Made by a program: the position numbers and the translations under genes
In this document: positions 1 through 64,000 of the stretch, one piece after another
Position numbering within the stretch: position 1 is the stretch's first letter
Layout of the letters: each line of letters opens with the position of its first letter
Source: Marinobacter sp.
GTDB lineage: Bacteria > Pseudomonadota > Gammaproteobacteria > Pseudomonadales > Oleiphilaceae
Length of the DNA: 64,000 nt
Direction: 5' to 3'
NCBI RefSeq assembly: GCF_048266785.1
Contig: NZ_JBLWYX010000009.1
Span: 52,325 to 116,324, forward strand
Notes under the pieces: model-generated
What the model was told of the DNA's origin: nothing
The model's database searches: none
Seen by the model: only the letters and a program-made list of their open reading frames with translations

Positions 1-1214
1 CTCCGTGCTTTGGCAACTGCGCGACGCAGGTCGTGCCCCGCGACTGCCAGTTCGCCGCCGCTGGCAGGCAATAGCCCACAGAGCATACGGAATGTGGTGG
101 ATTTGCCGGCGCCGTTAGCTCCCAACAGGCCGAAAATTTCACCCCGGCGAACGCTGAAGCTGACATTATTTACCGCCATAAAATCACCAAAACGGCGTTG
201 CAGCTTATTTACCCGAATGACCTCATCCCCATCGCTGGCCTGTATATGCAGCTTTAGCGAGAGAGCTTCTTCAGACTCAGGCCGGCGGGTTTTCAACTGC
301 GCAATAAAAGCATCTTCAAAACGCGGTTCCACTGGGCCGATGTGAACACCTGCCTGCCCCGGCAAAAGTTCTTCCGGCGAGGGTGCCTGAGCGTTTGTCA
401 TTACCAGTCGCACTGCCTCGCCATCAATCAACGCATCCAGCACGCCGGGCGCCCGGCTCAATTGCTCCTGTAAGCGTCGGTGTTTCAATCCCTTGGCGGT
501 CACTTGAAAGGTACGTCCCGCTACTGCCTGGCTGAATTCTTTTGGTTCACCCTGCCCTAACAGCTTGCCCTCGTGAATCAACACGACTTCGTCACAGCGT
601 TCGGCTTCATCCAGATAGGCGGTACTCAGTAACACGCTCATGCCTGCCTCCTGCACCTGACGATACACAATCTGCCATAGCTCACGGCGCGACACCGGGT
701 CGACGCCGACGGTGGGCTCGTCCAGTAACAGCAATCGCGGCGAACGTACGAGTGTGCAGGCCAAACCCAGCTTTTGTTTCATTCCCCCGGAAAGGTGACC
801 TGCCAAACGCCGGGTGAATGGGCTCAGACCGGTCATCTGCATCAAGTCTGTGTAACGGGCCAGGCGCTCAGCCTTTGGGACACCTTGTAAGTCGGCGTAG
901 AGGTCAAGGTTTTCCTGCACACTGAGATCTTCATAGAGGCCGAAGCGTTGCGGCATATAACCGACGCTGGACTGAACCGACAGCGGCTCTGCGAGTGCAT
1001 CAATACCCAGCACCCGAATGCCACCCGTACCCGGTACTAACAGGCCTGCGGCAAGGCGCATGAGAGTCGTTTTCCCCGCGCCGTCCGGCCCCATCAAACC
1101 TGTTACCCGACCGGGTTTGATACTGAAACTCATATTCTCCAATGCCTGGACCTGCCGCCCACCGCTGGAGAAGGTTTTGCAGACGGATGAAAACGTGAGT
1201 GCGGCGGTACCCAC
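1..1214 (-). CDS. ABC transporter ATP-binding protein, tandem ABC domains (YbhF-like), truncated by the window edge
   Basis: Not in the ORF track; translated by hand from GTG at 1214. Contains GPDGAGKTT, LSGGMKQKL, LLLDEPT, then a second Walker A GANGAGKSTT near 100. Both domains are in the same frame. Follows the HlyD gene. Confidence 0.85.
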   Translation of the reverse strand, partial: MGTAALTFSSVCKTFSSGGRQVQALENMSFSIKPGRVTGLMGPDGAGKTTLMRLAAGLLVPGTGGIRVLGIDALAEPLSVQSSVGYMPQRFGLYEDLSVQENLDLYADLQGVPKAERLARYTDLMQMTGLSPFTRRLAGHLSGGMKQKLGLACTLVRSPRLLLLDEPTVGVDPVSRRELWQIVYRQVQEAGMSVLLSTAYLDEAERCDEVVLIHEGKLLGQGEPKEFSQAVAGRTFQVTAKGLKHRRLQEQLSRAPGVLDALIDGEAVRLVMTNAQAPSPEELLPGQAGVHIGPVEPRFEDAFIAQLKTRRPESEEALSLKLHIQASDGDEVIRVNKLQRRFGDFMAVNNVSFSVRRGEIFGLLGANGAGKSTTFRMLCGLLPASGGELAVAGHDLRRAVAKAR

Positions 1215-1216
1215 CG

Positions 1217-2248
1217 CTATGGCTCGCAGTGGTTAGCGGTAGCGTCAGGCATCGTCTGGTCGAGTTCAATCGTAACAGTTGCCGGCATCCCCAGGCGCAG
1301 CTCTTCTTGCGGGTTACAGGCATAGATCCTTACTGAGTAGACCAGCCGGGTACGCAGTTCCGGTGTCTGTACGCTCTTGGGCGTGAATTCGGCGCTGGGG
1401 GAAATATAGCCGACCCAACCTTCGTAGGTTTTGTCGGGATAGCTATCGGTGGAAATAAGTGCTTTTGCCCCTAAAGCCACCCGTCCCATCATCGGTTCTG
1501 GCAGATAAGCACGTACCCAAACCGGGTCTATGAAAGCCAGTGTCAGCACGGGCGTTTGTGGGAAGGCCATATCTCCAGGCTCAAGAATACGTTTGCGGAT
1601 GATACCGTCGGCAGGTGCATAGAGGTTGGAGTTTTCCAGTTGCTGCTGTGCCAACTCCAACCGTGCCTCAGTCGCAGCCAGTTGAGCGCGTGCTACGGCG
1701 ATGTCTTCTTTGCGGGGGCCTGCCTGCAACAATGCCAATGCCTGTTTTGATGCCTCCATCTGGGCCTTGGCTGCATCCGCCAGGGAATAGGCGTTCTCCA
1801 CATCTTCGGGCGAGGCCATCTTTTTCTCAAGTAAGCGCGCTATACGATTGTAACTGTCGCTGGTTGACTTTGCCGTCGCGCGGGTGGCATTAAACTCGGC
1901 CTGCCCCTTGCGAATTTCTTCCGGTCGACTCCCCGCCTCCAGTTTGGCCAGGGTGTGTTGTTGAGCGCGCAGAGCCGCTTCTGCCTCGGCTAATTGTGCG
2001 TCGAGTAATTCGGTGTGCAGACGGGCCAGAAGCTGCCCCTTGGTAACGCGATCCCCTTCCTGAACCCGGATCTCGAAAACGTGTTCACTGCTGTTGAACG
2101 CCAGTTGCGCCTCTCGGATGTCCACATTGCCGTAGAGATGCAACGTCGACTCATCACTCCCATCACGGTCGCGTTGCCACCAGAACATCGCGATGATGGC
2201 TATGAAAACCAGCGGCACGATCGCCGCAATGATTTTTTTCTTCTGCAT
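1217..2248 (-). CDS. HlyD family efflux membrane-fusion protein (YbhG-like)
   Basis: N-terminal TM anchor, LYGNVDIRE, coiled-coil hairpin, lipoyl-like APADGII, AEFTPKSVQTPELRTRLVY. Confidence 0.9.
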   Translation of the reverse strand: MQKKKIIAAIVPLVFIAIIAMFWWQRDRDGSDESTLHLYGNVDIREAQLAFNSSEHVFEIRVQEGDRVTKGQLLARLHTELLDAQLAEAEAALRAQQHTLAKLEAGSRPEEIRKGQAEFNATRATAKSTSDSYNRIARLLEKKMASPEDVENAYSLADAAKAQMEASKQALALLQAGPRKEDIAVARAQLAATEARLELAQQQLENSNLYAPADGIIRKRILEPGDMAFPQTPVLTLAFIDPVWVRAYLPEPMMGRVALGAKALISTDSYPDKTYEGWVGYISPSAEFTPKSVQTPELRTRLVYSVRIYACNPQEELRLGMPATVTIELDQTMPDATANHCEP

Positions 2249-2522
2249 CTTCGCTACCCATCACTGTTTCTGAGTCTGAACAGGCAGTATGTATTCTGTT
2301 GGCCTGGTGAGAAAGGGAATACCGCTTCCATGCACCTGTGCTGATCATCGATGCGGTGATTGCCTATCTCCACATACTAAATCCGCTGACACCAAACCAC
2401 CAGTTCGAAAGCTTGCAAGGCGCCGGTGCGCCTCCGGTTGAATAAGCGAGCTGAACAAGCATCTGGTTATGCGAGGTATCTCGGAACCTGGGAGATAAAA
2501 GAGGGAGTCTGAATTTTCGCCA

Positions 2523-3152
2523 CTAGCCCAGCGCAAGCCAAACGCCCACCAACATCATCAAGCTTCCGGAAATCCGGTTCGCCAGACGAACACTGCCGCC
2601 TTTTCTCAACGCACGACTCAGCGTTTTTCCGCCGTGGGCGTATATCTGCAGGCAGATAAACTCCAGCGTGAGAATAATAATGACCAGCGCGCCCAGTTGT
2701 GGCGCAATAGGCAGTGAGCTATCAATAAACGGCGGTAGCAGTACGACAAAAAACGCCCAGCCTTTGGGGTTGGCAATTGCCGTAATAAACCCCTGTGCCG
2801 CTAACTGCCAGTGCGATGCAGTATTGGGCGCCGCGTTTTCCTGGGGCATCGCCATTTTGCCTCGTGAACGCCACATTTGAACGCCTAACCAGATCAAGTA
2901 AGCCCCGCCGGCATACTTGAACAGTTCAAATGCCGCCGGGTAACGCAGCATAAACGTTGCGACACCTATTGCGGAGGCGGTTGCAACTATTGCAACGCCT
3001 ACCAACTCCCCCGCCATCATCCACATTGCCCGCCGCACGCCGATAGTGATACCCAGTGACAATGCCAGAGTCATACACATGCCGGGTGTGATCGAGACTA
3101 TAAAAAAGGTCGGGATAAAGGCTGATAACAACGACAGGTTCAAAAACGACAC
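2523..3152 (-). CDS. LysE/RhtB family translocator
   Basis: SITPGMCM N-terminal motif, GGAYLIWLG, QGFITAIANPKGW; about 6 TM segments. Confidence 0.9.
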   Translation of the reverse strand: MSFLNLSLLSAFIPTFFIVSITPGMCMTLALSLGITIGVRRAMWMMAGELVGVAIVATASAIGVATFMLRYPAAFELFKYAGGAYLIWLGVQMWRSRGKMAMPQENAAPNTASHWQLAAQGFITAIANPKGWAFFVVLLPPFIDSSLPIAPQLGALVIIILTLEFICLQIYAHGGKTLSRALRKGGSVRLANRISGSLMMLVGVWLALG

Positions 3153-3285
3153 ATCAGAGCACTCATAAATAAATTAGGACGGGTTCAGTAGAATCCATGG
3201 TAGTTCATCCATTCCTTCCATCCCAGCCAGTCCTGGACTATCTTACTCCCTGATCCGCATACGCTGTGACAGGAATCAAAAACCA

Positions 3286-4095
3286 ATGCTTTCAATATCA
3301 GCAAACGAACGCTACGTTTCGACCTCTGCCGGTGAGCTCTATGTAAAGAGCTGGACGCCTTCAGCAGATTCCAGTACTGAAACCACCGCGCCGATCGTGC
3401 TATTCCACGACTCGCTTGGAAGCGTGGAGCTTTGGCGGGGTTTTCCAGAACAACTGGCTCGCTCTCTCGGTCGACAGGTCATCGCCTATGACCGGCCCGG
3501 GTTCGGGCGCTCCTATCCCCGCACGGACATTCTGGAGGCGGACTTCATTATTAACGAAGCAACCGGACCCTTCACAGCCATACGCGGTGAACTTGGCATA
3601 GTAGATTTTATCGCCTTCGGGCATAGCGTAGGTGGCGCCATGGCAGCAGTGTGTGCCGCAACCTTCCCCGCTCACTGTGTTGCGCTGATTACAGAAGCGG
3701 CTCAGGCGTTCGTTGAAGATCTTACGGTTCGGGGTATCCGCGATGCAAAGCAGGTTTTCGCTCAAGACGGCCAGATAGATCGACTTAAAAAATACCACGG
3801 TGAAAAAGCGGACTGGGTTCTGCGCGCCTGGACGGGCACCTGGCTATCAGACAATTTTCAGCACTGGACCCTGAACGAAACACTATCCAGAGTGAGCTGC
3901 CCTGTTCTGGCCATTCATGGTGAGGACGACGAGTTTGGTTCCGCAGCGCATCCGGAACTTTATACATCACTTCCGGCTGGTCCTTGTGTTTTGGAGATGC
4001 TCAAAGAATGCGGGCATGTTCCGCACAGGGAAAAACCGGATGTTGTTGTGCGTCTGGTGAATGATTTTATTGAGGGGCACTTGAAGCCCTGTTAA
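3286..4095 (+). CDS. alpha/beta hydrolase (serine esterase, BPHL-like)
   Basis: GHSVGG nucleophile elbow, HGEDDEFG acid region, GHVPH catalytic His. Confidence 0.85.
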   Translation: MLSISANERYVSTSAGELYVKSWTPSADSSTETTAPIVLFHDSLGSVELWRGFPEQLARSLGRQVIAYDRPGFGRSYPRTDILEADFIINEATGPFTAIRGELGIVDFIAFGHSVGGAMAAVCAATFPAHCVALITEAAQAFVEDLTVRGIRDAKQVFAQDGQIDRLKKYHGEKADWVLRAWTGTWLSDNFQHWTLNETLSRVSCPVLAIHGEDDEFGSAAHPELYTSLPAGPCVLEMLKECGHVPHREKPDVVVRLVNDFIEGHLKPC

Positions 4096-4120
4096 TCAGG
4101 GCGCCAAGTGTCCCGGCTAA

Positions 4121-5392
4121 TCAGCCTCGAAGCTTGTTCAGTATCTCCTCAGCAATATCCACCCTCACCTTCCCCATTTTAACCAGATCTTTTGCTACGG
4201 TTTCAATCTCCGCGCCAATCGCACCTGCCATCACCGCAATGTTCTTGGCGTGCAATGCCATGTGGCCTTTCTGGATTCCGGTGGTCGCCAGGGCTTTTAG
4301 GGCGGAAAAATTCTGAGCCAGGCCAACGGCCGCAATGGTGCGAGCTAGTTGATCTGCACTTTTCACCGCCATAATATCCAGCGCAATGCGTGCGGTCGGG
4401 TGGGATTTGGTGGCGCCTCCTATAAGCCCTACCGGCATGGGCATTTCGATCATGCCGGTCAGGTTGCCATCCCGGTCGGCTTCCCAATGGGTCAAAGAGC
4501 GATAGCGACCGGTTTGTGCCGCGTACGCGTGCGCCCCGGCTTCGACAGCACGGGTGTCGTTACCTGTAGCCAGAACCACGGCGCTGACTCCGTTCATAAC
4601 ACCTTTGTTGTGTGTTGCTGCACGGTACGGGTCGATGTCTGCAAACTCATAAGCGGCAAGAATGCCGTCCCGGACCGACTCGCCGCCGATAGCATCGAGT
4701 GTCCAGGTTGCACGGGCTCTCGCTAGCCTGCGATCCGCGAGATTCGAGAGAATGCGCAGGTAAGTTCGCCCACCGGTCCATTTTGCAATCAGCGGCGCTA
4801 CGGCCTCTGCCATGGAGTTCACGGCATTAGCGCCCATGGCATCGCGAGTGTCGACGATGAGGTGGGTGATCACCATGGTGCCCGTGTGGCTGCCTTCCAG
4901 AACGCGCACTTCCACCTCACGAAATCCGCCCCCGTGCTTGAGCAGAACCGGATCGGTTTCGTCGCAAATCTGTTTGATGTCCGCTTTGTGCTCAAGAATC
5001 TGCAGGCGCGCAAACTCCGGGTTTGGCACATCAACCAATTGCACCTGGGCGATCATCAGCGAGCCCGACATGGAGGTGATAAAACCTCCGGAATTCCGGC
5101 ACTGGCGCGCAGCGTTGCAGACTGCGGCGACCACCGACGATTCCTCTGTGGCCATCGGAATCAATGTGTCCTGCTGATCCACCACCATGTTGGTGGCAAC
5201 ACCAATGGGAATATTCATGGTGCCAATGGCGTTCTCGATCATCGAATCTGCGATCTCGCCGGTCAGGTTGCCGGTGTTGCCCATGTGATTGGCAACATCC
5301 GGGTTGAGGCCGGCCATTTCGATGACTTTCTCCAGGCGCTTGGCCATGGAGAGGTTATGAAATCCGGAAATACGGGAACTTGGGGTAGACAT
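4121..5392 (-). CDS. mvaA: Class II hydroxymethylglutaryl-CoA reductase (degradative-type, NAD(H)-linked)
   Basis: ENAIG, PMATEESSVVAA, DAMGAN, THNKGVMNG, GNDTRAVEAG and IQKGHMALH motifs, with catalytic Glu/Lys/Asp/His positions recognisable. Confidence 0.92.
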   Translation of the reverse strand: MSTPSSRISGFHNLSMAKRLEKVIEMAGLNPDVANHMGNTGNLTGEIADSMIENAIGTMNIPIGVATNMVVDQQDTLIPMATEESSVVAAVCNAARQCRNSGGFITSMSGSLMIAQVQLVDVPNPEFARLQILEHKADIKQICDETDPVLLKHGGGFREVEVRVLEGSHTGTMVITHLIVDTRDAMGANAVNSMAEAVAPLIAKWTGGRTYLRILSNLADRRLARARATWTLDAIGGESVRDGILAAYEFADIDPYRAATHNKGVMNGVSAVVLATGNDTRAVEAGAHAYAAQTGRYRSLTHWEADRDGNLTGMIEMPMPVGLIGGATKSHPTARIALDIMAVKSADQLARTIAAVGLAQNFSALKALATTGIQKGHMALHAKNIAVMAGAIGAEIETVAKDLVKMGKVRVDIAEEILNKLRG

Positions 5393-5417
5393 GGAATCAA
5401 TCTCCGCGATTAAGGAA

Positions 5418-6740
5418 TCAGGAAACCAGACGCTGGGACAGCTGATTTGGCAGCCAGGTCACCAGGTCCGGGAACAACATGAACAGAATCAGTGCCATTA
5501 TCTGCAGTACGAGGAACGGCAGGATTGCGCGATACACGGTCTCCATTCCTATACCTGGCGGCAGTACGCCTTTGATGTAGAAAAGGGTGTAACCGAATGG
5601 CGGCGTTATGTACGCCATTTGTGCGGTAATCAGGAACAGCACACCAAACCACACCGGATCAAAGCCAAAGGCAGAGATGATTGGCATGAACACAGGTACA
5701 CACAGCAGAATGATGCCAATCTCATCCAGGAACAGGCCCAGCAGAACGAGAATGCCCATCATCGAAAGCAGCACCAGCCAGCGGTTAACCTCGAGGTTTT
5801 CGATAAACATCAACAGTGAATCGGCGCCACCGGTTCCGGTGAATATCGAGACAAAGATCTTGGCACCGATGGTGATCCACATAATCATCGTTGTTACGCG
5901 GAGCGTATCCATGGCCGCATCGCTGAGATTTGCAGTGGTGAACTGGCCCTGCAGCATTGCCGACAGCATAGCCCCCACTACCCCAACCGCTGCGGCTTCC
6001 GTCGGCGTGGCGATTCCGGCGTAGATGCTGCCCAGAACACTGAACACAATCAGAGTGGGCAAGAACAGAGATTTGAGTGACCCGAACATCTCGAGCCAGC
6101 CTATTTCGATGTTGTCCGGAGCAGGCGCAAGGCTGGGTTTAAGCATGGTGCGGATCACTACGTAACTCACGTAAAGACCGGATAACACCATGCCCGGCAC
6201 TATCCCGGCGGCAAACATTTTGCCTACGGATATCTGCGCCGTAGCGGCGTAGACGATGGTGATTATCGAAGGTGGAATCAGAATGCCCAGAGTGCCGCCG
6301 GCACAGATTACTCCCAGTGCCAGCTTCTCATCATAGCCACGACGCAGCATGGACGGTAGCGCAAGAATCCCCATGGCGGCGACTGCAGCCCCAACGATGC
6401 CGGTCATGGCGGCCATCACGGTGCAAATGGCTATAGTCCCGACTGCAAGGCCACCGGGCAGACGCCGGAACCAGAGCTCCATCGCTTTGTACAAGGCTTC
6501 GATAATTCCGGAACGCTGAAGAATGCTGGCCATCAGCACGTAGAGAGGAATTGCAAGCAACACATCAGACGTCATGACGTCGTAGGTCTGTAAAACCGTC
6601 AGCACCAGTGCGTCCAGCCCCCACAACAAAATGGTGAACAACACGGCAAGCGAGATCAGCACAAAGGCGAGGGGCATGCCACTCAACAACAGGAGCAGGA
6701 GCGAAAAAAACATGGCGGAGAAAACAAGTGTGGAGCTCAT
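5418..6740 (-). CDS. dctM: TRAP transporter large permease (DctM)
   Basis: 440 aa, highly hydrophobic; GGTLGILIPPS, ATPTEAAAVG, ITPPFG. Confidence 0.92.
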   Translation of the reverse strand: MSSTLVFSAMFFSLLLLLLSGMPLAFVLISLAVLFTILLWGLDALVLTVLQTYDVMTSDVLLAIPLYVLMASILQRSGIIEALYKAMELWFRRLPGGLAVGTIAICTVMAAMTGIVGAAVAAMGILALPSMLRRGYDEKLALGVICAGGTLGILIPPSIITIVYAATAQISVGKMFAAGIVPGMVLSGLYVSYVVIRTMLKPSLAPAPDNIEIGWLEMFGSLKSLFLPTLIVFSVLGSIYAGIATPTEAAAVGVVGAMLSAMLQGQFTTANLSDAAMDTLRVTTMIMWITIGAKIFVSIFTGTGGADSLLMFIENLEVNRWLVLLSMMGILVLLGLFLDEIGIILLCVPVFMPIISAFGFDPVWFGVLFLITAQMAYITPPFGYTLFYIKGVLPPGIGMETVYRAILPFLVLQIMALILFMLFPDLVTWLPNQLSQRLVS

Positions 6741-7252
6741 GCTCTTGCCTCTTCGCGACCGCCGATACGTTGAATTGCGGTAAGCAACTCAGCGATGGAC
6801 TGAAGCAGCAGCAGGCTGAATGCCACCGGTATTACAGTCTTCACAGGCCAGATAGCCGGGTTCCAGGATGAAAACGAGGTTTCGCCGGAATCGATGGAGT
6901 TTTGAGCGATTGGAATGCTCTGATAGATAAGAATGCAACTGATCAACACAATCACGGCGTAAATGCCTGTGTCTGCGATCGCTGCTATACGTGGTGACAA
7001 TTTGCTATACAGAATGTCGACGTTCACATGGCCGGCGGTATGCAAAAAATGGGGCCCAGCGAGTAGAAAGTAAGGGCCGAGCAGCAGAGTTGATAACTCC
7101 AGTGCCCAGATCGTTGGCGCATCAAAAAAATAACGAGCCACGACTTCATAGGAAATAACGGCGACCATTATGAAAACCAGCGAAGACGCGGCAATGGCCA
7201 GCCAACGGTTCACCTGCGTAACAGTTTGGCAGTAGCCGTCAAGAATCTGCAT
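6737..7252 (-). CDS. dctQ: TRAP transporter small permease (DctQ)
   Basis: 4 TM; YEVVARYFFDAPTIW and GHVNVDILY motifs; overlaps dctM start by 4 bp. Confidence 0.9.
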   Translation of the reverse strand: MQILDGYCQTVTQVNRWLAIAASSLVFIMVAVISYEVVARYFFDAPTIWALELSTLLLGPYFLLAGPHFLHTAGHVNVDILYSKLSPRIAAIADTGIYAVIVLISCILIYQSIPIAQNSIDSGETSFSSWNPAIWPVKTVIPVAFSLLLLQSIAELLTAIQRIGGREEARA

Positions 7253-7276
7253 AAGGAAGCCTCAAATGGAGGGAGC

Positions 7277-7301
7277 ATCAGCCCGGCTGATCCGGGCTGA
7301 T
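7277..7301. other. Intercistronic stem-loop between dctP and dctQ
   Basis: Perfect 10-bp inverted repeat ATCAGCCCGG-ctgat-CCGGGCTGAT; the position is typical of hairpins that stabilise SBP mRNA (function inferred). Confidence 0.6.
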
Positions 7302-7324
7302 CAAAGCACATCTGATCTGGAGCG

Positions 7325-8380
7325 CTACTTAATAAGGCCCAGTTCCTTCATGAAGTCGATCTGACTTTGCAGTACTTTGTTGGCGAGTTCATCATCGCCT
7401 GCTGCTTCCTTCCAGGCTTCCATGGCGGTTGGGCGGGCACTGGCTATCACAGCCGGGTCAAGATGGATTATTTCAGCACCCTGCTCCTGGAACTTTTTCA
7501 GTGCTATCGCATCCTGCGCAATAATGTGTTGCCGCAGCGAACCCGAGATTTCCCTCGCGGACACTTCAAGAGCCGCTTTGTAGGAGTCTGGCAGCTTGTC
7601 GTAGGCTCTCTGGTTTGCCACATAGCTGGTCGCGGTCGTGGGCTGATGGAAGCCAGGCACAATGACGTACTTGGCCACTTCTCCCAGGCCTGCTTCCAGG
7701 TTGGCAGTCAGATCACCCCGGTCTGCAAAATCGATCACGCCCTTTTCAAGCGCCTGGTATACCTCGGCAGTCGGGAGTGGCGTAACGGCAACACCAAATT
7801 TGCTCATCACTGTGCTGGCAAGTCCGACAAAACGGCCTTTCTTGCCTTTTACATCATCAGGCTTGTTTATCGGGAATTTTGAGTGGATCGGCTCTTGGCC
7901 ATAAACGGTGGGAGCAATGTAAAAGAGCCCTGCCTGGGCGTAAGCTTCCCTCGCAAATTCCAGACCGCCTTTTTCGTAAAACCAGGCTTCATACTGGTCC
8001 GACTCGGGAAAACCAAAAGGAATCGTGCTGGTGAAAGCAAATGTTGGGATAGCACCCGCTTTATACCCGTCGAAGGTCTTCATCATTTCAAAAGCACCGC
8101 CCCGAACCGCTTCAAACGCTTGTGCTGACGGAGCCAGCTGGCCGCCGCCGAACAAACGGATGGTGAACTTGCCATCGGTAAGTTGGGAAACTCGCTCCAC
8201 AAACTTCTTCTCGTATTCGTAGGGTGTTGTGCCAGCATCCCAGAGGGCCTGCATGCGCCAGTTTACGTTAGGCTGTTCTGCTGCCAGGGTAACGCCGGAA
8301 GCAAGCGCCGCCGCTACTATAACGCCGCTTATCGTGCGCCGGATGTAACCATGAGCCTTGGGTTTTATGTGCAGTTTCAT
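7325..8380 (-). CDS. dctP: TRAP substrate-binding protein (DctP, monocarboxylate/2-oxoacid-binding type)
   Basis: Probable start is ATG at 8380 after GGAGAG (the ORF track extends to 8482). Signal peptide, WRMQALW, GGGQLAP, KGKKGRF (conserved Arg), EVYQALEKGVID. Confidence 0.9.
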   Translation of the reverse strand: MKLHIKPKAHGYIRRTISGVIVAAALASGVTLAAEQPNVNWRMQALWDAGTTPYEYEKKFVERVSQLTDGKFTIRLFGGGQLAPSAQAFEAVRGGAFEMMKTFDGYKAGAIPTFAFTSTIPFGFPESDQYEAWFYEKGGLEFAREAYAQAGLFYIAPTVYGQEPIHSKFPINKPDDVKGKKGRFVGLASTVMSKFGVAVTPLPTAEVYQALEKGVIDFADRGDLTANLEAGLGEVAKYVIVPGFHQPTTATSYVANQRAYDKLPDSYKAALEVSAREISGSLRQHIIAQDAIALKKFQEQGAEIIHLDPAVIASARPTAMEAWKEAAGDDELANKVLQSQIDFMKELGLIK

Positions 8381-8512
8381 CTCGCTCTCCAATTTTGTTT
8401 TTATGTACTCATTGACGTTATTCGCCAAAAAATCCACCGCATTATTTTGTTTAGTGTTGCCTGTACAAACTAGGCCAGACAATTAGAATCAACAAGGGAC
8501 AGTTAGCCGATG

Positions 8513-8548
8513 TGTACCACGGACTGTACCAGTGTGATAGCTGGTACA
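8513..8548. promoter_or_regulatory. Putative MocR-type operator: two direct repeats plus one inverted repeat
   Basis: TGTACCA at 8513-8519 and 8525-8531, TGGTACA at 8542-8548, between the divergent dctP and mocR-like genes. Confidence 0.6.
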
Positions 8549-8568
8549 CTTTTAAGGTTGATATAAAA

Positions 8569-9945
8569 GTGAGCATTTCTCGCGGACAACAAATTGCAGA
8601 CAGCCTGATTCAGCAAATTGAGTCTGGCCGGTTACTTCCAGGTGCCCGTTTGCCTCCCATACGTGTAGCGGCCGAAGGTCATGGGGTTTCCAAGAATACC
8701 GTTACCGATGCCTACGACCGGTTGGTTGCAACCGGCTACATTCACCCTCGTCGCGGTTCCGGGTTCTATGTACAGTCGGCGAGCTTTGCCCCGTCCATTT
8801 CCCGTTCCGAACATGTGATCGAGGCAGTAGATGTGGTGTCTTTATTGCGGGAACAACTCAACCAGCACTACGAAGTGCGTGCCGGCGATGGGCGGCTGCC
8901 CGCCACCTGGATGGAAAGCTCCGAAATTGGCAGGTATCTGAAGCGCACTTCCAACGCCACCGATTATTCTGATGATTTTGAATATGGTCGGCCACAGGGC
9001 CTTGAGGTACTGCGGGAGGATGTGGCCCGGGCTTTGAACGACCGATCGATCAACACCAGCCCGGACCAGGTGTTGATGACCTTTGGCGCAAATCATGCTC
9101 TGGACCTGATTGTTCGGCATTTTGTGCAGGCGGGCGATACGGTTCTCGTCGAAACACCGGGCTACTACCCGATGTTCAGCAAACTGAAGCTCCAAAAAGC
9201 GAAAGTTGTGGGCGTAAACCGGCAATCGGACGGACCGGATCTGGACATGCTGGAAGAGAAAATCCGTGCCCACAGGCCCAAGTTGTTTTTCGTACAGCCA
9301 ATGGCCCATAACCCGACCGGGACGTCCATGTCGCTGCAAAAGATGCACCGGTTGCTTACTTTGGCAGAAAAGTACGACCTGGTGATCATCGAAGATGACC
9401 CTTTCGCTGACATTCTGCCGAAAGCGACACCACACCTTGCGTCACTGGACGCACTCAACCGGGTTATCTACGTGGGTACGTTTTCAAAAACCCTGTCAGC
9501 GAGCTTGCGTTGTGGCTATATCGCGGCGAGTCCGGAACTTATCGCGTCGCTGACAGATATCAAAATGCTGACGGTAGTAAGCAGTTCGGGTATTACCGAG
9601 CGACTGGTTCATGAAATGATTGTTCGCGGGCGTTATCGCCGACACTTGAAACGTCTCAGAGACAGGGTTGTCAATGCCAGTATTGACGCCGTATCTGCCC
9701 TGCACGGGATAGGGCTTGACCGGGTGGAAAGCCCTACCGGAGGCTATTACATCTGGTGCCCGCTGCCCGAGGGTGTCGATTCCATGGAACTGACCGTTCA
9801 GGCTGCGCGGCAAGGCATCTTCCTTGCGCCGAGCCGGCTATTCGAGCTGACCAGCAGCGCAGGAAACGAAGCGCTGCGGGTCAATATTGCCCACGCCAAT
9901 AATCATAAGTTCCTGAACTTCATGAAAGGCGCACTGGGTATTTAA
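8569..9945 (+). CDS. MocR/GabR family regulator (GntR wHTH plus PLP aminotransferase-like domain)
   Basis: PGARLPPIR, VSKNTVTDAYDRL and RRGSGFYV wHTH; HNPTG, IIEDD and TFSKTL (PLP Lys). Probable start is GTG at 8569, in frame with ORF 8512. Confidence 0.92.
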   Translation: MSISRGQQIADSLIQQIESGRLLPGARLPPIRVAAEGHGVSKNTVTDAYDRLVATGYIHPRRGSGFYVQSASFAPSISRSEHVIEAVDVVSLLREQLNQHYEVRAGDGRLPATWMESSEIGRYLKRTSNATDYSDDFEYGRPQGLEVLREDVARALNDRSINTSPDQVLMTFGANHALDLIVRHFVQAGDTVLVETPGYYPMFSKLKLQKAKVVGVNRQSDGPDLDMLEEKIRAHRPKLFFVQPMAHNPTGTSMSLQKMHRLLTLAEKYDLVIIEDDPFADILPKATPHLASLDALNRVIYVGTFSKTLSASLRCGYIAASPELIASLTDIKMLTVVSSSGITERLVHEMIVRGRYRRHLKRLRDRVVNASIDAVSALHGIGLDRVESPTGGYYIWCPLPEGVDSMELTVQAARQGIFLAPSRLFELTSSAGNEALRVNIAHANNHKFLNFMKGALGI

Positions 9946-9951
9946 TATGGA

Positions 9952-10569
9952 TCAGGTTGTTTCATTAGCCTTGATGATTTTGGCCTGATGTTCCTCAACC
10001 AGTTCTTCCAGGCTCATGTACTCGCACTCTTTAGTAGCGATAAAGCTGTCTGCGGAGTCAATCAATATGTTGTCATCCCTCATGAACCTGCGACCGAGTA
10101 GCACTGGGTAGGAAAAGTTGCCGCGATCTGTCAATGAGAACTGGGTTTTGTGGCTGGTGCCGGAAATGCAGAAATCCATGATCACTACGTAGCGTCTCTG
10201 TGATGGCGCACCTTTGCGCTTTATGAGGACAGTGCGCTCTACCGGCCGCTCAAGCTCAAGAATGATTTCTTCATGGTCAATGTCGCCTTCCGACGGTTGG
10301 TCCTTGTGATCCGCCAGCGGAATCTGGAACTTCACCCATTTCTGGTCATCCTTCTTGAATCCCTCCACGTTAACGGCGTGCAGAGATGAGGTTTTTGCGC
10401 CGGTGTCCAATCGCGCTTTAAGCCTCAGGCCCGTATCGTTCATCACAACCCACTCTACGAAGCCGAGCGTCTCGGGAACCGAGGCCTGGTTTTCTGGCGC
10501 TGTTTCTGCCAATGCTGCTGTTGGGAAAATGAGCGCCGTAGCCAGTGAAAAAGGGATCAGAAACTTCAT
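9952..10569 (-). CDS. Secreted retropepsin-like aspartic peptidase ('ATP-dependent zinc protease'/RimK-associated family)
   Basis: Signal peptide; KARLDTGAKTSSL, FSLTDR, YPVLLGRRF. Confidence 0.85.
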   Translation of the reverse strand: MKFLIPFSLATALIFPTAALAETAPENQASVPETLGFVEWVVMNDTGLRLKARLDTGAKTSSLHAVNVEGFKKDDQKWVKFQIPLADHKDQPSEGDIDHEEIILELERPVERTVLIKRKGAPSQRRYVVIMDFCISGTSHKTQFSLTDRGNFSYPVLLGRRFMRDDNILIDSADSFIATKECEYMSLEELVEEHQAKIIKANETT

Positions 10570-11141
10570 TCAATTCCTCCTGCAAATTCCTGTAAATCAG
10601 GGAAAAATGATAAAAAATGTGCTTCAAGCTCGGAACGCAATGGGCGTATTTCGTGAATAATTCCGGCAAACGAATTCTGGAACCGAATGCGCGCTGCGAC
10701 CCTGTCCAGCGCATAACCGATGTTGTTGAGATCGCGGTAGGATCCAAACCAATCGTGAGAAACCATGTGTCGTGTGGTTCTGCTCATATCAGGCGTCATT
10801 AATGCTTCGTTGTCCTGCAGCTCCGAATAGACCCTGGTGATAAACGTGCTTTGGTCGGCATCGGTAAATTCGGTCCAGTGCTGGAGAAGAAAATGGTCGT
10901 ACAAGACATCCAGCGCAACGCCCGCGAACTTACGGCGTTGGCCTGAGAATAGCCGTTTGCTGGCCAGAACATCCGGATGCTTGTCGGTGTAACTGTCTAC
11001 CGCCAGATGGTGGCGAACGCCCAGCCTTACGGAATATGGAAGTGCTGCGAGATCCACGCCACGGGTAAAATCGCCCAGAAGGCTACCGACTCGTGCCTCG
11101 GGCGAGTCAGGAGCAAGAAACAGATGGGCAAGATGATTCAA
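10566..11141 (-). CDS. acpH: Acyl carrier protein phosphodiesterase
   Basis: MNHLAHLFL, GSLLGDF, HLAVDSYTD, LDVLYDHFL; TTG start. Confidence 0.9.
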   Translation of the reverse strand: MNHLAHLFLAPDSPEARVGSLLGDFTRGVDLAALPYSVRLGVRHHLAVDSYTDKHPDVLASKRLFSGQRRKFAGVALDVLYDHFLLQHWTEFTDADQSTFITRVYSELQDNEALMTPDMSRTTRHMVSHDWFGSYRDLNNIGYALDRVAARIRFQNSFAGIIHEIRPLRSELEAHFLSFFPDLQEFAGGIE

Positions 11142-11355
11142 CGTAGAGTTCCCGGGTCGGTCAATTTGTTTGCTATGAGTTACTGAGATTGCATTAATCT
11201 GTATCGCTTTTCCACATTCAGAACCGTGATTACGCCTTTACTGACGGTGTTTTAATGCCTGTGTAATATAGCGGCAAGCCACTTGTAACCTTGCGGTTGG
11301 GGGTCCCCACAGGTATTCTGACGCCCTCTCTCGGTTCAGCTAGCTCGAGCATTCA

Positions 11356-12807
11356 TTGAGAAACCTTTATCCAGTTATCTTTATTGTAAGCATCATGTTT
11401 GTGCTGTTAAGCATATTCATGACGCTACCGATATTTCTCCTGCTTGGCTCGGAAGCGCCGAATACTGTGTCGTTTGTGGAGTCCGCTGCGATTGTTTTCG
11501 GCATTGGTGTGTTTGGTATTGTTTCCACCTACCGGAAACCCAGGGATTTGAAACCGCGCTACATGTTCGTGCTCACGGTGTCCTCCTGGTTCATTATCTC
11601 CCTGCTATCCGCACTTCCTTTTTACCTTAGCGACCATGGCATTTCTGCTGCGGATGCGTTTTTTGAGGGTGCGTCAGGCATAACAACCACAGGTGCGACG
11701 GTATTCAGTGGCCTGGATACCATGGACAGAGATTTACTCCTCTGGCGTTCTATACTGCAGTGGATCGGCGGGATCGGGATAATCGGTATGTTCGTAGCCG
11801 TGCTGCCGTTCCTGCGAGTTGGTGGTATGCGGCTATTCGCCACAGAATCATCGGAATGGACAGATAAAGCCCTCCCCAGAATGAAAACCCTGAGCCGCGG
11901 CCTGCTCGTTGTGTACGTGTTTTTCTCCGTCACAGCAGTAGTAACTTACTGGTTTTCGGGAATGACACTGTTTGATGCGTTCAATCACGGCTTGACCAGT
12001 ATCGCCACCGGCGGTTTCTCAACCTCTGATCAGAGCATGGGCAAGTTCAATGATCTGATCCTGGCGGAAGCTTCGTTTTTCATGATGATCGGCAGCTTGC
12101 CGTTCTTTCTCTTTGTACGCGAACTCCACGGCCAGCGTGGGGTGTTATTCAGAGACCAGCAAGTAAGACTGTTTTTAACCATCCTGCTTGTCATACCTGC
12201 GCTGCTCACGCTGTACCGCTGGGCTGTGTCCCCTGTGCCTTTTGACCCGGCCCATAACTACGTAGCCACCTTGTTTAATGTTACATCTGTTGTAACGACT
12301 ACTGGTTACGCCTCTGAGGATTATTCAGCCTGGGGGCCGTTGACGTTCGTGTTGTTTTTCTTCCTTATGTTTATCGGTGGGTGTTCCGGATCAACCTCCG
12401 GCGGCATGAAGATTTTCCGGTTCCAGTTGTCCCTGATCATACTTCGCGAGCAAATGATCCGGTTGCTGCACCCACGAGCCGTGTTAACCCGGAACTACAA
12501 TGGCCGTGCAGTCAGTGACGATATTATCGCGTCCATGATTGCTTATACCTTTATCTTCCTGCTCTGCCTGCTGTTAATTACTGTATCGCTTGCCGCCATG
12601 CAACTGGACTTCGTCACCTCTTTGTCCGGTGCGCTTACCGCGTTGACCAACGTTGGGCCAGGGTTGGGTGACATCATCGGGCCGGCTGGAAACTTCGGCC
12701 CCCTGCCCGACCCTGCCAAATGGATTCTGGCGGTGGGCATGTTGATGGGGCGTTTGGAGATTCTGAGCGTGGTGATCGTACTCTCTCCGGCATTCTGGCG
12801 CAGCTGA
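11356..12807 (+). CDS. trkH: Trk system potassium uptake membrane protein
   Basis: FEGASGITTTGAT, QWIGGIG, IATGGFS, TTTGY, GGCSGSTSGG, LTNVGPG, GRLE. Confidence 0.95.
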   Translation: MRNLYPVIFIVSIMFVLLSIFMTLPIFLLLGSEAPNTVSFVESAAIVFGIGVFGIVSTYRKPRDLKPRYMFVLTVSSWFIISLLSALPFYLSDHGISAADAFFEGASGITTTGATVFSGLDTMDRDLLLWRSILQWIGGIGIIGMFVAVLPFLRVGGMRLFATESSEWTDKALPRMKTLSRGLLVVYVFFSVTAVVTYWFSGMTLFDAFNHGLTSIATGGFSTSDQSMGKFNDLILAEASFFMMIGSLPFFLFVRELHGQRGVLFRDQQVRLFLTILLVIPALLTLYRWAVSPVPFDPAHNYVATLFNVTSVVTTTGYASEDYSAWGPLTFVLFFFLMFIGGCSGSTSGGMKIFRFQLSLIILREQMIRLLHPRAVLTRNYNGRAVSDDIIASMIAYTFIFLLCLLLITVSLAAMQLDFVTSLSGALTALTNVGPGLGDIIGPAGNFGPLPDPAKWILAVGMLMGRLEILSVVIVLSPAFWRS

Positions 12808-12823
12808 ACGCCGCAAATGCCCC

Positions 12824-14176
12824 CTATTGGCCGGCCTGAATAGAGGCGATGGAATCAACCACATGACGTGCTGCCGAATTGATCTTTGCGACGATTGATT
12901 TAACGCTGCTAACCTGCCCTTGCCCTTCTTTGGCCACATCAGCGACTTCTTCAATTCGCCAAAGCACCTCAGTCGACAGTTTAAGATTGTCGTGAATCAC
13001 CGTTTCGATCTCAGAGGTTGCTTCACCGGTACGGCTGGCAAGTTGTCGTACCTCATCAGCGACAACTGCGAAACCGCGTCCCTGTTCGCCAGCGCGGGCC
13101 GCCTCTATGGCAGCGTTCAGCGCGAGAAGATTCGTTTGTTTGGCGATACTGGTGATTGTTCCCACAATTCGCTCGATATTCTGGGATTGGTCGTTTAACT
13201 GCTCGATGACCTGTCGGGCATGTGTGACTCTTTCCCGGATCTCCTCCGATGTGGCCATTGACTTGGCGAGAGAAGCTTCGACTTCCTCAACGCTCCTTGC
13301 TGTTTCCTGAGCCGTTGAGTAGGCAACATCAGCTGCTTCAGTGGTGCGCTCGCTTTGTTTAATACGATGGGTGATATCGCTGGCGAACTTGATGATCTTG
13401 AGCGTTTTCCCGTGTTCATCAATAATCGGGTTATAGGATGCTTCTAGCCAGATAACGGTGCCATCGGCGGCTATGCGTTTGAACTGACCGGACTTGAAAT
13501 AGCCGTTCGCCAGATCTGACCAAAAGGTTGGATTGTCCGCATAGAATTCGCCCGGGCAAAGCATTTTGTGATGTTTACCTTTCAGGTCTTTAAGGCGATA
13601 GCCCACCGCGTCCAGGAAATTATCGTTGGCGGATAGAATGAAACCATCAGGACTGAATTCAATGACCGCCATGGATCGACTTATCGCATTAGACACGGCG
13701 TACTGGTCGGTAATGGTTTCATGCTCTTTGGTAACATCTGACGCAATTTTCAGAATTTTGAAAACCCGACCGTCAGCATCCTTGACGGGAAAATAGGTCG
13801 CTTCCAGCCAGATTTTGGATCCGTCTTTAGCAATTCTGGAGAAATGACCTCTATGGCTTTTGCCACCCCGGAGCTGGCTCCAGAAGTTGAGGTACTCATT
13901 ACTCTTGCGGTAACTGGCTTCGCAAAATAAGCGGTGATGCTTCCCCTCGATCTCAGAAGCATCGTAGCCGATGGTTTCAAGAAATCGACCGTTGGCTGCC
14001 AGAATTAGACCTTCAGGTGTAAACTCAATGACAGCGAGTGATTCATTGATAGCATTGAGTGTCGAGTTCAATTCTACGTTCTGCTTTCGGTACAGCTCGA
14101 CTTCTTGCTTGTACTTGCGAAAAATCATTACATATTTGCCTTGTGGACGTTGATGTTTTGGTGAAAAAACAGTCAC
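12824..14176 (-). CDS. Soluble double-PAS methyl-accepting chemotaxis protein (BdlA-like)
   Basis: Two PAS/PAC repeats (AVIEFxPxG, WLEAxY.P), no [33 protein letters not shown]; start possibly 14128. Confidence 0.9.
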
Positions 14177-14289
14177 TCGGCAAATATACGATCAGTGCAT
14201 ACCGTCGGATTCAGAAAAATAGTCAAAAAATGTTAAAAATTCTCTTTGGATCAATCTAAACTATCGAGCCTGGAGTCTTATCAGCGTGT

Positions 14290-14949
14290 TTACAGGGCGT
14301 GCTTTCGGATGAAACGCCCGATTTCCTGAACTTCTTCAAGGCACACGCTGTGCTCCATGGGGAACGTCATATAAGCCGGCTCGAAGCCCATTTCCTTTAA
14401 CGTCTCCACACTACGAACACCAAGCGCCTCCGGCACCATCGGATCAAACGTTCCGTGATAGATATTAATTGGGATGCCTGCGTTTGCTTTCGAAGGCTGC
14501 ACCGTTTTCGCAGTGGCGAAGTAGGTTGAAAGCGCCAGAATCCCGGCGAGCCGTTTCGGGTAGGTCAGGCCGATTTCAAAAGCAACCGCCCCACCCTGTG
14601 AGAACCCGGCAATAACGATGTTTTCGGAAGGAATGCCGCGTTCGATTTCCCGGTCAATCAGTTTTCCAATAGCGCGGGCAGAATCCATCAACTGCTCGGT
14701 GTCCACAATCCGGTCAATGTCCATCGCTTTGATGTCATACCAGGCTGGCATGGTCATACCGCCATTGATGGTAACCGGCAGGTTAGGGGCGTGCGGAAAT
14801 ATAAAGCGTACGGCAGCGTCGTCTGGTAAACCGAGCTCCGGAACGACAGGTTCAAAATCGTGCCCACTGGCCCCGAGACCGTGCAGCCAGATTACGGCGG
14901 CTGTCGGGTTGGCTCCTGTTTCCAGCTCAATGTATTTAAGATCCTGCAC
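14290..14949 (-). CDS. Carboxylesterase/phospholipase (YpfH-like)
   Basis: WLHGLGA, PAWYDI, GFSQGG, HGTFD, MEHSV. Confidence 0.9.
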   Translation of the reverse strand: MQDLKYIELETGANPTAAVIWLHGLGASGHDFEPVVPELGLPDDAAVRFIFPHAPNLPVTINGGMTMPAWYDIKAMDIDRIVDTEQLMDSARAIGKLIDREIERGIPSENIVIAGFSQGGAVAFEIGLTYPKRLAGILALSTYFATAKTVQPSKANAGIPINIYHGTFDPMVPEALGVRSVETLKEMGFEPAYMTFPMEHSVCLEEVQEIGRFIRKHAL

Positions 14950-14984
14950 GCGATACCTCTTTTTTGTGAAAATGATTGTCCGGA

Positions 14985-16193
14985 TTAATCCGGAGTGTTT
15001 TGCCTGGTGTTTGCATCCAGCGCGGTCTGAACCGGGTTGGCGTACATGTCCAATAGGTAGGGGCGAATAGCAGGATCGCCAGCCTCCAGCCTTTGTTCCA
15101 TTTCCAGGCGGGCGATCTGTATGTCTTCCGCTGACCAGTTTCCAGCAGTCACTACGGAGTCGCGGATCGCTTCAAGGCCGTTAACCTCCTGCGCAGAGTC
15201 GTGCGCAAAAAGGAGCCCCCGTTTTTCATAAGCTATGAGATTGGATGCGTGCAGGTGGTAATTGGCGTGCACTTCCCTGTCGATCCGCGTTGCAAGCTCT
15301 TTTGCGTTTTCGGGAGCATCGGTAATGGGGGCGCCGAAGTGCACATGCACATGGCCTTTGAAGCCCGTGAGGCCTTTCATTATCTGTTCAGTGTCTTCAC
15401 CTTCTGCTTTCTTGTAGCTGCCAGCACGGGCCTTGGTTTCCAGCTCACGGGCTTTGTCACCGTCGCACGGGTCGTACTCGTAGGATATGGAAACCGGAAC
15501 AATGCGGAGCTTGTTCATTGCTTCAGCAAAGCTAAGACCGCTTTTTTTGCAGCTCATGTAAAACATCTTGATGATCGCGGGATCGGTGAAATCCAGGCCA
15601 TCTTTGGCGCGCCCCTCACGCTGAGCGATCCAGATATTTTCATTTTTGGCAACGCTGTGATTGATAAAGCCCGAAAGCGTAATGTAGGCGTCACGCATCT
15701 CACGAGGGCTGGTCATGTTGCGACGAACAATAAAGCTCTTGTTCAGGCGCATCATTTCAGCAAACACCCGATTGGCAAGCAGGTTGTCGCCAATGGCTAT
15801 TCTTGTAGTGCGCAAGTTGTTTCGAAACAACAGGTAATTGACCACCATGGGATCAAATACAATGTCCCGGTGATTAGATATAAACAGGTAAGCGCCCTGC
15901 TTGCTGAGGTTTTCTACGCCGCTTGTTGTAACGCGCGTGGTGGTGCTTTCAATCAGATCACCAATGTACCCGGAGAGCCCGGCCTGCAGGTCGTCCACCT
16001 GTGTGAAGTGGCCAAAGTGGCCAGAAAGCCAGCGGCGGGTGTAAAAACGCAAGAGTGCTGGCGCCCAGCGTGCCAGTGTCGGCGACTTGAAGCGCCCCAC
16101 CATGTCCAGAAACTCCTGATCGTTGAGCAACCGTTGAATTGCGGGTCCGGTTTCTTCGTCCGAATAGGGACGGATGGTGTCAAATTCCTGCAT
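14985..16193 (-). CDS. Glycerolipid acyltransferase (PlsC/GPAT-like)
   Basis: FISNHRDIVFD, IAIGDNL, WIAQREGRAKDG, IVPVSISYEYDP. Confidence 0.85.
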   Translation of the reverse strand: MQEFDTIRPYSDEETGPAIQRLLNDQEFLDMVGRFKSPTLARWAPALLRFYTRRWLSGHFGHFTQVDDLQAGLSGYIGDLIESTTTRVTTSGVENLSKQGAYLFISNHRDIVFDPMVVNYLLFRNNLRTTRIAIGDNLLANRVFAEMMRLNKSFIVRRNMTSPREMRDAYITLSGFINHSVAKNENIWIAQREGRAKDGLDFTDPAIIKMFYMSCKKSGLSFAEAMNKLRIVPVSISYEYDPCDGDKARELETKARAGSYKKAEGEDTEQIMKGLTGFKGHVHVHFGAPITDAPENAKELATRIDREVHANYHLHASNLIAYEKRGLLFAHDSAQEVNGLEAIRDSVVTAGNWSAEDIQIARLEMEQRLEAGDPAIRPYLLDMYANPVQTALDANTRQNTPD

Positions 16194-16380
16194 GGATACC
16201 CTGTTCTTGTAAGTAACGAATATGATGAGCCACGAAGCGGTGGCCTAAAGGCGCAATATTGTATCGTTTCTTCCCCCGCTTTGCCTCCCAAAAGACAGCC
16301 TGTGCGGCCATTCCTTGCGTTGAATCTGGTATGATCCGCTACCAGATTTCACCTCAGCTTAGCGATTAACCGGTTAATCT

Positions 16381-18249
16381 ATGTATCCCGACCAGGACTT
16401 TGAACAACTTTCTGCTCACCGACCAACCACCTCAGGCAGAAGCCCCGAGCAGGTTTTGCATGAGGTGTTCGGGTATGAATCCTTTCGACCGCTGCAGGGG
16501 GAGATTATCCACGAGGTAGCCTCCGGCGGTGATGCGCTGGTGCTGATGCCCACTGGCGGCGGTAAATCGCTTTGCTATCAGGTTCCTGCGCTCGTTCGCT
16601 CGGGCACGGCCATCGTAATTTCCCCATTGATTGCACTGATGCAGGACCAGGTTGCGGCGCTCCGGGAGCTGGGTGTCCGCGCTGCGTTTCTGAACTCGAC
16701 CATGGATTTTGAGCAGGCCCGCGCGACCGAGTATGCCCTGAGTACAGGCGAACTCGACCTCTTGTATTGCGCGCCAGAGCGGTTGATTCAGCCTCGCACT
16801 CTCGAGCTGCTGCACGATGCTTCCATCTCGCTGTTTGCTATTGACGAGGCCCACTGTGTTTCCCAGTGGGGGCATGATTTCCGTTCAGATTATTTGCAAC
16901 TGGCAGTGCTGGCTAACGAATTCCCGTCGATTCCCCGAATTGCACTGACGGCCACTGCCGACGAGCGCACCCGCAAGGAGATCGCCGAAAGGCTTTCGCT
17001 CACAGAAGCACGGCACTTTATAAGTGGTTTTGACCGCCCGAATATTCAGTACCGTATTGCACCAAAGACCAATGCAAACAAACAGTTGTTAGACTTTATT
17101 AAAGCTGAGCACGAAGGCGACTGCGGCATCGTATATTGCCTGTCCCGCAACAAGGTTGATGCCACAGCAAAGATGCTGGCACAGAAAGGCTATACCGCAC
17201 TGCCCTATCACGCTGGGCTGCCGTCCAACGATCGCGCTCACAACCAGGAGCGTTTTCTTCGGCAAGACGGAGTGATTATAGTTGCGACTATTGCTTTTGG
17301 CATGGGCATTGATAAACCCGATGTGCGTTTTGTGGCGCATCTGGATCTGCCTAAAAGCCTGGAAGCCTATTACCAGGAAACCGGCCGTGCTGGCCGTGAC
17401 GGCAAACCTTCCACCGCGTGGATGGTTTATGGCCTGCAGGACGTCATCAAGCTGCGGCAGATGCTGGAGGCATCCCAGGGGAACGATCATTTCAAGCGGG
17501 TAGAACGGCAGAAGCTGGACGCCATGCTGGGCTTGTGCGAAGTGACAAAATGCCGCCGCCAGGTTCTGTTGAACTATTTCGGTGACGAGCTTGAGGTTCC
17601 CTGCGGTAACTGCGATACCTGTCTGAATCCGCCTGAAACCTGGGATGGCACGGTTGCCGTGCAAAAAGCACTGTCCTGTGTGTTTCGTACCGGCCAACGG
17701 TTTGGCGTCACTTACCTGATCGATGTTTTGCGGGGCTCGGAAAACGAGCGGGTTCGGCAATCGGGGCACCATCAGGTTTCGACCTATGGCATTGGGATAG
17801 AGCTCTCCGTTACCGAATGGAAGTCGGTATTCCGGCAACTGGTGGCAAATGGCTACCTGCGAGCAGACCCTGAAGGCTATGGTGCGTTGCAACTGACCGA
17901 GCAATGCAGGCCATTGCTGAAGGGCGAACATAAGGTTGAACTGCGAAAAGATCCGGTGGTTAAAAAATCAGCAGGCCGGTCGTCAGGTGGTCGAACCGGC
18001 AGTGCGGTCAAAGATCAGGTTACAGACCGCGTTGGTTGGGAGGCGTTGCGGGCTTGTCGTAAGGAGCTTGCAGACAAACAAGGGGTGCCGCCCTACGTAA
18101 TCTTCCACGACACCACTCTGTTCGATATGCTTGAACGCAAGCCGCAAACGCTCGATGAACTTGCTGGCGTAAGCGGCGTGGGCGCTGCCAAGTTGGAGAA
18201 ATACGGGGAGCTTTTCCTCGCTGCCATTGCCCGGCTGAATCAGGCATAA
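16381..18249 (+). CDS. recQ: ATP-dependent DNA helicase RecQ
   Basis: [35 protein letters not shown], Zn-binding CRR..CGNCDTC, winged helix and C-terminal HRDC (VPPYVIFHD). Confidence 0.97.
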
Positions 18250-18270
18250 GGGCCTGCCTTCTGTCATATT

Positions 18271-18828
18271 CTACACTGCAGGCTGAAAACCTTTCTTGCG
18301 AACCCGGTACTGCGCGATGGATGTCGCGACGTGGTTACCCTCCATGTCACGCAACTCCCCCTCCAAAGTGAACTTTGCCCGACCGGTGGCGTCGGCATCT
18401 ACGAGAATTGCAGCAACGTCTTCCGGTGACAGGGAGAACTCCACGGTGACATCGGAATTGGCGGGCTGCAGAAACTGAAGGGTCATTTCCTTCAGGATCG
18501 GCGTGTACGCCGGGCCCAGATCAAACAGTGCTAACACCCCTCCGGGAATTTCCGCCACGAGAAAATATGCACCTGCATACAGGCTGCCAAAATGATTCTT
18601 GTTGCCTTTGAGCCGAATGCGGGCGCGTACGTAGCCGGGACGAACTTCCTCAACGCTGAACCGGTTTCGGGGTGCGAACGGGATAGACAGCCCTATGATG
18701 CGGTTGACAGCCGCATAGCCGCCCATTTTTTTTAACCACTCCACCGGTTGTGCCAGTGTCGCCTTGGGGTCAGTGGATGAAACCCACTGCCCGGTTGCCC
18801 CGATAATGCGGTCAATTAACGCCATCAC
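18271..18828 (-). CDS. Hot-dog fold thioesterase-like protein (DUF4442/PaaI-like)
   Basis: NKNHFGSLYAGA, ILKEMTLQFLQPA. Confidence 0.75.
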   Translation of the reverse strand: MMALIDRIIGATGQWVSSTDPKATLAQPVEWLKKMGGYAAVNRIIGLSIPFAPRNRFSVEEVRPGYVRARIRLKGNKNHFGSLYAGAYFLVAEIPGGVLALFDLGPAYTPILKEMTLQFLQPANSDVTVEFSLSPEDVAAILVDADATGRAKFTLEGELRDMEGNHVATSIAQYRVRKKGFQPAV

Positions 18829-19027
18829 TCCGCTCCTGGATTTTCGTAGAGCCGGATCATTACAACGCCCGGCCCATATCGCAACACTCTCTTACAATAT
18901 TTTTGAAGGATTAACATTCATGGGATTCATTCTGATCTAAAGTAATAGGGTTTTCGAATGAACAGGCAGCAATGGTGCTTTGGAATAGAGAGCGATGACC
19001 ATGCAGTCATGCTGACAGGCTGCAAGA

Positions 19028-20074
19028 ATGGATTCGGAGAAGACAGACAAAAGGATTCGGAAATTGCGATATACCGACGGCTCATTAATGTGTTTCAACA
19101 CGAGTTTCAGGCCGTTGGCCTATCTGGGTTTTTTGCTCGTGTTTTTATCAGCGCCGCTATGGGGCCGCGTTGATGAGATAGATGATGCCAGCGATATCAT
19201 TGAAGTGCCCTCGATACCGCAAAATTCCTCTGCCTTTCCCGTTCCGATAAATCCCCCTTCCCAGGACTATGTGCTTTGGTACCGGAATTACGACAGTCCG
19301 CCAATTCACGCCTTGGTTAGCCTTGCGCTGGAGAAAACACCCGAGTATGGAGAATTTCGCATTCTTCGAAGCGGGGAACTCAGTCAGGGGCGTGCCCTAC
19401 GTGAGCTCGCGCGAAACAGCAATCGCATGGTGGATATCGCCAATGTGGCTACATCGGTAGAGCGCGAGACCTTTCTTACGTCGATACCGATTCCCGTGGA
19501 TGGCGGGTTACTCGGTTTTCGTGTGTGCGTTGTTACACCTGAAAGCCTTCCATTGTTTGCTGACATTCTTTCTCTTGAGGATCTTCGCGATAGCGGCGTG
19601 AGAATTGGTCAAGGTACGCACTGGCCCGACACGTTGGTTTTGAAAGAGAACCACATCCCGGTGATAACCCATTCACGTTATGAAATTCTGTTTGGAATGT
19701 TGAGGAACCATCGTTTCGACTGCTTCGCCAGGGGCGTGAGCGAGGTTGTGAATGACCTCGCGGTGGAGAACGACTCGGAGCTGGTGATAGAGCCAAGCCT
19801 GGTACTGGCTTATCCCATGCCTTCGTATCTGTTTGTGGGGCCTGATGATCATCTAACCGCCCATCGACTGCAACTGGGGATGGAGCGCGCCATCCGGGAT
19901 GGCAGTTTTGGTGCTTTTCTCCAACGGTATTACGGTGCTGCGGTTGAAGCTCTGGATCTGGATAAACGCACGGTGATCGTTCTGGAGAATCCTTTCCTGA
20001 CGGACGAGTCCGCCAGCCTCGGGCGCCAGACACTGAACAATCTGCGCAGGCGCCTTGAGTTACTTAATCGCTGA
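19028..20074 (+). CDS. Orphan periplasmic solute-binding protein (family 3-like)
   Basis: Signal/TM segment; SQGRAL, IPVDGGLLGFR, GQGTHWPD, RFDCFARG, YPMPSYLFV; start uncertain. Confidence 0.7.
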   Translation: MDSEKTDKRIRKLRYTDGSLMCFNTSFRPLAYLGFLLVFLSAPLWGRVDEIDDASDIIEVPSIPQNSSAFPVPINPPSQDYVLWYRNYDSPPIHALVSLALEKTPEYGEFRILRSGELSQGRALRELARNSNRMVDIANVATSVERETFLTSIPIPVDGGLLGFRVCVVTPESLPLFADILSLEDLRDSGVRIGQGTHWPDTLVLKENHIPVITHSRYEILFGMLRNHRFDCFARGVSEVVNDLAVENDSELVIEPSLVLAYPMPSYLFVGPDDHLTAHRLQLGMERAIRDGSFGAFLQRYYGAAVEALDLDKRTVIVLENPFLTDESASLGRQTLNNLRRRLELLNR

Positions 20075-20091
20075 TTATCAGCCCATAAAAA

Positions 20092-21978
20092 TCAGACCCG
20101 GAAGCGTGATACGTTGCCGTCGAGGGTTTGTCCGATCTGCTCGATTTGGCCGCTGTAAACATCGTTTTCACTTGCCGCAGCTGCAGCCTCCTGGCCCAGG
20201 TCAGCAATCCGGGTAATCGAGGAGTTCAGCTCTTCCGTAACCGACGTTTGCTCTTCCGATGCCGTGGCAATCTGGGATGTCATCTGGCTTATCGAAGTGA
20301 TTGCGTCCGCAATCCGATTCAGCGACTCCATCGCATCCTGTGCCTTCTCCATACTGACATTGGAGACAGCAGTGGACGCTTTCATAACGTCAACGGCATC
20401 TTTGGCGCCTTTTTGCAGGCGTTCAATCATGTTATTGATTTCTTCAGTGCTGCTTTGAGTGCGTTGGGCGAGGTTTCTCACCTCATCAGCAACAACCGCA
20501 AACCCCCGCCCGGCATCACCGGCTCGAGCTGCTTCAATCGCCGCATTCAGGGCCAGCAGGTTCGTCTGCTGGGCAATGCCCTGGATGACTTCGAGCACGG
20601 ACGTTATGGACGTAACATCTCTACCCAGTGTGTCGATTACCTCTGCAGCGGCACTGACTTCATGGGACAGTTTCTGGACGGCATCCCGCGATGCCGCAAC
20701 AGTTTCCAGAGAGGCGCGGCTGTCTTCATCGGCCGTATTCGCCGCGTCAGCTGTTTGCTGGGCGTTCTGGGCGATTTCGTTGGCGGCTGCGGACATTTCG
20801 TTAATGGCCGCAGCGACCATATCCACTTCCGCCTGCTGGCTATCAACACTGTTGCGGCTGGTTTTCGCCGTATTTCGAAGTGAAGTTACGTTTGTTGCCA
20901 GCTCTGTGCTGCCCTGCTGCACTTCAAGAACAACATCGTGAATCTTCTTCACAAACTGATTGAAGCTTGCCGCAAGCTCGCCAAACTCATCACGGGCACT
21001 GTCGTCAAGCCGTTGAGTCAGGTCCGCATCGTTTGAGCCGATATCTGCCATCGCAGCATTCAGGCGCCGAACCGGGACCATCAGAGCACGTATGCCCATA
21101 TGAAGAACAACAAGAGATACCAAAAGCCCGACAATCGCGATAATCAGGCCCGTCATGATTGCGCTGCGAACCGGGGCATTCAGCTTGTCTTCATTAACGA
21201 AGGTTCCCAGGTACCAGTCCACACCGCGAGCCTGACTGATGCGATGGAAACTGGCGCTCCAGGGAGTGTCATCTTTCTGGTAGGCATGCTCGCCCCCGTC
21301 CAGTTTCGGGGATTGGCCGAGCAGCGAGCTGATGTTTTTACCGATAAGATCCCGTTCCGGATGGTAAAGCACAGTGCCCTCGCGGTTGATAAGTGCGGCA
21401 TAGCCCGTGCCGGCCAGATTGATTACAGACAGCATGTCATCAATGGCTTTCAGCGTAATATCACCACCTGCAACACCCGTATTTTCGCCGCGTGCAATGG
21501 GCGCAAGTGTGGAAATGACGATCTCACCGGTGGCTGCATCAAGGTATGGCTCGGTAAATGATGAGCGCCCGAGCTCTATAGCTTTCTTGTACCATGGGCG
21601 CACTCGAGGATCGTAGTCTGATGGCAGAGAAGCCTCATCCGCTTCTGTTTTCATGAGCATGTAGCCATCGTTACGGCCGACATACACATCCTTGAAGTTA
21701 CCCCCGGTCGAAATTGCCCCGAGCAAGGTGCGGGCTTGCTGATCCCCCGTCACCGTTTCCAGTGCCTTGGCTGTGGCTTCGGTCATCTTTAGCCGAGTAT
21801 TGAGCCAATCGGCAATACTCGACGTATTCTGCTCCGCCGTGTTTTCAATCAAGGCATCGACATAGGTTTCAGTCGTGTTCTGCAACCTGAGATTGCCGGA
21901 AATGGTGAAGGCAGCCATCACCAGAACAAGCAGGATACTGAAGGTGACCAACAGCTTTTGACCAAAGTTTAGAGGCAC
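20092..21978 (-). CDS. Methyl-accepting chemotaxis protein, dCache sensor (PctA-like)
   Basis: Two [12 protein letters not shown] and FTEPYLDA amino-acid-type dCache motif, HAMP, MCP signalling domain. Confidence 0.93.
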
Positions 21979-22092
21979 AGTTTACTCCCGATGGTTGTTG
22001 CACTGGTTTTCGGCAGCTTGTGCGAACTCTTTAGTTCCTTCTGATAAACTTGGTCGTTAATTCCATTCCCCGCCGTACAGGAGCCCCGCTGA

Positions 22093-23613
22093 ATGGCCCA
22101 TGAAGAACTGCATCTCAATCTGCGCAACCTGACACTTGATGATTACGAGCAACTTCAGGTGTTAATGGATCGTGTTTATGACGATATTGGCGGCGCCTGG
22201 CCAAAGGACACCATCAAGGCACTGGTTGAACAGTTCCCGGATGGCCAGATTTGCATTGAGGACAAAGGCCAGCTCGTTGCCGTCGCGCTCACCGTGTCTG
22301 TTAAATATGAGCGATTCAGCAACCCTCATACTTATGACGATCTGATTAAACGGAACGAACAGATCAGGCATGACCCGAAAGGTGACTCCCTTTATGGGCT
22401 GGATGTATTCATTCACCCGGAGTACCGCGGCTACCGCCTTGGGCGGCGATTGTATGAAGCTCGCAAAGAGCTGTGCCGGTCCATAAACTTGCGCGCCATC
22501 CTTGCTGGTGGGCGCATACCTGGGTATTTCAAGTATTCAGATCAGTATTCACCTGCTGAATACATTGACCGGGTTGATCGCAGAGATATTTACGATCCGA
22601 TTCTGAGCTTCCAATTGTCGAACGACTTTCAGGTCACCCGACTGATGCACAAATACCTCCCGGAGGATGAAAAATCCCAGGGGTACGCCACCTTGCTGGA
22701 ATGGCGGAACATCCTCTATACCCCGCCCTCGTCGGTGCTGAACGAAAAGAAAACGCAGGTCCGGATGGGCGCAGTTCAGTGGCAGATGCGTGAATTCGGT
22801 TCCGTTGAAGAGGTGCTGGAACAGGTTGAGTACTTCGTGGATGCGCTGTCTGATTACAAGAGCGACTTCGCACTCTTCCCTGAGTTTTTTAATGCACCGT
22901 TGATGGGACTGACCGATCAGGTGGATCAGACCCGCGCTATTCGGTTCCTTGCAGGGTTTACCCAGCAATTCCGGGACAGAATGTCTGATATGGCGGTCAG
23001 CTATAACATCAACATCATCACTGGCTCCATGCCGCTGCTTGAGAACGACCGGGTTTATAATGTGTCTTATCTGTGCCACCGCGATGGCCGAGTGGACGAG
23101 CAACGCAAGATCCACATTACGCCCCACGAACGTCGTGACTGGGTTGTTGAAGGCGGGAACAAGTTTGAAGTCTTCGATACAGATTCCGGGCGCGTTGCGA
23201 TTCTCATCTGTTATGACATTGAGTTCCCTGAGCTGGGCCGAATTGCCGCAATTAATGAAGTTGACATTATTTGTGTGCCCTTCTGGACAGACACCAAAAA
23301 CGGCTATTTGCGGGTTCGTCATTGCGCCCAGGCCCGGGCCATTGAAAACGAATGTTATGTGGTGATCACCGGCAGTGTCGGGAACCTGCCAAAAGTGGAA
23401 AACCTTGACGTGCAATATGCGCAATCGTCGGTGTTCTCGCCATCTGATTTCGCTTTCCCTCACGACGCAGTAATGGCAGAGACAACGCCCAATACCGAGA
23501 TGATCATGTTCTCGGATATGGACCTGGAAAAGCTCACATTGGTAAGGAACGAAGGGTCAGTAACCAACCTTAAAGACCGAAGAATTGACATGTACGAAAT
23601 TATCACCCGTTAG
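22093..23613 (+). CDS. GNAT acetyltransferase fused to carbon-nitrogen hydrolase (nitrilase superfamily)
   Basis: N-terminal GNAT (VFIHPEYRGYRLG); C-terminal E-K-C triad (FPEFF, QRKIHITP, ICYDIEFP). Confidence 0.9.
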   Translation: MAHEELHLNLRNLTLDDYEQLQVLMDRVYDDIGGAWPKDTIKALVEQFPDGQICIEDKGQLVAVALTVSVKYERFSNPHTYDDLIKRNEQIRHDPKGDSLYGLDVFIHPEYRGYRLGRRLYEARKELCRSINLRAILAGGRIPGYFKYSDQYSPAEYIDRVDRRDIYDPILSFQLSNDFQVTRLMHKYLPEDEKSQGYATLLEWRNILYTPPSSVLNEKKTQVRMGAVQWQMREFGSVEEVLEQVEYFVDALSDYKSDFALFPEFFNAPLMGLTDQVDQTRAIRFLAGFTQQFRDRMSDMAVSYNINIITGSMPLLENDRVYNVSYLCHRDGRVDEQRKIHITPHERRDWVVEGGNKFEVFDTDSGRVAILICYDIEFPELGRIAAINEVDIICVPFWTDTKNGYLRVRHCAQARAIENECYVVITGSVGNLPKVENLDVQYAQSSVFSPSDFAFPHDAVMAETTPNTEMIMFSDMDLEKLTLVRNEGSVTNLKDRRIDMYEIITR

Positions 23614-23716
23614 GTGTTGAAGAACCGCCGTATGGCACTGATGGCGTTGCAAAACCTTTGGCCAGTGTCTATTGTTTAATCAATATCAAGTCAGCCTTTG
23701 CAGAGACTCAGTATTC

Positions 23717-24115
23717 ATGAAAGAAGCGTTGCCCGATCTTGTCGCCCGTTTCAGAATCCGGCAGGGCCTGTTCCGCAAGGAGCAGGTCGAGGCCGCGCTT
23801 TTTGAATTGGATGCTTACGGTTGCGTTATGAAGACGGACAAGATGTTCAATCCCGGCGATACCGTTGTGCTTGATCTGATTATGGACATGCCGTTTGATA
23901 ACATTCGTGCTGAAAATATTACAGGTTTAATTACCGAGCGTAGAAAGCACTGCAGCAACTTCTTCTATTCTATTGATTTTGTTGAGTTAAACTCTGATGG
24001 CGGCACGGCACTCGAAGAAAAGCTGCGCCGTATCAGAGAGGTACTTTCAAAAAAGCAGTCGTTGAAATCACGTCGTTCTTCAGGTTCCATGCCCGGCTTC
24101 CGGCAGATGGCCTGA
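23717..24115 (+). CDS. PilZ-like beta-barrel protein, degenerate
   Basis: ELDAYGC in the position of DxSxxG, PGDTVVLDL, YSIDF; probable start ATG 23717 (ORF track 23672). Confidence 0.5.
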   Translation: MKEALPDLVARFRIRQGLFRKEQVEAALFELDAYGCVMKTDKMFNPGDTVVLDLIMDMPFDNIRAENITGLITERRKHCSNFFYSIDFVELNSDGGTALEEKLRRIREVLSKKQSLKSRRSSGSMPGFRQMA

Positions 24116-24155
24116 TCACTATTTTCGTTCTACCTGCCTGCAAGGAGACAATCTC

Positions 24156-24797
24156 ATGGCGAAGAAAGCCAAGGCGAGTGTTGAAAAGATCGTAAAAAAA
24201 GTTAACAAGGAATTTGAGAAAACCTCATCCCAGATCGAAGGTCTGGTCAGCGATGCGATGAAGCAGCTCGATACACTGCAACATCAGGTTCAGGAGCCGA
24301 TTCGCAAACTTCTTAAAGAAGTTGATGAAGTGCGCGAGCGGGAAATGAAACGTTTTAATGACGAATTCGAGCGTCGTCTGGACGAGTTCCATGAACTGCA
24401 ATCCAACATTCTTGAACGTCTGGGCGTTGCTTCGAAAGAAGACATCCGCAAGGCTGAAAAAGAAAGTAAAAAAGACAGCAACAAAGTGAAAGCGGCTAAG
24501 GCAAGCACCCCTGCCAAGAAGCCTGCAGCGAAAAAACCAACGCCTAAAAAAGCGCCGGCCAAAAAGCCTGCTGCAAAAAAAGCACCCGCTGCCAAGACTC
24601 CAAAGCCCGTGGATAAAAGCGATCTCACGCTGGTTAAAGGCGTCGGACCGGCTACCGCCAAAAAGATGAAAGAAGCCGGAATCACGTCCATCGATCAGAT
24701 TGCCAACCCATCGGCGGCTGATCAGGAAAAGCTGAATGCTTTCTCGAATATCAAAGGATTTGATCAACTCAGTGCCGAAGCCAAGAAAATTAACTGA
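24156..24797 (+). CDS. Phasin/PhaF-like coiled coil, AKKP-repeat linker and C-terminal helix-hairpin-helix protein
   Basis: LGVASKEDI, repeats AKKPAAKK..., DLTLVKGVGPATAKKMKEAGI. Confidence 0.7.
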   Translation: MAKKAKASVEKIVKKVNKEFEKTSSQIEGLVSDAMKQLDTLQHQVQEPIRKLLKEVDEVREREMKRFNDEFERRLDEFHELQSNILERLGVASKEDIRKAEKESKKDSNKVKAAKASTPAKKPAAKKPTPKKAPAKKPAAKKAPAAKTPKPVDKSDLTLVKGVGPATAKKMKEAGITSIDQIANPSAADQEKLNAFSNIKGFDQLSAEAKKIN

Positions 24798-27073
24798 TGC
24801 GAACGCCTGACCAGCCTGTTTTACGGGACATTGTCCTGATTGGCGGCGGGCACAGCCACGTCGGGGTACTCAAACGGTTTGCAATGAAACCGGTGCCCGG
24901 CGTTCGGCTGACCCTCATTTGCCGCGATACCCACACGCCCTACTCCGGAATGCTGCCTGGCTACGTGGCAGGACACTACAGCTACGACGATGTGCACATC
25001 GATCTTAGCCGCCTGGCAGAGTATGCAGGTGCACGCTTTTACCGGGCCGAAGCCTATGGTATTGATCGCTCCAGCAAGCGGGTAATCTGTAAAGGCCGTC
25101 CGGATGTGCCTTACGACATACTGTCGATCAATATCGGTTCATCCCCCAGAGTGAATGAAGTGGACGGGGCGTCGCAGTACGCGGTGCCGGTCAAGCCAAT
25201 TACAGGTTTCAATAACCGCTGGCTCGCCCTTCTTTCACGCATTGAAAATCATGAAGGGCCGCTCACGATTGGTGTTGTGGGCGCGGGTGCTGGTGGTGTT
25301 GAGCTGACGCTGGCAATGCAGTACCGACTCAGAAACGAGTTGGAACAGCGCGGCCGGGATCCCGGCCAACTGCATTTCCACTTATTTGATGCTGCCAATG
25401 AAATTCTCCCCACTCACAATGAAAAAGTGCGCGAGATCTTTCGGAAGACCCTCTCCGAGCGTGGGGTAAAGCTACATCTCGGCTCACCAGTAGAAAAAGT
25501 CAGTGAAGGGTTTTTACGCACAGCCGCTGGCGAATCCTTGCAGACAGACGAAGTTCTCTGGGTAACCCGAGCCGGCGGCCCGGCATGGTTGGAGGAAACA
25601 GGGCTGGCACTGGATGACGGCCAGTTCCTCAGAGTGCGGGACACCCTGCAGGTTGAAAATGATGACAATATATTCGCGGCGGGCGATATTGCTAATGTAG
25701 TCAATCACCCCCGCGAAAAAGCCGGTGTGTTTGCGGTGCGCCAGGGCCCGCCTCTGGCAGATAACCTCAAACGCATGGCTTTGGGCCAAACGCCCAAAGA
25801 TTTCCACCCTCAGAAAAAGTGGCTGGCACTGATCAGCACCGGCGACAAATACGCTGTTGCCTCTCGCGGTGATATGCAATTTGATGGCGCCCTGGTGTGG
25901 CGCTGGAAGGACTGGATAGACCGTCGCTTCATGCAGAAATTTACAGACCTCCCGGCTATGGATGATGGGGGTGTGCTGCCCGATACTGCCGCAGCACAAA
26001 ATCCGGAGGAAGCGTCTCAGGCTATTTCTGCCGTTGCCATGCGTTGTGGTGGTTGCGGCGCAAAGGTTGGCAGTACGGTTCTTTCAAGGGCGTTGGGTGA
26101 GCTCCGGCCCATTGAGCGAGACGATATTCTTATTGGCCTGCACGCACCGGATGATGCCGCCGTTCTGCGGGTTCCACCCGGCAAAGCCGTAGTACATACC
26201 GTGGATTTCTTCCGCGCCTTTATTGATGACCCTTACACGTTTGGTCGCGTTGCTGCCAACCACGCCTTGGGTGACGTCTTTGCCATGGGCGCTGAAGCAC
26301 AAAGTGCGACCGCAGTGGCCACGGTACCATATGGCATTGAGTCCAAAGTGGAGGACGTGGTTTTCCAGATGATGTCGGGTGCAGTGGATGTATTAAATGA
26401 AGCCGGTTGTGCTTTAGTCGGTGGCCACACGGGTGAAGGCCGCGAGCTTGCCTTGGGTTTTGCGGTGAATGGCCTTATTGACCCCGATGAAGTGATGAGC
26501 AAAGGCGGTTTGCGGGCCGGTGATGTTCTGATCCTCACCAAACCCATTGGCACCGGAACTTTGTTTGCCGCTCACGCACGCCTGGCAGCCAAAGGCCGCT
26601 GGATTGATTCCGCCCTCGCTTCCATGGTGCAGTCGAATAAGAAAGCCGCAGATTGCCTGCGCAGTTTCGGCTCCAAAGCCTGTACGGATGTGACCGGTTT
26701 CGGCTTGCTGGGCCATCTGGTGGAAATGACGCGGCCGTCCGGTGTGGACGCCGAGTTGGATCTATCAGCAATCCCCATTCTGCCGGGTGCGGAAGAAACG
26801 GCCGCAGCAGGCATTCTCAGTTCCCTGCAACCGGCCAACATACGGCTGCGCCGGGGTATCCGGGATCAGGAAAAGTGGGTGAAGCACCCGCGCTACGCCC
26901 TGATCTTTGATCCACAGACTGCCGGCGGCTTGCTGGCGAGTGTCTCGGCCGATAAGGCGGAAAACTGTGTCCGGGAGCTCAAAGCCCTGGGTTATCCACA
27001 CACCGCAGTCATCGGGCGGGTTTTGCCCCAGGATGAAAGCGGGCCGATTGAGCCGATTACTCTAAGAGAATGA
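24797..27073 (+). CDS. selD: Selenide, water dikinase with N-terminal FAD-dependent (NDH-2-like) oxidoreductase domain
   Basis: N-terminal IGGGHSH, PYSGMLPG, FAAGD; C-terminal MRCGGCGAKVG, DDAA, LVGGHT, TKPIGTG, DVTGFGLLGHL, DPQTAGGLL. Confidence 0.95.
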   Translation: MRTPDQPVLRDIVLIGGGHSHVGVLKRFAMKPVPGVRLTLICRDTHTPYSGMLPGYVAGHYSYDDVHIDLSRLAEYAGARFYRAEAYGIDRSSKRVICKGRPDVPYDILSINIGSSPRVNEVDGASQYAVPVKPITGFNNRWLALLSRIENHEGPLTIGVVGAGAGGVELTLAMQYRLRNELEQRGRDPGQLHFHLFDAANEILPTHNEKVREIFRKTLSERGVKLHLGSPVEKVSEGFLRTAAGESLQTDEVLWVTRAGGPAWLEETGLALDDGQFLRVRDTLQVENDDNIFAAGDIANVVNHPREKAGVFAVRQGPPLADNLKRMALGQTPKDFHPQKKWLALISTGDKYAVASRGDMQFDGALVWRWKDWIDRRFMQKFTDLPAMDDGGVLPDTAAAQNPEEASQAISAVAMRCGGCGAKVGSTVLSRALGELRPIERDDILIGLHAPDDAAVLRVPPGKAVVHTVDFFRAFIDDPYTFGRVAANHALGDVFAMGAEAQSATAVATVPYGIESKVEDVVFQMMSGAVDVLNEAGCALVGGHTGEGRELALGFAVNGLIDPDEVMSKGGLRAGDVLILTKPIGTGTLFAAHARLAAKGRWIDSALASMVQSNKKAADCLRSFGSKACTDVTGFGLLGHLVEMTRPSGVDAELDLSAIPILPGAEETAAAGILSSLQPANIRLRRGIRDQEKWVKHPRYALIFDPQTAGGLLASVSADKAENCVRELKALGYPHTAVIGRVLPQDESGPIEPITLRE

Positions 27074-27075
27074 GC

Positions 27076-28065
27076 TTAAAGGGTGCTTCTCTCGGAGCTG
27101 CGCTGCACCGCAAGGGACAGCGCCTGCTCCAGGGATTCCCGCTCTTTTTCCGGCGTAAACAGGCTGGCAAGCTGAGCAACCTGTTTACGTAACGTCTCCA
27201 AAAACTCCGTATCACTTTCCGCACGCAAGAGTAGCTCGGCGAGTGCCTGGGTGTCCCCAACCGGGTAGTAGCCGGCGTAATCCTCACCAAGTAACCCGGT
27301 ATTCCCGGAAATATCCGAGGCAATAACCGGCAGGCCGGCACGACAGGCTTCCGAAACAACGTTCGCCCCACCCTCCATCACCGAGCTCATCACCAGCAAT
27401 TGGCTTTCAACCATCAACTGGTCTATCTGCCCTTTTTCCAGTTCGCCGAGCCATCTGAAACGGGGGTTCTCCTGCATTTCCTGTTTCGCGAGATTTTCCC
27501 AATATGCATCGTGGGGTTTGCCCGCACACGAGACGCGGATGCGAGATTTGGAGGGTAACAACCTGGACGCCAGAGCTGCCCGCAGCGAATCTTTTTCATC
27601 CCGTAGATGGCCGATGACGCAAACATCAAAACAAGATGAGTCAGAAACTGCTGTTCCAGCGGGGCCGTCAGACTGTTCAGCCGACTGAAAAAGCGTAACC
27701 AGTTTGTCCCGAACATGCTCTGGAATATCGCGGCCAACCTGTGCGTGCAAACCAATCAACGCATCGGCCGCCTGCATGGAATAGAGGGTTTGTTCAGGAT
27801 ATTCGTACTGGTGCCGGTAGATATCCGTTCCTGTGAGCGCCACAACCAAGGGCTTGCCGGGCCATGTGTCCCTGAATAGGCGAACGGCCTCATGGCTGCG
27901 CCACGCATGCAGAGCTATAAAAAGATCACAAGGCTCACCGTTATAGGCGGTCACAACAGAGACCTTATGCCCCGCCTGCTCCAGCAACGTTTGCCAACGC
28001 TCTGCGGTTGCCCGGTTGCCGGCTTTCGAGCCCGGGCCTGCCGGCGTGATCATGATGATATCCAT
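27076..28065 (-). CDS. senB: Selenosugar synthase SenB-type glycosyltransferase (TIGR04348-like)
   Basis: ITPAGPGSKAGNRATAERW, ALHAWRS, LTGTDIY, GHLRDEKD, SSVMEGGANVVSEA; adjacent to selD. Confidence 0.88.
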   Translation of the reverse strand: MDIIMITPAGPGSKAGNRATAERWQTLLEQAGHKVSVVTAYNGEPCDLFIALHAWRSHEAVRLFRDTWPGKPLVVALTGTDIYRHQYEYPEQTLYSMQAADALIGLHAQVGRDIPEHVRDKLVTLFQSAEQSDGPAGTAVSDSSCFDVCVIGHLRDEKDSLRAALASRLLPSKSRIRVSCAGKPHDAYWENLAKQEMQENPRFRWLGELEKGQIDQLMVESQLLVMSSVMEGGANVVSEACRAGLPVIASDISGNTGLLGEDYAGYYPVGDTQALAELLLRAESDTEFLETLRKQVAQLASLFTPEKERESLEQALSLAVQRSSERSTL

Positions 28066-28260
28066 AGCGCCCTTTGGTATAACGAGGCCCTTTCAGAGCC
28101 GGGACAGAATTTTGATAGACTTGCATGGAATTTCATGGGAATAGTGCCCGGATACTTGACCTATTTATACCCGTAATCCGTATAGCTGTTCAGGGTTGGG
28201 GGGAATCAGAGTATCCTGCACCTTTGCTTTATCAATCACATAACCGGTCGAGGATTTCAA

Positions 28261-29136
28261 ATGGCTTTGAATCTTATACGGAAGTTGATGGTTTCCAGCT
28301 TGTTCTGTTTCACCGCTGCTTCGGCAACGGCAGAGACGTTTGTGTTCACTGCGATCCCCGATGAAGATGAAACAAAACTCGTAGAGCGGTTTCGCGGTGT
28401 AGCGGCTTATCTCTCTGAGCAACTGGATGTGGATGTTCGCTACATTCCGGTCAAGTCTTACGCGGCGGCTGTTTCAGCGTTCCGTAACAACCAGGTTCAG
28501 TTGGCTTGGTTCGGTGGCCTTTCAGGCGTTCAGGCGCGCCGATTGGTGCCGGGCTCTGAAGCCATCGCCCAAGGTGTGGAAGACGAAGCATTTGAGACCT
28601 ACTTTATTGCCAATACCAATACGGGTATCGAGCCAGCCGACGAACTCTCCGGGCTGAAAGACCAGCTGCAGGGCAAAACCTTTACCTTTGGCTCCAAAGG
28701 TTCAACCTCTGGCCGGCTCATGCCGGAATTCTACGTTCGGGATACCTTTGGTGAGAAGCCAGAAGACTTCTTCTCGCGCGTTGGTTTCAGCGGCAATCAC
28801 ACCCGCACCCTTCGTCTGGTTGAAGCCGGCACCTACGAGGTAGGCGCACTCAACTTCCAGGTTTGGGAGAAAGAGCTGAGTGATGGAAACATTGATACCG
28901 ACGCAGTCCAGGTTATCTGGAAAACACCCGCCTACCCTGATTATCAGTGGACAATCCGTGGCGACGTGGACGAGCGCTTTGGTGAAGGCTTCAAACAGCG
29001 TGTTACCGAGGCACTGTTGAATCTTGATAACCCGGAGCTTCTGGAAAGCTTTCCGCGTTCGGGCTTTATTCCTGCCTCCAATGACGACTATGAGCCGATT
29101 CGTAAAACAGCCGAAGAGATTGGAATCCTCGATTAA
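28261..29136 (+). CDS. PhnD-like ABC substrate-binding protein, putative selenate/selenium oxyanion type
   Basis: Signal peptide; FVFTAIPDEDET, LAWFGGLSGVQAR, FGSKGSTSGRLMP; selD/senB context. Confidence 0.8.
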   Translation: MALNLIRKLMVSSLFCFTAASATAETFVFTAIPDEDETKLVERFRGVAAYLSEQLDVDVRYIPVKSYAAAVSAFRNNQVQLAWFGGLSGVQARRLVPGSEAIAQGVEDEAFETYFIANTNTGIEPADELSGLKDQLQGKTFTFGSKGSTSGRLMPEFYVRDTFGEKPEDFFSRVGFSGNHTRTLRLVEAGTYEVGALNFQVWEKELSDGNIDTDAVQVIWKTPAYPDYQWTIRGDVDERFGEGFKQRVTEALLNLDNPELLESFPRSGFIPASNDDYEPIRKTAEEIGILD

Positions 29137-29786
29137 TGTCAGGCTTCGATCTTTCCGGCCTTACGGCCTCATTCAGCGGCAAGCGGGTCATTGGCCCGCT
29201 GTCGCTGAACGTTAATCCGGGCGACAAGATTGCACTGGTTGGTAAAAGCGGTGCGGGTAAATCCACCCTTATACGGCTGATTCACGAACGGGTTGACCGG
29301 GATTCTTCCCTGATTCCTCAGGATCTGGGGTTGGTGAATGCCCTTTCCGTGTTTCATAACGTATTCATGGGGCAGTTGGACAAGCATTCAACCTGGTACA
29401 ACACCGTAACGCTTGCGCGCCCGTTCGCGAAAGACCGTGCCGAGGTACACACTCTGCTGCAGTCCCTCGGAATGACAGAAAAGCTATGGATTCCCACAGC
29501 CTCTCTTTCTGGCGGGCAACGCCAGCGTGTCGCCATTGCACGGGCCCTCTATCGGAACGCGCCGGTACTGCTTGCCGATGAGCCGGTTTCAGCTCTTGAT
29601 GGCCCCATGGCTAACTCGGTTATGACGGATCTTCGGGATCGCTTTTCAACCAGCATTATTGCTCTGCACGATGTGGACCTGGCGCTGAGTTATTGCACCA
29701 GAATCGTTGGCATACAGGACGGTCAGATTGCTCTGGATCAGCCCAGTGAAAATCTTGCAGCCTCAGACATTATGTCTCTTTACTAG
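29136..29786 (+). CDS. ABC ATP-binding protein (PhnC-like)
   Basis: GKSGAGKST, LSGGQRQRVAIARAL, LLADEP; TAATG overlap with the SBP gene. Confidence 0.9.
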   Translation: MSGFDLSGLTASFSGKRVIGPLSLNVNPGDKIALVGKSGAGKSTLIRLIHERVDRDSSLIPQDLGLVNALSVFHNVFMGQLDKHSTWYNTVTLARPFAKDRAEVHTLLQSLGMTEKLWIPTASLSGGQRQRVAIARALYRNAPVLLADEPVSALDGPMANSVMTDLRDRFSTSIIALHDVDLALSYCTRIVGIQDGQIALDQPSENLAASDIMSLY

Positions 29787-29803
29787 GTAACACGGCCCGT
29801 TTC

Positions 29804-31270
29804 ATGTTCTCTTCCCCAACGGTTCGTACCAGCCTTGTTTTCCTCGCCATTGCTTTGGTGGGTTTACTGTTCGCGGATATTGCCATTACCGCATCAAACC
29901 CATGGCGGGATCTGGGTAACTTTTTCCTTGGCATCGTAACACCCAACTTTTTCAGCACTGAAGGCCTGATGACCGCGCTGTTGAGAACAGTAGCGTTCGC
30001 CTTTGTGGGGGTTGCTCTTGGCAGCATCTGCGGGTTCCTGCTGGCGCTGGTTTATAAATCGTTACCCGTGCGAATTTTCTCCGCTTTTATTCGCGCCATT
30101 CACGAGCTCTTCTGGGCTCTGATCTTCCTGCAGTTTTTCGGATTTCATCCGCTGACAGGCGTGCTGGCCATCGCCATTCCTTACGCAGGCATCTTTGCCA
30201 AGGTTTATTCCGAGATTCTGGAAGAAGCCGATCCGGAACCGGGCCGTGTCCTGCCGCCTGGCACGGGGAATATCACGGCGTTTCTCTACACGCGTATCCC
30301 GGATTGTTGGGTGAAAATGCGCACCTATACGTCCTACAGGCTGGAGTGTGGCCTGCGTTCAAGTGCGATACTTGGTTTCGTTGGTCTGCCAACACTCGGT
30401 TTCTACCTCGAGGCGTCGTTTTCTCAAGGTCTGTATTCCGACGCCGGTGCCATGCTGATTCTGTTTTATGTGTTGATCGCCACCATGCCATTCTGGGTGC
30501 GGCCAAAGCTTCTGCCGGTGTACGTATTGGGAGCCCCCTTCTTTCTGGGCGAGGGCCTTCCGATTGTGTGGGGCAACGTAGAGCGCTTTTTCACCGAAGA
30601 CATTGTGCCCGCGCCGCTGCGGAACGGTGAAGGTCTGACGGGGCTTATGCCCTGGCTGAATGATCTGATGATCAACGAGGCCATGCCGGGAATCTGGAAC
30701 ACCATTGTGCTCACCCAGATTGCACTCGTGGCTACGGGGGTTCTCTCGTTGTTGGCGTTCCCTCTGATCTCCAACCACTTTGGTGGCCCTATGCGGCGCA
30801 ACGCAGGGCACGTCGCTCTGGTGATTGCCCGGTCTACGCCTGAATACATCTTGGCGTACATCCTGCTGCAGCTCTGGGGGCCATCAATGCTGCCTGCGGT
30901 TGTTGCACTGGCGCTGCATAATGGTGGGATTATCGGCCACCTGATTGGCCGACAAACCAATTCCATCAAGCTCCGGGCCGATGCAGCAACCGGGTTTAAC
31001 CGGTATAGCTGGGAGTTGGTGCCTCGTGTTTACCGCTCGTTTCTGGCGTTTCTGTTCTACCGCTGGGAAATCATCATGCGGGAAACAGCCATTCTGGGGA
31101 TTCTGGGCATCTACACGCTGGGGTTCTATGTCGACAGCGCCATACAGAACATCCGGTTTGATCGCGCCATGGTGTTGATCCTGGTAACCGCCCTGCTCAA
31201 CATTGGCGTCGATACGCTTGGTCGCTACATCCGTCGCAAGCTCGCTCTGCAAACCATGCCAACCTGCTGA
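29804..31270 (+). CDS. ABC permease, duplicated PhnE/PtxC-type domains
   Basis: RAIHELFWAL..YRLECGLRSSAILGFVG and RSTPEY..YRWEIIMRETAILGILG repeats. Confidence 0.88.
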   Translation: MFSSPTVRTSLVFLAIALVGLLFADIAITASNPWRDLGNFFLGIVTPNFFSTEGLMTALLRTVAFAFVGVALGSICGFLLALVYKSLPVRIFSAFIRAIHELFWALIFLQFFGFHPLTGVLAIAIPYAGIFAKVYSEILEEADPEPGRVLPPGTGNITAFLYTRIPDCWVKMRTYTSYRLECGLRSSAILGFVGLPTLGFYLEASFSQGLYSDAGAMLILFYVLIATMPFWVRPKLLPVYVLGAPFFLGEGLPIVWGNVERFFTEDIVPAPLRNGEGLTGLMPWLNDLMINEAMPGIWNTIVLTQIALVATGVLSLLAFPLISNHFGGPMRRNAGHVALVIARSTPEYILAYILLQLWGPSMLPAVVALALHNGGIIGHLIGRQTNSIKLRADAATGFNRYSWELVPRVYRSFLAFLFYRWEIIMRETAILGILGIYTLGFYVDSAIQNIRFDRAMVLILVTALLNIGVDTLGRYIRRKLALQTMPTC

Positions 31271-31294
31271 AACCCGTTCCCGGTGGCCTTGGTT

Positions 31295-32725
31295 TTAAAG
31301 AACCGGGCCGATGGTTGCGATAACGTTGTGCCATATTCTTTCGTGGTAGTGCCAGGCAAGAACCGTTGGCAAGGTGACCACTTCAGAGCGGCTGAGGTAA
31401 GTCTGCTGCCGTTCTTCAATTGCCAGGGTCGTGGCCTCGTCCTGCAGAAGGATGTTGTTTTCATAATTCAGATCAAAGCTGCGCAAATCGAGATTTGAAG
31501 ACCCGATCAGACTGATCTTTCCATCGATCGTGAGGGTTTTGGCATGAAGGAGTCCGCCCTTGAACTCATGGATGATGCAGCCTGCATCAAGTAGTCGGTG
31601 GTAATAACTGCGGCTGGCAGCGGCGACAATCAAGCTGTCATTTACCTTGGGAAATATCAACGAAACCGACACGCCCCGGTAGGCGGTTGCGCACAGTGCT
31701 TCCAGAACCGTTGCATCAGGCACGAAGTATGGTGTGGTTAGTGTCAGTCTGTCCTGGGCACAGGCGATCAGGTTGGCAAAGAGCTGTGGTGTGGCTCCGT
31801 GACGCTCGGTTGGCCCAACACCCATAACCTGTGCCGGGAATCCTCCATCGGTGGGCCCGCGAGATAACGCAATGCCATCCAGGGATTCATTGGTTGCCTG
31901 CATCCAGTCACTGGCAAACAGCAACTGGTTCTGAACCACCACCGGCCCCGTAAAGCGGAGCATGATGTCTACCCAGGGTGCGTATTTCGCTTTAACCAGA
32001 AATTCCGGATCAGCAGAATTTCGGCTGCCGCAATAGGTGACGCGTGAATCAATCACCGTGATCTTGCGGTGGTTACGAAGATCCAGCCGGCTGGTCAGAA
32101 TGGTGCGGATCGGGTGCTTCAGCGATAGAGCTACAGCAAGATGAACGCCTGCCTCTCTCATGCGCTGCCAGAGCGCGGAGTTAATCATCGCACGTGACCC
32201 CAGCCCATCCGCCATAGCGCGGCATGTAATGCCTCTGTGGGCTGCGCGGATCAGTGCTTCGGCGATGGCATGGCCGGTATTGTCATCAATCCATATGTAA
32301 TACAGCACGTGCACATGATCAATGGCGGCATCAATGTCGGCAACCATCCGGGTAAGGGTTTCGTTGCCGTCAGCCATCAATTCGGCGGCATTTCCCATGG
32401 ATGGATGAAAGCCATTAATCGAACCCGCATACCGGAATGCCGAGAGGTAAACCGGGTCGATCAGTTTCCCTGTGCTGGTCGCCTCGCCCATAAACCAGGA
32501 GGCTTTGGCTCTTATTTCTTCGAAGATTTCTTTGTGTCGCTTATCCGCACGGTTGCCAAGGTCTGTTTCGCCAAAGAGGAAATACATTGCACTACCGAAA
32601 TAGGGCAAAAGGTTAAGTATGACGAACCAAGCCAGTCTTCCCGGAGGCGAAAGGTCATCGCGCAGAAGAATCCGGATCGTGAATAAAAGGACCAGAAGTG
32701 TGTGGAGTAAAAGAATAACGCCCAT
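31295..32725 (-). CDS. cls: Cardiolipin synthase
   Basis: Two N-terminal TM; two HKD motifs (NHRKITVID, LHAKTLTID); probable start ATG 32725 after AAGGAAG. Confidence 0.93.
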   Translation of the reverse strand: MGVILLLHTLLVLLFTIRILLRDDLSPPGRLAWFVILNLLPYFGSAMYFLFGETDLGNRADKRHKEIFEEIRAKASWFMGEATSTGKLIDPVYLSAFRYAGSINGFHPSMGNAAELMADGNETLTRMVADIDAAIDHVHVLYYIWIDDNTGHAIAEALIRAAHRGITCRAMADGLGSRAMINSALWQRMREAGVHLAVALSLKHPIRTILTSRLDLRNHRKITVIDSRVTYCGSRNSADPEFLVKAKYAPWVDIMLRFTGPVVVQNQLLFASDWMQATNESLDGIALSRGPTDGGFPAQVMGVGPTERHGATPQLFANLIACAQDRLTLTTPYFVPDATVLEALCATAYRGVSVSLIFPKVNDSLIVAAASRSYYHRLLDAGCIIHEFKGGLLHAKTLTIDGKISLIGSSNLDLRSFDLNYENNILLQDEATTLAIEERQQTYLSRSEVVTLPTVLAWHYHERIWHNVIATIGPVL

Positions 32726-32760
32726 CAAGCTTCCTTTGAGGATACAAAACCCGAACAACT

Positions 32761-32820
32761 ATCAGACGTGCTATCCAGAATGCTCTCGAGGGTGCTATTG
32801 AGAGTACTATTGAGAGTGCT
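32761..32820. repeat. Five degenerate tandem 12-bp repeats upstream of cls
   Basis: ATCAGACGTGCT, ATCCAGAATGCT, CTCGAGGGTGCT, ATTGAGAGTACT, ATTGAGAGTGCT. Confidence 0.75.
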
Positions 32821-32824
32821 CTCA

Positions 32825-33130
32825 TCAATCTTCGCGACTTTGCTCCAGCACCCAATCAGTTCCAAGTTCAATCGCCTCTGCTCCATCCGGCGTGTCTGCA
32901 GAAACTCCAGCGACCCTCGGGCGTGTGAACCCGCCCTCTTCTGTGGTTGCCATGGACTCCACATCAACAGACAGAACCAGATATGTAATGCCGCCTGAAA
33001 TAACTCTGGCCCGGTGAGTAAGGCCAAAAACAAACCGGCAGTAGTCCAGCTTTAATTGAAGAAGATCCTGTTCCGCTTTTCGGATTTTTCGCAAAAGCAC
33101 TTTTTGTACACTTTCCCCGTAATCCATCAC
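32825..33130 (-). CDS. Hypothetical protein (101 aa)
   Basis: ORF with protein-like composition and an N-terminal coiled coil, filling an intergenic gap. Confidence 0.6.
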   Translation of the reverse strand: MMDYGESVQKVLLRKIRKAEQDLLQLKLDYCRFVFGLTHRARVISGGITYLVLSVDVESMATTEEGGFTRPRVAGVSADTPDGAEAIELGTDWVLEQSRED

Positions 33131-33185
33131 GATTTCTCTGAAGTTGGCTTCAAGTCCGGCAGGATTCTACACCTTCCCGCCAGCT

Positions 33186-33650
33186 TTAGTGATCCCTTGC
33201 CTGGAAGATAAGCTTCAGTGGGACCGTTTCTGAAAGTGGCTGTTGGCCTCGTTGAAAGTCCATGCGCCAGACCATCTCGGAGCCAGTTGTACAAAGCGGA
33301 GCAGCAAAATGCGCGGAATACCGGCCATCATCTTCCCGTCGAAGTGGTACCGGATACTCCCCCATATACATGGACTCACCGCGCAATACCGCCAGAAACC
33401 GCTCCGGTGTTTTAGGTGCGTGAACGCTTAGCAGGTATTCTGTGCCCTTCTCCCCGTTGACCATAACGTCCAGATCCACTTTCCAGAGCCCGGTTTCCGT
33501 TTGCCACTCACAGGGTCCTGCCAGAAGATCACAAACGGGATAGTCATTACCAGGCGCGTCGGAATCTGCGGTTTGCAGCCATTGTGAGCCCAAAAAAACC
33601 ACTGAAATCACCCCCACAATGATACCTGCAACCACTATTGCTCGTAACAT
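33186..33650 (-). CDS. Membrane-anchored periplasmic hypothetical protein
   Basis: N-terminal TM; CDLLAGPC, GESMYMG, PLCTT; probable start ATG 33650 (ORF track 33701). Confidence 0.7.
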   Translation of the reverse strand: MLRAIVVAGIIVGVISVVFLGSQWLQTADSDAPGNDYPVCDLLAGPCEWQTETGLWKVDLDVMVNGEKGTEYLLSVHAPKTPERFLAVLRGESMYMGEYPVPLRREDDGRYSAHFAAPLCTTGSEMVWRMDFQRGQQPLSETVPLKLIFQARDH

Positions 33651-33783
33651 ACCCACACCCAGTTGAAACCGATGAGGCATTATGGACACTATCGGCCTCA
33701 AGGCAAAATTTCTAAACCGGCGCCAGACATGAGAAAATGCTGCGCTTTCATATCCGACCCACTTTCAGGAACAGGATACACCC

Positions 33784-34716
33784 GTGCAACCGGATATTTC
33801 TGTCAAGAACCTCAACAAGGTTTACGAGGGCGGCTTCCAGGCCCTCAAAAATATCAACCTGGAAATAAACCGGGGCGAGATTTTTGCCCTGCTTGGCCCA
33901 AACGGGGCGGGCAAAACCACGATGATCAGTATCATTTGCGGCATCACCAACCTGTCTTCCGGTGAAGTCAGAGCGGCTGGCCACGATATCGTAAAAGATT
34001 ACCGCAAAGCCCGCGAAACCATTGGCTTGGTGCCGCAGGAACTCAATACCGATTCGTTCGAAACCGTCTGGAACGCCGTATCTTTCAGCCGCGGCCTGTT
34101 CGGTAAGGCACCCAATCCCGCACACATTGAAAAGGTGCTCAGGGATCTGTCTCTGTGGGACAAACGCAATAATCGCATCATGACCCTTTCGGGCGGTATG
34201 AAACGCCGACTGATGATCGCCAAGGCGCTCTCTCACGAACCCCGGATACTGTTCCTGGACGAGCCCACCGCGGGCGTCGACGTAGAGCTGCGCCGGGATA
34301 TGTGGGAGATGGTCCGTAAGCTACGGGAAGACGGCGTAACCATCATTCTTACAACCCATTACATCGAAGAAGCCGAAGAAATGGCGGATCGTATCGGGGT
34401 TATTCGCCAGGGCGAGATCATTCTGGTGGAAGATAAAGATCGGCTGATGAGCAAACTGGGCAAGAAAGAGCTTCGCCTGCAGCTGCAAAACAAACTCGAC
34501 AAAGTGCCCGGAGAGCTCATCCTGGAGCCCGTGGAACTTTCCGAAGATGGCTACGAGCTGATCTACACGTTCGATTCCCAGCAGGAACAGGCCGGCGTGG
34601 CCCGTTTGCTGCGCACCCTCGGGGATATTGGTATTGAATACCGTGATCTGCGCACCCGGGAGAGTTCCCTGGAAGAGATTTTTGTCGGCCTGGTGCATGA
34701 ACAAGCCGCGGGCTAA
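33784..34716 (+). CDS. ABC-2 type transporter ATP-binding protein (YadG-like)
   Basis: [26 protein letters not shown]. Confidence 0.92.
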
Positions 34717-34728
34717 CTGGAGAAACGC

Positions 34729-35490
34729 ATGAATTTTTACGGTGTAAAAGCCATCTACAATTTTGAAATGTCGCGCATGCGCCGCACTCTTATGCAAAGC
34801 GTGCTCTCGCCCGTTATCTCTACTTGCCTGTATTTTGTTGTCTTCGGATCGGCCATTGGCTCGCGCATGGGCAATATCGATAGCATCGAATACGCCGCGT
34901 ACATCATTCCCGGGCTGGTTATGCTTTCCCTGTTGATGCAAAGCATCTCCAACGCTTCATTTGGCATCTATATGCCGAAATTCTCCGGCACGATTTACGA
35001 AGTTTTGTCTGCTCCTGTGTCATACGTTGAGGTGGTGCTGGGCTATGTGGGCGCTGCGGCCACCAAGTCGGTGATACTGGGGCTAATCATCCTGGCCACT
35101 GCAAGACTGTTTGTGGATTACAGCGTTCTGCACCCGTTCTGGATGCTGTCCTTCCTGATACTGACCGCTGTAACCTTCAGCATGTTCGGGTTCATCATCG
35201 GAATATGGGCCGACGGCTTCGAAAAGCTTCAGATTGTGCCCATGATGATTGTGACCCCACTGACTTTTCTCGGCGGTACTTTCTATTCCATCGATATGCT
35301 CCCGGAAATCTGGCAAACCATCAGCCTTTTCAACCCGGTGGTGTACCTGATCAGTGGATTTCGCTGGGCATTTTATGGCGTTTCGGATGTGCATGTGGGA
35401 ATTAGCGTGGGTATGACCCTGCTGTTTCTACTCGCTTGCATGAGCGGTATCTGGTGGATATTCAAAACCGGCTACAGGCTGCGTACCTGA
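34729..35490 (+). CDS. ABC-2 type permease (YadH-like)
   Basis: [37 protein letters not shown]. Confidence 0.92.
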
Positions 35491-35987
35491 TGCGAGCCAG
35501 CTGCGCCCTACTCTGTCTTTCAGCCATGCTGGCAGGATGTTCTGCTGGCACTGGGGCCGAAGAGCCGGCAGCCGGATTGCCGATTGTCGCAGGGTGCTTC
35601 GTGACCGGATCCAGCGCAGTCAATGTCAGCCTTGAGCTCGCAAAGGCTCCGAAGGAAAGACAGAAAGGGTTGATGGGCAGAGAATTCCTCGCGGCCAATT
35701 CAGGCATGCTGTTTCAGTACCAGGAGCAGCAACGTCCGGATCATGGCTTCTGGATGTACCAGACACTCATCCCGCTTGATATTGCTTACCTGGATGAGAA
35801 CGGTGTAATCGGCAACATTCGCCAGATGAAGCCGTGTACATCATCCAATGGCGCCAGGTGCCCGAGCTATCCTGCGGGTGTTGAGTTTGTCTCTGCCGTG
35901 GAGATGAATGCCGGTTTTTTCGAGATGCACGGAATTGCTTCCGGAGACCGCCTCGATCCAGGGCAACAGAACTGTAAAGCCCGTTAG
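35490..35987 (+). CDS. DUF192 family lipoprotein
   Basis: LAGC lipobox; RQKGLMGR, GMLF, FWMYQTLIPLDIAY, AVEMNAG; probable start ATG 35490. Confidence 0.85.
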   Translation: MRASCALLCLSAMLAGCSAGTGAEEPAAGLPIVAGCFVTGSSAVNVSLELAKAPKERQKGLMGREFLAANSGMLFQYQEQQRPDHGFWMYQTLIPLDIAYLDENGVIGNIRQMKPCTSSNGARCPSYPAGVEFVSAVEMNAGFFEMHGIASGDRLDPGQQNCKAR

Positions 35988-36766
35988 CTGTCCTTCCATT
36001 CCGGTTGGCGCTTATCCAGAAACGCACAGATACCCTCCCGCGCATCGTCTGCTCGCAGGTTTTCTGCCATCACTTTGGCCGTGTATTCATAAGCGCCCGC
36101 CAGTGGCATCTCCAACTGCTTATAGAACGCGCCCTTACCGATCTTCAGCGTATGCCCGGATTTCTCAGCAATCGTGCGAGCCATTGTATAGACCGTTTCG
36201 TCCAGCAACGACTCATCAACGACCCTGTTTACCAAGCCAAGCTGCTCCGCACGAGCGGCGCTGATCATCTCACCGGTGAGCAACATTTCCATCGCATGCT
36301 TGCGAGACACATTACGGGACAGCGCTACCATAGGGGTTGAGCAAAACAGCCCGATATTTACGCCCGGCGTCGCGAAACGCGAAGAATCTGTTGCCACCGC
36401 AAGATCGCAGCTTGCCACCAACTGACACCCAGCCGCAGTTGCGACACCGGCTACCCTGGCAATCACCGGCTTTGGCAGATTCACAATCTGCTGCATTACC
36501 TCACTGCACCGGTTAAACAGTGCCAGTTGAAACTCATGGCTATCCAACTGATCACGGATCTCTTTGAGGTCGTGCCCCGCACAAAACACCTTGCCCGCTG
36601 CAGCAAGAACCACAACCCTCGTGGCGTCGTCCGTTACAATATCCGCCAGCGCCTCAGACAACGCATCAAGCATGGCCATGGAAAGACTGTTGCGCCGGTC
36701 GGGCTGATTCAGTGTGAGCGTGGTAATGCCGTTCTCGTCGGTATTTCGTGTTAGCAGGTCTGTCAT
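35984..36766 (-). CDS. Enoyl-CoA hydratase/isomerase family protein
   Basis: FCAGHDL, ATAAGCQLVASCDL, FATPGVNIGLFC. Confidence 0.92.
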   Translation of the reverse strand: MTDLLTRNTDENGITTLTLNQPDRRNSLSMAMLDALSEALADIVTDDATRVVVLAAAGKVFCAGHDLKEIRDQLDSHEFQLALFNRCSEVMQQIVNLPKPVIARVAGVATAAGCQLVASCDLAVATDSSRFATPGVNIGLFCSTPMVALSRNVSRKHAMEMLLTGEMISAARAEQLGLVNRVVDESLLDETVYTMARTIAEKSGHTLKIGKGAFYKQLEMPLAGAYEYTAKVMAENLRADDAREGICAFLDKRQPEWKDS

Positions 36767-36942
36767 GTTTAACTACCTCGTATCGCCGGAACTCGTGGGC
36801 GTCTGATAGCAATCAGTATCAGGCAGAACGCTTCGGTTGTCGAAGCGACTTTTGTAGAGAGGACAGAGTGACGGGTTGTTATACCCGGGCTGTGACCGTA
36901 GGCTCTGTACCAGAACCGACGAACTCAGAAGCAGGAGGAGCC

Positions 36943-37086
36943 ATGTTCAACTCCAATATATTAAAAGCCATCGTTGCTATCGCAATCATCGCAGGTGGGA
37001 TTTACGTGATCATGATCGATGAGCCTGCGGTACCGACTGGCGATATCAACAGAATTGAGCCGCGTCCAGCCCAGGATAGTCGTTGA
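36943..37086 (+). CDS. Small single-TM hypothetical protein (47 aa)
   Basis: Strong RBS GGAGGAG before ATG 36943; MFNSNILKAIVAIAIIAGGIYVIMIDEP... Confidence 0.6.
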   Translation: MFNSNILKAIVAIAIIAGGIYVIMIDEPAVPTGDINRIEPRPAQDSR

Positions 37087-37149
37087 GGAAGAAGGGCTGT
37101 GGCTGTGCTTGCTGCACGTTGAATGCGTTACAGCAGGCACAGGTGACTA

Positions 37150-37272
37150 TTATCTTGTACCTTTGAACATCCACGCAGGATTATCGCTACCACAGCCGCC
37201 ACACGCGCCGAGCGTGAGCGCAGAGAAGACAGTGAGAATTCCGATAGTGGCTTTCTTGATTTCCGTCAACAT
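37150..37272 (-). CDS. Small lipoprotein (40 aa), below the ORF-track cutoff
   Basis: Hand-translated MLTEIKKATIGILTVFSALTLGACGGCGSDNPAWMFKGTR*; RBS AAGAGG; LGAC lipobox. Confidence 0.5.
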   Translation of the reverse strand: MLTEIKKATIGILTVFSALTLGACGGCGSDNPAWMFKGTR

Positions 37273-37562
37273 TCGAATACCTCTTGGTAAAAGTCCTTTT
37301 TCAGCTTAGGTCATACCGTTGTAATCGCAATGACCAAGAAATCTGCCAATATTTCTGATTATTAGCCAGCGCCTTATGCTTTAGGTATACGTAATTGAAT
37401 TTAATTAGGTTTTTTGATTAAAAACTGAGACCGCATAGAAATTCTACCCAAGAAACGAGGATTCAGAGCCTATTCAAAAGCGGGGAGCAGGGCATTGGTT
37501 GATGACCTGTGTGTCAGGAAAGGCAGGATCGTCCGCCTGGAGGTATAACTTACTGACATATA

Positions 37563-37649
37563 TGGTGCTCCGGGCCGGAATCGAACCGGCACGACCGTGA
37601 GGTCGAGAGATTTTAAGTCTCTTGTGTCTACCAATTCCACCACCGGAGC
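37563..37649 (-). tRNA. tRNA-Leu (anticodon TAA)
   Basis: GCTCCGGTGGTGGAATTGGTAGACAC-AAGAGACTTAAAATCTCT-long variable arm-GGTTCGATTCC-GGAGCACCA; 87 nt with encoded CCA. Confidence 0.97.
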
Positions 37650-37674
37650 ATTCGGGGAGGTTTTGTGGGCCGGA

Positions 37675-37703
37675 ATTGTATAAGGCCATGGGCGATAACG
37701 CAA
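37675..37703 (-). promoter_or_regulatory. Sigma70 promoter of tRNA-Leu
   Basis: Minus strand TTGCGT-N17-TACAAT followed by a GC-rich discriminator. Confidence 0.75.
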
Positions 37704-37706
37704 TTC

Positions 37707-37741
37707 AAAACACCGTCAACTGGCGGTGCTGACGGCGTTTT
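37707..37741 (-). terminator. Intrinsic terminator after tsdA
   Basis: AAAACGCCGTCA-loop-TGACGGTGTTTT on the minus strand. Confidence 0.65.
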
Positions 37742-37745
37742 GGGT

Positions 37746-38705
37746 TTATTTGCTGGCAACTCCGGGGTTTTCGCCGTAGTTGTCGTGATCCCCCAATCGT
37801 TTGCCTTCTACTTCCTTGCCATAGAAGCCATCGTGGTTATGAAAGGTGTTGGCGGTGCTGTCCAGTGAGTCCTGATTGCGGCGGCGTGGGTCCTGAGGGC
37901 GCTCATGGCTGTTGACGAAGGCGGCCAGGTCCCAAGCATCCTGATTACTCAGGGAGTCGGGCTTGCCCAATGGCATATTGGCTTTGATAAATCCGGCAGC
38001 GGTATTTACGCGGTGCATACCTGCTCCCCAGTTGTAAGCTCCATCACCCCATAGAGGCGGGAAGACCACCTGCCCTGCCACCTCTTGGCCGCGGCCATCA
38101 TCACCATGGCACACAGCACATTGCTCGGTGTAGAGCTTGGCGCCGTGCTCCCGGTCATAACCGCCTTCCGGCTTTTCAAGTTTGGTGTAACCACGGCCAG
38201 GCAGGGCCTGGTTGATGGGCGCGCCCGTTGATAGCCAGTGGAAATAGGTTTCCATCGCCACCACGGTTTCATCACCGGCTTCTGGGGGAATGCCGTTCAT
38301 GGAGTAGGTAAAGCAACCCTGGAGGCGTTCACTCAGGGTATTGACCTTGTCATTTTTACCTCGGTACGCGGGATACATGCCAAAAGCTGCCCACATGGGG
38401 GCGGAGCTGGCTATACGGCCGGCGTCCAGGTGGCAGTTGACGCAGTTCTGGCCGTTAAACACGTTTTTGCCACGCAACTGCTGTGTATTTACGAACAGGT
38501 CTCGCCCCTTGCGTACCATGTCGCCGTACTGGTTGTCAGGTATATCCCGCTCTTGTGGCGGTTCAAAGGTGATCTGGCCTTCAGGTGCTGCAGGCAGCTG
38601 TTTCTGGTAGTCCACTTCAGGTTCTGCGGCGTGAACCAGTGTTGATACCATCAACACCGACAAGGAGCTCGCTGCAACCGACAAAAATGATTTGCACAAG
38701 TTCAT
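37746..38705 (-). CDS. tsdA: Thiosulfate dehydrogenase, diheme cytochrome c
   Basis: Signal peptide; CVNCH and CAVCH; heme-ligating Cys motif RLQGCFTYSMNG; PPLWG..NWGAGM. Confidence 0.88.
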   Translation of the reverse strand: MNLCKSFLSVAASSLSVLMVSTLVHAAEPEVDYQKQLPAAPEGQITFEPPQERDIPDNQYGDMVRKGRDLFVNTQQLRGKNVFNGQNCVNCHLDAGRIASSAPMWAAFGMYPAYRGKNDKVNTLSERLQGCFTYSMNGIPPEAGDETVVAMETYFHWLSTGAPINQALPGRGYTKLEKPEGGYDREHGAKLYTEQCAVCHGDDGRGQEVAGQVVFPPLWGDGAYNWGAGMHRVNTAAGFIKANMPLGKPDSLSNQDAWDLAAFVNSHERPQDPRRRNQDSLDSTANTFHNHDGFYGKEVEGKRLGDHDNYGENPGVASK

Positions 38706-39394
38706 TAACGATTCTCCTTTTCTTCGGCCTGCCCAGCCAGTTGCTCTGGCAGAGCTGCGTAGTATTCGGTGATGGCTGAGATCTGTTGTTCGCTGAGTCG
38801 GTCGGCGATTCCCTTCATCAAATGATTAGGGTCGTTATTGCGGGTGCCGTTACGCCAGGCAAGAATCTGGCTCTTCAGATAACTGGCATGTTGCCCTGCG
38901 AGGGCCGGAAACGAATTTCCCACGCCCATACCGTTGGGGCCGTGACACTGGTTGCAAGCCGGTATGAGATTATCCCAGTCACCCCGCAAGGCCAGCCACT
39001 CGCCTGGGTTGGCCGGGTCTGGCGCTTGATAAGCAACGGCGGAAACTGGTGACTGAAGGCTCTGGTAGTAGGCTGATACCGACTGGATATCGTCTTCTGT
39101 TAACGCTGTGGCAAAAGGTTGCATAATCGGGTTTTTACGTGTGCCTTTGGCGTAATCATGAAGTTGCTTGCTCAGATAATCGGCGTTAAGGCCAGCAATG
39201 TCCGGAAAGCCAGCCGCAGCATTGCCCTTGCCATCCGGTCCATGACAGGTAGTACAAGCCAGAGCGCCTGCCCCATTACCCTGTGTTGCAATGTTTTCAC
39301 CGCGTGCTGTATCTCCGGCGGCAACCGCTACACCTGTACTTAGCGCAACGGTGACTGCAAGCAGAGATAAAGCAGCTCTCGTCATTTTGGTCAT
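38705..39394 (-). CDS. tsdB: Diheme cytochrome c4-type electron acceptor
   Basis: CTTCH and CNQCH, signal peptide; TAATG coupling to tsdA; probable start ATG 39394 after GGAG. Confidence 0.82.
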   Translation of the reverse strand: MTKMTRAALSLLAVTVALSTGVAVAAGDTARGENIATQGNGAGALACTTCHGPDGKGNAAAGFPDIAGLNADYLSKQLHDYAKGTRKNPIMQPFATALTEDDIQSVSAYYQSLQSPVSAVAYQAPDPANPGEWLALRGDWDNLIPACNQCHGPNGMGVGNSFPALAGQHASYLKSQILAWRNGTRNNDPNHLMKGIADRLSEQQISAITEYYAALPEQLAGQAEEKENR

Positions 39395-39433
39395 TGGTGT
39401 GCTCCTGCCTTTGGCATATTCACGCTGAAGCAT

Positions 39434-40057
39434 TTAGCTGGGCTTCCGTGCGATCCCTTTGTAAATATAGCCGGCTATTTTCGGTGCGCTGGGCATGTAA
39501 AAATTTTCCAGTGCCGTTAGCTCAAATCCTGCATGTCGGATCAGGTCTGCGATACGGCGGTTCAGGTGGCAACCACCGGCGAGCTTTTTCCAGCCAGGTG
39601 TAATTCGGTGTTGCCATTTGCGGATGTTTTCATGGGGTGCTTCGCCGTGTTCCAGAAACAGAAGCTCCCCTCCGGGCTTCAGTACCCGCTTCATTTGCAG
39701 AAGCGCAGTGTTCCAGTCGGATATGGTGCACAGGGTGAAGGTAAGCAAAACGGTATCCACGCTGTTGTCATCCAGAGGGATTTGCTCGCCCGGCAGGCTC
39801 AGCCACTCTACGCGTATTGGCGAGCGCTTCAGGTTTGGTAACGCTTTGCGCCGCATCCCCTCAGAAGGCTCCAGCCCGTAGACGAACTCAACAGTGTCCG
39901 GATTGTAGAACTCCAGATTAATACCCGAGCCCATTCCCACCTCAAGCACGCGGCCTTTTGCCAATGGCACAAGTTGGCTGCGCAACTTCATAACCTGGCC
40001 CATTGAGCAGGCACGATCTATGATGTGTGGCAGGATTCGTTCTTCGTAAAAGCTCAT
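39434..40057 (-). CDS. mddH: Class I SAM-dependent methyltransferase, putative H2S/methanethiol S-methyltransferase (MddH/TMT1-like)
   Basis: GRVLEVGMGSGIN, DTVLLTFTLCTI, LFLEHG, GGCHLNR resemble the METTL7/TMT1-type family; context tsdBA and cydAB-cydDC. The methyltransferase call is secure; the mddH symbol is tentative. Probable start 40057. Confidence 0.6.
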   Translation of the reverse strand: MSFYEERILPHIIDRACSMGQVMKLRSQLVPLAKGRVLEVGMGSGINLEFYNPDTVEFVYGLEPSEGMRRKALPNLKRSPIRVEWLSLPGEQIPLDDNSVDTVLLTFTLCTISDWNTALLQMKRVLKPGGELLFLEHGEAPHENIRKWQHRITPGWKKLAGGCHLNRRIADLIRHAGFELTALENFYMPSAPKIAGYIYKGIARKPS

Positions 40058-40071
40058 GCTTTTCACCATAA

Positions 40072-40085
40072 TTGTTTTAAATCAA
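40072..40085. promoter_or_regulatory. Possible FNR/Anr box
   Basis: TTGTT-TTAA-ATCAA, one mismatch to TTGAT-N4-ATCAA, in the divergent methyltransferase/cydA intergenic region. Confidence 0.35.
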
Positions 40086-40241
40086 TGGGTGCGACAATCT
40101 GCCCTATCGGTTTTGCTACCATAACCAGTAGCATGTATTTTATCTGTCGGTAATAACAATATAACAATTAAAGCTAAGGCAGCGGCTGAACGGGTTTTCT
40201 TAGCTCGTTTATTGTGACGTTTACATTACCGGAGTGTTCCT

Positions 40242-41672
40242 ATGGAACTAGATCCTCTCATCCTATCGCGAATCCAGTTCGCGTTCGTCGTGTCATTTCA
40301 CGCCATTTTCCCGGTGTTTACCATCGGCCTCGCCTCCTATATTGCAGTACTTGAGGGGCTTTCGTTCAAAACGAAAAACCCGGTATGGATGAAGCTTTCT
40401 TCGTTCTGGACCAAGGTGTTCGCCGTAGTCTTTGGCATGGGCGTTGTCTCGGGTATTGTGATGTCGTTCCAGTTCGGCACCAACTGGAGTAACTTCGCCC
40501 AGGCTTCGGCTAACTTTCTCGGCCCGATGCTGAGCTATGAGGTAATTACGGCCTTCTTCCTCGAAGCAGCTTTCCTCGGCGTACTACTGTTCGGTCGGGA
40601 TCGTGTCCCTGCGGGTGTTCACCTGTTTGCGGCGGTTATGGTCGCGACCGGTACATTCATTTCTTCGTTCTGGATTCTTTCAGCAAACAGCTGGATGCAC
40701 ACACCTGCCGGCACTGAACTGCGGGATGGGGTGTTCTTCGTGACCTCCTGGAGCGAGGCAATCTTTAACCCGTCCTTCAAGTACCGTTTTACCCACATGG
40801 TTATGGCCTCGTTCCTTACCGGCGGCTTCGTCGTCGCTGGCGTTAGCGCCTGGTATTTGCTGAAAGGGCGTGAAGTAGAAGCCAACCGCAAGGCACTCTC
40901 GATGTGCCTGTGGTTACTCTTGTTTCTTGCCCCCACGCAGGCGGTCGTTGGTGATTTCCACGGGCTTAATACCCTTGAACACCAGCCCATGAAAGTGGCC
41001 GCAATGGAAGGCAACTGGGAAACGTCCCGGAATGTTCCTTTGCTGTTGTTCGCCATTCCTGACCAGGAAAACCAGACTAACCTTTTTGAAATTGGTATTC
41101 CGAGCGTCGCCAGTCTTATTCTGACGCACGACTGGAATGGAGAGGTGCCAGGCCTTGAGGAGGTTTCCATAGAAAATCAGCCACCTGTGGCCATTGTGTT
41201 CTGGTCGTTCCGGGTTATGGTCGGCCTCGGATTGCTGATGATCCTGTTCGCCGTTGTTGGTCTGGCACTGCGGGGTGGCGATCGTTTTTGGCGAACCCGC
41301 TGGTTCCTTCAGGGGATGCGTTTTATGAGCGTTGCGCCCTTCATTGCAGTGCTCGCGGGCTGGTTTGTGACCGAAACTGGTCGTGCGCCGTGGCTGGTGT
41401 ACGGCATGATGACCCAGGCGGAAGCGGTAACACCGTCGCTCACCGGCGGCATGGCACTGTTCACTCTGATTGGTTATGTGGTGGTTTACTCTATGGTGTT
41501 CTCAGCCGGCGTTTACTACCTGATGCGCGTGCTCTATGTAGGGCTTGAGGATGATTACGACGAAGCGCCGGAACAGGCCGAACGGCCGAAGCGGCCTCTT
41601 TCTGCCAGTCATGTGCCCTTTGAAGTGCGTGAAGGCTCAAAATCCAATCCAGCCAATCAGGGAGATCACTAA
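40242..41672 (+). CDS. cydA: Cytochrome bd ubiquinol oxidase subunit I (CioA-type)
   Basis: SRIQFAFVVSFHAIF, FQFGTNW, EVITAFFLEA, QPMKVAAMEG, GWFVTETGRAPW. Confidence 0.96.
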   Translation: MELDPLILSRIQFAFVVSFHAIFPVFTIGLASYIAVLEGLSFKTKNPVWMKLSSFWTKVFAVVFGMGVVSGIVMSFQFGTNWSNFAQASANFLGPMLSYEVITAFFLEAAFLGVLLFGRDRVPAGVHLFAAVMVATGTFISSFWILSANSWMHTPAGTELRDGVFFVTSWSEAIFNPSFKYRFTHMVMASFLTGGFVVAGVSAWYLLKGREVEANRKALSMCLWLLLFLAPTQAVVGDFHGLNTLEHQPMKVAAMEGNWETSRNVPLLLFAIPDQENQTNLFEIGIPSVASLILTHDWNGEVPGLEEVSIENQPPVAIVFWSFRVMVGLGLLMILFAVVGLALRGGDRFWRTRWFLQGMRFMSVAPFIAVLAGWFVTETGRAPWLVYGMMTQAEAVTPSLTGGMALFTLIGYVVVYSMVFSAGVYYLMRVLYVGLEDDYDEAPEQAERPKRPLSASHVPFEVREGSKSNPANQGDH

Positions 41673-41674
41673 TT

Positions 41675-42676
41675 ATGGAACACTTTGATCTTGTTTTGAT
41701 CTGGGCATTTATCATCGGTTTTGGCGTGATCATGTATGTCTTGATGGACGGCTTCGATCTGGGCGTGGGAATCCTGTTCCCTTTCGCTCCATCGGAGCAG
41801 GATCGGGATACGATGATGAACACTGTTGCACCCGTATGGGACGGCAATGAAACCTGGCTGGTGCTCGGCGGCGCAGGGCTTCTGGGAGCCTTCCCTTTGG
41901 TCTACAGCATTTTGCTGCCGGCCTTGTACATTGGCGTGTTCCTGATGCTGTCAGGCCTGATTTTCCGCGGCATTGCGTTCGAGTTCCGCTTTAAGGCGCG
42001 CAGCTCGCGTTATCTGTGGAACTGGGCTTTCGCCGGAGGCTCCACTCTTGCAGCGTTTGCACAGGGTGTGGTCGTGGGCACCTACATTCAGGGTTATGAG
42101 ACAGCTAATGGCGTGTTCACCGGCGGCGCTCTGGACTGGCTCACTCCCTTTACGGTGCTGACGGGTCTCGGGCTAATTGCGGGTTACGCTTTGCTGGGCT
42201 CTACCTGGCTGATCCTGAAGACTGAAGGCCGGCTACAGGAATGGGCTTACAAGATCACCTTGCCCCTGCTCACAGCAGTGCTGGTGGTCTTCGGTATTAT
42301 CAGCGTATGGACTCCGTTCATTGACGATATGGTGCGTGACCGCTGGTTCAGCAACCTGAGTGTAATCTGGGTGCTGCCAATACTGACTCTGCTGTGTGCT
42401 TTCCAGATTTTTCGGACTGTTCGCAAAAGGAAGGAAGGCATGCCTTTTGTAGCCACTATGGGGCTGTTTATAACCACCTATCTGGGGCTTATTGTCAGTC
42501 GCTGGCCATACCTGGTGCCGCCTGATTATACCGTGTGGGATGCCGCCTCGGCTTACAACTCGCAGATGTTCCTGCTGATAGGCCTGGTGATTGTGATTCC
42601 TTTTGTGCTGGCTTACACAGCCTGGACCTATTGGGTATTCCGGGGCAAGGTACGTGCTGGCGAAGGTTATCACTAA
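41675..42676 (+). CDS. cydB: Cytochrome bd oxidase subunit II (CioB-type)
   Basis: MDGFDLGVG, PVWDGNETWLV, FRGIAFEFR. Confidence 0.96.
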   Translation: MEHFDLVLIWAFIIGFGVIMYVLMDGFDLGVGILFPFAPSEQDRDTMMNTVAPVWDGNETWLVLGGAGLLGAFPLVYSILLPALYIGVFLMLSGLIFRGIAFEFRFKARSSRYLWNWAFAGGSTLAAFAQGVVVGTYIQGYETANGVFTGGALDWLTPFTVLTGLGLIAGYALLGSTWLILKTEGRLQEWAYKITLPLLTAVLVVFGIISVWTPFIDDMVRDRWFSNLSVIWVLPILTLLCAFQIFRTVRKRKEGMPFVATMGLFITTYLGLIVSRWPYLVPPDYTVWDAASAYNSQMFLLIGLVIVIPFVLAYTAWTYWVFRGKVRAGEGYH

Positions 42677-44392
42677 GTGACCGAAATGCAGGTCGAGAGC
42701 AGTGCTGTAAAGCGCTGGCTCTCGGGGCTTGCCAGCGGAAACCGGCGCTGGATTCAGGGCTCAGTTGCTGCCGGCACCGTCGCCGGCGTCGCTACCATCG
42801 TTCAGATGATATTTCTGGCCCGGATTGTTCATCTTGGTGTCATTGAGAAAGCGTCAGCCACAGTACTGGCGCCTCTTTTTGCCGGCCTTGTTCTGGCAAT
42901 CGTTTCTCGCGCAGTTGCCCAGGGCGTCCAGACCCACCTCGCGGCAAGATGCAGTGAACAGGTGCGTCGCACCGCACGCCGGCAGATTCACCGGCACTGG
43001 CGCAACAGCGGCCCCCTCTTACTGGGGCAAACGTCTGCTGGCAGTCTGGCGCGGGAGTGGATTGATCACGTTGATGCCCTGCACGGCTACTTTTCCCGCT
43101 TCCTTCCGCAGATGACGCTGTCTCTTATTGTGCCTTTGATGATTCTGGCGCTTGTGTTCTATCTGGACTGGCTCGCTGGAATTTTCCTGCTACTTTCGGC
43201 CCCGCTGATTCCCCTTTTTATGGCGCTTGTAGGAATGGGAGCTGAGAAGCTTAACCAGCAGCATTTCGAGATCATCAGCCGGCTGTCTGGCCAGTTCCTG
43301 GATAAGGTTCGAGGGCTGACCACGTTACAGTTGTTCGGGCAAACTGACAGCGCTGCAGACTTGATCCAACAGCGGTCAGATCACTACCGCAGGATTACGC
43401 TGAAAACGCTTCGTATTGCGTTTCTGTCATCGGCGGTTCTGGAGTTTTTCGCATCAGTGGCCATCGCCGTTATTGCCATTTATATCGGTTTTGGTCTTCT
43501 GGGGTATATTACCTATGGGCCATCCTCGGATCTCACGCTGTTTTCCGGCCTGTTGATTCTGCTGCTTGCGCCAGAGTTCTTTCAGCCGTTGCGCACGCTT
43601 TCCCAGTACTATCACGACCGCGCTGCTGCTCTTGGCGCTGGTGCAGAGATTCTCGCAAGGCTAGGTGATAAACCAGAACCCAATCCCTTGGCGGGCGGCA
43701 ACGAAGACACAATCGACTACAGGCCTTCAGTCAGCAATAAGGTTACGCGCCGCGAGGGGATTGAACTGAATTCTGTATCGCTTGCACTCCGCGCAGACCA
43801 CCCAATCCTCAGTGATGTCTCGCTGACCATCGGTAAAGGTGAGGTTATTGCTCTCACTGGCCCTTCGGGGAGTGGCAAGTCCACCCTCTTGCATCTTCTG
43901 GCGGGTTTTCTTACGCCGGATAACGGCGACATCGATCTATTTGGTAAACAGCCGGGATGCTTCGCCTTTGGCTGGCTTGGCCAGAGTGGTTTTCTCGTTC
44001 ACGGAACCTGGGCCGATAACCTTCGGCTCACCAGCCCGGATGTATCCGATGTGGCTATTGAAACCGCGCTGCGCAACGTCGGTCTTGGCCCTCTGCTGGA
44101 TAGCCGCAAGGAAGGTATTTTCAGCAAGGTTTCAGAGGATGGCCAGGGTCTTTCCGGAGGCCAGGCACGACGCCTGAGCCTGGCGAGAATTTTCGTGGCG
44201 GATTACGACATTATCCTTCTCGATGAACCCACGGCCGGGCTCGACTGCGACAGTGAGATCTTTGTGCTGGAGGCGCTGCACAAGCTGGCGCTGGCAGGCA
44301 AAACACTGATTTTCTCCACCCATCACCACGCGCTTTTGGCTTTGGCTAACCGGGTGCTTTTGGTCTCTGGCGGGGAGGTGACAGATGTCTGA
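42677..44392 (+). CDS. cydD: Thiol-reductant ABC exporter subunit CydD
   Basis: TLRIAFLSSAVLEFF, LLAPEFFQPLR, GPSGSGKST, LSGGQARR. Confidence 0.95.
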   Translation: MTEMQVESSAVKRWLSGLASGNRRWIQGSVAAGTVAGVATIVQMIFLARIVHLGVIEKASATVLAPLFAGLVLAIVSRAVAQGVQTHLAARCSEQVRRTARRQIHRHWRNSGPLLLGQTSAGSLAREWIDHVDALHGYFSRFLPQMTLSLIVPLMILALVFYLDWLAGIFLLLSAPLIPLFMALVGMGAEKLNQQHFEIISRLSGQFLDKVRGLTTLQLFGQTDSAADLIQQRSDHYRRITLKTLRIAFLSSAVLEFFASVAIAVIAIYIGFGLLGYITYGPSSDLTLFSGLLILLLAPEFFQPLRTLSQYYHDRAAALGAGAEILARLGDKPEPNPLAGGNEDTIDYRPSVSNKVTRREGIELNSVSLALRADHPILSDVSLTIGKGEVIALTGPSGSGKSTLLHLLAGFLTPDNGDIDLFGKQPGCFAFGWLGQSGFLVHGTWADNLRLTSPDVSDVAIETALRNVGLGPLLDSRKEGIFSKVSEDGQGLSGGQARRLSLARIFVADYDIILLDEPTAGLDCDSEIFVLEALHKLALAGKTLIFSTHHHALLALANRVLLVSGGEVTDV

Positions 44393-46001
44393 ACTAAAAC
44401 CCTGGCTAAAGTTGATCTATGCACGCCCTGGAAGGCTTTTTATCGGCGCCTTGCTGATGCTGGCCGCCCTGCTCTCGGGTCTGGGGCTGTTGGCGCTCTC
44501 TGGCTGGTTTATCACTGAAACGGCACTGGTTGGCCTTATGCTAGCGGCCAGCCTGCCAGCCACCATCAACTTGTATGTACCTGGCGGCGGCATACGGTTT
44601 TTTGCGGTTTCGCGTACGGTCTCCCGTTATCTGGAGCGGCTGTATAACCACGATACGGTGTTGAGGCTCTTAACCGATATTCGTGTTGCGCTGTTCCGCA
44701 AACTGGCCGCTGCCGGCCGCGGCCAAAGGCGCGAACTGACGGGCGCTCAGTGGCTGTCCCGGTTGACCAACGATGTTGATGCGCTGGATACACTGTACTT
44801 GCGCCTGATCGCTCCCGCTGCGCTTGCCGCATTTGTCACCCTGCTCATAATTGTTCTGGCAGCGGTACTTTTTGATAGTGTGATCGCGATCGGAATCGCG
44901 CTGATACTCGGAGTCGCATTTCTGTTGGCGACGCTGGCTGTCTACCTGCGTACCGCAAAGATTGCGTCGCGCCAGAGTGATCAGCAAGAATCTCTGCGTA
45001 CCGCAGTTATTGAACACCTGGAGGGCTTTGCTGAACTGACCGCCGCTGGCCGCACCGGCAAACACGGTGCATGGCTTCTGCGTCAGGCGCACCAGTCCTC
45101 ATCCGAGCAGGTAAAGGCAGATTCCCGCGTTGGCTGGCACCAGGCCGGTTCGAATTTGCTGATTAACCTGGCCGCAGTATTTGCGCTCTGGAGCGGCTTT
45201 GCGCTGTTTCGCTTGGGCGTGATTTCCGGGCCGGTCCTGGTTCTACTGCCTATCGCACTGCTTGGGCTCGCTGAAGTCTACGGCATGCTGCCGGAAGCTT
45301 TTGGTAGGCTGGGTGCTACGCAAGCTTCTGCCGCTCGCCTGAACCGGGATTGCAGGGAAGATGATTCCAAAGTTTCCGCAGGGAGCATTGACCTGCCTGA
45401 GGGCTCCGCCCTGGTGGCGAACGATCTAACGGTGAAATATCCTCAAAACGCGCCGCTTTTCACGCACTTTGATTTGCAGATAAAAACAGGCGAACGAGTG
45501 GGTATTCTGGGGCATTCCGGAAGTGGCAAATCGTCCCTGGCAGATGTTTTCTCAGGACTTTTGGCACCTTCAGGTGGGGCCTGCGCCAACATACCCTGCG
45601 CCTATCTCACACAGAAAACCGTGTTGTTTGAAGATACCTTGCGGGCCAATCTGTTATTGGGTTCGCCCGATGCAAGCGAAGCGGAACTTTGGCGGATTCT
45701 GGAAATGGTTGACCTGGCTGAACGGTTTCGTTCAGAGCTTGATCAACTCGATACCTGGCTGGGGAGTTCCGGTAGCCGGCTTTCCGGCGGCGAGGCACGA
45801 CGTGTTGCCCTTGCCCGGGTGCTTTTGAGCCCTGCCCCTCTGCTGCTTCTGGACGAACCGTTTACCGGGGTGGATAAGGTCACAAGAGAAAAGATTACCT
45901 GGCAAATTGATGCCTGGCTTGAAGGCAGAACAGTTATCAGCCTGGCACACGGTCCAGATGCCCTGCCGGGCACCGACCGCGTGATTCAGTTGGGGGTTTA
46001 A
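44385..46001 (+). CDS. cydC: Thiol-reductant ABC exporter subunit CydC
   Basis: LLALSGWFI, IRFFAVSRTVSRYLERLYNHD, LSGGEARR. Confidence 0.95.
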   Translation: MSELKPWLKLIYARPGRLFIGALLMLAALLSGLGLLALSGWFITETALVGLMLAASLPATINLYVPGGGIRFFAVSRTVSRYLERLYNHDTVLRLLTDIRVALFRKLAAAGRGQRRELTGAQWLSRLTNDVDALDTLYLRLIAPAALAAFVTLLIIVLAAVLFDSVIAIGIALILGVAFLLATLAVYLRTAKIASRQSDQQESLRTAVIEHLEGFAELTAAGRTGKHGAWLLRQAHQSSSEQVKADSRVGWHQAGSNLLINLAAVFALWSGFALFRLGVISGPVLVLLPIALLGLAEVYGMLPEAFGRLGATQASAARLNRDCREDDSKVSAGSIDLPEGSALVANDLTVKYPQNAPLFTHFDLQIKTGERVGILGHSGSGKSSLADVFSGLLAPSGGACANIPCAYLTQKTVLFEDTLRANLLLGSPDASEAELWRILEMVDLAERFRSELDQLDTWLGSSGSRLSGGEARRVALARVLLSPAPLLLLDEPFTGVDKVTREKITWQIDAWLEGRTVISLAHGPDALPGTDRVIQLGV

Positions 46002-46011
46002 AACGCCACCG

Positions 46012-47253
46012 TTAGCGGGTTTCAACCACCTCAAAAGTCAAACCTGCTTTGCTGGTCAGTCGCTCCAGCAATTTGTCCTTCAGCACTGACGCAGGAGTCC
46101 AGAAACCACCAGCTTGATCAGCCGGGATATCGAACGCCAGGCACATGCCGGCCTCGCCAAGCATCTTGCTGGTGGAACCGTAGCCCGGGTCCGCATCACC
46201 AGTCACTTTCGTGATCATGGTTTTTCCATCCTGGGTGCGCCCTACAAAGCGCAGATCGTAGAACCCGGCCTTCTGGGCTTCCGGGGTTGGGCCCTCACCT
46301 GGCTGGGGTACAAACTTCTCAACCAGCCAGCGCGAGGGTTTGATAGCAGATGCTGTGAAAAAACCTGCCAGCGCAGCGGTAATACCGTAAGCCGTCAGGC
46401 GCCCTTTGGTTCCACTGCCCGTCATCATGGCTTCGTCGTAGGTAAATTCCTTGCCGTAACGAGCACTTTGCATGGCGTTAGAACGGTGCACGACGCGGGT
46501 GTTGATGGCGCCCATTACAAACGGCGCCAGCCACACGTTAAATGTTTTGTCGAACTCTGCCCCCTTCAGGCTTGGCTGGCGCACCGTTGAACGGTGCTCC
46601 GGCGGGCAGATAGAGAACGGGTTGGCCAGCTCTTTGCGCAGTTTCGGATCTGCTGCGGCTTCTTTGGCTACATTCATCATTGAAGCAACGGTGCCGCCGG
46701 AAAGACCGCCTTTCGCGACTTTCACCCGCATGCGCACATCCAGGCAGGGCTCACCGAATGTTTTTTCAGCCTGTTGCTGCAGGAACCACACGCCCATATC
46801 CGACGGAATGGAGTCAAAGCCGCAACAATGCACAATTCTTGCTCCCGATTTTTTTGCCTGGTCCTCATAGCGATCCACCATGCGGCGAATCCACTGCACT
46901 TCTCCCGTCAGATCGCAGTAGTCGGTGCCTGTCTCTACGCAGGCTTTAACGAGAGGCTCGCCATACAAGGCGTAGGGCCCAACCGTAGAGATAACGACGC
47001 GAGTCTGCTCACACATTGCCTTCAGTGCATGGTCGTCAGTGGCATCTGCCAGAATGATCGGCAGTTCACCTGCATTGCTGCCCAAACCGGACTTCAGCTC
47101 GCCGAGCTTGGATTCAGAACGTCCGGCAATGGCCCACTTGACCTCACCTGCAACACCGTATGAATCGAACAAATAGTGCGTAAGTATCTGGCCAACGAAG
47201 CTGGTAGCTCCGAAGACAACCAGATCGTAGGTGGTGTCTGTTGGTTTAGTCAT
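46012..47253 (-). CDS. Saccharopine dehydrogenase-like oxidoreductase
   Basis: GATSFVG, STVGPYALYG, YCDLTGE, CGFDSIPSD, GDADPGYGST. Confidence 0.9.
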   Translation of the reverse strand: MTKPTDTTYDLVVFGATSFVGQILTHYLFDSYGVAGEVKWAIAGRSESKLGELKSGLGSNAGELPIILADATDDHALKAMCEQTRVVISTVGPYALYGEPLVKACVETGTDYCDLTGEVQWIRRMVDRYEDQAKKSGARIVHCCGFDSIPSDMGVWFLQQQAEKTFGEPCLDVRMRVKVAKGGLSGGTVASMMNVAKEAAADPKLRKELANPFSICPPEHRSTVRQPSLKGAEFDKTFNVWLAPFVMGAINTRVVHRSNAMQSARYGKEFTYDEAMMTGSGTKGRLTAYGITAALAGFFTASAIKPSRWLVEKFVPQPGEGPTPEAQKAGFYDLRFVGRTQDGKTMITKVTGDADPGYGSTSKMLGEAGMCLAFDIPADQAGGFWTPASVLKDKLLERLTSKAGLTFEVVETR

Positions 47254-47450
47254 TACCCGTCCTTCGGTCTGAGGAATGTCGATTTTGAATCAGCGCACGT
47301 TGAAGAGCGCAGATAAGTCGTAATGATCTGATCTTAACAGCTTTGCACCCGGGTTCTAACTTCACGCTGATAACCTGGTCGACGTCGTCACGGCCAATCG
47401 CACAGCCTGGTGTATCAGGCACACTGATAAACACCGATCCAAACCGCTTG

Positions 47451-48293
47451 TCAGTTCTTTCTGATGCGCCTGAGTATGACATCAACCGTAACGGTAAGTG
47501 ATTCAAGTTCTGCTGCATGGGCCAAGCCGTCTGCACTGGCGCGATAAAGATGCGGCGTCATGGCCAGCAGATCGGCGATGGAGCCCTTGTCGGGCAGCGC
47601 CAGGGTGTAGCGAATAACCGATGTATCGAGGTTCGTGAACCCTTCGGGCATCGCCTTCTGATCTGACCGTGGTGCCCGCAGTTCCGGATAAATGATTTCC
47701 CGCAGCTCACGAAGATGGTCTACCCCGGCATCCATCTGGACGATCTCCCCACCTGATTTCAGCACTCGTGCGAACTCCGGATATACCGGGAAGCCAAACA
47801 GGCACAGAATGCGATCCAGTGTTTCCGACAGCATCGGCAGGTTGGCGTTACTCCCGACAACCCAGGAGGAGCGCTTGTCCTGTTTAGCGGCTGATAATAC
47901 GGCCCATTTGGATATATCCAGCCCCATCAGGGCAAGATCTATTGTTTCCGATGCGCTGTGAGCGAGTTGGCGCATGTAATACCCCTCCCCGCACCCCGCA
48001 TCCAGGCAGTTTATGGAGGGTTCATTGAATTCTTCGTGGAACACTGCGCGGCTCATAGCGTCCGCCAGGGGTTGATAAAACCCCGAACTCAAAAAGCGCT
48101 GGCGCGCCGCCACCATTTCCTTGTTGTCGCCCGGATCTTTGGAGCGTTTATTTTGGACAGGCAGCAGATGAACGTAACCCTGGCGGGCAATGTCAAAACT
48201 GTGGCCGTTAGGGCAGCGCCAACTCCTGCCAGAGATCTGCAGCGCAGAACCGTCAAGTGGACAAGCAAAAGCTTCAAACGAACTGATGGTCAT
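47451..48293 (-). CDS. rlmA: 23S rRNA m1G745 methyltransferase-like (RlmA)
   Basis: Zn finger CPLD..CPNGHSFDIARQGYVHLL; LDAGCGEGYY; MTPH. Confidence 0.85.
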   Translation of the reverse strand: MTISSFEAFACPLDGSALQISGRSWRCPNGHSFDIARQGYVHLLPVQNKRSKDPGDNKEMVAARQRFLSSGFYQPLADAMSRAVFHEEFNEPSINCLDAGCGEGYYMRQLAHSASETIDLALMGLDISKWAVLSAAKQDKRSSWVVGSNANLPMLSETLDRILCLFGFPVYPEFARVLKSGGEIVQMDAGVDHLRELREIIYPELRAPRSDQKAMPEGFTNLDTSVIRYTLALPDKGSIADLLAMTPHLYRASADGLAHAAELESLTVTVDVILRRIRKN

Positions 48294-48351
48294 TGCAATA
48301 TATCCGGTAGAACAAAAGGCGTGCGGGTTTGCTTCAACAGTTTAAGTCTCT

Positions 48352-48389
48352 GCAACAAAAAAGACACCCGAAGGTGCCTTTTTTGTTGC
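48352..48389 (-). terminator. Intrinsic terminator after etfA (symmetrical, possibly bidirectional)
   Basis: GCAACAAAAAAGACACC-CGAA-GGTGCCTTTTTTGTTGC. Confidence 0.8.
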
Positions 48390-48400
48390 CTGACAGAAAG

Positions 48401-49342
48401 TTACAGAACTTTCTTCAGCTCTTCTTCAAGTTGCGGTACTGCTTCAAACAGATCCGCGACCAGGCCGTAATCGGCAACCTGGAAGATCGGCGCTTCTTCA
48501 TCCTTGTTGATCGCAACGATCACCTTGGAATCGGACATGCCGGCCAGGTGCTGAATGGCACCGGAGATACCTACCGCCACATACAGCTGCGGCGCAACAA
48601 TCTTACCGGTCTGGCCTACCTGCATGTCGTTGGGCACAAAACCTGCGTCAACAGCGGCACGGGATGCACCCATACCGGCACCCAGCAGATCAGCAATCTT
48701 TTCCAGCATCTTGAAGTTCTCGCCGTTCTGCATACCGCGACCACCGGAGATAACAATGCCGGCACTGGCCAGATCCGGGCGGTCAGACTTGGCTTTTTCC
48801 TCGCTGACAAACGAGGAGAGGCCAGCGTCTTTCACAACGTCCAGCTGCTCTACAGAAGCGGAACCACCTTCAGCGGCGACCGGGTCGAAACCTGTCGGGC
48901 GCACGGTGATTACCTTGATGCTGTCGCTGGCCTTAACCGTTGCGATGGCGTTACCGGCGTAGATCGGACGAACAAAGGTGTCTTCCGACTCAACGCGGAT
49001 AATGTCGGATACCTGGGCAACGTCCAGCAGCGCAGCAACGCGCGGCATGAAGTCCTTACCCGTAGTACCTGCAGATGAAAGGATGTGGCTGTAGCCTTTG
49101 CCCAGCTCAGCAACCAGCTCGCCCAGGTTCTCACCCAGGAAGTGGCCATAAACTGCGTTGTCAGCAACCAATACCTTTGCGACACCTTCGGCCTTGGCTG
49201 CTGCTTCTGCAACGGCACCACAGTTTTCACCGGCAACCAGCACATCAATATCGCCGCCGATGGCTTTGGCAGCCGCTACAACACTCAGGGTCGCCTGCTT
49301 CAGGCTGCTGTTGTCGTGTTCAGCAATTACAAGGATGCTCAT
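48401..49342 (-). CDS. etfA: Electron transfer flavoprotein alpha subunit
   Basis: RPIYAGNA, SGGRG, GASRAAVDAG, QVGQTGK, GISGAIQHLAGM. Confidence 0.97.
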   Translation of the reverse strand: MSILVIAEHDNSSLKQATLSVVAAAKAIGGDIDVLVAGENCGAVAEAAAKAEGVAKVLVADNAVYGHFLGENLGELVAELGKGYSHILSSAGTTGKDFMPRVAALLDVAQVSDIIRVESEDTFVRPIYAGNAIATVKASDSIKVITVRPTGFDPVAAEGGSASVEQLDVVKDAGLSSFVSEEKAKSDRPDLASAGIVISGGRGMQNGENFKMLEKIADLLGAGMGASRAAVDAGFVPNDMQVGQTGKIVAPQLYVAVGISGAIQHLAGMSDSKVIVAINKDEEAPIFQVADYGLVADLFEAVPQLEEELKKVL

Positions 49343-50091
49343 CAGATCACCTTCGCTTCATTCTTCAGTTTATCGACCAGCTCGGCAACATCAGCCACTT
49401 TCACACCTGCCTGGCGGGCAGCCGGTGCTTCAACTTTCAAAGTGGTCAGGCGCGGCTTGATTTCAACACCAAGGTCGGCCGGGCTCATAACATCAAGTGG
49501 CTTTTTCTTGGCTTTCATGATGTTCGGCAAAGACGCGTAGCGCGGCTCGTTCAAACGCAGGTCTGTGGTTACAACCGCTGGCAGGTTCAGGGAAACGGTC
49601 ATAAGACCACCGTCTACCTCACGGGTAACATTCACTTTTTCGCCATCAACAACAACTTCTGACGCGAAAGTGCCTTGGGCCATGCCGGTCAGTGCGGCCA
49701 ACATCTGGCCTGTCTGATTGTTATCAGAGTCGATGGACTGTTTGCCGAGAATGACGAGCTTTGGCTCTTCTTTCTCAACAACGGCCTTAAGTAACTTGGC
49801 CGCCTCAAGAGACTGAACTTCCTCATCGGCTTCAATGTGGATACCACGGTCAGCGCCCAGCGCCAGTGCAGTACGAATCTGCTCCTGACAGGCTTTGGGA
49901 CCAATGGAAACCACGACGATTTCGCTGGCAACACCCTTTTCTTTCAGGCGAACCGCTTCTTCAACAGCGATTTCGCAGAATGGGTTCATTGCCATTTTGA
50001 CGTTGGCAAGATCAACACCAGTGTTATCCGGCTTGACGCGTACCTTTACGTTGTAGTCGATTACTCGTTTTACAGCGACCAGAACCTTCAT
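49342..50091 (-). CDS. etfB: Electron transfer flavoprotein beta subunit
   Basis: [42 protein letters not shown]. Confidence 0.97.
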
Positions 50092-50397
50092 AGATTCCTC
50101 GTTCTTCTACGATGGGTTAATGACTCTCAATCAAAAACACTCCAAGACTGGCCCTGCATGGGCGGGTTACAGAGCATTCTCGATTGCTGCGTCTCGGCAA
50201 GATACCGGAATTATGGGTATTCAGACCGAACGTTACAAACAGCGGCCTCGCACTGGGGCCATCCGTCACGGCGCACTAATACTGAAGGCAAAGGCAAGGT
50301 GGGTCAATAGTCCAATTAGACGCCCAACGCATGGTTCCCGGGCCAATCAGCCTTTATTAAAGCACAAAACCACAATGCCAAAGCTGCGGCCAGATTT

Positions 50398-50415
50398 CAA
50401 ACAAACGTTTGTTTG
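50398..50415. promoter_or_regulatory. Perfect palindrome matching the PsrA-type operator
   Basis: CAAACAAACGTTTGTTTG between divergent etfB and ETF-QO; matches C/GAAAC-N2-4-GTTTG/C. Confidence 0.7.
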
Positions 50416-50547
50416 ATTACTTGAATACGCTATCCTTTGATTGTATAAAACTGGAGTATTCAGCTAAGGGTAGTCGTCTGAGGATACTTTTAACGGTATG
50501 ATGACACACCAGAAATTAAGCCTGCGGGCACATAATATCCATTAAAG

Positions 50548-52218
50548 ATGTTTGAGGAGACCAACGTGGAACGCGAATCGATGGAATTTGATGTTCTTAT
50601 CGTCGGCGGCGGCCCTGCTGGCTTGTCGGCAGCTTGCCGAGTTATGCAGTTGGCACAGGAAGCCGGCGAAGAACTGACCGTATGTGTTGTAGAGAAAGGA
50701 TCTGAAATCGGCGCTCACATACTGGCCGGTACTGTATTTGAGCCTACCGCCCTTAACGAACTTTTTCCGGACTGGAAAGAGAAAGGCGCACCGCTGAATA
50801 CGCCCGTTACCCGCGACGATATTTTCCTGCTGAAAAACCAGGAAAAAGCCACGAAGATTCCGAACGCCTTTGTGCCCAAGAACATGCACAACCACGGCAA
50901 CTATATTATCAGCCTCGGTAACCTTTGCCGCTGGCTTGCCGAGCAGGCTGAAGCGCTGGGCGTTGAAGTTTACCCAGGTTTTGCCGCAGCTGAGACCATC
51001 ATTGAAGATGGTCAGGTAAAAGGTATTCTTACCGGAGACATGGGTGTCGCTCGCGACGGCTCTGAAAAAGAAGGCTATATGCCGGGCATGGAGCTGCGTG
51101 CAAAGTACACGCTGTTCTCGGAAGGCTGTCGTGGGCACCTGGGTAAGCGCCTGATCAGTGAGTTCAAACTGGATGAAGGCAAAGACCCCCAGCACTACGG
51201 CATTGGTATCAAGGAACTGTGGGACATCGACCCGGCCAAGCATGAGCCAGGCCTGGTTGTTCACACGACCGGCTGGCCCCTGAATGAAAGTGGTTCCACT
51301 GGTGGTTCTTTCCTTTATCACCTTGAGAACGGCCAGGTTTATGTAGGCCTGATTTCAGATCTTTCCTACAGCAACCCACACTTGAACCCCTTCGAAGAAT
51401 TCCAGCGCCTGAAATTGCACCCGGAAATCCGTAAGTATCTGGAAGGAGGTAAGCGTGTTTCTTACGGCGCTCGTGCTCTGACCAAGGGTGGCTACAATGC
51501 TCTTCCAAAAATGAGCTTCCCGGGTGGTTTGCTGCTGGGTTGTGATGCGGGCACTCTGAACAGTTCCAAGATCAAAGGCTCACATACTGCGATGAAATCC
51601 GGTCTGCTAGGCGCAGAAGCCGTGTTTGAAGCTCTGAAAAGTGGCCAGTCTGGCGAGGAAATTACCAGCTTTGGTGATCGCTTCAAGGAAAGTTGGCTCT
51701 ACAAAGAGCTGTACGATGAGCGCAACTTTGGCCCAGGAATGCACAAGTTCGGCAACATCATCGGTGGTGCGATCGCGTACTTTGAGCAGAACATTCTGCA
51801 CAGAAGCCTGCCGTTTACTCTCCGTGATCTGACGCCAGACTACGCGACGATGAAGCCGGCATCTGAGTGCAAAAAGATTAATTATCCGAAGCCGGATAAC
51901 AAGCTGACCTTCGATCGCCTGACGTCGGTGTTTGTTTCCAACACCAACCACGCGGAAAATCAGCCGATTCATCTCAAGCTGACGGATCCCGATATTCCCA
52001 TCGACGTAAACCTGCCGAAATACGATGAGCCTGCTCAGCGTTATTGCCCTGCCGGGGTTTATGAGGTGGTTGAGAAGGATGACGGAAGCGGTAAGCAATT
52101 CCAGATCAACGCGCAGAACTGTGTTCACTGCAAGACGTGTGACATCAAGGATCCTTCCCAGAATATTACCTGGGTAACGCCGGAAGGTGGCGGTGGACCG
52201 AACTACCCCAACATGTAG
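50548..52218 (+). CDS. ETF-ubiquinone oxidoreductase
   Basis: GGGPAGL, EKGSEIGAH, KIKGSHTAMKSG, 4Fe-4S CPAGVYE..CVHCKTCDIKDP. Confidence 0.97.
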   Translation: MFEETNVERESMEFDVLIVGGGPAGLSAACRVMQLAQEAGEELTVCVVEKGSEIGAHILAGTVFEPTALNELFPDWKEKGAPLNTPVTRDDIFLLKNQEKATKIPNAFVPKNMHNHGNYIISLGNLCRWLAEQAEALGVEVYPGFAAAETIIEDGQVKGILTGDMGVARDGSEKEGYMPGMELRAKYTLFSEGCRGHLGKRLISEFKLDEGKDPQHYGIGIKELWDIDPAKHEPGLVVHTTGWPLNESGSTGGSFLYHLENGQVYVGLISDLSYSNPHLNPFEEFQRLKLHPEIRKYLEGGKRVSYGARALTKGGYNALPKMSFPGGLLLGCDAGTLNSSKIKGSHTAMKSGLLGAEAVFEALKSGQSGEEITSFGDRFKESWLYKELYDERNFGPGMHKFGNIIGGAIAYFEQNILHRSLPFTLRDLTPDYATMKPASECKKINYPKPDNKLTFDRLTSVFVSNTNHAENQPIHLKLTDPDIPIDVNLPKYDEPAQRYCPAGVYEVVEKDDGSGKQFQINAQNCVHCKTCDIKDPSQNITWVTPEGGGGPNYPNM

Positions 52219-52234
52219 TTTCGGAATCAGGATC

Positions 52235-52263
52235 AAAAACGGCCCCGTGTGGGCCGTTTTTTT
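52235..52263 (+). terminator. Intrinsic terminator after ETF-QO
   Basis: AAAAACGGCCC-cgtgt-GGGCCGTTTTTTT. Confidence 0.85.
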
Positions 52264-52286
52264 ATGTCGTTTATTCTATCAGTCAT

Positions 52287-52315
52287 AAAAAAACGACTCC
52301 CGTGGGAGCCGTTTT
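52287..52315 (-). terminator. Intrinsic terminator after slyD
   Basis: Minus strand AAAACGGCTCCC-ac-GGGAGTCGTTTTTTT. Confidence 0.8.
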
Positions 52316-52335
52316 CGATGACGCGTTAAAGCAAC

Positions 52336-52797
52336 TTAGTGAGCGTGGCCGTGCTCTTGCTCTTCATCGGTCGCGTCGCGAGCTTCGATAACCTCTACAT
52401 CAAAGTGCAGAGTTTCGCCCGCCAATGGGTGGTTCGCGTCGATGGTAACGGTTTCTTCGTTCACTTCAACAACACGAACAACCTGAGGGCCGCCCGGAGT
52501 TTGTGCCTGGAACTGCATACCCGGCTCAATGGTTTCTACACCTTCGAAGGCAGTACGCGGAACGGGCTGAACCAGTTCTTCGTTGACTTCACCGTAGCCT
52601 TCAGCCGGCTCTACAGAAACCTTAACCTGGTCGCCTGCGTTCTTTTCATTCAGTGCACTTTCCAGTCCACCGATGATGTTCTGTGAACCTTCCAGATAAG
52701 ACAACGGCTCACGACCTTCTCCGCGAGAGGAGTCCAGCTCTTCTCCCTGGTTGTTGGTGAGCGTGTAATGGATGGTAACAACGCGAGGTTGGGCCAT
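52336..52797 (-). CDS. slyD: FKBP-type peptidyl-prolyl isomerase SlyD (short His tail)
   Basis: VTIHYTL, VEPAEGYG, DANHPLAG, EQEHGHAH. Confidence 0.93.
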   Translation of the reverse strand: MAQPRVVTIHYTLTNNQGEELDSSRGEGREPLSYLEGSQNIIGGLESALNEKNAGDQVKVSVEPAEGYGEVNEELVQPVPRTAFEGVETIEPGMQFQAQTPGGPQVVRVVEVNEETVTIDANHPLAGETLHFDVEVIEARDATDEEQEHGHAH

Positions 52798-52997
52798 GTG
52801 ATCTCCTTGAGTGTCGCAATGACTGTTTGATTGATTAAGGGTAATCGAAAGTAATCATGAACAGCCAGACTGAACAGAGGGACTAACGACCACCGGGCCT
52901 CGTTTGAGAGCCAGGCTCGTAACAAGTATGAAAACACAGTTTAACAAGTGACATAATGTGTTTTCTACCGTCATTTCTGGGGGCACCCAAAAGCTTT

Positions 52998-53579
52998 TCA
53001 ACCGCCCTGCCCGATTTTGTAGAAATTTCCGTGGCTGTATACGCCCAGTACCGGCTCTCCGCCGATGGTTTGCTCCACAACATGCTCCGCCAGGTCGTAA
53101 TACGCGGCGGTCACCAGCCGGGCAACAACACCGTGGCGCACGCGAACTATGGGCCGGGGCTGCCCCGAGCCCTCATAGTTATCGACTTCCAGAGGGTGCT
53201 CATTGCCAACTTCCAGGGTTTCTCCCACGTTGGTGATCAGCTTTATGACCTGCTGCTCGCCGCTCCCTTCAACTGTAAGGGAGTGGGCCAGCAAAGGCGT
53301 GTCCTCGACCTGAATTCGCCATTTCTCTACCGGTGTTACCAGGTAATATTGCTCGTCGTCCTCACGGCGAAGAATGGTCGAGAACAGCTTTACGATAGCT
53401 TCGCGGCCCAGTGGTTTACCCTTGTGAATCCACTGCCCATCACGACTTATGCGCAGATCCATGTCTCCGGATAGTTCCGGATGCCACTTATCAAGCGGTG
53501 GCTGATCGAGGTTCTTTGCGGTTTTATTAACTTGCTCGACTAGATTTTCCGGGCTCTGGCTCATATCTATGCTCCGCAA
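52998..53579 (-). CDS. DUF1285 family protein
   Basis: PPLDKWHP, MDLRISRDGQWIHKG, LVTPVEKWRIQVEDTP. Confidence 0.88.
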   Translation of the reverse strand: MRSIDMSQSPENLVEQVNKTAKNLDQPPLDKWHPELSGDMDLRISRDGQWIHKGKPLGREAIVKLFSTILRREDDEQYYLVTPVEKWRIQVEDTPLLAHSLTVEGSGEQQVIKLITNVGETLEVGNEHPLEVDNYEGSGQPRPIVRVRHGVVARLVTAAYYDLAEHVVEQTIGGEPVLGVYSHGNFYKIGQGG

Positions 53580-53588
53580 ACCGGTAAT

Positions 53589-54485
53589 TTATAAACCACG
53601 TTGCCACTCAGGCCGCAGTGGCACTGCGCCCGGGCTTGTGATGGCAAGATTAACCTGGTCCAACAGCTTCTGTTTGTCGCGTCCCAGGTTTCCTTTCAGA
53701 ACAAGGTAATTCGAGGCGTGGTCACTCCTGAACACCGTTCGCTCCAGATTCAGGTGTTCCAGAAACGTTCGAATCTCCTCAAACAAACCTTGCTGCGAAA
53801 GAGACACAAAATCCTCTCCAAAGCCTTCGCGGAAACGCTCTTCGCCCTGCGGAAAGCTGACCACCAGCGTAGACAGATAGTCCGGCTGGGTTTCGTTGCA
53901 CAAGGTTGCAGTGTTGATGGCGTGTTGGCGAGAAAGTGTCTCACCGCCCAAGCCATTGAGCACCATAACGGAACTGGTTAGCCCGGCTTCCCGGATTTTC
54001 AGCAGTGCTGACCGAGTGGACTCCCAGGTTTCTCCTTTGTTAATGCGCCGCAACACCTCGTCGTCCCCGGATTCCATGCCCACGTAGAGAATCTTTAGCC
54101 CGGCTTCGCGCAGCTGTGCAAGCTCTTCTACGGTTTTTTTGACAAGATTTTTGGGGAGGCAGTAACTGGATACTCGCTGCAGATCCGGGAAGGCAGCGTT
54201 CAGCTCTCCCAGAATCTCCAGCAACCGCCGGGTTGGCAGCACCATGGCGTCACCATCCGCCAGAAAAACCCGTTTTACGCCGCTCAGGTTTTTGGCAGCA
54301 TTCTCAATATCCTGGCGAACATCTTCTGGCTTACGGGCCCGGAATTTTTTCTGAGGCTGTGTGTACATTTCGCAGAAGGTACATTTATTCCATGAACAAC
54401 CATTGGTAACCGGCAGGATCAGTGACTTCGCTTCACTGGGCGGTCGGAAAACCGGCTCGACATAATCAATAGGAAAGCTGTACAT
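53589..54485 (-). CDS. Radical SAM protein of unknown function
   Basis: CSWNKCTFC, FLADGDA, YVGMESG, FRSDHASNY. Confidence 0.9.
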   Translation of the reverse strand: MYSFPIDYVEPVFRPPSEAKSLILPVTNGCSWNKCTFCEMYTQPQKKFRARKPEDVRQDIENAAKNLSGVKRVFLADGDAMVLPTRRLLEILGELNAAFPDLQRVSSYCLPKNLVKKTVEELAQLREAGLKILYVGMESGDDEVLRRINKGETWESTRSALLKIREAGLTSSVMVLNGLGGETLSRQHAINTATLCNETQPDYLSTLVVSFPQGEERFREGFGEDFVSLSQQGLFEEIRTFLEHLNLERTVFRSDHASNYLVLKGNLGRDKQKLLDQVNLAITSPGAVPLRPEWQRGL

Positions 54486-54528
54486 AATCTGTACTCAATC
54501 AATAGAAGTGACCCTGATCATAAACTAA

Positions 54529-54978
54529 TCAGGGCAAAAACTGGGTTTTCAAGTCTGCGCAGCCTGGGCCAACCACGGGCATATCGAGAACCACCGCCTG
54601 CGCGGTCATAAAAGGAATACCGCGACGATGCCCGTCAACCAGCAGCGTTGCGAGGCTTCCGACCAAGGGCATATGGGAGACAAGCATGAGCGGTGAATGC
54701 TGATTTTCAAGGAGGGCGTCCAGACACAACCCGGGGTCGTCTTCCGGTGTAATGAATATCTTCTCTTCTACGGGGCAGTTCAGGATCTCGGAGACAATCG
54801 CCGCTGTTTGCCTTGCTCGAGTATAAGGACTGCTCCAGATTTGTACCGGCCGCCAGGGTGAGGCGGCAATTTGAGCCGCGCACTCCGCGACCTGGTGCCG
54901 ACCGGTTTCAGTGAGCATGCGCTCCTGATCAAGCGAGTGCCAACCAGCTTCTCCGTGGCGCATAATGAGCAGTTGCAC
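54529..54978 (-). CDS. sixA: Phosphohistidine phosphatase
   Basis: MRHGEA, SSPYTRARQT, VSHMP. Confidence 0.9.
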   Translation of the reverse strand: MQLLIMRHGEAGWHSLDQERMLTETGRHQVAECAAQIAASPWRPVQIWSSPYTRARQTAAIVSEILNCPVEEKIFITPEDDPGLCLDALLENQHSPLMLVSHMPLVGSLATLLVDGHRRGIPFMTAQAVVLDMPVVGPGCADLKTQFLP

Positions 54979-55003
54979 AGCTAACCTCCGGTGGTGATTC
55001 CCG

Positions 55004-56077
55004 TTACTCGGCGATTGTCCGTGGCAGAATGAACTCTACATCAGAGTTCTGCACAGACATCATAAGGCTGTTGATGACTGCGGTGATGGAAGCACCTTCG
55101 TAGAGGATTTCATAAAGGCCGCGGACCAGAGGCATATATATGCCGATAGACTCTGCTTTCTCTTTCACCAGCTCAAGAGTATAGATCCCCTCCGCCACCT
55201 GGCCCAATTCAGCGACCGCGTCATCCAGATTCTGGCCCTGCCCAACGGCATAGCCAATCCTGAAGTTACGGCTTTTTGAAGATGTGCAGGTAACGATCAG
55301 ATCCCCTACACCCGCCAGCCCCATAAAGGTCATGGGATTAGCGCCCAGGCTTACTGCGAACCGGCTCATTTCTGCCAACCCGCGCGTAATCAACATCGCC
55401 TTGGCGTTTTCGCCCATGCTCAGAGCCGAGGCAAGGCCGGCCACAATGGCATAGATGTTCTTGAGGGCCCCGGCAAGTTCCACTCCGTAAATGTCTACGT
55501 TGGCATAGACACGAAAGTACTGGCAGCTAACCAGATCCTGAACGGTTCGGCGCACGTCCGGATCCTTGGCCGCAATTACGGTTGCGGTCAGGTCACGGCT
55601 TACAATTTCACTCGCCAGGTTTGGACCACTTAACACGCCAATGCGGCAGCGGGGTATCTCTTCCTGGAGAATTTCACTCATAAGCTTGAAGCCGTGAGCC
55701 TCAATGCCCTTGGTCAGGCTAACAACAATCTGCCCGTCCCGGAATTTGCTGCTATTTTCACGAATAACCGCGCGGAAGGCCTTACTTGGAATGGCAACAA
55801 GTACGAGTTCGGCTTTATCTAAGGCGCTAGCGAAATCGGTGGTAGGCTGGATGTCGCCTTTAATCTCTACGCCAGGCATGTAACGGCTGTTTATGCGGGT
55901 TGTGCGGATTTCTTCAACCTGCGCGTCATCACGCATCCAGAAATGGACCCGGTGGCCGTTCTCCCCGAGTACTTTTGCCATGGCAGAACCGAAGCTGCCT
56001 CCGCCGAGAACCGCTACATCGTGTACCGGCTCTTTGGCCCCATTCGCAAAGGGCTCATTTTTTTCAGGCATAGTCAT
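55004..56077 (-). CDS. gpsA: NAD(P)H-dependent glycerol-3-phosphate dehydrogenase
   Basis: GGGSFG, LSGPNLA, GALKNIYAI, GVGDLIVTC, SRNFRIG, VAEG. Confidence 0.96.
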   Translation of the reverse strand: MTMPEKNEPFANGAKEPVHDVAVLGGGSFGSAMAKVLGENGHRVHFWMRDDAQVEEIRTTRINSRYMPGVEIKGDIQPTTDFASALDKAELVLVAIPSKAFRAVIRENSSKFRDGQIVVSLTKGIEAHGFKLMSEILQEEIPRCRIGVLSGPNLASEIVSRDLTATVIAAKDPDVRRTVQDLVSCQYFRVYANVDIYGVELAGALKNIYAIVAGLASALSMGENAKAMLITRGLAEMSRFAVSLGANPMTFMGLAGVGDLIVTCTSSKSRNFRIGYAVGQGQNLDDAVAELGQVAEGIYTLELVKEKAESIGIYMPLVRGLYEILYEGASITAVINSLMMSVQNSDVEFILPRTIAE

Positions 56078-56134
56078 TCCGTCTGTTTTGAATCAGCTCT
56101 GAATCAGCGGGCCCGGGATTATAAACGCGGCGTC

Positions 56135-56635
56135 TCAGCCGGGCTCTTCACATTCCAGCGCGCGCACCAGATTTTTGAACTCTTCCCGATTTTGTTTATT
56201 CAGCCCCATAAGCACTTTATGGGCGGCCAGAACTCTGTCGCGAACGTCTTGCTCACTAGCCCTCAGCACGGGTATTTCTTCGAGTTCTTCGATACGGGAG
56301 GCAGGCTCGCGGACAATAATGAAGATTTTGTCGAAGCCCATGGAGGTGACAATACGGGTAATGTCCGGGTTGGTCGTAATCAGCGTAGGCAAAAAGTTGC
56401 TTTGCTTCTGGGCCGCCATCGCGATTTTAGCGATGAGACCAAGAGTCGTGCTATCGATGATTTCGGTTTCTGTAAGATCAATCACCACGGTCTTGAATAG
56501 CGGATCCAAGGTGATGGAATCAACCAGATTATCCAGCGTACAGCAAAGGTTAAGCCGGATTTCTCCAATGAACTTCAGGACGTAAATGCCCTGTTTTTCA
56601 GCCTGCAGAATTTTATAACCAGCCATGTCTCTCAC
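56135..56635 (-). CDS. rssC: STAS-domain anti-anti-sigma protein (RssC-like)
   Basis: VLKFIGEIR, IDSTTLGLIAKI, SMGFDKIF. Confidence 0.8.
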   Translation of the reverse strand: MRDMAGYKILQAEKQGIYVLKFIGEIRLNLCCTLDNLVDSITLDPLFKTVVIDLTETEIIDSTTLGLIAKIAMAAQKQSNFLPTLITTNPDITRIVTSMGFDKIFIIVREPASRIEELEEIPVLRASEQDVRDRVLAAHKVLMGLNKQNREEFKNLVRALECEEPG

Positions 56636-56642
56636 ACTGCTA

Positions 56643-57863
56643 CTATTTCAACGACGTGTTGTCTGACACCAAAACCGTATCAGTAACCGTCACAATACCG
56701 ATGTCGTCCGGTAACTCTGTGATCTCGTCGAGGTTCAGAGCCTCGCTAAGAGATGCGACAGTGTGACGACCTCCAGATACGAGTTCAAGTAGTCTCTGCT
56801 CCTTTTCATCAAGACTCTTTTGTCGGATGACTTCAAGAATTCCATCTGAAAACAGAATCAGGTGAAAAGGTTTATCCAGCGGGACTTCGTACACTTCCCA
56901 CTTCGGTGATTCAAAAAGACCGACAGGAAGGCCGCTGCCCTTCAGAAATGCCGTCTCCCCATCTTCAAAGGAGAGAACTGGCATCGGGAAATGAGCACCC
57001 ACCGAATAAGTTAATTTACGCTCACTAAGGGAAATGATGCCAACAAATATTGTAACGTGTTTGCCCAGGCCGGTATCGAGCAACTCCGAGTTAATTCGCT
57101 CAAGAAATCTGTCGGGGTAGAGAATGTCGTCAGTGGATCCACGGCGAAGGTTGCGCTGCAACCGATTGCTGAGGTTTTTCAGGAGCACGGTCACAAACGC
57201 GGAACTGGCCCCATGCCCGGATACATCGGCAATATATACCAGCGTCTTGTCTTCAGTGAGTGGAAAATAATCGAGGAAGTCGCCGCTCAGGTATAAAGAG
57301 GGTTTAATCAGGTGATCCACATAAAGGCCGCCGGTAAACTGCTCCTTTTCCGGTAACATTCGCAACTGTACTTTGCGCCCTGCCCTCTGATCCGCGCGCA
57401 ACTCGGCGATTCCGTCTCTCAGATCACGATTGGCATCTTCCAGTTCCTGGCGGTAGAGCTGGTTCAAGCGCCCCAGCCGAACCCGGTCAAGGAGCTTGCG
57501 TATGACGTCGCCAATGGCTTTTTTGTCTCTACCGCAGGGTTTGAGCACAAAGTCAGAAGCCCCTGCGCGAAGCGCATCAACAACGTCTTTACTGGATTGG
57601 GTAACGGAACAGGCAACGATTGGAGTGAGTGACTCTGATTCTTCCAGACGGTCAGCAAGACCCTCGATTTCGGGGGGCGGGAGATCTGCAAAGATAACGT
57701 CGGGCATGTTATCGTCAATCATTTCGCCGGCAGACGCGAGATCGCGATAACCAGAGACGTAAAATCCTCTCGTTTCCAGGTAGCGCGCAAGGTCAGCGCG
57801 AGCCTTTTCGTCTGAGTCAATAATCAGTATGCGAATTAGTAGGCGCCTGTTGCGCGAGGTCAT
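56643..57863 (-). CDS. rssB: Response regulator with SpoIIE/PP2C domain (RssB-like)
   Basis: REC domain, coiled coil, PSLYLSGDFLDYF, IADVSGHGASSA, LFSDG, PDD. Confidence 0.85.
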   Translation of the reverse strand: MTSRNRRLLIRILIIDSDEKARADLARYLETRGFYVSGYRDLASAGEMIDDNMPDVIFADLPPPEIEGLADRLEESESLTPIVACSVTQSSKDVVDALRAGASDFVLKPCGRDKKAIGDVIRKLLDRVRLGRLNQLYRQELEDANRDLRDGIAELRADQRAGRKVQLRMLPEKEQFTGGLYVDHLIKPSLYLSGDFLDYFPLTEDKTLVYIADVSGHGASSAFVTVLLKNLSNRLQRNLRRGSTDDILYPDRFLERINSELLDTGLGKHVTIFVGIISLSERKLTYSVGAHFPMPVLSFEDGETAFLKGSGLPVGLFESPKWEVYEVPLDKPFHLILFSDGILEVIRQKSLDEKEQRLLELVSGGRHTVASLSEALNLDEITELPDDIGIVTVTDTVLVSDNTSLK

Positions 57864-57976
57864 GGCTACTGCCCTAAACTACCAGCGATAAACGAAAAAT
57901 GGGGTTTCAGAGCCTATTTTGGCACGCCCCCGTGATATAACAAGGCCAGTTTGGCGAAATCCGGAGATTCCTGCGA

Positions 57977-59467
57977 ATGAGACGAGCGGTAAATGACCTG
58001 TTAGGTGCTTATGACAAGCTGATCATGGATCCCGTTCATGGGGCCATTCCGCTATACCGCCATGAGGTTCAGGTTATCGACCACCCTTTGTTCCAGCGGC
58101 TGCGCAACATCTGCCAGAACGACATTCTTAGCCTTGTCTTCCCAGGCGCCACCCATTCCCGATTCCTGCACAGCATTGGTGTGATGCATGTGGGCACGCG
58201 CATGTTCCGTTCGATGATTGACGCCTATCTCAGGGAGCGTCAGCTCAGCGACCAGACGGATCTGAGCCTCAGCCAACTCGATGCCATCGATTATCTGGCC
58301 AAGACCATCCGCCTTGGCTGCCTGCTTCACGACAGCGGCCACTCCAGCTTCTCGCACCAGTTTACCCAGGCGCAGCGCATTCGCGATCTTATGTCGCGCT
58401 CTGGCCGGTTTGCAGATCTATGGGAAGGCGTGGACTATTCCGCTTACCACAACGCAGAACCCGAAGAACTCGAACATGAACATTATTCAGTCCGGGTTGC
58501 CCACGATGTGCTGTCGGCGGTCGACCTGGACAGCGCCGGGCTCTATGCCCAGGACGTTATCGGCATTATGGAGACAACCGAGGTTACGCCCAGCGACACC
58601 TTCTGCCGCCATGCCCGTACTTTCTGGGGGTTTATTGCGGGTAAGGATGCCGAGGCAGAATCACTGATCAGTGAGAATATTCCCCGGCTGGTACTGGACC
58701 TTCTGTCCTCAATAGTTTCCGGGGAAATTGATGCCGACCGCGCCGATTACATGCTGCGCGACGGATTTCACTCGTCTGTCACCATTGGCGGGTTCAACCT
58801 TGACCACCTGCTCAGCAACTTGCGCATCGGCTGGGATGAATCAGAGCCTTGGCTGGGGCTGGCAATCACGCAAAAAGGCCTGGGGGCGCTGGAGGATTTT
58901 GTTTACAGCCGCTATCAGATGTATCGCAAGGTTTATGCTCACAAAACGGCTCTGGGTTTCGACTGGCTGTTGCGTGAAGCCATCAACGAAGTTCTGGAAG
59001 ACCCGGAAAGCTTTGAATGGATCGACACCTGCCTGAGCAACATGCGTTATTTTGCGGAACTCACCGACAACTTCTTTTGGGAAGCCTTCCGGAAAGTTGC
59101 GCGCCAACGCCCGGAGAGCTTTTCCTTCTGCATTGTTAACCGGGTGAAACTGAATCACCTCGATACCCGCGAAGATTTGTCAGCTAGCGGCATTGCCAGC
59201 CACAGTGCCTGGCTGGCCGGGGCCATGAACTTCAATCCCGCCCATGTTGTTACCTGTTCCATGCGAGCTCGTTTCTCGAACATTCAGGACAACTTCAACG
59301 GTATCAAGGTGCTGATACGGGATCCGGTCAATCGTACGCGTTCACTGAAAAAGATCACCGACGTCAGTGCCTTCTTCAGCAAATTCAGCGACGGTACGAT
59401 TACGCATTTCTATACGCGCCCGGATATCACCAACGATCCAGGGCCAGGCATTAGCATTACCGGTTGA
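57977..59467 (+). CDS. HD-domain phosphohydrolase (SAMHD1/dNTP triphosphohydrolase-like)
   Basis: DPVHG, FQRLRNICQ, ATHSRFLHSIG, LLHDSGHSSFSH, EHEHYS, IDADRADYMLRD, RYQMYRKVYAH. Confidence 0.85.
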   Translation: MRRAVNDLLGAYDKLIMDPVHGAIPLYRHEVQVIDHPLFQRLRNICQNDILSLVFPGATHSRFLHSIGVMHVGTRMFRSMIDAYLRERQLSDQTDLSLSQLDAIDYLAKTIRLGCLLHDSGHSSFSHQFTQAQRIRDLMSRSGRFADLWEGVDYSAYHNAEPEELEHEHYSVRVAHDVLSAVDLDSAGLYAQDVIGIMETTEVTPSDTFCRHARTFWGFIAGKDAEAESLISENIPRLVLDLLSSIVSGEIDADRADYMLRDGFHSSVTIGGFNLDHLLSNLRIGWDESEPWLGLAITQKGLGALEDFVYSRYQMYRKVYAHKTALGFDWLLREAINEVLEDPESFEWIDTCLSNMRYFAELTDNFFWEAFRKVARQRPESFSFCIVNRVKLNHLDTREDLSASGIASHSAWLAGAMNFNPAHVVTCSMRARFSNIQDNFNGIKVLIRDPVNRTRSLKKITDVSAFFSKFSDGTITHFYTRPDITNDPGPGISITG

Positions 59468-60500
59468 GAGAGTTTGCTGAACGCGCAGTCACCAGGCTAC
59501 AGGCGCTATCGAAGGCGCCTTCAACACGGCCGCCGCTGAGCCAGTCTCCGGCAACACCAATTCGATGTTCTGGAAACCACAGGTGACCGGGGTTGGCGCC
59601 ACCCTCAGAGCGGGCATACAGCCAGCGGTGCGATAATGCTTCCGTAACCTCGACCTCTGTACCTGTGAGCTCCCTGAATGCAGCAATCAGCTCTGATTTC
59701 ACCCGGTCTGGCGAGGCGTCCACATTGCGCTCAGTCCACTCGGGATTCGCATGCAGAACCCACCATATACCCTTTTCAACCTGATCCGCGCTCGCGCGGC
59801 CCGGTTTGCTGGAGTTGTTTGCGACCCAGAAAAGCACTGGATTATCGCAGCGCATGCCCTCATGGCGGGGCCACGGGTTTTCGGTGAAATGCGCCGCCAC
59901 GGCCCAACACGGCAGCACTCGGCTTACCGCATCATCAAGCTGGGCTGCGGGTTCTGGCAGGTCGCTCTGGGCAAGTAGGTCTTGAGCCTGGGCGGGAGGG
60001 GTCGTGATAATGACCTCGTCAAATACGCCCACCTCGTCCTCATTACTGTTAGTCAGAACCCAACCTTTGTCAGTTCGGACCATGCTTTCAATACGTGTTT
60101 CCGCAATCACCGTGGCGTGGGCAGACAGCGCACGGGAAATTGCGGTCATTCTTGGCGTGCCCACATACCGGGGCTCATCCGGAAACCCCTGCCACTGGTT
60201 ATCTTTGCCTTGAAACCCGAACTGGCCATTCCAGGTGGCAAAGCTGCCGTCGCCCGCAAACTCTTTCAGGAATGGCAAGAAATCCGGATTGCGTGAAGTA
60301 AAGTATTGCGCCCCTATGTCCACGGACCCATCGACAATCCGTTTTGCGGCCAATCGACCACCTGGGCCCCGGCTTTTTTCAAACACAATGACATCGTGGC
60401 CCTCGTGCTTCAGTTTGATTGCGGCAGTCAGACCCGCAAGGCCTGAACCAACAATTGCTATGCGGCGTATATCAGTTGTATGAAATGTCTCATTAAGCAT
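59457..60500 (-). CDS. Renalase-like FAD-dependent oxidoreductase
   Basis: GSGLAG, EKSRGPGGRLA, DIGAQYF, HRWLYA, AGDW..GGRVEGA; probable start ATG 60500. Confidence 0.9.
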   Translation of the reverse strand: MLNETFHTTDIRRIAIVGSGLAGLTAAIKLKHEGHDVIVFEKSRGPGGRLAAKRIVDGSVDIGAQYFTSRNPDFLPFLKEFAGDGSFATWNGQFGFQGKDNQWQGFPDEPRYVGTPRMTAISRALSAHATVIAETRIESMVRTDKGWVLTNSNEDEVGVFDEVIITTPPAQAQDLLAQSDLPEPAAQLDDAVSRVLPCWAVAAHFTENPWPRHEGMRCDNPVLFWVANNSSKPGRASADQVEKGIWWVLHANPEWTERNVDASPDRVKSELIAAFRELTGTEVEVTEALSHRWLYARSEGGANPGHLWFPEHRIGVAGDWLSGGRVEGAFDSACSLVTARSANSLNR

Positions 60501-60509
60501 GGCTATGGT

Positions 60510-60537
60510 GCATCCAAGTACTGTGGTATGAGCGTAC
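60510..60537 (+). promoter_or_regulatory. Possible sigmaE (ChrR-regulated type) promoter
   Basis: GCATC-N18-CGTAC versus the recalled consensus TGATC-N18-CGTA; the -35 has two mismatches. Confidence 0.3.
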
Positions 60538-60629
60538 AAACTGTCAAGCAACAAGGCCCGGCTTCTTTTAAAACCTAGCCGAAGACCGCGCCCTTCACGT
60601 TCAATTCAGAGAAAAAGGGCAATGAGGGT

Positions 60630-61586
60630 ATGACCCGAGTGCATAACGTGTTTATTAATATCTTGAGGTGGTTCGATTCGGATGCCGGTTCGGATCACAT
60701 TGACGCGACCTCCCGTTCGTTCAATTTTGTGCGTGTCATACCGTTTCTGGTGCTTCATTTAACTTGCCTGCTGGCATTTTACACCGGCGTAAGTGCGTTT
60801 GCGGCTGGTTTCGCCCTCGTCTTCTTCGTGGTTCGGATGTTTGCCATTACCGGATTCTACCATCGGTACTTTGCACACAAGACCTTCAAAACGAGCCGTC
60901 CGGCCCGGTTTGTGTTCGCACTGCTCGGCGCCAGCGCCGCTCAGCGTGGCCCACTTTGGTGGGCTGCGCATCACAGGCATCATCATCAGCATTCTGATAG
61001 GGAGCAAGATCTGCATTCACCTCATCAGGGGGGCTTCTGGTGGTCCCACATGGGATGGTTTACCTGCGACGCCGGATTCGTAACCGATGAGCGTCGCATT
61101 CGCGACTGGCTCAAGTTTCCTGAACTCAAGCTTATCAACCGGTTTGATGCACTGATTCCGGCAGCTGCGGCCATTGTGATTTACGGCCTGGGTGAAGCGC
61201 TGGCTGCCTGGGCACCGGGGCTTGGCACCAACGGTTTACAAATGCTGATATGGGGCTTTTTTGTTTCCACTGTGGTGCTGTTTCATGCCACCGTTTCGAT
61301 AAATTCGCTATCGCACGTCTGGGGTAAGCGTCGTTTTGAAACCTCAGACGACAGCCGAAACAACTTTTGGCTTGCCCTCCTGACCCTTGGTGAAGGATGG
61401 CACAACAACCATCATCGCTGGCCCCAGTCTGTAAGGCAGGGTTTTCGCTGGTATGAGATAGATGTGACCTGGTACGGGCTCTGGGTGCTGTCGAAACTGG
61501 GCATCATCTGGGATTTAAACCCGATACCCGAGCATATTCAGGAAGAAACCCGCCAACTTGACCAAATGAGGAGGGCGCAGAAATGA
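60630..61586 (+). CDS. Acyl-CoA (delta-9 type) fatty acid desaturase
   Basis: His boxes HRYFAH, HRHHH, HNNHH. Confidence 0.93.
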   Translation: MTRVHNVFINILRWFDSDAGSDHIDATSRSFNFVRVIPFLVLHLTCLLAFYTGVSAFAAGFALVFFVVRMFAITGFYHRYFAHKTFKTSRPARFVFALLGASAAQRGPLWWAAHHRHHHQHSDREQDLHSPHQGGFWWSHMGWFTCDAGFVTDERRIRDWLKFPELKLINRFDALIPAAAAIVIYGLGEALAAWAPGLGTNGLQMLIWGFFVSTVVLFHATVSINSLSHVWGKRRFETSDDSRNNFWLALLTLGEGWHNNHHRWPQSVRQGFRWYEIDVTWYGLWVLSKLGIIWDLNPIPEHIQEETRQLDQMRRAQK

Positions 61587-62050
61587 AACCTGCCCCGACT
61601 ATCGAAGTAGGACATCCGAATTCGATCGTGCCTGCAACACTGGCGCAATTCAGGGTTCTATTTAACCAGCTTGATAAAGGCAACCTGAACAAGCTTCCGG
61701 CAGTTTACAGTGAGGACATCCATTTTCAGGACCCCTTTGGTTCTGTGGAAGGTCTCGACGCTTTGACCCGCTATTTTGCTGGCGCTTACGAAAACGTTAT
61801 TTCCTGCCACTTCGCTTTTGAAGATTCCGTTGTTCAGGACTGTTCTGCGAGCATCCCCTGGATAATGCATTTGCGCCACAAGCGCATTCGCGGGGGGAGC
61901 GAGATACAGGTAGCCGGCATCAGCCATCTGACAGTCCGGGACGGCAAAATTTGCTATCACCGGGATTATTTTGATGCCGGCGAACTGCTGTATGAAAATT
62001 TGCCGGTTGTTGGCGGTGTTATTCGCTGGGTTAAGGGTTACGCAGGATGA
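61583..62050 (+). CDS. NTF2/SnoaL-like protein
   Basis: YSEDIHFQDPF, ICYHRDYFDAGELLYE; ATGA overlap. Confidence 0.88.
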   Translation: MKPAPTIEVGHPNSIVPATLAQFRVLFNQLDKGNLNKLPAVYSEDIHFQDPFGSVEGLDALTRYFAGAYENVISCHFAFEDSVVQDCSASIPWIMHLRHKRIRGGSEIQVAGISHLTVRDGKICYHRDYFDAGELLYENLPVVGGVIRWVKGYAG

Positions 62051-62847
62051 ACGATCGCCTCGATACCGTATCCAATATCTGGATTACCGGTGCCAGTTCC
62101 GGCATTGGTGAATCTGTCACCCGCGCGCTGATTCGTGGTGGCCACCGACTGGTGGTTACCGGGCGCCGGCCCGAGCCGCTGGAGAAGCTAAAGGCTCTCG
62201 CACCGGAGCGCGTTACGCCCGCCGTCGCGGACACAACGAGCAAGGACAACCTGCAATCAATTGCGGCAACGCTGGAATCCCATGGTGACCTGAATATGGC
62301 CATCCTCAACGCCGGCACCTGCGAATACCTCGATATTGCGGATTACAGCAGCGATATGATCGAGAAGAACATACAAACCAATGTAATTGGCACTGCACGT
62401 TGCGTTGAAATCGCCTTGCCTGCGTTGCGCCGCACCCGCTCCAAAGGGTTACCCGCCGCGCTGGTGATTGTGGGTTCGTCTGCCTGGTGGTTCCCGTTCG
62501 CCCGGGCCGAGGGCTACGGTGCGTCGAAAGCCGCACTGGCCTATTTTGCCCAAAGCTTGCGAGCGGATCTGGCTGTCGAAGGCATTGATGTGGTTCTGGT
62601 TTCTCCGGGCTTTGTTAAAACGCCCCTGACCGACCGCAACGATTTTCCGATGCCGTTTCTGGTGACCGCCGAAGATGCCGCCGAGCGGATCGTCAGCGGT
62701 CTTGCCAAAGGCCATAACGAAATAGCCTTTCCGAAACGCTTCACCTGGGTTCTGAAATGTCTGGGCGCCCTGCCGCAGCCTCTGATTGATCGAATGGCCG
62801 CCTCGATGGCGCGCAAAAGCTCCAGCGAACAGGAAACCAAGGAATGA
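62047..62847 (+). CDS. Short-chain dehydrogenase/reductase
   Basis: ITGASSGIG, LNAG, YGASK, PGFVKTPLTDRNDFPMPF. Confidence 0.92.
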   Translation: MNDRLDTVSNIWITGASSGIGESVTRALIRGGHRLVVTGRRPEPLEKLKALAPERVTPAVADTTSKDNLQSIAATLESHGDLNMAILNAGTCEYLDIADYSSDMIEKNIQTNVIGTARCVEIALPALRRTRSKGLPAALVIVGSSAWWFPFARAEGYGASKAALAYFAQSLRADLAVEGIDVVLVSPGFVKTPLTDRNDFPMPFLVTAEDAAERIVSGLAKGHNEIAFPKRFTWVLKCLGALPQPLIDRMAASMARKSSSEQETKE

Positions 62848-64000
62848 CCAACGAACGTCAACGTGTTGCTGTTATCGGAGCGGGTGTCTCCGGCCTTACG
62901 GCAGCATGGCTTCTCGCTGAAAAGCACGATGTACAACTCTTTGAAGCCGGCGATTACGCCGGTGGCCATACCAACACCGAGTACGTGGAATCCGGCGGGC
63001 GTATCTGGCCGGTAAACACCGGCTTTATCGTATTCAACGACTGGACATATCCACACTTCATGCGCCTCATGGACCGCCTGGGTGTGCCCTCAGAAGTCAG
63101 CGATATGAGCTTCAGCGTGGATAGCAACACCACGGGCCTCCAGTACAACGGAACCAGCCTGAATACGCTGTTCGCCCAACGCAAAAACCTGCTTAACCTG
63201 TCGTTCCTCAATATGGTTCGGGAGATTTTGAGGTTCAATAAAGAAACCCGAGCGGACTTGGCGGCCGGCACTATTCGACGCACGGAAACCCTTGGCGAGT
63301 ACCTGAACCGCAACGGTTATTCCCGGTATTTCCGAAACAACTACATTGTCCCCATGGGCGCGGCTATATGGTCGGCGCCGGAAATTGTACTTGAACAGTT
63401 TCCGATACGTTTTTTCCTCCAGTTCTTCAATAACCACGGCATGCTGTCGGTAGACGATCGCCCAACCTGGCGCGTTATTTCCGATGGTTCCGCGCAGTAC
63501 GTCAAGGCCATGATGGAGCGGCTCGGGGATCGCATCCATTTGAACTCGCCCGTGCAAGCCGTAAGCCGGGGTGAAAGCAGCGTTACAGTGACTGCTGAAG
63601 GCCAATCACATGAGTTCGATCAGGTTATATTTGGCTGCCACAGTGACCAGGCCTTAGCGATGCTCACCGATCCCAGCGACCAGGAACGCGACATTCTGGG
63701 TGCCATCCCCTATCAGAAAAACGATGTGGTACTGCACACAGACAGCAGCGTGCTGCCAGACAACCGCCGAGCCTGGGCCGCTTGGAACTATTTTATTCCG
63801 AAACACAGCACCGAGCCGGTTTCTGTTACCTACAACATGAACATACTGCAGAATTTCCACAACGCACCGGAAATTTTCTGTGTAACCCTGAATCGAAGTC
63901 ATGACATTGCTCCGGACAAGGTAATCAAGCGATTCAACTACTCTCACCCGGTGTTTACCCTGGAGGCAGTCCAGGCTCAGGAACGTTACATAGAAATTGG
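62844..64000 (+). CDS. FAD-dependent oxidoreductase (amine oxidase family, UfaD-like), truncated by the window edge
   Basis: Not in the ORF track; hand-translated from ATG 62844: MTNERQRVAVIGAGVSGLTAAWLL..GGHTNT..VNTGFIVFNDWTYP; later CHSDQAL and YSHPVF. Confidence 0.88.
   Translation, partial: MTNERQRVAVIGAGVSGLTAAWLLAEKHDVQLFEAGDYAGGHTNTEYVESGGRIWPVNTGFIVFNDWTYPHFMRLMDRLGVPSEVSDMSFSVDSNTTGLQYNGTSLNTLFAQRKNLLNLSFLNMVREILRFNKETRADLAAGTIRRTETLGEYLNRNGYSRYFRNNYIVPMGAAIWSAPEIVLEQFPIRFFLQFFNNHGMLSVDDRPTWRVISDGSAQYVKAMMERLGDRIHLNSPVQAVSRGESSVTVTAEGQSHEFDQVIFGCHSDQALAMLTDPSDQERDILGAIPYQKNDVVLHTDSSVLPDNRRAWAAWNYFIPKHSTEPVSVTYNMNILQNFHNAPEIFCVTLNRSHDIAPDKVIKRFNYSHPVFTLEAVQAQERYIEI

Follow-up and report, generated by a model that had tools for sequence, protein, structure and literature searches.

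Among the closest described counterparts of the locus reported here is the mevalonate catabolic operon mvaAB of Pseudomonas mevalonii, which encodes an NAD-dependent HMG-CoA reductase (MvaA) and an HMG-CoA lyase (MvaB). In this species MvaT is reportedly the regulator and the inducible mevalonate transport system is not known to have been assigned to a gene. Delftia acidovorans (6DIO), Burkholderia cenocepacia (6P7K), and Ruegeria pomeroyi have HMG-CoA reductases (HMGRs) that are close homologues of the one described below; they prefer NADH, and the bacteria they come from are reported to have no other part of the pathway. The studies of these orphan enzymes that we found are enzymological and do not treat gene neighborhood, transporter, or physiological role.

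The module itself is already on record, uninterpreted, in a supplementary table of Suvorova and Rodionov (2016) (PMC5320631). There, the "Daci_0288" MocR regulon comprises a MocR-type regulator, MvaA (COG1257), and TRAP components (COG4663/4665/4664); it is listed with the TRAP genes for R. pomeroyi, Oceanicola batsensis, and Bordetella petrii, and in Delftia as MvaA plus two hypothetical proteins. The genes are only tabulated, no function, ligand, or effector is proposed, and the main text mentions neither mevalonate nor HMG. Within this MocR-linked module, the orthologous HMGRs of Delftia (the neighbor of Daci_0288), B. petrii, and R. pomeroyi are, by experiment, real HMG-CoA/mevalonate enzymes.

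Here we analyze such a module in a 64,000-nucleotide (nt) stretch of DNA from Marinobacter sp. (the window). A preliminary description of it had proposed that mevalonate or a related branched hydroxy acid is taken up and that HMG-CoA is fed into leucine catabolism.

Gene organization

The unit has five genes: dctP-dctQ-dctM-hmgr, running from 8380 to 4121 on the minus strand, and mocR, divergent from them at about 8569-9945 on the plus strand. All three TRAP components are encoded by consecutive genes in the same orientation, namely, dctP for the solute-binding protein (7325-8380, 351 amino acids [aa]; PF03480, 163 bits), dctQ for the small permease (6737-7252, 171 aa; PF04290, 88 bits), and dctM for the large permease (5418-6740, 440 aa; PF06808, 272 bits; TIGR00786, 317 bits against a cut-off of 268). 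The last gene (4121-5392, 423 aa) encodes an mvaA-like class II HMGR of the NAD, or "degradative," type. There are 72 nt between dctP and dctQ, a 4-nt overlap between dctQ and dctM, and 25 nt between dctM and hmgr. These values agree with the original reading, which had the four genes co-oriented with gaps of at most 72 bp and lying divergent from a MocR gene; the plus-strand gene does encode a GntR helix-turn-helix and a class I/II aminotransferase domain.

The gene set proposed earlier thus stands, but two of its start codons do not: that of dctP moves from 8482 to 8380, and that of mocR probably from 8512 to 8569. The ATG at 8380 has a GGAG ribosome-binding site, and because it gives a protein of the length of the orthologues (about 351 aa) we take dctP to be 7325-8380 rather than 7325-8482. 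For mocR, the probable start codon is the GTG at 8569 (458 aa) and not the one at 8512 (477 aa), which leaves a divergent control region of 188 nt (8381-8568) containing three TGTACCA/TGGTACA boxes.

HMG-CoA reductase

The reductase scores 362 bits against PF00368 and 449 bits against the "degradative" profile TIGR00532 (cut-off, 260). Its top match among solved structures is the P. mevalonii enzyme (1QAX; residues 5 to 423, E = 4e-134, with the flap His aligned), which has been shown experimentally to oxidize mevalonate; next come the orphan homologues from Delftia (6DIO) and then B. cenocepacia (6P7K). The E values for the orphan group, R. pomeroyi included, are 1e-127 to 1e-131. Residues E84, K263, D279, and H377 correspond to P. 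mevalonii E83, K267, D283, and the flap-domain H381, the catalytic residues, and D147 aligns with D146, the Asp that favors NAD(H) over NADP(H). All five are invariant in an alignment of 76 orthologues, as are the HMG-contacting residues, which are identical to those of P. mevalonii. The earlier assignment to class II is therefore sound: the protein is full length, is closest to the mevalonate-oxidizing MvaA, and has every catalytic residue. In the HMGR tree, both of the deep lineages have members linked to this TRAP family.

The solute-binding protein

TRAP systems are importers. The closest solved structure to DctP is the calcium-lactate binder TTHA0766 of Thermus (2ZZV; E = 3.5e-59 over residues 45 to 384 of the longer open reading frame), after which come binders of the ketoacid, TakP, and pyruvate types, so the resemblance to monocarboxylate binders noted previously is borne out. 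The same is true of the carboxylate-binding Arg, which is R183 (351-aa numbering), lies in GKKGRFVG, aligns with the Arg of "KLRV" in 2ZZV, and is invariant in 80 orthologues. The N terminus carries an export signal with an RR pair, then AAEQP, which we divide by eye as MKLHIKPKAHGYIRRTISGVIVAAALASGVTLAA/EQP. Our literature search turned up no report of a TRAP transporter for mevalonate, in line with the preliminary description, whose author knew of none.

The regulator and the control region

MocR is a GntR-type winged helix-turn-helix (PF00392) fused to a fold-type-I aminotransferase-like domain (PF00155). Its score reaches none of the NCBIfam equivalog cut-offs, and the top match, PdxR-like, has 277 bits where 320 are required. 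Its "GTFSKTL" motif aligns with the Schiff-base Lys motif of aminotransferases, and K326 (the PLP lysine), D296, N267, R333, and R456 do not vary among 65 orthologues.

The boxes in the control region are TGTACCA at 8513-8519 and 8525-8531 and TGGTACA at 8542-8548. A promoter-like match lies at 8462-8489 on the plus strand, with a score not above that of shuffled sequences. The intergenic regions of the orthologous gammaproteobacterial loci, and of part of the Ferrovibrio-type loci, show the same TGTAC...GTACA spacing, but it was not found in those of Roseibium or Comamonadaceae.

Conservation of the module

We compared the 80 closest DctP loci, which come from Gamma-, Alpha-, and Betaproteobacteria and define a DctP clade of at least 64% identity. 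The reductase gene adjoins the transporter in 76 of these, in two gene orders: dctPQM-hmgr in 64 loci (median gap, 40 nt) and hmgr-dctPQM in 12. Because 76 of 80 loci in three proteobacterial classes are linked, the adjacency of DctP and HMGR is far beyond chance. DctM was found in 77 loci, DctQ in 78, and a divergent MocR in 71; two loci (L017 and L026) have DctP without an intact HMGR. An HMG-CoA lyase gene directly follows the reductase gene in 15 of the 80 loci, as in P. mevalonii mvaAB, and no other gene is a recurrent neighbor of the module in the orthologous loci; in particular, genes for aminotransferases, deaminases, or other amine-handling functions do not recur there.

Presence and absence follow the same pattern. 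Among 151 Marinobacter genomes, 18 have both genes, 1 has only DctP, 2 have only HMGR (one a pseudogene, the other a fragment at a contig end), and about 130 have neither. In a Nitratireductor-like genus co-occurrence is perfect, with six of the 12 genomes having both genes and six having neither.

In nine randomly drawn HMGR-positive genomes of Pseudomonadota, MocR adjoins HMGR in eight. The importers beside MocR-HMGR in this sample are of the TctA type (four genomes), a Peripla_BP_6 ABC system (one), and another TRAP system (one), and such loci often also carry a lyase or a CoA-transferase. Replacement of one importer family by another is expected if the substrate of the enzyme comes from outside the cell. 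In some lineages an XRE-HTH plus cupin regulator takes the place of MocR ahead of the same genes. In some loci of other genomes, the neighbors of HMGR include a family III CoA-transferase and an enoyl-CoA hydratase.

Mevalonate and leucine pathways in the host genome

The preliminary description reported no other mevalonate-pathway gene in the window, and genome-wide profile searches extend this to the whole assembly, which is 99.8% complete. HMG-CoA synthase was not found in it (best score with TIGR01835, 38.8 bits against 360), and mevalonate kinase (TIGR00549) and diphosphomevalonate decarboxylase (TIGR01240) had no match at all. The MEP pathway is present, as seen from Dxr and IspH. Since synthase, kinase, and decarboxylase are absent and the genome has a single HMGR, there is no complete biosynthetic mevalonate pathway elsewhere that could use this enzyme.

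There is no HMG-CoA lyase in the window, so the mvaAB-type adjacency of lyase to reductase does not occur here. The genome has one lyase above the cut-off (C11:121818-122717), which closes a canonical liu cluster for leucine catabolism on another contig.

Discussion

We consider it likely that the operon is a mevalonate-scavenging system, in which mevalonate would be taken up from outside, oxidized, and broken down by way of the leucine degradation lyase. Comparative genomics thus supports the preliminary reading at the level of sequence, and the computational checks that it suggested all gave results in its favor. The data show the gene identities, the catalytic residues, the lack of a biosynthetic mevalonate pathway, the presence of the lyase, and the conserved linkage; what DctP binds, which way the reaction runs in vivo, and regulation by MocR with its effector are inferred, as follows. 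Periplasmic DctP would bind the carboxylate of (R)-mevalonate by means of the conserved Arg, probably together with a cation, as happens in the relatives of DctP that bind lactate and pyruvate, and DctQM would import the mevalonate. The cotranscribed NAD-dependent class II HMGR would work oxidatively (mevalonate + CoA + 2 NAD+ → HMG-CoA + 2 NADH), and the unlinked LiuE-type lyase would cleave HMG-CoA to acetyl-CoA and acetoacetate. The divergent MocR may bind the TGTACCA boxes and control both the operon and its own gene. Some observations do not favor mevalonate. With the lyase outside the operon, unlike in P. mevalonii, the flux would rest on the liu lyase, and two further points, concerning DctP and MocR, are taken up with the alternatives that they suggest.

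The nearest characterized binder to DctP binds lactate, and the sequence of DctP is compatible with a hydroxy acid smaller than mevalonate. The transporter might therefore import another small hydroxy- or oxo-monocarboxylate, such as lactate, 3-hydroxy-3-methylbutyrate, 3-hydroxyisobutyrate, or pantoate, and HMGR might act on the same compound or have a linked but distinct role; lactate, pyruvate, and 2-oxoacids are what the closest solved relatives bind. We think this unlikely, however, because DctP of this clade almost never occurs without HMGR, the substrate-contact residues of HMGR are invariant and the same as in P. mevalonii, and orthologous enzymes act on HMG-CoA and mevalonate. Moreover, the only further recurrent neighbor is HMG-CoA lyase, and unrelated importer families stand in for TRAP beside HMGR. 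That the two genes, a lactate-type TRAP system and an orphan HMGR, are side by side by accident is hardly credible: loci L017 and L026 fit such a view, but it is already contradicted by the linkage counts, which span both gene orders and three classes, by co-occurrence that is perfect in the 12 Nitratireductor-like genomes and near-perfect in the 151 Marinobacter genomes, and by the operon-like gaps of 25 to 72 nt.

MocR poses a separate problem for the mevalonate reading. Its sensor domain keeps all of the PLP-binding residues, yet mevalonate has no amine, and an amine-free substrate does not explain a PLP-type MocR with an intact PLP site. The characterized MocR effectors (GABA, taurine, ectoine-derived amines, and PLP) are amines or PLP (PMC5320631), and of the partners of HMGR, MocR is the most constant, being present in 71 of 80 loci and in 8 of 9 random genomes. 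An amino-hydroxy acid might thus be the compound handled, or the signal might be an amine that occurs together with the substrate. We regard either as quite improbable, given that no amine-handling gene recurs near the module, that the XRE-HTH plus cupin regulator can substitute for MocR, and that the active site of HMGR is of the mevalonate/HMG-CoA type. It is very improbable that HMGR works reductively, making mevalonate from leucine-derived HMG-CoA for some unspecified purpose, or that the importer takes up 3-hydroxy-3-methylglutarate. The reaction is reversible, orthologues run reductively in engineered strains, and the family III CoA-transferase and enoyl-CoA hydratase beside some HMGRs would be in keeping with this; but the genome lacks the kinase and the decarboxylase through which mevalonate would be used, TRAP systems import, no CoA-transferase or ligase able to activate a dicarboxylate lies in the window, and DctP is of the monocarboxylate type.

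If mevalonate scavenging is correct, the module offers a concrete role, catabolism of imported mevalonate, for the orphan HMGRs of Delftia, B. cenocepacia, B. petrii, and R. pomeroyi. This TRAP system would then be the first bacterial importer of mevalonate to be defined genetically, of use in feeding or sensing mevalonate in engineered strains. A mevalonate biosensor would have a ready scaffold in DctP, since the eLACCO lactate sensors are built on the closest relative of this protein. If MocR answers to an acid without an amine, the known chemistry of transcription factors that depend on PLP would be broadened. It is possible, if rather doubtful, that all of the following hold: that MocR responds naturally to mevalonate or a pathway intermediate, as the first case of an amine-free MocR effector; that DctP is the first natural high-affinity mevalonate-binding protein; and that together they explain the orphan HMGRs of MEP bacteria (Delftia, Burkholderia, and Ruegeria). 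The module is accessory, present in about one-eighth of the Marinobacter species sampled, and this patchy distribution suggests that free mevalonate serves as a niche source of carbon in the sea and in soil. Algae or archaea as its source is pure speculation.

Comparison with known systems

MocR shares with GabR-, PdxR-, and EhuR-type regulators the two-domain architecture, the PLP lysine, and an operator of direct and inverted repeats in a divergent promoter region. It differs in that the pathway predicted to be under its control is amine free, and consequently its effector chemistry would differ from that of every characterized member. DctP has in common with TTHA0766 and with the TakP, pyruvate, and 2-oxoacid binders the carboxylate-binding Arg and a VID.AD segment, but it forms a clade apart that is tied to HMGR and not to lactate metabolism. 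Relative to P. mevalonii mvaAB, the lyase gene here is in the liu cluster on another contig, a TRAP importer precedes HMGR, and the regulator is a MocR protein, whereas the enzyme family, the catalytic residues, and the predicted route from mevalonate through HMG-CoA to acetyl-CoA and acetoacetate are alike.

Gene layout and the reductase

Pfam and NCBIfam profiles confirmed all five gene assignments, and the gene layout given in the preliminary description was borne out, with two start codons corrected. On the minus strand lie dctP (7325 to 8482 as an open reading frame [ORF]; PF03480), dctQ (6737 to 7252; PF04290), dctM (5418 to 6740; PF06808), and the HMG-CoA reductase gene, hmgr (4121 to 5392; PF00368 and TIGR00532). 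Divergent from them, on the plus strand and ending at 9945, is mocR, which encodes a GntR-HTH/aminotransferase-fold protein (PF00392 plus PF00155). The spacing of dctPQM-hmgr is operon-like: 72 nt separate dctP from dctQ, dctQ and dctM overlap by 4 nt, and 25 nt separate dctM from hmgr. Because DctP orthologs are about 351 amino acids (aa) long, and because translation from the ATG at 8380, which has GGAG ahead of it, yields the same length with an N-terminal export signal, the dctP start was moved to 8380. The regulator most likely starts at a GTG at 8569. Thus, the two corrections leave a divergent control region of 188 nt.

The module is flanked by genes for an alpha/beta hydrolase, a LysE-type (LysE/RhtB) exporter, an RloA3-like peptidase, and AcpH. 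These flanks are lineage specific, being common only to the three closest relatives, and lie outside the unit. We considered the hydrolase (3286 to 4095) as a mevalonolactone lactonase of the module and rejected it; its gene converges on the operon, and just three loci, those of the closest Marinobacter, keep it there. Directly downstream of mocR, the gene for the peptidase (9952 to 11141, minus strand; retropepsin-like RloA3-type aspartic peptidase, 129 bits, under the cutoff of 210) overlaps the AcpH (ACP phosphodiesterase) gene by 4 nt, and this pair is retained in the closest Marinobacter relatives only.

The reductase (HMGR) matched the model TIGR00532, "hydroxymethylglutaryl-CoA reductase, degradative," with 449 bits (cutoff, 260). 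Among solved structures, its top match was the Pseudomonas mevalonii enzyme (1QAX; E = 4e-134; residues 5 to 423 aligned to 4 to 427), followed by Delftia acidovorans 6DIO, then 9V7Y, and then Burkholderia cenocepacia 6P7K; Gram-positive biosynthetic enzymes scored about 130 bits below the top match. The B. cenocepacia enzyme reportedly favors the oxidative direction. The equivalents of the P. mevalonii catalytic residues E83, K267, D283, and H381, and of D146, which sets the NAD preference, are present and are invariant in 76 orthologs; R257, S86, and N267, which surround the HMG site, are invariant as well. Papers that describe the enzymes of Delftia, B. cenocepacia, P. mevalonii, and Ruegeria pomeroyi as NADH-using HMG-CoA reductases are silent on gene neighborhood and physiology.

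Isoprenoid and HMG-CoA genes of the host genome

The genome that contains the window (4.58 Mb, 99.8% complete) has only one HMGR copy. HMG-CoA synthase (top match, 38.8 bits versus a cutoff of 360), mevalonate kinase, and diphosphomevalonate decarboxylase were not found in this 99.8%-complete genome, and Dxr and IspH of the MEP pathway were above cutoff; therefore, the reductase cannot feed isoprenoid synthesis. HMG-CoA lyase, the other gene that the preliminary description had proposed to look for, is present on another contig (478 bits; cutoff, 246). It lies directly after a biotin-carboxylase subunit gene and closes a series of ORFs that, in order and size, fit a liuABCDE-type (leucine catabolism) cluster; within this series, the carboxylase subunit and the lyase alone were profiled. 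Judged by gene content, HMG-CoA, the predicted oxidative product of the reductase, would have a ready enzyme in the genome.

Four other Marinobacter genomes (G006, G039, G087, and G116) have a second, distant HMGR homolog (46% identity) within an ORF about 762 aa long. This length suggests a fusion protein, perhaps a thiolase-HMGR like the enterococcal MvaE, and these strains possibly have a biosynthetic mevalonate pathway.

Conservation of the module

A DctP scan with one genome per species gave the 80 closest loci, all with at least 64% identity, in three classes: Gammaproteobacteria (Marinobacter, Halomonas/Vreelandella, Neptunomonas, Arhodomonas, and Aquisalimonas), Alphaproteobacteria (Roseibium/Stappia, Nitratireductor, Ferrovibrio, and others), and Betaproteobacteria (Hydrogenophaga, Comamonas, Caldimonas, and others). 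The closest were from Marinobacter: a metagenome-assembled genome (98% identity), M. maritimus (97%), and M. aromaticivorans (95%). Strains M. maritimus CK47 (L014) and M. aromaticivorans D15-8P (L007) have this locus. Neighbors were counted by tblastn with the window's proteins. HMGR adjoined the DctP locus in the same orientation in 76 of the 80, in the order dctPQM-hmgr in 64 (median gap, 40 nt) and hmgr-dctPQM in 12; of the other four, two were too near a contig edge to judge, one (L017) was decayed, and one (L026) had DctP alone. A divergent MocR was present in 71/80 loci. In three of the loci without MocR (L028, at 9370 to 10047, L047, and L066), an XRE-HTH plus cupin regulator, identified by Pfam on the L028 copy, takes its place upstream of dctPQM-hmgr, so that this operon has acquired regulators from two unrelated families.

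Flanking genes were analyzed relative to the module borders, because antisense ORFs in GC-rich loci mislead plain ORF clustering. The sole further recurrent gene encodes an HMG-CoA lyase homolog, found in the immediate neighborhood in 15 of the 80 loci (M. zhejiangensis, Stappia, Nitratireductor, and Breoghania among them), in most cases right after HMGR. A midpoint-rooted tree of the reductases (MAFFT and FastTree, all rows kept) had two deep clades. One held the dctPQM-hmgr loci; the second held the hmgr-dctPQM loci along with reductases encoded beside TctA-type transporters or CoA-transferases. Thus, both reductase lineages have become linked to the same TRAP family.

Within two genera, the two genes were nearly always present or absent together. 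Orthologous HMGR and DctP were both present, always about 3 kb apart, in 18 of 151 Marinobacter genomes; one genome had DctP without HMGR, two had HMGR without DctP (in one of them the gene contains an internal stop, and in the other, an 80%-complete genome, it is a fragment), and the remainder had neither. Among 12 genomes of a Nitratireductor-like genus, six had both and six had neither. Since related genomes do not count as independent samples, these numbers are descriptive only. In some strains, the module is breaking down. The complete genome of M. salarius R9SW1 (CP007152.1) has a visibly decayed copy (L062, the same genome as G050 of the survey) in which dctP, dctQ, and hmgr match in pieces only and hmgr has two in-frame TGA codons; in G087, hmgr has an internal TAA and the DctP ortholog is absent.

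We also surveyed from the reductase side. Only 10 of 400 evenly drawn Pseudomonadota genomes had a close HMGR, and 20 kb of context was examined for 9 of these. MocR was divergent from HMGR in 8 of the 9, and the window's DctP family was found in none of these 20-kb contexts. What followed HMGR was a small protein and a TctA-family permease in four loci, a Peripla_BP_6 ABC binding protein in one, and a different TRAP in one; the contexts also held the lyase (three loci), a family III CoA-transferase (three), and an enoyl-CoA hydratase (two). MocR and HMGR make up the constant core, next to which importers of different families can stand in for one another, a pattern that fits an enzyme whose substrate comes from outside.

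In the four TctA loci (L100, L102, L103, and L105), the small protein is 141 to 169 aa long and has no Pfam match, and no gene for a TctC-type binding protein was seen between these genes or immediately behind them; the two proteins may form a two-component importer that takes up the same substrate. In some genomes (L099, 10669 to 13552; L104, 10700 to 12693; and L101, 7161 to 9316), HMGR is followed by a family III CoA-transferase and an enoyl-CoA hydratase, either with HMG-CoA lyase or without it. This arrangement hints at a broader HMG-CoA-centered catabolic cluster, perhaps one that also takes 3-hydroxy-3-methylglutarate or 3-methylglutaconate.

Ligand and regulator

The nearest characterized relative of DctP is a Ca-lactate binder. 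R183, aligned to the family's carboxylate Arg, is invariant; Y106 and D217/D220 are candidate equivalents of Tyr80 and Asp444, which contact lactate in the eLACCO1 structure, with an ambiguous numbering offset. An inducible high-affinity mevalonate transport activity was reportedly described in P. mevalonii in the 1980s, with no gene assigned. We found no paper tying mevalonate to an importer of the TRAP type or of any other type that uses a binding protein, and searches on mevalonate transport, on MocR with hydroxymethylglutaryl, and on R. pomeroyi SPOA0162-0167 found no characterized transporter or regulator.

Within the control region, at 8513 to 8548, are three TGTACCA boxes, two in direct repeat and the third in inverted orientation. 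The relative spacing of the TGTAC/GTACA boxes (x, x+19, x+31) is kept across the Marinobacter, Halomonas, and Arhodomonas loci, and the pair TGTAC-N14-GTACA recurs in part of the Ferrovibrio-type loci. The motif was not found in the orthologous intergenic regions of the Roseibium and Comamonadaceae loci; thus, the operator differs between lineages. The regulator's top NCBIfam model was PdxR-like (277 bits, under the cutoff of 320), and its Schiff-base Lys, K326, and other PLP-site residues are invariant in 65 orthologs. No amine-handling gene linked to the module was found among the flanks of the relatives' loci, and the proposed pathway contains no amine. Either MocR senses an amine-free acid, which, if true, would be new for the MocR family, or its signal is something else.

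Predicted function and known systems

The earlier reading of the module as a mevalonate-scavenging system is, as a predicted function, supported by strong comparative evidence. DctP would bind mevalonate via its carboxylate, with R183 as a candidate contact, and DctQM would import it. HMGR would oxidize it to HMG-CoA with 2 NAD+, and the liu lyase would turn HMG-CoA into acetyl-CoA and acetoacetate. MocR is probably a repressor that acts at the three boxes.

The gene set has been tabulated before. The supplement of Suvorova and Rodionov (2016; PMC5320631) lists it as MocR group "Daci_0288." For R. pomeroyi, Oceanicola batsensis, and Bordetella petrii, the group comprises MvaA, the three TRAP COGs, and the regulator; for Delftia, it comprises MvaA and two hypothetical proteins. 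The main text mentions neither mevalonate nor HMG; thus, the module was catalogued but not interpreted.

The reductase-then-lyase order of the lyase-bearing related loci is the same as that of P. mevalonii mvaA-mvaB, the genes for mevalonate catabolism. Sequence comparison supports the module as a variant of this known mvaAB catabolism, with a putative importer specificity and an unexplained regulator.

Follow-up and report, generated by a model that had tools for sequence, protein, structure and literature searches.

Gene content and arrangement of the locus

In this Marinobacter genome a flavoprotein-fused selenophosphate synthetase gene (selD), a selenosugar synthase gene (senB) and an ABC importer lie side by side, which raises the question of whether they form a self-contained line for one selenium metabolite with its own importer, as the initial annotation had proposed, and what the importer carries. 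An ORF check of the window (the whole stretch of DNA analysed, 64 kb) found all five ORFs at the coordinates first given for them; these, the gene upstream and one intergenic element are listed below.

24156..24797, + strand: Lys/Ala/Pro-rich protein with a helix-hairpin-helix (HHH) domain, 213 aa (Pfam HHH_5)
24797..27073, + strand: NDH-2-like flavoprotein::SelD fusion (SenC-type selenophosphate synthetase), 758 aa (TIGR03169, TIGR00476)
27076..28065, - strand: SenB selenosugar synthase (GT-B Se-glycosyltransferase), 329 aa (TIGR04348)
28179..28219, + strand: conserved 41-nt element in the senB/SBP intergenic region (alignment of Marinobacter intergenic regions)
28261..29136, + strand: PhnD-like periplasmic substrate-binding protein (SBP), TIGR04553 / PhnD1 type, 291 aa (TIGR04553)
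29136..29786, + strand: PhnC-like ABC ATPase, 216 aa (TIGR02315)
29804..31270, + strand: fused double PhnE-like permease, 488 aa (TIGR01097 PhnE)

As originally described, selD and senB converge with their stops 2 bp apart (selD TGA at 27071-27073; senB stop, TTA on the + strand, at 27076-27078), and senB diverges from the SBP-ATPase-permease genes, from which 195 bp (28066-28260) separate it. This order, with selD and senB convergent and senB and the importer divergent, was seen in 46 of 80 related loci in named genomes, and senB lay about 250 bp from the SBP gene in nearly all senB-bearing genomes of a family sample; on the basis of this recurring gene order, the arrangement is not a chance juxtaposition. 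Five Marinobacter loci carried senB and the importer together without a fused selD.

The stop of the HHH-protein gene overlaps the start of the selD fusion (TGATG), and the two are probably co-transcribed, but a part for the HHH protein in selenium handling is doubtful; where selD and senB were elsewhere (loci L031, L032 and L051), the gene kept its place beside the upstream GNAT/CN-hydrolase gene and a 147-aa ORF. Since its position is independent of selD and senB, we put its presence down to conserved backbone synteny and do not count it as an established module gene.

The intergenic alignment defined the Marinobacter element as CGTATAGCTGTTCAGrGTT-N6-AATCA-N-GGTATCCTG. It can be read as a sigma-70-like promoter, with a predicted -35 box (TTCAGG, 28189-28194), a 17-nt spacer and a -10 box (TATCCT, 28212-28217), and the GTATAG box upstream of it may be an operator. 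A PWM scan of the 4.58-Mb genome returned the element at 28179-28219 as the sole site; an Rfam search of the element gave no match, and no Pho box was found there.

The SelD fusion and SenB

The fusion protein scored 509 bits against TIGR03169 'Nterm_to_SelD' (cut-off 310) and 306 bits against TIGR00476 SelD (cut-off 125); the model for fusions other than SelD, TIGR04369, was rejected (475 bits, below its cut-off of 700). Its NDH-2-like FAD/NAD(P)H domain spans aa 11-382 (nt 24827-25942), with NDH-2 enzymes as the closest solved structures (4NWZ, 72 bits), and its SelD domain spans aa 415-720 (nt 26039-26956) and retains the active-site Cys and Lys in C417-G-G-C420-G-A-K423. Among 10 fusion proteins compared, C417 and C420 were the only invariant cysteines, the flavin domain having none of its own. 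Fusions of this type, likewise an NDH-2-like N-terminal domain on a Cys-type SelD with CxxC, have been described before (Romero et al. 2005; Zhang et al. 2008, PMC2398784, PMC2432076); they are reported to account for about 40% of Cys-containing SelDs in ocean metagenomes, and Zhang et al. 2008 suggested that the Ndh domain reduces a selenium compound for use by SelD. The present fusion, which is the sole selD of the genome, does not differ in kind from these, and its flavin domain would likewise act as a reductase for SelD; here it is additionally paired with SenB.

SenB scored 415.6 bits against TIGR04348 (cut-off 300) and 168 bits against the Variovorax paradoxus SenB structures 8JJQ/8FBX; its conserved residues are N17, T20, H53, R56, T78, T80, R155, K158, E231 and E239, and the residues with a demonstrated catalytic role in the V. 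paradoxus enzyme are retained. The earlier identification as a selenium locus is supported. In the V. paradoxus senA-senB-senC cluster, SenB and SelD/SenC are homologous to those of the window with conserved catalytic residues, whereas the window lacks senA, its SelD is fused to a flavoprotein, the acceptor enzyme is an unlinked OvsA and the predicted product is ovoselenol.

The importer and its relatives

The SBP, whose signal peptide ends in ASA before TAE, scored 430 bits against TIGR04553 (cut-off 250) and 211 bits against Pfam Phosphonate-bd; assignment as a true PhnD was rejected (TIGR03431, 147 bits, below the 261 cut-off). The ATPase matched TIGR02315 in two stretches (167 bits); some 25 residues are missing from the stretch that links its Walker A motif to the Q loop, a deletion common to its relatives, and Walker A, Q62, LSGGQ, Walker B and H178 are intact (alignment A2). 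The permease matched TIGR01097 PhnE (204 bits) in two stretches, corresponding to two PhnE-like halves, and was collinear with the SBP and ATPase in every related locus of sufficient length. None of the three proteins reaches the equivalog cut-off of PhnD, PhnC or PhnE.

The SBP-family profile matched PDB 7S6G with 309 bits and 5LQ5 with 278, the picocyanobacterial PhnD1 proteins of Synechococcus MITS9220 (7S6G) and Prochlorococcus MIT9301 (5LQ5/5LQ8), which themselves score 337 and 303 bits against TIGR04553 (cut-off 250). In alignment A1 the columns of the PhnD1 ligand residues given by Shah et al. 2023 (PMC10284923) do not vary, and the pocket matches PhnD1 residue for residue: every ligand residue (Y67, S148-T149-S150, H180, D227, Y228) and the capping network (D34, N198) are identical. 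The residue preceding the STS motif differs, being Gly in the window's SBP and Ser or Asn in PhnD1. The PhnD1-PhnC-PhnE operon shares the layout of the window, including the fused double permease, but its ATPase lacks the 25-residue deletion; phnD1CE is not adjacent to selD, and in Synechococcus CC9311 no selD lies within 10 kb of it. An Ndh::SelD fusion and ybbB are also reported from Prochlorococcus marinus and Synechococcus genomes (Romero et al. 2005). The cited PhnD1 work interprets the system as an importer of phosphate, phosphite or phosphonate and makes no mention of selenium.

Distribution across a family sample (151 genomes) and an order sample (401 genomes) ties the importer to SelD. 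In the order sample selD was present in 97 of 98 SBP-positive genomes, compared with 213 of 401 overall (53%), and in at least 50 of the 98 the SBP gene and selD were no more than 15 kb apart; in one family, the sole selD-positive genome (1 of 9) was the sole SBP-positive one. The family sample had the SBP in 122 of 151 genomes and SenB in 92-93. Where no senB adjoined, the importer was next to selD in 18 of 20 inspected loci, in the orders SBP-ABC-ndh::selD, ndh::selD-SBP-ABC and selD-mnmH-SBP-ABC; four importer/selD orders were found in all, mnmH-importer-selD operons included. Strong comparative evidence thus supports a link of the importer to selenium, as previously recognised in TIGR04553 and by Kayrouz et al. 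2022 (bioRxiv 10.1101/2022.04.13.486033), who noted a 'putative selenate transporter' gene near many sen clusters. These patterns are best explained if the importer belongs with SelD in general and senB was added later to a pre-existing importer-selD unit; they speak against an importer dedicated to the SenB line, as had been suggested. The importer was absent from 116 of the 213 selD-positive genomes, indicating that it is not required for selenium use.

Downstream enzymes elsewhere in the genome

The remaining pathway genes were found on other contigs, at odds with the proposal of a self-contained line. Contig C8 encodes an OvsA orthologue (643 bits to OvsA 8U41, against 176 bits to SenA 8K5I/8RYZ) closely related to the crystallised Halomonas utahensis enzyme and with the same substrate-binding motif, keeping Y403, M406, Q410, Q435 and A436, the residues found to decide between histidine and hercynine as substrate (Kayrouz et al. 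2024, PMC11030361), with the His-binding M/Q/A motif among them. Contig C1 encodes a stand-alone OvsM-type methyltransferase (TIGR04345, 307 bits), contig C5 SelU/MnmH (351 bits) and contig C17 egtB-egtD; selA and OvoA were searched for in the genome and not found, egtB-egtD without OvoA being a pairing called less usual by Kayrouz et al. 2024. OvsA occurred in 91 of 93 SenB-positive genomes of the family sample.

The same four enzymes (senB, senC, ovsA, ovsM) form the ovoselenol pathway of Marinobacter vinifirmus and H. utahensis, with ovs genes co-occurring with senBC and, in M. vinifirmus as here, chromosomally separated from them; M. vinifirmus converts selenite to ovoselenol, and SeGlcNAc builds up when its ovsA is mutated (Kayrouz et al. 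2024). Neither the importer nor the flavoprotein fusion is taken up in that paper, which uses 'transporter' only for OCTN1. By analogy, and since OvsA and OvsM are present, the selenosugar is most likely an intermediate feeding the antioxidant ovoselenol. With a single selD and SelU/MnmH in the genome, SelD would also serve 2-selenouridine.

Were the locus self-contained, the selenosugar would be an end product or would feed an undescribed metabolite, with the importer dedicated to it; no selenoxide synthase gene was found in the 64-kb window, and senB and the importer have a common 195-bp divergent control region. The genome search already largely refutes this reading, which we consider barely credible: OvsA and OvsM lie elsewhere and co-occur with SenB across the family, the importer accompanies selD in about 30 family genomes without senB, and SelU depends on the same single SelD. 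Selenoneine as the product is also very improbable. It would require the C8 enzyme to be a SenA acting on hercynine from the genome's EgtD, and that enzyme does exceed the cut-off of NF041186 SenA (434.9 bits; cut-off 420) in a genome with egtB-egtD, egt usually pairing with sen (Kayrouz et al. 2024). Yet it is far closer to OvsA than to SenA by the scores above and has Met/Gln/Ala where SenA has Tyr/Asn/Phe, a swap of which turns OvsA into a hercynine user; a stand-alone OvsM is present, and Marinobacter is the main ovs genus, with M. vinifirmus a producer of ovoselenol (Kayrouz et al. 2024).

Substrate of the importer

Its substrate had been held to be predictable from context only, but the TIGR04553 members PhnD1 have crystal structures and measured phosphorus-ligand affinities. 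The imported species would be a small selenium oxyanion, with selenite or hydrogen selenite favoured at slightly better than even odds. Selenite has the shape of a trigonal pyramid and, at the pH of seawater, is in part protonated; selenate is a fully ionised sulfate analogue. A ligand of the PhnD1 pocket must present three trigonally arranged oxygens, and the pocket includes an Asp hydrogen-bond acceptor (Shah et al. 2023), features that would suit the shape and protonation of selenite; an oxidised substrate is favoured because only a selenium species above the selenide oxidation level would need the SelD-fused reductase proposed by Zhang et al. 2008. For the PhnD1 proteins, the closest solved homologues, the measured affinities are 50 nM to 3 uM for phosphite, 26-200 uM for phosphate and 17-110 uM for methylphosphonate.

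Selenite in seawater is sub-nanomolar, so the SBP would need a much tighter site than those PhnD1 affinities imply. That the importer is instead a phosphorus transporter (phosphite, phosphate or methylphosphonate) beside selD without functional meaning is the published reading for picocyanobacterial PhnD1CE, whose measured ligands are phosphorus compounds; all PhnD1 ligand residues are conserved here, and Pfam and JGI annotation name the SBP phosphonate-binding. We nevertheless regard it as improbable, given selD in 97 of 98 SBP genomes over a 53% background and the proximity to selD, within 15 kb for at least half of SBP genes, in four orders and in mnmH operons. PtxABC (phosphite) and PhnCDE (phosphonate) importers share the SBP fold family (cluster F) and the ATPase and permease families, but the window's importer scores below the PhnD/PhnC/PhnE cut-offs, its operon has no adjoining ptxD-like dehydrogenase, no C-P lyase PhnJ was found in the genome, a separate canonical PhnD/PhnC pair lies on contig C4 and the Pho box search was negative. 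In the cyanobacteria, phosphate does not regulate PhnD1 itself, and neither phosphite nor methylphosphonate supports growth of the strains.

Selenate (SeO4 2-) is unlikely too, if a little less so. It is among the major dissolved selenium species of oxic seawater, and TIGR04553, 'putative selenate ABC transporter substrate-binding protein', is the RefSeq name of Marinobacter SBP orthologues, in line with the wording of Kayrouz et al. 2022. The name is a context-based prediction, however (model type hypoth_equivalog), and the pocket favours selenite: D227, equivalent to PhnD1 D203/D205, counts against a fully ionised anion. Luecke and Quiocho (1990) reportedly found that fully ionised sulfate is kept out of phosphate-binding protein by the corresponding Asp. 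Sulfate was excluded from the 7S6G site (Shah et al. 2023). Reduction of selenate to selenite would normally involve molybdoenzymes, not an NDH-2-type flavoprotein.

Proposed role of the locus

We propose, from the identities of the genes, their conserved catalytic residues and their patterns of co-occurrence and co-localisation, that the PhnD1-type importer (SBP, ATPase dimer, fused permease) would take a small selenium oxyanion into the cell, where the NDH-2-like flavin domain would pass electrons from NAD(P)H to selenium bound by the two CxxC cysteines in the SelD active site, reducing it to the selenide level, and SelD with ATP would form selenophosphate. This would have two users in the genome: SenB, encoded tail-to-tail with selD, would yield N-acetyl-1-seleno-glucosamine for conversion to ovoselenol by the unlinked OvsA and OvsM, and the unlinked SelU/MnmH would make 2-selenouridine in tRNA; production of SeGlcNAc and ovoselenol was established by others, in M. 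vinifirmus. As a whole, the locus is probably best explained as the usual one by which Marinobacter acquires and activates selenium, of a kind already described by Kayrouz et al. (2022, 2024) and in NCBIfam.

Organisation of the selenium locus

The five open reading frames named by the initial annotation were all recovered at the positions claimed, and the convergence of selD and senB was confirmed; their stop codons lie at 27071-27073 and 27076-27078, with 2 bp between them, and a gap of 195 bp separates senB from the gene for the substrate-binding protein (SBP). Functional statements on this Marinobacter strain are drawn from its sequence and from experiments on relatives.

Genes of the selenium locus (window positions)
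24797-27073, + strand: flavoprotein::SelD fusion, 758 aa (TIGR03169, TIGR00476, Pfam Pyr_redox_2)
27076-28065, - strand: SenB (TIGR04348)
28261-29136, + strand: SBP (TIGR04553)
29136-29786, + strand: ABC ATPase, 216 aa (PhnC-like, under the PhnC cut-off)
29804-31270, + strand: double PhnE-like permease (under the PhnE cut-off)

Among related loci from named genomes, the window was closest to Marinobacter maritimus CK47, with 88-99% protein identity over the nine genes of the locus and its surroundings. When 80 SBP-bearing loci from named genomes were sorted into five groups, the order of the window (fused selD convergent with senB, which is divergent from SBP-ATPase-permease) accounted for 46; senB and importer stood together with no adjoining fused selD in 5, fused selD was followed directly by the importer without senB in 7, an unfused selD lay shortly 5' of the importer in 5, and the importer was by itself inside the fetched flank in 17, several of them on short contigs. 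The fused selD is gone from the senB and importer site at L051, L054, L056, L057 and L069 (Marinobacter nauticus, M. litoralis, M. fuscus and relatives). Three genomes of this type (G072, G074, G076) have an unfused selD elsewhere, and G041, G048, G054 and G069 carry both fused and unfused forms. In Litchfieldella rifensis (L100) the importer lies within a complete selenoimidazole cluster of compact order, egtD < fusion-selD > senB < NHISS gene > SBP-ATPase-permease; the encoded NHISS protein is only 40% identical to OvsA of the window's genome and is possibly a SenA.

The block upstream of selD (22093-24797) comprises a 506-aa GNAT/carbon-nitrogen-hydrolase fusion, an ORF of 147 aa that matched no family and a Lys-rich helix-hairpin-helix protein, the stop of whose gene overlaps the selD start. 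All three genes were rejected as parts of the module, because the block holds its position beside the importer even in relatives from which selD and senB have moved away.

The locus is an ordinary and already described part of Marinobacter selenium metabolism: the pairing of senB with selD and its part in making selenoneine and ovoselenol, the dispersal of the pathway genes in Marinobacter, Ndh-SelD fusions and a 'putative selenate transporter' beside sen clusters were all known. New here are the occurrence of the importer with selD in four gene orders within one family, with or without senB, the mnmH operons of the importer, ovoselenol as the predicted product, and the misnaming of OvsA by the NCBIfam SenA model. 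The locus is of value as comparative evidence on selenium import, and its main interest is the substrate of the importer.

The fused SelD

Residues 11-382 of the fusion matched TIGR03169 ('Nterm_to_SelD') at 509 bits (cut-off 310) as well as Pfam Pyr_redox_2, and residues 415-720 matched the SelD model TIGR00476 at 306 bits (cut-off 125); the closest solved structures to the N-terminal domain were type II NADH dehydrogenases (4NWZ, 72 bits). The glycine-rich N-terminal loop of SelD, C417-G-G-C420-G-A-K423, retains the catalytic Cys and Lys. Identity with the 'not-SelD' fusion TIGR04369 was rejected at 475 bits, under the cut-off of 700. Having an NDH-2-like N-terminal domain and a SelD CxxC, and lying outside TIGR04369, the protein belongs to the Ndh-SelD class.

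C417 and C420 were the only cysteines invariant across ten fusion proteins of the window's family, which argues that any thiol chemistry takes place on the SelD side and that the flavin domain is without a redox disulfide of its own. CxxC Ndh-SelD fusions have been described previously, account for roughly 40% of Cys-type SelDs in ocean metagenomes, and have been proposed to reduce selenium compounds for SelD (Romero et al. 2005; Zhang et al. 2008, PMC2398784, PMC2432076); we infer a reductase role for the flavin domain here. The genome contains one selD, and since it also encodes SenB and, on contig C5, SelU/MnmH, the fused SelD supplies two pathways. Selenocysteine use was also considered and was rejected, as no selA was found in the genome.

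SenB and the ovoselenol pathway

SenB matched TIGR04348 over the whole protein (415.6 bits, cut-off 300) and the V. paradoxus SenB structure 8JJQ at 168 bits. In the V. paradoxus enzyme, mutagenesis has marked as important K158 (Se-P cleavage), the pocket residues N20, H58, R61, T83, T85 and R155, and the sugar-binding E231 and E239; when aligned to 8JJQ, SenB of the window keeps N17, H53, R56, T78, T80, R155, K158, E231 and E239, with H235 of the EGGAHV motif changed to Asn. By this comparison, SenB is predicted to be a 1-seleno-sugar synthase using selenophosphate and a UDP-sugar. An ovsA mutant of M. vinifirmus accumulates SeGlcNAc, demonstrating 1-seleno-sugar formation in vivo, and ovoselenol is made by this species from selenite; its ovs genes accompany senBC in the genome but lie apart from them on the chromosome (Kayrouz 2024, PMC11030361).

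The module had been described as self-contained, which proved not to be the case; in this genome (completeness 99.8%), OvsA is encoded on contig C8, an OvsM-type enzyme on C1 and SelU/MnmH on C5. Two DinB/FGE-sulfatase enzymes are present, of which the one on C17 is EgtB, followed by EgtD. The other (C8:87982-89352; L001:973-2343) scored 434.9 bits against the SenA model NF041186 (cut-off 420); against solved structures it scored 643 bits with OvsA (8U41/8U42), 183 with EgtB and 176 with SenA. It carries the catalytic Tyr (Y403) and the histidine-binding Met/Gln/Gln-Ala (M406, Q410, Q435, A436). Swapping Met/Gln/Ala of OvsA to the Tyr/Asn/Phe of SenA yields a hercynine-using enzyme (Kayrouz 2024, PMC11030361). 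The identification as SenA was rejected because the C8 enzyme has the Met/Gln/Ala motif and not the hercynine-binding Tyr/Asn/Phe, the HMM call being a near-miss misassignment. Since an OvsA orthologue just passes NF041186, automated annotation would label it SenA, with selenoneine in place of ovoselenol as the predicted product; the model is thus an annotation trap, calling OvsA proteins selenoneine synthase and giving the wrong metabolite for Marinobacter.

A stand-alone OvsM-type N-pi-methyltransferase was found on C1 (TIGR04345, 307 bits), and senB, senC, ovsA and ovsM are all four present in the one genome. In a family sample of 151 genomes, SenB and OvsA occurred together in 91 of the 93 SenB-positive genomes and in the same genera; ovsA stands directly behind senB in some genera of the family, though not in Marinobacter. 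The small-molecule product here is predicted to be ovoselenol, not selenoneine or an unknown metabolite.

A gene for an SLC13/DASS-type permease (L134, C8:86085-87950; 621 aa, two TrkA-C domains) ends 32 bp 5' of ovsA on the same strand, and such a gene precedes ovsA in 8 of 12 sampled relatives; the permease may transport a pathway substrate or product, or its position may be plain synteny. Across the whole genome, the ovoselenol genes coexist with egtB-egtD for ergothioneine (L002, on C17), without OvoA. Pairings of egt with sen and of ovo with ovs are over-represented relative to other combinations (Kayrouz 2024, PMC11030361).

The importer accompanies selD with or without senB

The initial annotation regarded the importer as dedicated to the SenB line, a view that was not borne out, since the importer also adjoins selD in genomes without senB and shares operons with mnmH. 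Within the family sample, the SBP passed its cut-off in 122 of the 151 genomes and SenB did so in 92. Inspection of 20 loci in which senB is absent or distant placed the importer directly beside the flavoprotein::SelD fusion in 16, either as SBP-ATPase-permease-fusion or as fusion-SBP-ATPase-permease; in 3, one gene (mnmH in genome G025) lay between an unfused selD and the importer, and in 2 the importer was alone, with selD, senB and ovsA relocated together 70-90 kb off. The gene order in Marinobacterium and Porticoccus is selD-mnmH-SBP-ATPase-permease. In several genera of the window's family mnmH is directly 5' of the SBP gene (for example at 2988804-2989799 and 2990018-2990803 of genome G008), giving mnmH-importer-ndh::selD operons.

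In an order sample of 401 genomes, each at least 90% complete, the SBP was found in 98, and 97 of these had selD against a background of 213/401, although the genomes of this sample, like those of the family sample, are related and hence not independent, so that a Fisher P value carries no meaning as such. The one SBP genome that lacked selD had a borderline SBP score of 251 bits. Among the selD genes listed, which cover part of the total, the SBP gene lay less than 15 kb from selD in at least 50 of the 98. Families with patchy selD keep the pattern; in one, the sole selD-positive genome of nine is also the sole SBP-positive one. The importer is absent from 116 selD-positive genomes of the order sample, making it one route among several.

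The four gene orders that the importer forms with selD, whether senB is there or not, and its mnmH operons link it to the supply of selenophosphate rather than to any single product. From these gene neighbourhoods we conclude that the importer is likely to serve selenophosphate synthesis in general, and that senB is a later addition to a pre-existing importer-selD unit. The importer is unmentioned by Lin et al. 2015, a study of new selenium genes.

A 41-nt element is shared by the senB/SBP intergenic regions of Marinobacter and lies here at 28179-28219. It reads as a GTATAG box, a -35 TTCAGG, a 17-nt spacer and a -10 TATCCT, and is probably a promoter with an operator for a regulator. The element occurs once in the genome, so that no regulon linking the dispersed ovs and mnmH genes is visible, and it was accordingly rejected as a regulon mark shared with ovsA, ovsM or mnmH. 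No riboswitch or other known RNA was matched in Rfam within 23500-31500 even at E = 1, and a scan of consensus promoters and terminators gave nothing over shuffled background.

The binding protein and its predicted substrate

The SBP scored 430 bits against TIGR04553, 'putative selenate ABC transporter substrate-binding protein' (cut-off 250), and the PhnCDE equivalogs were not reached (PhnD TIGR03431, 147 bits against a cut-off of 261; PhnC TIGR02315, 167 against 266; PhnE TIGR01097, 204 against 217). With a profile of the SBP family, the best solved relatives were the PhnD1 structures 7S6G of Synechococcus MITS9220 (309 bits) and 5LQ5/5LQ8 of Prochlorococcus MIT9301 (278 bits); PtxB (153), HtxB (75), E. 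coli PhnD (70), ArrX and AioX all trailed far behind. The two PhnD1 sequences themselves scored 337 and 303 bits on TIGR04553, over its cut-off, and RefSeq gives the protein of Synechococcus CC9311 the TIGR04553 name, which places the crystallised PhnD1 in the same curated family.

The ligand in 7S6G is held by Y44, S124-T125-S126, H156, D203 and Y204, with D11 and N174 capping (Shah et al. 2023, PMC10284923). Their equivalents in the SBP are Y67, S148-T149-S150, H180, D227 and Y228, with D34 and N198 capping, and all were invariant in an alignment of eleven selD-linked proteins matched to 7S6G/5LQ5. The pocket of the SBP is thus that of the crystallised cyanobacterial PhnD1, a protein whose physiological role is called paradoxical. 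The ATPase, relative to Synechococcus CC9311 PhnC, is shorter by about 25 residues in the stretch from Walker A to the Q loop; this deletion leaves all catalytic motifs whole and is common to Marinobacterium and other genera.

PhnD1 binds phosphite with a Kd of 50-120 nM (Prochlorococcus MIT9301) or 1.7-2.8 uM (Synechococcus), phosphate with 26-200 uM and methylphosphonate with 17-110 uM; hypophosphite is not bound, which has been taken to mean that three oxygens in a trigonal arrangement are needed. Its expression is not under phosphate control and the strains fail to grow on phosphite or methylphosphonate, a combination its authors found paradoxical; reviews likewise describe PhnD1 as present in all picocyanobacteria and not phosphate-regulated, and the strains as unable to use phosphite. 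Ndh::SelD and ybbB occur in genomes of Prochlorococcus marinus and Synechococcus (Romero et al. 2005). Phosphite binding and phosphate-starvation regulation had been named beforehand as observations that would count against a selenium substrate; the first does apply to close family members, whereas the second does not, expression not being governed by phosphate. Selenium compounds were not among the single ligands tested in the two PhnD1 papers, in both of which the stem 'selen' is absent, and no measurement of selenium-oxyanion binding by TIGR04553/PhnD1 proteins was found in the literature searched.

Selenite shares the trigonal-pyramidal shape of phosphite and, being partly protonated around pH 8, can donate to the pocket Asp; it also requires reduction before use by SelD, which would explain the fused flavoprotein. 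On this established chemistry, selenite is the best-fitting predicted substrate, an assignment we make with slightly better than even confidence. Selenate, the substrate in the family's name, is a fully ionised sulfate analogue that the pocket carboxylate should disfavour, and we consider its import quite unlikely. Sulfate is excluded from the 7S6G site (Shah et al. 2023, PMC10284923). A phosphorus compound would accord with the phosphite affinity of PhnD1, but a role of this kind is very unlikely here: no PhnJ was found in the genome, a separate canonical PhnD/PhnC pair is encoded on C4, no E. coli-type Pho box was present in the whole window at up to 3 mismatches, and the importer operon is without phosphite dehydrogenase, containing no ptxD or 2-hydroxyacid-dehydrogenase gene and having senB and cardiolipin synthase as neighbours. 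The C4 system (L116, C4:177498-181214), a second importer of the phosphonate/phosphite type, adjoins a D-amino-acid dehydrogenase gene.

Bacterial selenium uptake is usually credited to sulfate or phosphate carriers, and we know of no dedicated bacterial selenium importer that has been demonstrated, YedE and the SAO system being predictions. Returning to selenite, we tentatively raise the wider possibility that binding proteins of the TIGR04553/PhnD1 type, together with their ABC partners, may form a dedicated bacterial selenite importer feeding SelD, with phosphite binding by PhnD1 a case of isosteric-anion mimicry. If this were true, the flavin domain on SelD would act to reduce selenite to selenide, the puzzle of a PhnD1 that is universal in picocyanobacteria and not phosphate-regulated, in strains unable to use phosphite, would be addressed, and a major 'phosphonate transporter' of the ocean would have its place in the selenium cycle instead.

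Follow-up and report, generated by a model that had tools for sequence, protein, structure and literature searches.

The closest described systems are the biosynthetic pathways for selenoneine, encoded by senABC in Variovorax paradoxus, and for ovoselenol, encoded by the ovs genes. A putative selenate transporter is found near many sen clusters (Kayrouz et al. 2022, doi 10.1101/2022.04.13.486033). For ovoselenol, a later report (Kayrouz et al. 2024, doi 10.1101/2024.04.10.588772) already describes a layout in which senBC and ovsA are separated, with Marinobacter vinifirmus as an example; this species makes ovoselenol, and its ΔovsA mutant accumulates SeGlcNAc. According to the same report, OvsA carries a ...HYMQAYR motif whose positions decide between histidine-C5 and hercynine-C2 chemistry, three residues switch the substrate, and the wild-type enzyme accepts histidine exclusively. 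For SenB, the roles of individual residues are known from mutagenesis of the Variovorax enzyme, VpSenB (PMC10891094): Lys158 is catalytic, N20, T23 and E231 form the sugar-donor triad, and H58, R61, T83, T85 and R155 line the selenophosphate pocket.

The locus considered here lies on contig 9 of a Marinobacter assembly (G000; 4.58 Mb in 42 contigs, 99.8% complete), within a stretch of 64,000 nucleotides that we refer to as the window. A senB gene sits there between a selenophosphate synthetase fusion and the genes of an ABC importer, as follows (window coordinates):

24797-27073, plus strand: oxidoreductase::SelD fusion, the SenC-equivalent, 758 aa, matching TIGR03169 and TIGR00476.
27076-28065, minus strand: senB, selenosugar synthase, 329 aa, identified by TIGR04348, a match to PDB SenB entries and conserved catalytic residues.
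28261-29136, plus strand: PhnD-like periplasmic substrate-binding protein of an ABC importer, matching the TIGR04553 'putative selenate ABC transporter' substrate-binding protein at 430.3 bits (cut-off 250).
29136-29786, plus strand: PhnC-like ATPase of the importer, matching PF00005; its best NCBIfam match, TIGR02315 (phnC), is below cut-off at 167 bits.
29804-31270, plus strand: duplicated PhnE-like permease of the importer, 488 aa, matching TIGR01097 (PhnE) in two stretches at 203.9 bits, just below cut-off.

The identity of senB is clear. Its product scores 415.6 bits against NCBIfam TIGR04348, 'selenoneine biosynthesis selenosugar synthase SenB' (cut-off 300, E 1e-124), and is the sole match over cut-off in the genome; it also matches the solved SenB structures 8FBX, 8JJQ and 8K5U with E about 1e-48, and Pfam places SenB in glycosyltransferase family 4. 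Identity to VpSenB is 38.6%, and equivalents of VpSenB N20, T23, H58, R61, T83, T85, D86, R155, K158, E231 and E239 are all kept, among them N17, T20, H53, R56, T78, T80, R155, K158 and E231 in the numbering of the window protein. Two non-defining positions are altered, V157 to E and H235 to N; the latter yields EGGANV instead of EGGAHV, a form common to all 32 other gamma-type SenB loci examined, canonical sen clusters included. The nearest relatives are from Marinobacter, at 96% identity (a Marinobacter sp. MAG) and 88% (M. maritimus). We conclude that the open reading frame is SenB, with the predicted activity of forming SeGlcNAc from UDP-GlcNAc and selenophosphate.

senB and the SelD fusion are convergent, with 2 bp between their stop codons, and senB is divergent from the importer genes at 28261-31270. 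The N-terminal part of the fusion (residues 11-382) is an FAD/NAD pyridine-nucleotide-disulfide oxidoreductase scoring 509 bits against TIGR03169, Nterm_to_SelD (cut-off 310), while the C-terminal part (residues 415-720) is a selenophosphate synthetase SelD scoring 306 bits against TIGR00476 (cut-off 125). The N-terminal Cys/Sec...Lys motif of SelD is present as GCGAK (Cys420, Lys423), and a search of the whole genome found no other copy of selD above cut-off. The substrate-binding protein of the importer adjoins senB in every Marinobacter locus with enough flank, and also in the canonical sen clusters L033 and L041; the ATPase and permease are syntenic across Marinobacter. An Rfam scan of positions 21000-33000, judged by E-value, found no regulatory RNA near senB, and scans for promoters and terminators around the locus gave results at or below shuffle expectation.

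On the other side of the fusion, at 24156-24797 on the plus strand, is a gene for a Lys/Ala/Pro-rich protein with a phasin-like coiled-coil N-terminus and a C-terminal helix-hairpin-helix domain, the stop of which overlaps the start of the fusion (TGATG). We considered this protein as a member of the pathway and rejected it: it keeps its position where senB is absent (G016 and G006) and where the fusion is absent (L031), and is probably a syntenic neighbour only. As a separate observation, senB is without an adjacent oxidoreductase::SelD fusion at L031 (Marinobacter sp. VGCF2001) and in G003, G007 and G018, the sole selD being a stand-alone gene (about 350 aa) at another chromosomal site.

The initial annotation described this senB as an orphan. 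It reported that the window has no SenA or OvsA selenoxide synthase, and offered three readings: the acceptor enzyme is unlinked, the selenosugar is itself the final product, or it enters a selenometabolite pathway not yet described. The observation holds, and extends to the whole of contig 9: a six-frame search with Pfam FGE-sulfatase (PF03781) recovers no EgtB/SenA/OvoA/OvsA-type enzyme on that contig, window included. Across the genome the same search gives two matches only, on contigs 8 and 17. The latter is egtB (TIGR03440, 565 bits), which lies beside egtD (TIGR03438, 343 bits) at G000:C17:739-3115 (L002); this is an ordinary ergothioneine pair, and the presence of EgtD means that hercynine is available in the cell. 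The match on contig 8 and a methyltransferase on contig 1 are the partners of interest:

G000:C8:87982-89352 (L001:973-2343), plus strand: OvsA, 456 aa, DinB_2 plus FGE-sulfatase, assigned by structure match, motif and tree.
G000:C1:282268-283023 (L013:1489-2244; L064:8269-9024), minus strand: stand-alone methyltransferase of the OvoA C-terminal type, 251 aa, matching TIGR04345.

The acceptor enzyme is thus unlinked, as the first of the three readings had it, but the orphan label has to be dropped, since an ovsA orthologue and a methyltransferase are encoded in the same genome. At the level of genes, this is the outcome that the initial annotation had named as refuting it. senB and ovsA are on different contigs, with a minimum separation of about 158 kb. 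The whole-genome search also established that the N-terminal sulfoxide synthase domain of OvoA is absent from this genome. As to other uses of selenophosphate, selA was not found in the genome and contig 5 carries selU (351 bits), so the SelD of the window also supplies tRNA 2-selenouridine synthesis. All four functions (senC/selD, senB, ovsA and methyltransferase) are therefore in the genome, at three separate loci, and nothing is missing from the pathway.

It is thus very probable that this senB serves the ovoselenol (ovs) pathway already published, where it provides the selenosugar, and that the genes are dispersed in the way typical of Marinobacter. The proposed route would run as follows. 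The ABC importer of the window, judging from its family name and its linkage to senB, would take up a selenium oxyanion. The oxidoreductase::SelD fusion, whose SelD activity is predicted from an equivalog HMM match, would make selenophosphate; that its N-terminal reductase domain might supply the selenide is speculative. SenB would then convert UDP-GlcNAc and selenophosphate to SeGlcNAc, a reaction shown for homologues. OvsA, using O2, would couple SeGlcNAc to C5 of free histidine via a selenoxide that eliminates 2-acetamidoglucal, giving 5-selenohistidine; this activity has been shown for the OvsA of Halomonas utahensis (doi 10.1101/2024.04.10.588772). Finally, the methyltransferase encoded on contig 1 may use SAM to methylate N-pi, yielding ovoselenol. 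This methylation is the least certain step of the route.

The methyltransferase scores 306.5-306.9 bits against TIGR04345 (cut-off 170), yet it is not adjacent to ovsA, and it shares only 46-50% identity with the OvsM type that seven other members of the genus encode next to ovsA, as against 67-71% with the C-terminal domain of the OvoA from G006, of which it is the positional counterpart. These relationships are what would be expected if the enzyme were a leftover of the ovothiol type, inactive on the selenium compound, and if the pathway stopped at 5-selenohistidine. One closed genome could be read in the same way: G022 has senB, the selD fusion and ovsA (L057), and no TIGR04345 methyltransferase at E<=1e-30, either adjacent to ovsA or elsewhere; in this strain the pathway may end with 5-selenohistidine, or an unrelated methyltransferase may act. 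We nevertheless consider such an early stop unlikely for G000. Its methyltransferase gene is intact, and 12 further ovsA-bearing genomes, none of them with the cluster-type OvsM, have the same unlinked type, conserved at 68-92% identity. Among the 22 ovsA-bearing genomes, seven have the ovsA-adjacent type, 13 the unlinked type, one a third type and one none, and it is because of this complementary distribution that we infer action on 5-selenohistidine. In addition, the gene is missing from G016, which itself has neither senB nor ovsA, and, with OvoA absent from G000, the enzyme there would have no 5-thiohistidine as substrate.

Ovoselenol is thus retained as the probable end of the pathway, and the chromosomal context of the methyltransferase offers a view of where the enzyme may have come from. 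The gene occupies a slot with an NfsA-type nitroreductase on one side and, downstream, a block of conserved genes. The same slot in G006, which is without senB and ovsA, holds a full-length bifunctional OvoA of 726 aa (L060:7013-9193, minus strand; TIGR04344 676 bits, TIGR04345 315 bits). Similarity to OvoA continues for seven codons upstream of where the stand-alone methyltransferase now starts, and tblastn found no trace, even at E=10, of a degraded OvoA N-terminal domain beside the stand-alone gene in G000 and G015. From these comparisons, the data suggest that the unlinked 'OvsM' of 13 of the 22 ovsA-bearing genomes may be the OvoA methyltransferase domain, kept after loss of the sulfoxide synthase domain. 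More tentatively, the ovoselenol pathway could have been assembled piecemeal as a replacement for ovothiol, from core selD/selU, an accessory senB, an ovsA some 1.5 Mb away and a recycled OvoA C-terminal domain as the methylating enzyme; we put this forward as a possibility to be taken seriously rather than as the account we would favour. If it is true, the unlinked 'OvsM' of most sampled Marinobacter is a recycled ovothiol enzyme and no orthologue of the characterised OvsM.

A further observation concerns G013, where a second, OvoA-like gene is seen at positions 5798-7479 of L063 (G013:C32:19000-33000). It aligns to OvoA in two pieces (residues 58-379 and 457-724) that overlap by a few bases, which suggests a frameshifted or disrupted ovoA.

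That the contig 8 enzyme is a SenA, which together with hercynine from the contig 17 EgtD would yield selenoneine, is a reading to which we give very little credence, though it is the one that automated annotation would favour. egtB and egtD are both present, and the protein scores 434.9 bits against the NCBIfam SenA model NF041186, marginally above the cut-off of 420. A true senB-adjacent SenA, that of G028, scores 511.6 bits with the same model. All Marinobacter OvsA proteins (those of G000 and 21 other genomes) fall at 422-443 bits, just over the cut-off, and there is no OvsA-specific NCBIfam model among their matches. Automatic annotation will consequently predict selenoneine (SenA) where ovoselenol is expected.

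Three comparisons point instead to OvsA. First, the contig 8 protein, in which both PF12867 and PF03781 match, scores 643 bits in phmmer against the structures deposited as 'selenoxide synthase OvsA' (8U41/8U42), as against 176 bits for SenA (8K5I); identity is 61.5% to the crystallised OvsA (8U41) and 38-44% to SenA-type enzymes whose genes adjoin senB in other taxa. Second, the residues of the OvsA motif are conserved: Y403, M406, Q410, Q435, A436 and Y437 correspond to Y398, M401, Q405, Q430, A431 and Y432 of 8U41, a check that covered, out of 17 motif positions, the residues named in the text of the published report. At the positions that OvsA fills with Met, Gln and Ala, the aligned SenA-type proteins carry Tyr, Asn or Thr, and Phe or Tyr, respectively; the hercynine-binding Tyr366, Asn395 and Phe396 of SenA (motif ...HYYN(F/Y)(F/Y)R) are replaced in the contig 8 protein by Met, Gln and Ala. 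All aligned sequences share the iron-site residues H52, H135 and H139. Third, in a maximum-likelihood tree the contig 8 protein, the crystallised OvsA and three further Marinobacter enzymes of the unlinked kind form a clade with 100/100 support. Its stem measures 1.49 substitutions per site, and every senB-adjacent SenA-type protein falls outside it.

The distribution of EgtD bears on the same question. Among the 24 other genomes sampled, egtD occurs in four and an OvsA-type enzyme in 21, which fits an enzyme that uses histidine, not hercynine. Motif, structural scores and tree together assign the contig 8 enzyme to the predicted OvsA type, despite its SenA HMM score. In G000 the egtB-egtD pair coexists with the ovs genes; given that EGT/SEN and OVO/OVS are described as the over-represented combinations in the 2024 report (doi 10.1101/2024.04.10.588772), the pairing of EGT with OVS is the less common one. 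A DASS-family permease encoded 31 nt upstream of ovsA was considered as a pathway member and set aside: it also precedes ovsA in G005, but the upstream flanks covered for G015 and G022 do not contain it.

The linkage between senB and ovsA, or rather its absence, can be followed across the genus in a sample of 25 genomes (G000 and 24 others), which are kin and not independent. senB and ovsA occur together in 21 of the 25, G000 included. Both are absent from the complete genomes G006 and G016, and the only two genomes in which one is found without the other are 77% and 84% complete. Given the relatedness of the strains, we read the pattern as a minimum of one or two events of joint gain or loss and attach no statistic to it. 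Phylogenetic profiling of senB without SenA had been proposed; across the genus, what accompanies such a senB is ovsA.

In five genomes that carry both genes on one contig (three of them closed), senB and ovsA are 1.46, 1.51, 1.74, 1.67 and 1.64 Mb apart. No iron enzyme is found in the senB flanks at any of 15 Marinobacter loci (up to 10 kb a side, with the full 10 kb in 12), whereas a SenA-type enzyme is directly beside senB at 20 of 21 loci from outside Marinobacter, often with egtD. At the 15 Marinobacter loci the ABC importer adjoins senB wherever the flank reaches, and so does the SelD fusion, with the exception of L031, where it is gone. In G016, only 132 bp separate the fusion from the ABC importer genes, and senB is missing from the interval (L055, G016:C21:268000-286000, positions 7803-11075). 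The selD fusion is found in all 24 of the other genomes and selU in 23; both look like core genes, so that senB shares this selD with other uses and has no dedicated copy.

Finally, it is most improbable that the pathway ends with SeGlcNAc or that this compound enters an undescribed route independent of OvsA. The 64-kb window has no acceptor enzyme, and the senB-selD-ABC module, being compact, has the look of a self-contained unit, but the genome encodes ovsA and a methyltransferase, whose distribution across the genus follows that of senB, and M. vinifirmus accumulates SeGlcNAc only on disruption of ovsA (doi 10.1101/2024.04.10.588772). The second and third readings of the initial annotation therefore find no support, ovsA being both present and co-distributed with senB.

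The locus is the selenosugar half of a published pathway, in a published dispersed layout, from the genus in which that layout was described, and in this sense it is already known. A senB without senA in a single window is no evidence for a new selenometabolite. As the acceptor enzyme of Marinobacter is routinely 1.5 Mb away, a whole-genome check is needed before a selenosugar cassette is called an orphan. Beyond correct annotation, the finding matters little.

Comparison with the described systems places G000 closest to M. vinifirmus DSM 17747, with which it shares the genus, the same four functions, an OvsA-type iron enzyme and the chromosomal separation of senBC from ovsA. It differs in that the genes are at three loci, the methyltransferase also being unlinked from ovsA, and in having an additional egtB-egtD pair. 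The ovs system of Halomonas utahensis DSM 3051, the source of the OvsA structures 8U41/8U42, has an OvsA 61.5% identical to ours, with the same Y/M/Q/Q/A residues and His triad, and the same senB/senC chemistry. There, however, the four ovs genes are clustered, while in G000 ovsA, ovsM and senBC are mutually unlinked. With the selenoneine system of V. paradoxus (senABC) the likeness is in the SenB and SelD chemistry, and in the putative selenate transporter nearby in many clusters. In contrast to that system, G000 has no SenA, and its acceptor enzyme carries the OvsA motif and should use C5 of histidine, not C2 of hercynine; its SelD is fused to an oxidoreductase, and its SenB has EGGANV in place of EGGAHV, and E in place of V157. 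Lastly, OvoA, the bifunctional 5-histidylcysteine sulfoxide synthase/methyltransferase of ovothiol biosynthesis, resembles the G000 system in its methyltransferase, which belongs to TIGR04345 and occupies the same chromosomal slot as the OvoA of G006, but the N-terminal sulfoxide synthase domain that characterises OvoA is found nowhere in G000.

Follow-up and report, generated by a model that had tools for sequence, protein, structure and literature searches.

A Marinobacter locus for thiol methylation, thiosulfate oxidation and cytochrome bd is probably a composite of an old backbone and a recent tsdBA insertion

Do the genes for thiol methylation, thiosulfate oxidation and cytochrome bd respiration that lie side by side in a Marinobacter genome form a single sulfide-handling system? 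The locus sits in a window of 64,000 nucleotides (contig NZ_JBLWYX010000009.1), and the initial annotation of this stretch read it as one divergent, co-regulated island. All seven genes proved to be as that annotation called them, but its view of the three functions as one coherent, conserved unit did not hold, because the backbone is inherited genus-wide and tsdBA is a late insertion in one clade. I put the probability at roughly three in four that the locus combines known modules of two ages, namely an old mddH/cydABDC backbone and a recent tsdBA insertion. No new kind of biology is involved, since every enzyme concerned is familiar and the island of three functions is not conserved as a system.

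The minus-strand arm begins with mddH (39434-40057), which encodes a class I methyltransferase assigned by homology as a SAM-dependent H2S/methanethiol S-methyltransferase, and continues with tsdB (38705-39394), for the diheme cytochrome c4-like electron acceptor of TsdA, and tsdA (37746-38705), for a diheme thiosulfate dehydrogenase/tetrathionate reductase. The plus-strand arm comprises cydA (40242-41672) and cydB (41675-42676), for subunits I and II of a cytochrome bd quinol oxidase, cydD (42677-44392), for an ABC transporter subunit needed for bd assembly, and cydC (44385-46001), for the partner ABC subunit of CydD, the first 8 nt of cydC lying within the 3' end of cydD. As first described, the methyltransferase gene lies closely 5' of tsdB: the sequence places 39 nt between its TAA stop (39436-39434) and the tsdB ATG (39394), which is preceded at 7 nt by AGGAG. 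The TAATG overlap of the tsdB stop and tsdA start at 38705 is also as reported, and so is the common divergent region (40058-40241), a conserved control region whose 184 nt separate the ATG of mddH (40057) from that of cydA (40242). An assembly chimera is ruled out by identical junctions in five other species.

Two features absent from the initial annotation lie beyond tsdA, both on the minus strand. A tRNA-Leu(UAA) gene (37563-37649), identified by ARAGORN, is located directly 3' of tsdA, and a strong intrinsic terminator (37701-37742), formed by a 15-bp stem and a U-tract, stands between tsdA and a putative tRNA-Leu promoter (37675-37703) that was read from the sequence as TTGCGT, a 17-nt spacer and TACAAT. 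All relatives compared have retained the corresponding block, GAATTGCGTTA...CCTTATACAATTC, and I infer that it serves as the tRNA-Leu promoter.

The cytochrome bd genes are readily classified. CydA matches PF01654 (E 2e-160), CydB matches PF02322 (E 1e-98) and TIGR00203 (166.2 bits; cut-off 117.3), and both CydD (TIGR02857, 512.6 bits; cut-off 435) and CydC (TIGR02868, 351.1 bits; cut-off 329) exceed the curated NCBIfam cut-offs for their equivalogs. With 476 aa, CydA is shorter than the E. coli bd-I and bd-II type NCBIfam models (514-522 positions), to which it gives only sub-threshold matches, mainly over residues 4-314. CydAB is predicted to be a bd-type quinol oxidase, with CydDC as the heme exporter that serves in its assembly. 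The cydABDC (cydABCD) operons of other bacteria, such as that of Bacillus subtilis, likewise consist of four genes packed closely in one orientation, whereas the operon in the window pairs divergently with mddH.

Tracing the locus across the genus shows that this pairing is widespread. The cydABDC genes are divergent from the methyltransferase gene, at a fixed distance, in 75 of 80 Marinobacter species, and the five species without cydABDC still have mddH. In all 80 loci a tRNA-Leu gene lies on the same strand 3' of the methyltransferase gene, starting 65-233 nt past the mddH stop in 73 of them, and a sister genus has the identical backbone order. Furthermore, 119 of 123 good Marinobacter genomes have exactly one copy of mddH, which makes it a single-copy core gene of the genus, and one that shares a conserved divergent promoter region with the genes for cytochrome bd. 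Among 39 mddH loci from other families, none has adjacent cyd or tsd genes. The old backbone consists, in this order, of tRNA-Leu(UAA), mddH, the 184-nt control region, cydA-cydB-cydD-cydC and a saccharopine-dehydrogenase-like gene, and has been passed down vertically across Marinobacter and the sister genus. The adjacency of mddH and cydABCD was stated for M. litoralis by Zhang et al. (2024, Nat Microbiol; PMC11445057), who gave it for one strain and did not report its spread through the genus, the conservation of the intergenic region or the link to tsd. The locus of that strain, Sw-45, resembles the window in its orthologous mddH, divergent cydAB(DC) and downstream tRNA-Leu, but has no tsdBA at that site.

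The tsdBA genes have a much narrower distribution at the site between mddH and the tRNA gene. The linkage recurs in other Marinobacter species and so is no peculiarity of this genome, but it does not extend beyond close relatives, being confined to 9 of about 85 species, all in one clade. Six of these, the window's included, carry tsdBA of the same type and three carry a second type (48-50% TsdA identity); all occupied loci fall within one 18-tip clade of 83 (support 0.94). Two unrelated tsdBA lineages thus occupy the same site, and at least three relatives bear deletion scars: G060 keeps the tsdB ribosome-binding site and start region, G129 keeps the final tsdA codons and the terminator, and G040 has a similar remnant. 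About half of the clade now lacks tsdBA here. Support at the internal nodes of the locus tree is low (0.00-0.44), so that gains and losses can be counted and ordered only as a minimum estimate. In Marinobacter, tsdA is mostly found at other positions, where it follows unrelated genes. I propose that a tsdB-tsdA cassette without a promoter entered the space of about 90 nt between mddH and the tRNA-Leu promoter, probably in the ancestor of the M. maritimus, M. antarcticus and M. aromaticivorans group. A generic tRNA insertion hot spot was rejected as a full explanation, since the cassette lies 5' of the tRNA promoter rather than at the tRNA 3' end used by integrases, and about 85 species gave no example of any other insert at this position. 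Because tsdBA is the sole cargo and came from two lineages, selection for linkage fits better than purely accidental insertion. The clade-specific arrangement and its natural deletion variants in close relatives offer ready comparison strains. Among them are the cultured M. maritimus CK47, which shares the arrangement and has 96% identity in MddH and 98% in TsdA, and relatives of the M. antarcticus group, which lack tsdBA.

The proposal that mddH, tsdB and tsdA form one transcription unit is plausible. Co-transcription is likely given the tiny gaps between the genes, the overlap between the stop codon of mddH and the start codon of tsdB in the relatives G099 (TGATG) and G148 (ATGA), and the position of the sole strong terminator, after tsdA. 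By RNA folding this hairpin has a dG of -23.4 kcal/mol (z -6.0; none of 200 shuffles folds as well), and the hairpin and its T-run are retained both in the tsdBA-carrying relatives and in the deletion scars; a consensus terminator scan missed it because of that scan's loop limit of 8 nt. The 39-nt gap between mddH and tsdB is unstructured (z -0.44), and the type II tsdBA cassette begins 45 nt 3' of mddH. The tsdBA genes would now most likely be transcribed from the mddH promoter as mddH-tsdB-tsdA, ending at the strong terminator, although a promoter within the 3' end of mddH could serve them instead.

A consensus promoter scan returned nothing useful in the region. The control region between the two arms is conserved. 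Its median length is 184 nt over 76 species, it contains conserved sequence blocks, and TTG-N8-CAA occurs in 48 of the 76 intergenic loci; in 40 of the 48 its index, counted from the mddH start, is 17-18. Conservation is seen at the outer bases, whereas the inner ones vary. In the window this element is a candidate FNR/ANR-type box, TTGTTTTAAATCAA (40072-40085, not assigned to a strand), which agrees with TTGAT-N4-ATCAA at 9 of 10 positions and lies just 14-27 nt 5' of the mddH ATG. Sites agreeing at 9 or more of the 10 positions number 242 in the 4.58 Mb genome, which also has similar boxes 5' of ccoN and of fnr itself and encodes an FNR orthologue (CX2CX5C and an E--SR helix). A comparable palindrome stands in the promoter regions of the FNR/ANR-controlled oxidase genes cydAB of E. 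coli and cioAB and ccoN of Pseudomonas, and the FNR orthologue and the ccoN box of this genome extend the resemblance. The conserved box points to control of one arm or both by oxygen limitation, presumably through FNR. A candidate oxygen-sensor site in the mddH-cyd region provides a handle on when marine bacteria start to methylate H2S and methanethiol.

Could the locus nevertheless be the single sulfide regulon that was first proposed? All three modules would then be induced by stress from sulfide or thiols, perhaps in combination with low oxygen, with bd providing sulfide-insensitive respiration, MddH removing H2S and methanethiol as dimethylsulfide (DMS) and TsdBA drawing energy from sulfide-derived thiosulfate, and selection would hold the modules together. 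Bd oxidases are sulfide-tolerant, the two arms share the conserved control region with its CRP/FNR-family box, and tsdBA is tightly packed 3' of mddH, at a site that took up two unrelated tsdBA lineages and no other cargo. Furthermore, SoxB and SoxZ were not found in this genome, which is 99.8% complete, so that TsdBA appears to be its sole recognisable thiosulfate oxidiser. However, the absence of cyd and tsd from mddH loci outside the family, the five species that lost cydABDC and kept mddH, the loss of tsdBA from about half its clade and the unrelated neighbours of most TsdA genes all speak against such a regulon. So does cellular location, as MddH would act in the cytoplasm and TsdBA in the periplasm, and since TsdB is a c-type cytochrome its electrons cannot enter a quinol oxidase such as bd. 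CydDC, first credited with cysteine and glutathione export, is today viewed as a heme exporter needed in bd oxidase assembly (PMC10374445) and therefore supplies no independent argument about thiols or sulfide. Finally, a Halomonas mddH mutant exposed to H2S or cysteine shows no phenotype, and H2S leaves mddH transcription there unchanged (PMC11445057). I thus regard the proposed regulon as unlikely. The more restricted idea that selection favoured co-expressed thiol methylation and thiosulfate oxidation, which would make the locus a low-oxygen, reduced-sulfur stress regulon of this Marinobacter clade, draws on the two captures of promoter-less tsdBA at one spot and on the FNR-type box common with cydABDC, and it too seems rather unlikely. 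Any physiological coupling among the three functions is putative.

A second question is the direction in which TsdBA works. TsdA aligns with the C-terminal half of the TsdBA fusion of Marichromatium purpuratum (5LO9; E 2e-83), with A. vinosum TsdA (4WQ7 and related entries; E 1e-47) and with PF21342, SoxA/TsdA (40.7 bits; cut-off 27). Two heme c sites are marked by CVNCH and CAVCH, and the cysteine axial ligand lies in RLQGCFTYSMN, of which RLQGCF aligns with RIQGCF in 5LO9 and RIGDCF in A. vinosum. TsdB has two CxxCH motifs and aligns with the N-terminal half of 5LO9 (residues 4-199; E 1e-41) and with cytochrome c4 structures (E 5e-31); its gene stands directly 5' of tsdA, as in tsdB-tsdA pairs generally. 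The pair differs from the 5LO9 fusion in being two separate, TAATG-coupled polypeptides (they are fused in one relative, G099), and from that fusion and tsdBA pairs in general in belonging to a heterotroph without recognisable Sox genes and in being set behind an unrelated methyltransferase gene. Periplasmic TsdA would convert thiosulfate to tetrathionate and pass electrons to TsdB, from which c-type cytochromes and heme-copper oxidases, but not bd, would receive them.

The pair could instead run mostly in reverse, as a tetrathionate reductase at low oxygen like that of Campylobacter jejuni, and the operon would then belong to a microoxic or anaerobic respiration programme. TsdA enzymes are described in the literature as bifunctional, the control region has its candidate FNR-type box, and TsdA carries an Asn-Met-Pro motif (KANMP) where heme 2 ligation is expected, at the position of the A. 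vinosum ligand pair. That heme 2 ligand pair is Lys208-Met209 in A. vinosum TsdA, and C. jejuni TsdA, too, has Asn-Met at this place. However, TsdB is described as accepting electrons from TsdA, and the closest structural relative is the M. purpuratum fusion, which is said, in work by Kurth and colleagues from 2016, to be biased towards thiosulfate oxidation. Predominant tetrathionate reduction is thus distinctly unlikely, and TsdBA probably works in the direction of thiosulfate oxidation.

The remaining module is the methyltransferase. It matches Methyltransf_11 (E 4e-19) and Methyltransf_25 (E 6e-15), as a class I SAM-dependent enzyme should, and the S-methyltransferase label it was given is borne out by its identity to two assayed enzymes (PMC11445057), 79% (161/203) to the purified MddH of M. 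litoralis Sw-45 and 86% (177/207) to that of H. pelagia CL-AP6. Other matches in the genome reach just 26-37% identity over partial lengths. For membership of the family, Zhang et al. (2024) ask for an identity above 45% with the Halomonas enzyme and a position apart from true UbiE, and the protein in the window falls within it; by these measures of sequence it is an MddH orthologue. A sequence search of the PDB returned no MddH structure, the top match being an uncharacterised methyltransferase (E 6e-9). MddH, whose part as a major route to dimethylsulfide in the sea was not described until 2024, would act here as a cytoplasmic, SAM-dependent enzyme converting H2S to methanethiol and methanethiol to dimethylsulfide.

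That this methylation is a side activity, the true substrate being perhaps a compound related to quinones or some other small thiol tied to bd function, would explain the genus-wide pairing of mddH with quinol oxidase genes and would suit the UbiE/COG2226-like grouping of the protein, the low turnover of M. litoralis MddH (0.08-0.16 per s; Km near 0.2 mM), its methylation of ethanethiol and propanethiol as well and the authors' judgement that its role in detoxification is minor (PMC11445057), but it is highly improbable given that the purified M. litoralis enzyme and eight more homologues confer H2S and methanethiol methylation, that deleting mddH from Halomonas abolishes DMS formation from nanomolar substrate (PMC11445057), and that mddH is kept in species without cydABDC and is unlinked to cyd in the 39 loci from outside the family.

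Known parts are newly combined at this locus: on sequence comparison they resolve into an old mddH/cydABDC backbone and a recent, unstable tsdBA insertion. Gene calls and family searches agree with the initial annotation on all seven genes: tsdA (37746-38705), tsdB (38705-39394) and a class I SAM methyltransferase gene (mddH, 39434-40057) on the reverse strand, and cydA (40242-41672), cydB (41675-42676), cydD (42677-44392) and cydC (44385-46001) on the forward strand. The junctions also read as claimed, with 39 nt from the stop codon of the methyltransferase gene to the ATG of tsdB, a TAATG overlap of tsdB and tsdA, and 184 nt between the divergent start codons of the methyltransferase and cydA. 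An AGGAG lies 7 nt ahead of the tsdB ATG. Two features had gone unmentioned: a tRNA-Leu(UAA) gene at 37563-37649 on the tsdA strand, and a hairpin with a U-tract directly 3' of tsdA (dG -23.4 kcal/mol, z -6.0 against shuffled sequences). Between this terminator and the tRNA sits TTGCGT-17 nt-TACAAT, kept in all relatives, which I read as the putative tRNA-Leu promoter.

TsdB and TsdA align with the two halves of the Marichromatium purpuratum TsdBA fusion of solved structure (5LO9), TsdB with the N-terminal half (E 1e-41; it also matches cytochrome c4 structures) and TsdA with the C-terminal half (E 2e-83). TsdA further matches Allochromatium vinosum TsdA (E 1e-47), its catalytic Cys motif RLQGCF aligns with the corresponding motif in both proteins, and it carries both heme motifs and an Asn-Met-Pro motif. 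It is single-copy in the source genome (99.8% complete), where no SoxB or SoxZ was found. CydB, CydD and CydC exceed curated family thresholds, and CydA, at 476 aa, is shorter than the E. coli-type models. In the methyltransferase the family searches find a Methyltransf_11 domain and, more weakly, UbiE-like matches. MddH, a cytosolic UbiE-like enzyme with H2S and methanethiol as methyl acceptors, was described by Zhang et al. (2024, PMC11445057), who purified the Marinobacter litoralis Sw-45 enzyme and assayed the one from Pseudomonas (now Halopseudomonas) pelagia CL-AP6. Both mddH loci turned up in a scan of named genomes, which placed M. maritimus CK47 as the nearest named relative of the source organism. 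Identity to the window methyltransferase is 79% (161/203) for Sw-45 MddH and 86% (177/207) for CL-AP6 MddH. I therefore classify the window protein as an MddH orthologue, which supports by orthology a predicted S-methylation of sulfide.

The backbone is widespread. Of 123 good-quality Marinobacter genomes, 119 carry exactly one mddH, and when the window proteins were mapped onto 8 kb each side of mddH in 80 species, cydABDC lay divergent from it at near-constant distance in 75, the other five having lost the entire cyd operon, with mddH abutting the next gene. A tRNA-Leu(UAA) lies 3' of mddH on the same strand in all 80 loci, starting 65-233 nt past the mddH stop in 73 of them, and the backbone is also kept in the sister genus. 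The adjacency was already noted by Zhang et al., who report that mddH adjoins cydABCD in M. litoralis and is unlinked to sulfur genes in other bacteria (PMC11445057). In agreement with their remark, the 39 mddH loci sampled from other families all lack both tsdBA and a neighbouring cyd operon (cydAB lies 5 kb away in one); MddH-like proteins occur in 63 of the 157 genera of the order. A literature search found no other paper naming mddH together with cydABCD, and none linking tsdA with mddH. As for individual losses, cydABDC is cleanly missing from loci L006, L036, L047, L052 and L053, where mddH abuts a saccharopine-dehydrogenase-like gene. M. metalliresistant CuT 6 and strain SS8-8 (L155, L171) seem to have lost cydAB, a CydD-like ABC gene still standing beside mddH; SS8-8 has a Rep3 plasmid initiator gene near the locus.

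The tsdBA cassette has a very different distribution. Besides the window itself, five of the 80 species carry the window type between mddH and the tRNA (TsdA 85-98% identical), showing that the linkage is not peculiar to this genome. A second type, its TsdA only 48-50% identical to that of the window, occupies the same spot in one more of the 80 and in two named genomes (the carriers being M. aromaticivorans D15-8P, strain I2M14 and a MAG). In a tree of MddH+CydA+CydB all tsdBA-bearing mddH loci fall within one clade of 18 of the 83 tips (support 0.94). Three close relatives within it bear deletion scars: genome G060 retains the ribosome-binding site and start region of tsdB, though its ATG is mutated; G129 has the final tsdA codons joined to the end of mddH and keeps the terminator; and G040, the closest relative, holds remnants of both cassette ends. 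In the remaining members the cassette is gone. Because of the one-clade distribution, the two types and the scars, tsdBA behind mddH is best read as a late insertion with one replacement or re-acquisition from a different lineage and no fewer than four losses, counts that depend on weakly supported nodes inside the clade. The three-part linkage, confined to this clade and repeatedly lost, is thus not a conserved unit.

Where the cassette is present, mddH-tsdB-tsdA is probably one operon. This reading of the anatomy follows from the 39-nt gap, whose structure is not significant (z -0.44 against shuffles), from two relatives in which the mddH stop and the tsdB start overlap (TGATG in G099, ATGA in G148), and from the position after tsdA of the only strong terminator in the unit. 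The second-type cassette begins 45 nt past mddH. Just outside the tsdBA-bearing lines, in loci L011-L015, MddH has a short C-terminal extension (...KPEAGGNR); because its stop lies ~20 nt ahead of the tRNA-Leu promoter and no terminator hairpin intervenes, transcripts of mddH may extend into the tRNA gene there.

Does the arrangement reflect a shared function? The only cargo between mddH and the tRNA promoter in the Marinobacter loci compared is tsdBA, from two lineages, and this is the one point in favour of a link. TsdA homologues occur in 57 of the 123 good genomes, nearly all at other sites; the common Marinobacter type follows an L,D-transpeptidase gene by at most 46 nt in a run that includes chemoreceptor and radical SAM genes, and the window type adjoins SMR and HNH genes in two genomes. 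Since tsdBA often stands behind unrelated genes, its place after mddH is weak evidence of shared function. MddH is cytoplasmic whereas TsdBA is periplasmic, and TsdB, a c-type cytochrome, is unable to reduce a quinol oxidase. CydDC, offered initially as a cysteine/glutathione exporter within a sulfide unit, is now considered a heme exporter maturing bd oxidase (PMC10374445), and its presence beside cydAB is therefore standard. A Halomonas mddH mutant exposed to H2S or cysteine had no phenotype, and expression of the gene was induced by methanethiol but not by H2S (Zhang et al. 2024, PMC11445057). Methylation, thiosulfate oxidation and bd respiration are plausible components of living with reduced sulfur, yet the case for coupling them is thin: of the initial annotation, the gene identities, the junctions and a probable mddH-tsdBA operon stand, and the single conserved three-function unit does not.

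The locus is chiefly of value as a way to learn how MddH is regulated and what it does. Across 76 species the divergent region has a median length of 184 nt, which is conserved along with several sequence blocks. One block is TTGTTTTAAATCAA (40072-40085), which matches the FNR/ANR consensus TTGAT-N4-ATCAA at 9/10 positions and lies 14-27 nt ahead of the mddH ATG and ~160 nt ahead of that of cydA. TTG-N8-CAA occurs in 48 of the 76 loci, in 40 of these at index 17-18 from the mddH start, its outer bases conserved and its inner bases variable. The source genome has 242 sites at least as good (9/10 or better) in 4.58 Mb, so the chance of one in a region this size is ~1%. It also encodes an FNR orthologue with a CX2CX5C cluster and an E--SR recognition helix, and 9/10 matches lie ~235 nt upstream of the cbb3 oxidase gene ccoN (326029; TTGTTCTTAATCAA, G000:C3) and just upstream of the fnr-like ORF (TTGACTTGCATCAA, G000:C15); these boxes are consistent with a functioning FNR/ANR regulon. 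A tandem ATAACAAT-ATAACAAT repeat at 40140-40165, inside a genus-wide conserved block (ATAACAAcAt.aCaA), may be the site of a second regulator.

Several loci vary further. In L009 (G099:C1, ~896.5-898.1 kb) a single 527-aa reading frame appears to encode TsdB and TsdA as a fusion, as in M. purpuratum, and the mddH stop overlaps its start (TGATG). Downstream of tsdA in L005 and L009 the first tRNA-Leu copy ends after the anticodon loop and is followed by at least ~100 nt of AT-rich foreign sequence and a second tRNA 5' part, a duplication that looks like the footprint of an integrative element with tRNA-Leu as attachment site. In keeping with this, the distance to the enoyl-CoA hydratase gene varies (1.2-8 kb). 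Finally, mddH of H. pelagia CL-AP6 (L142, NZ_AROI01000027.1) lies among SCO1/SenC-like and thioredoxin-like redoxin genes. Its protein is 86% identical to the window's yet its context is unlike that of Marinobacter, a combination suggestive of acquisition from Marinobacter by horizontal transfer; immediately upstream, a small ArsR-type HTH gene possibly provides a different, ArsR-family regulator.
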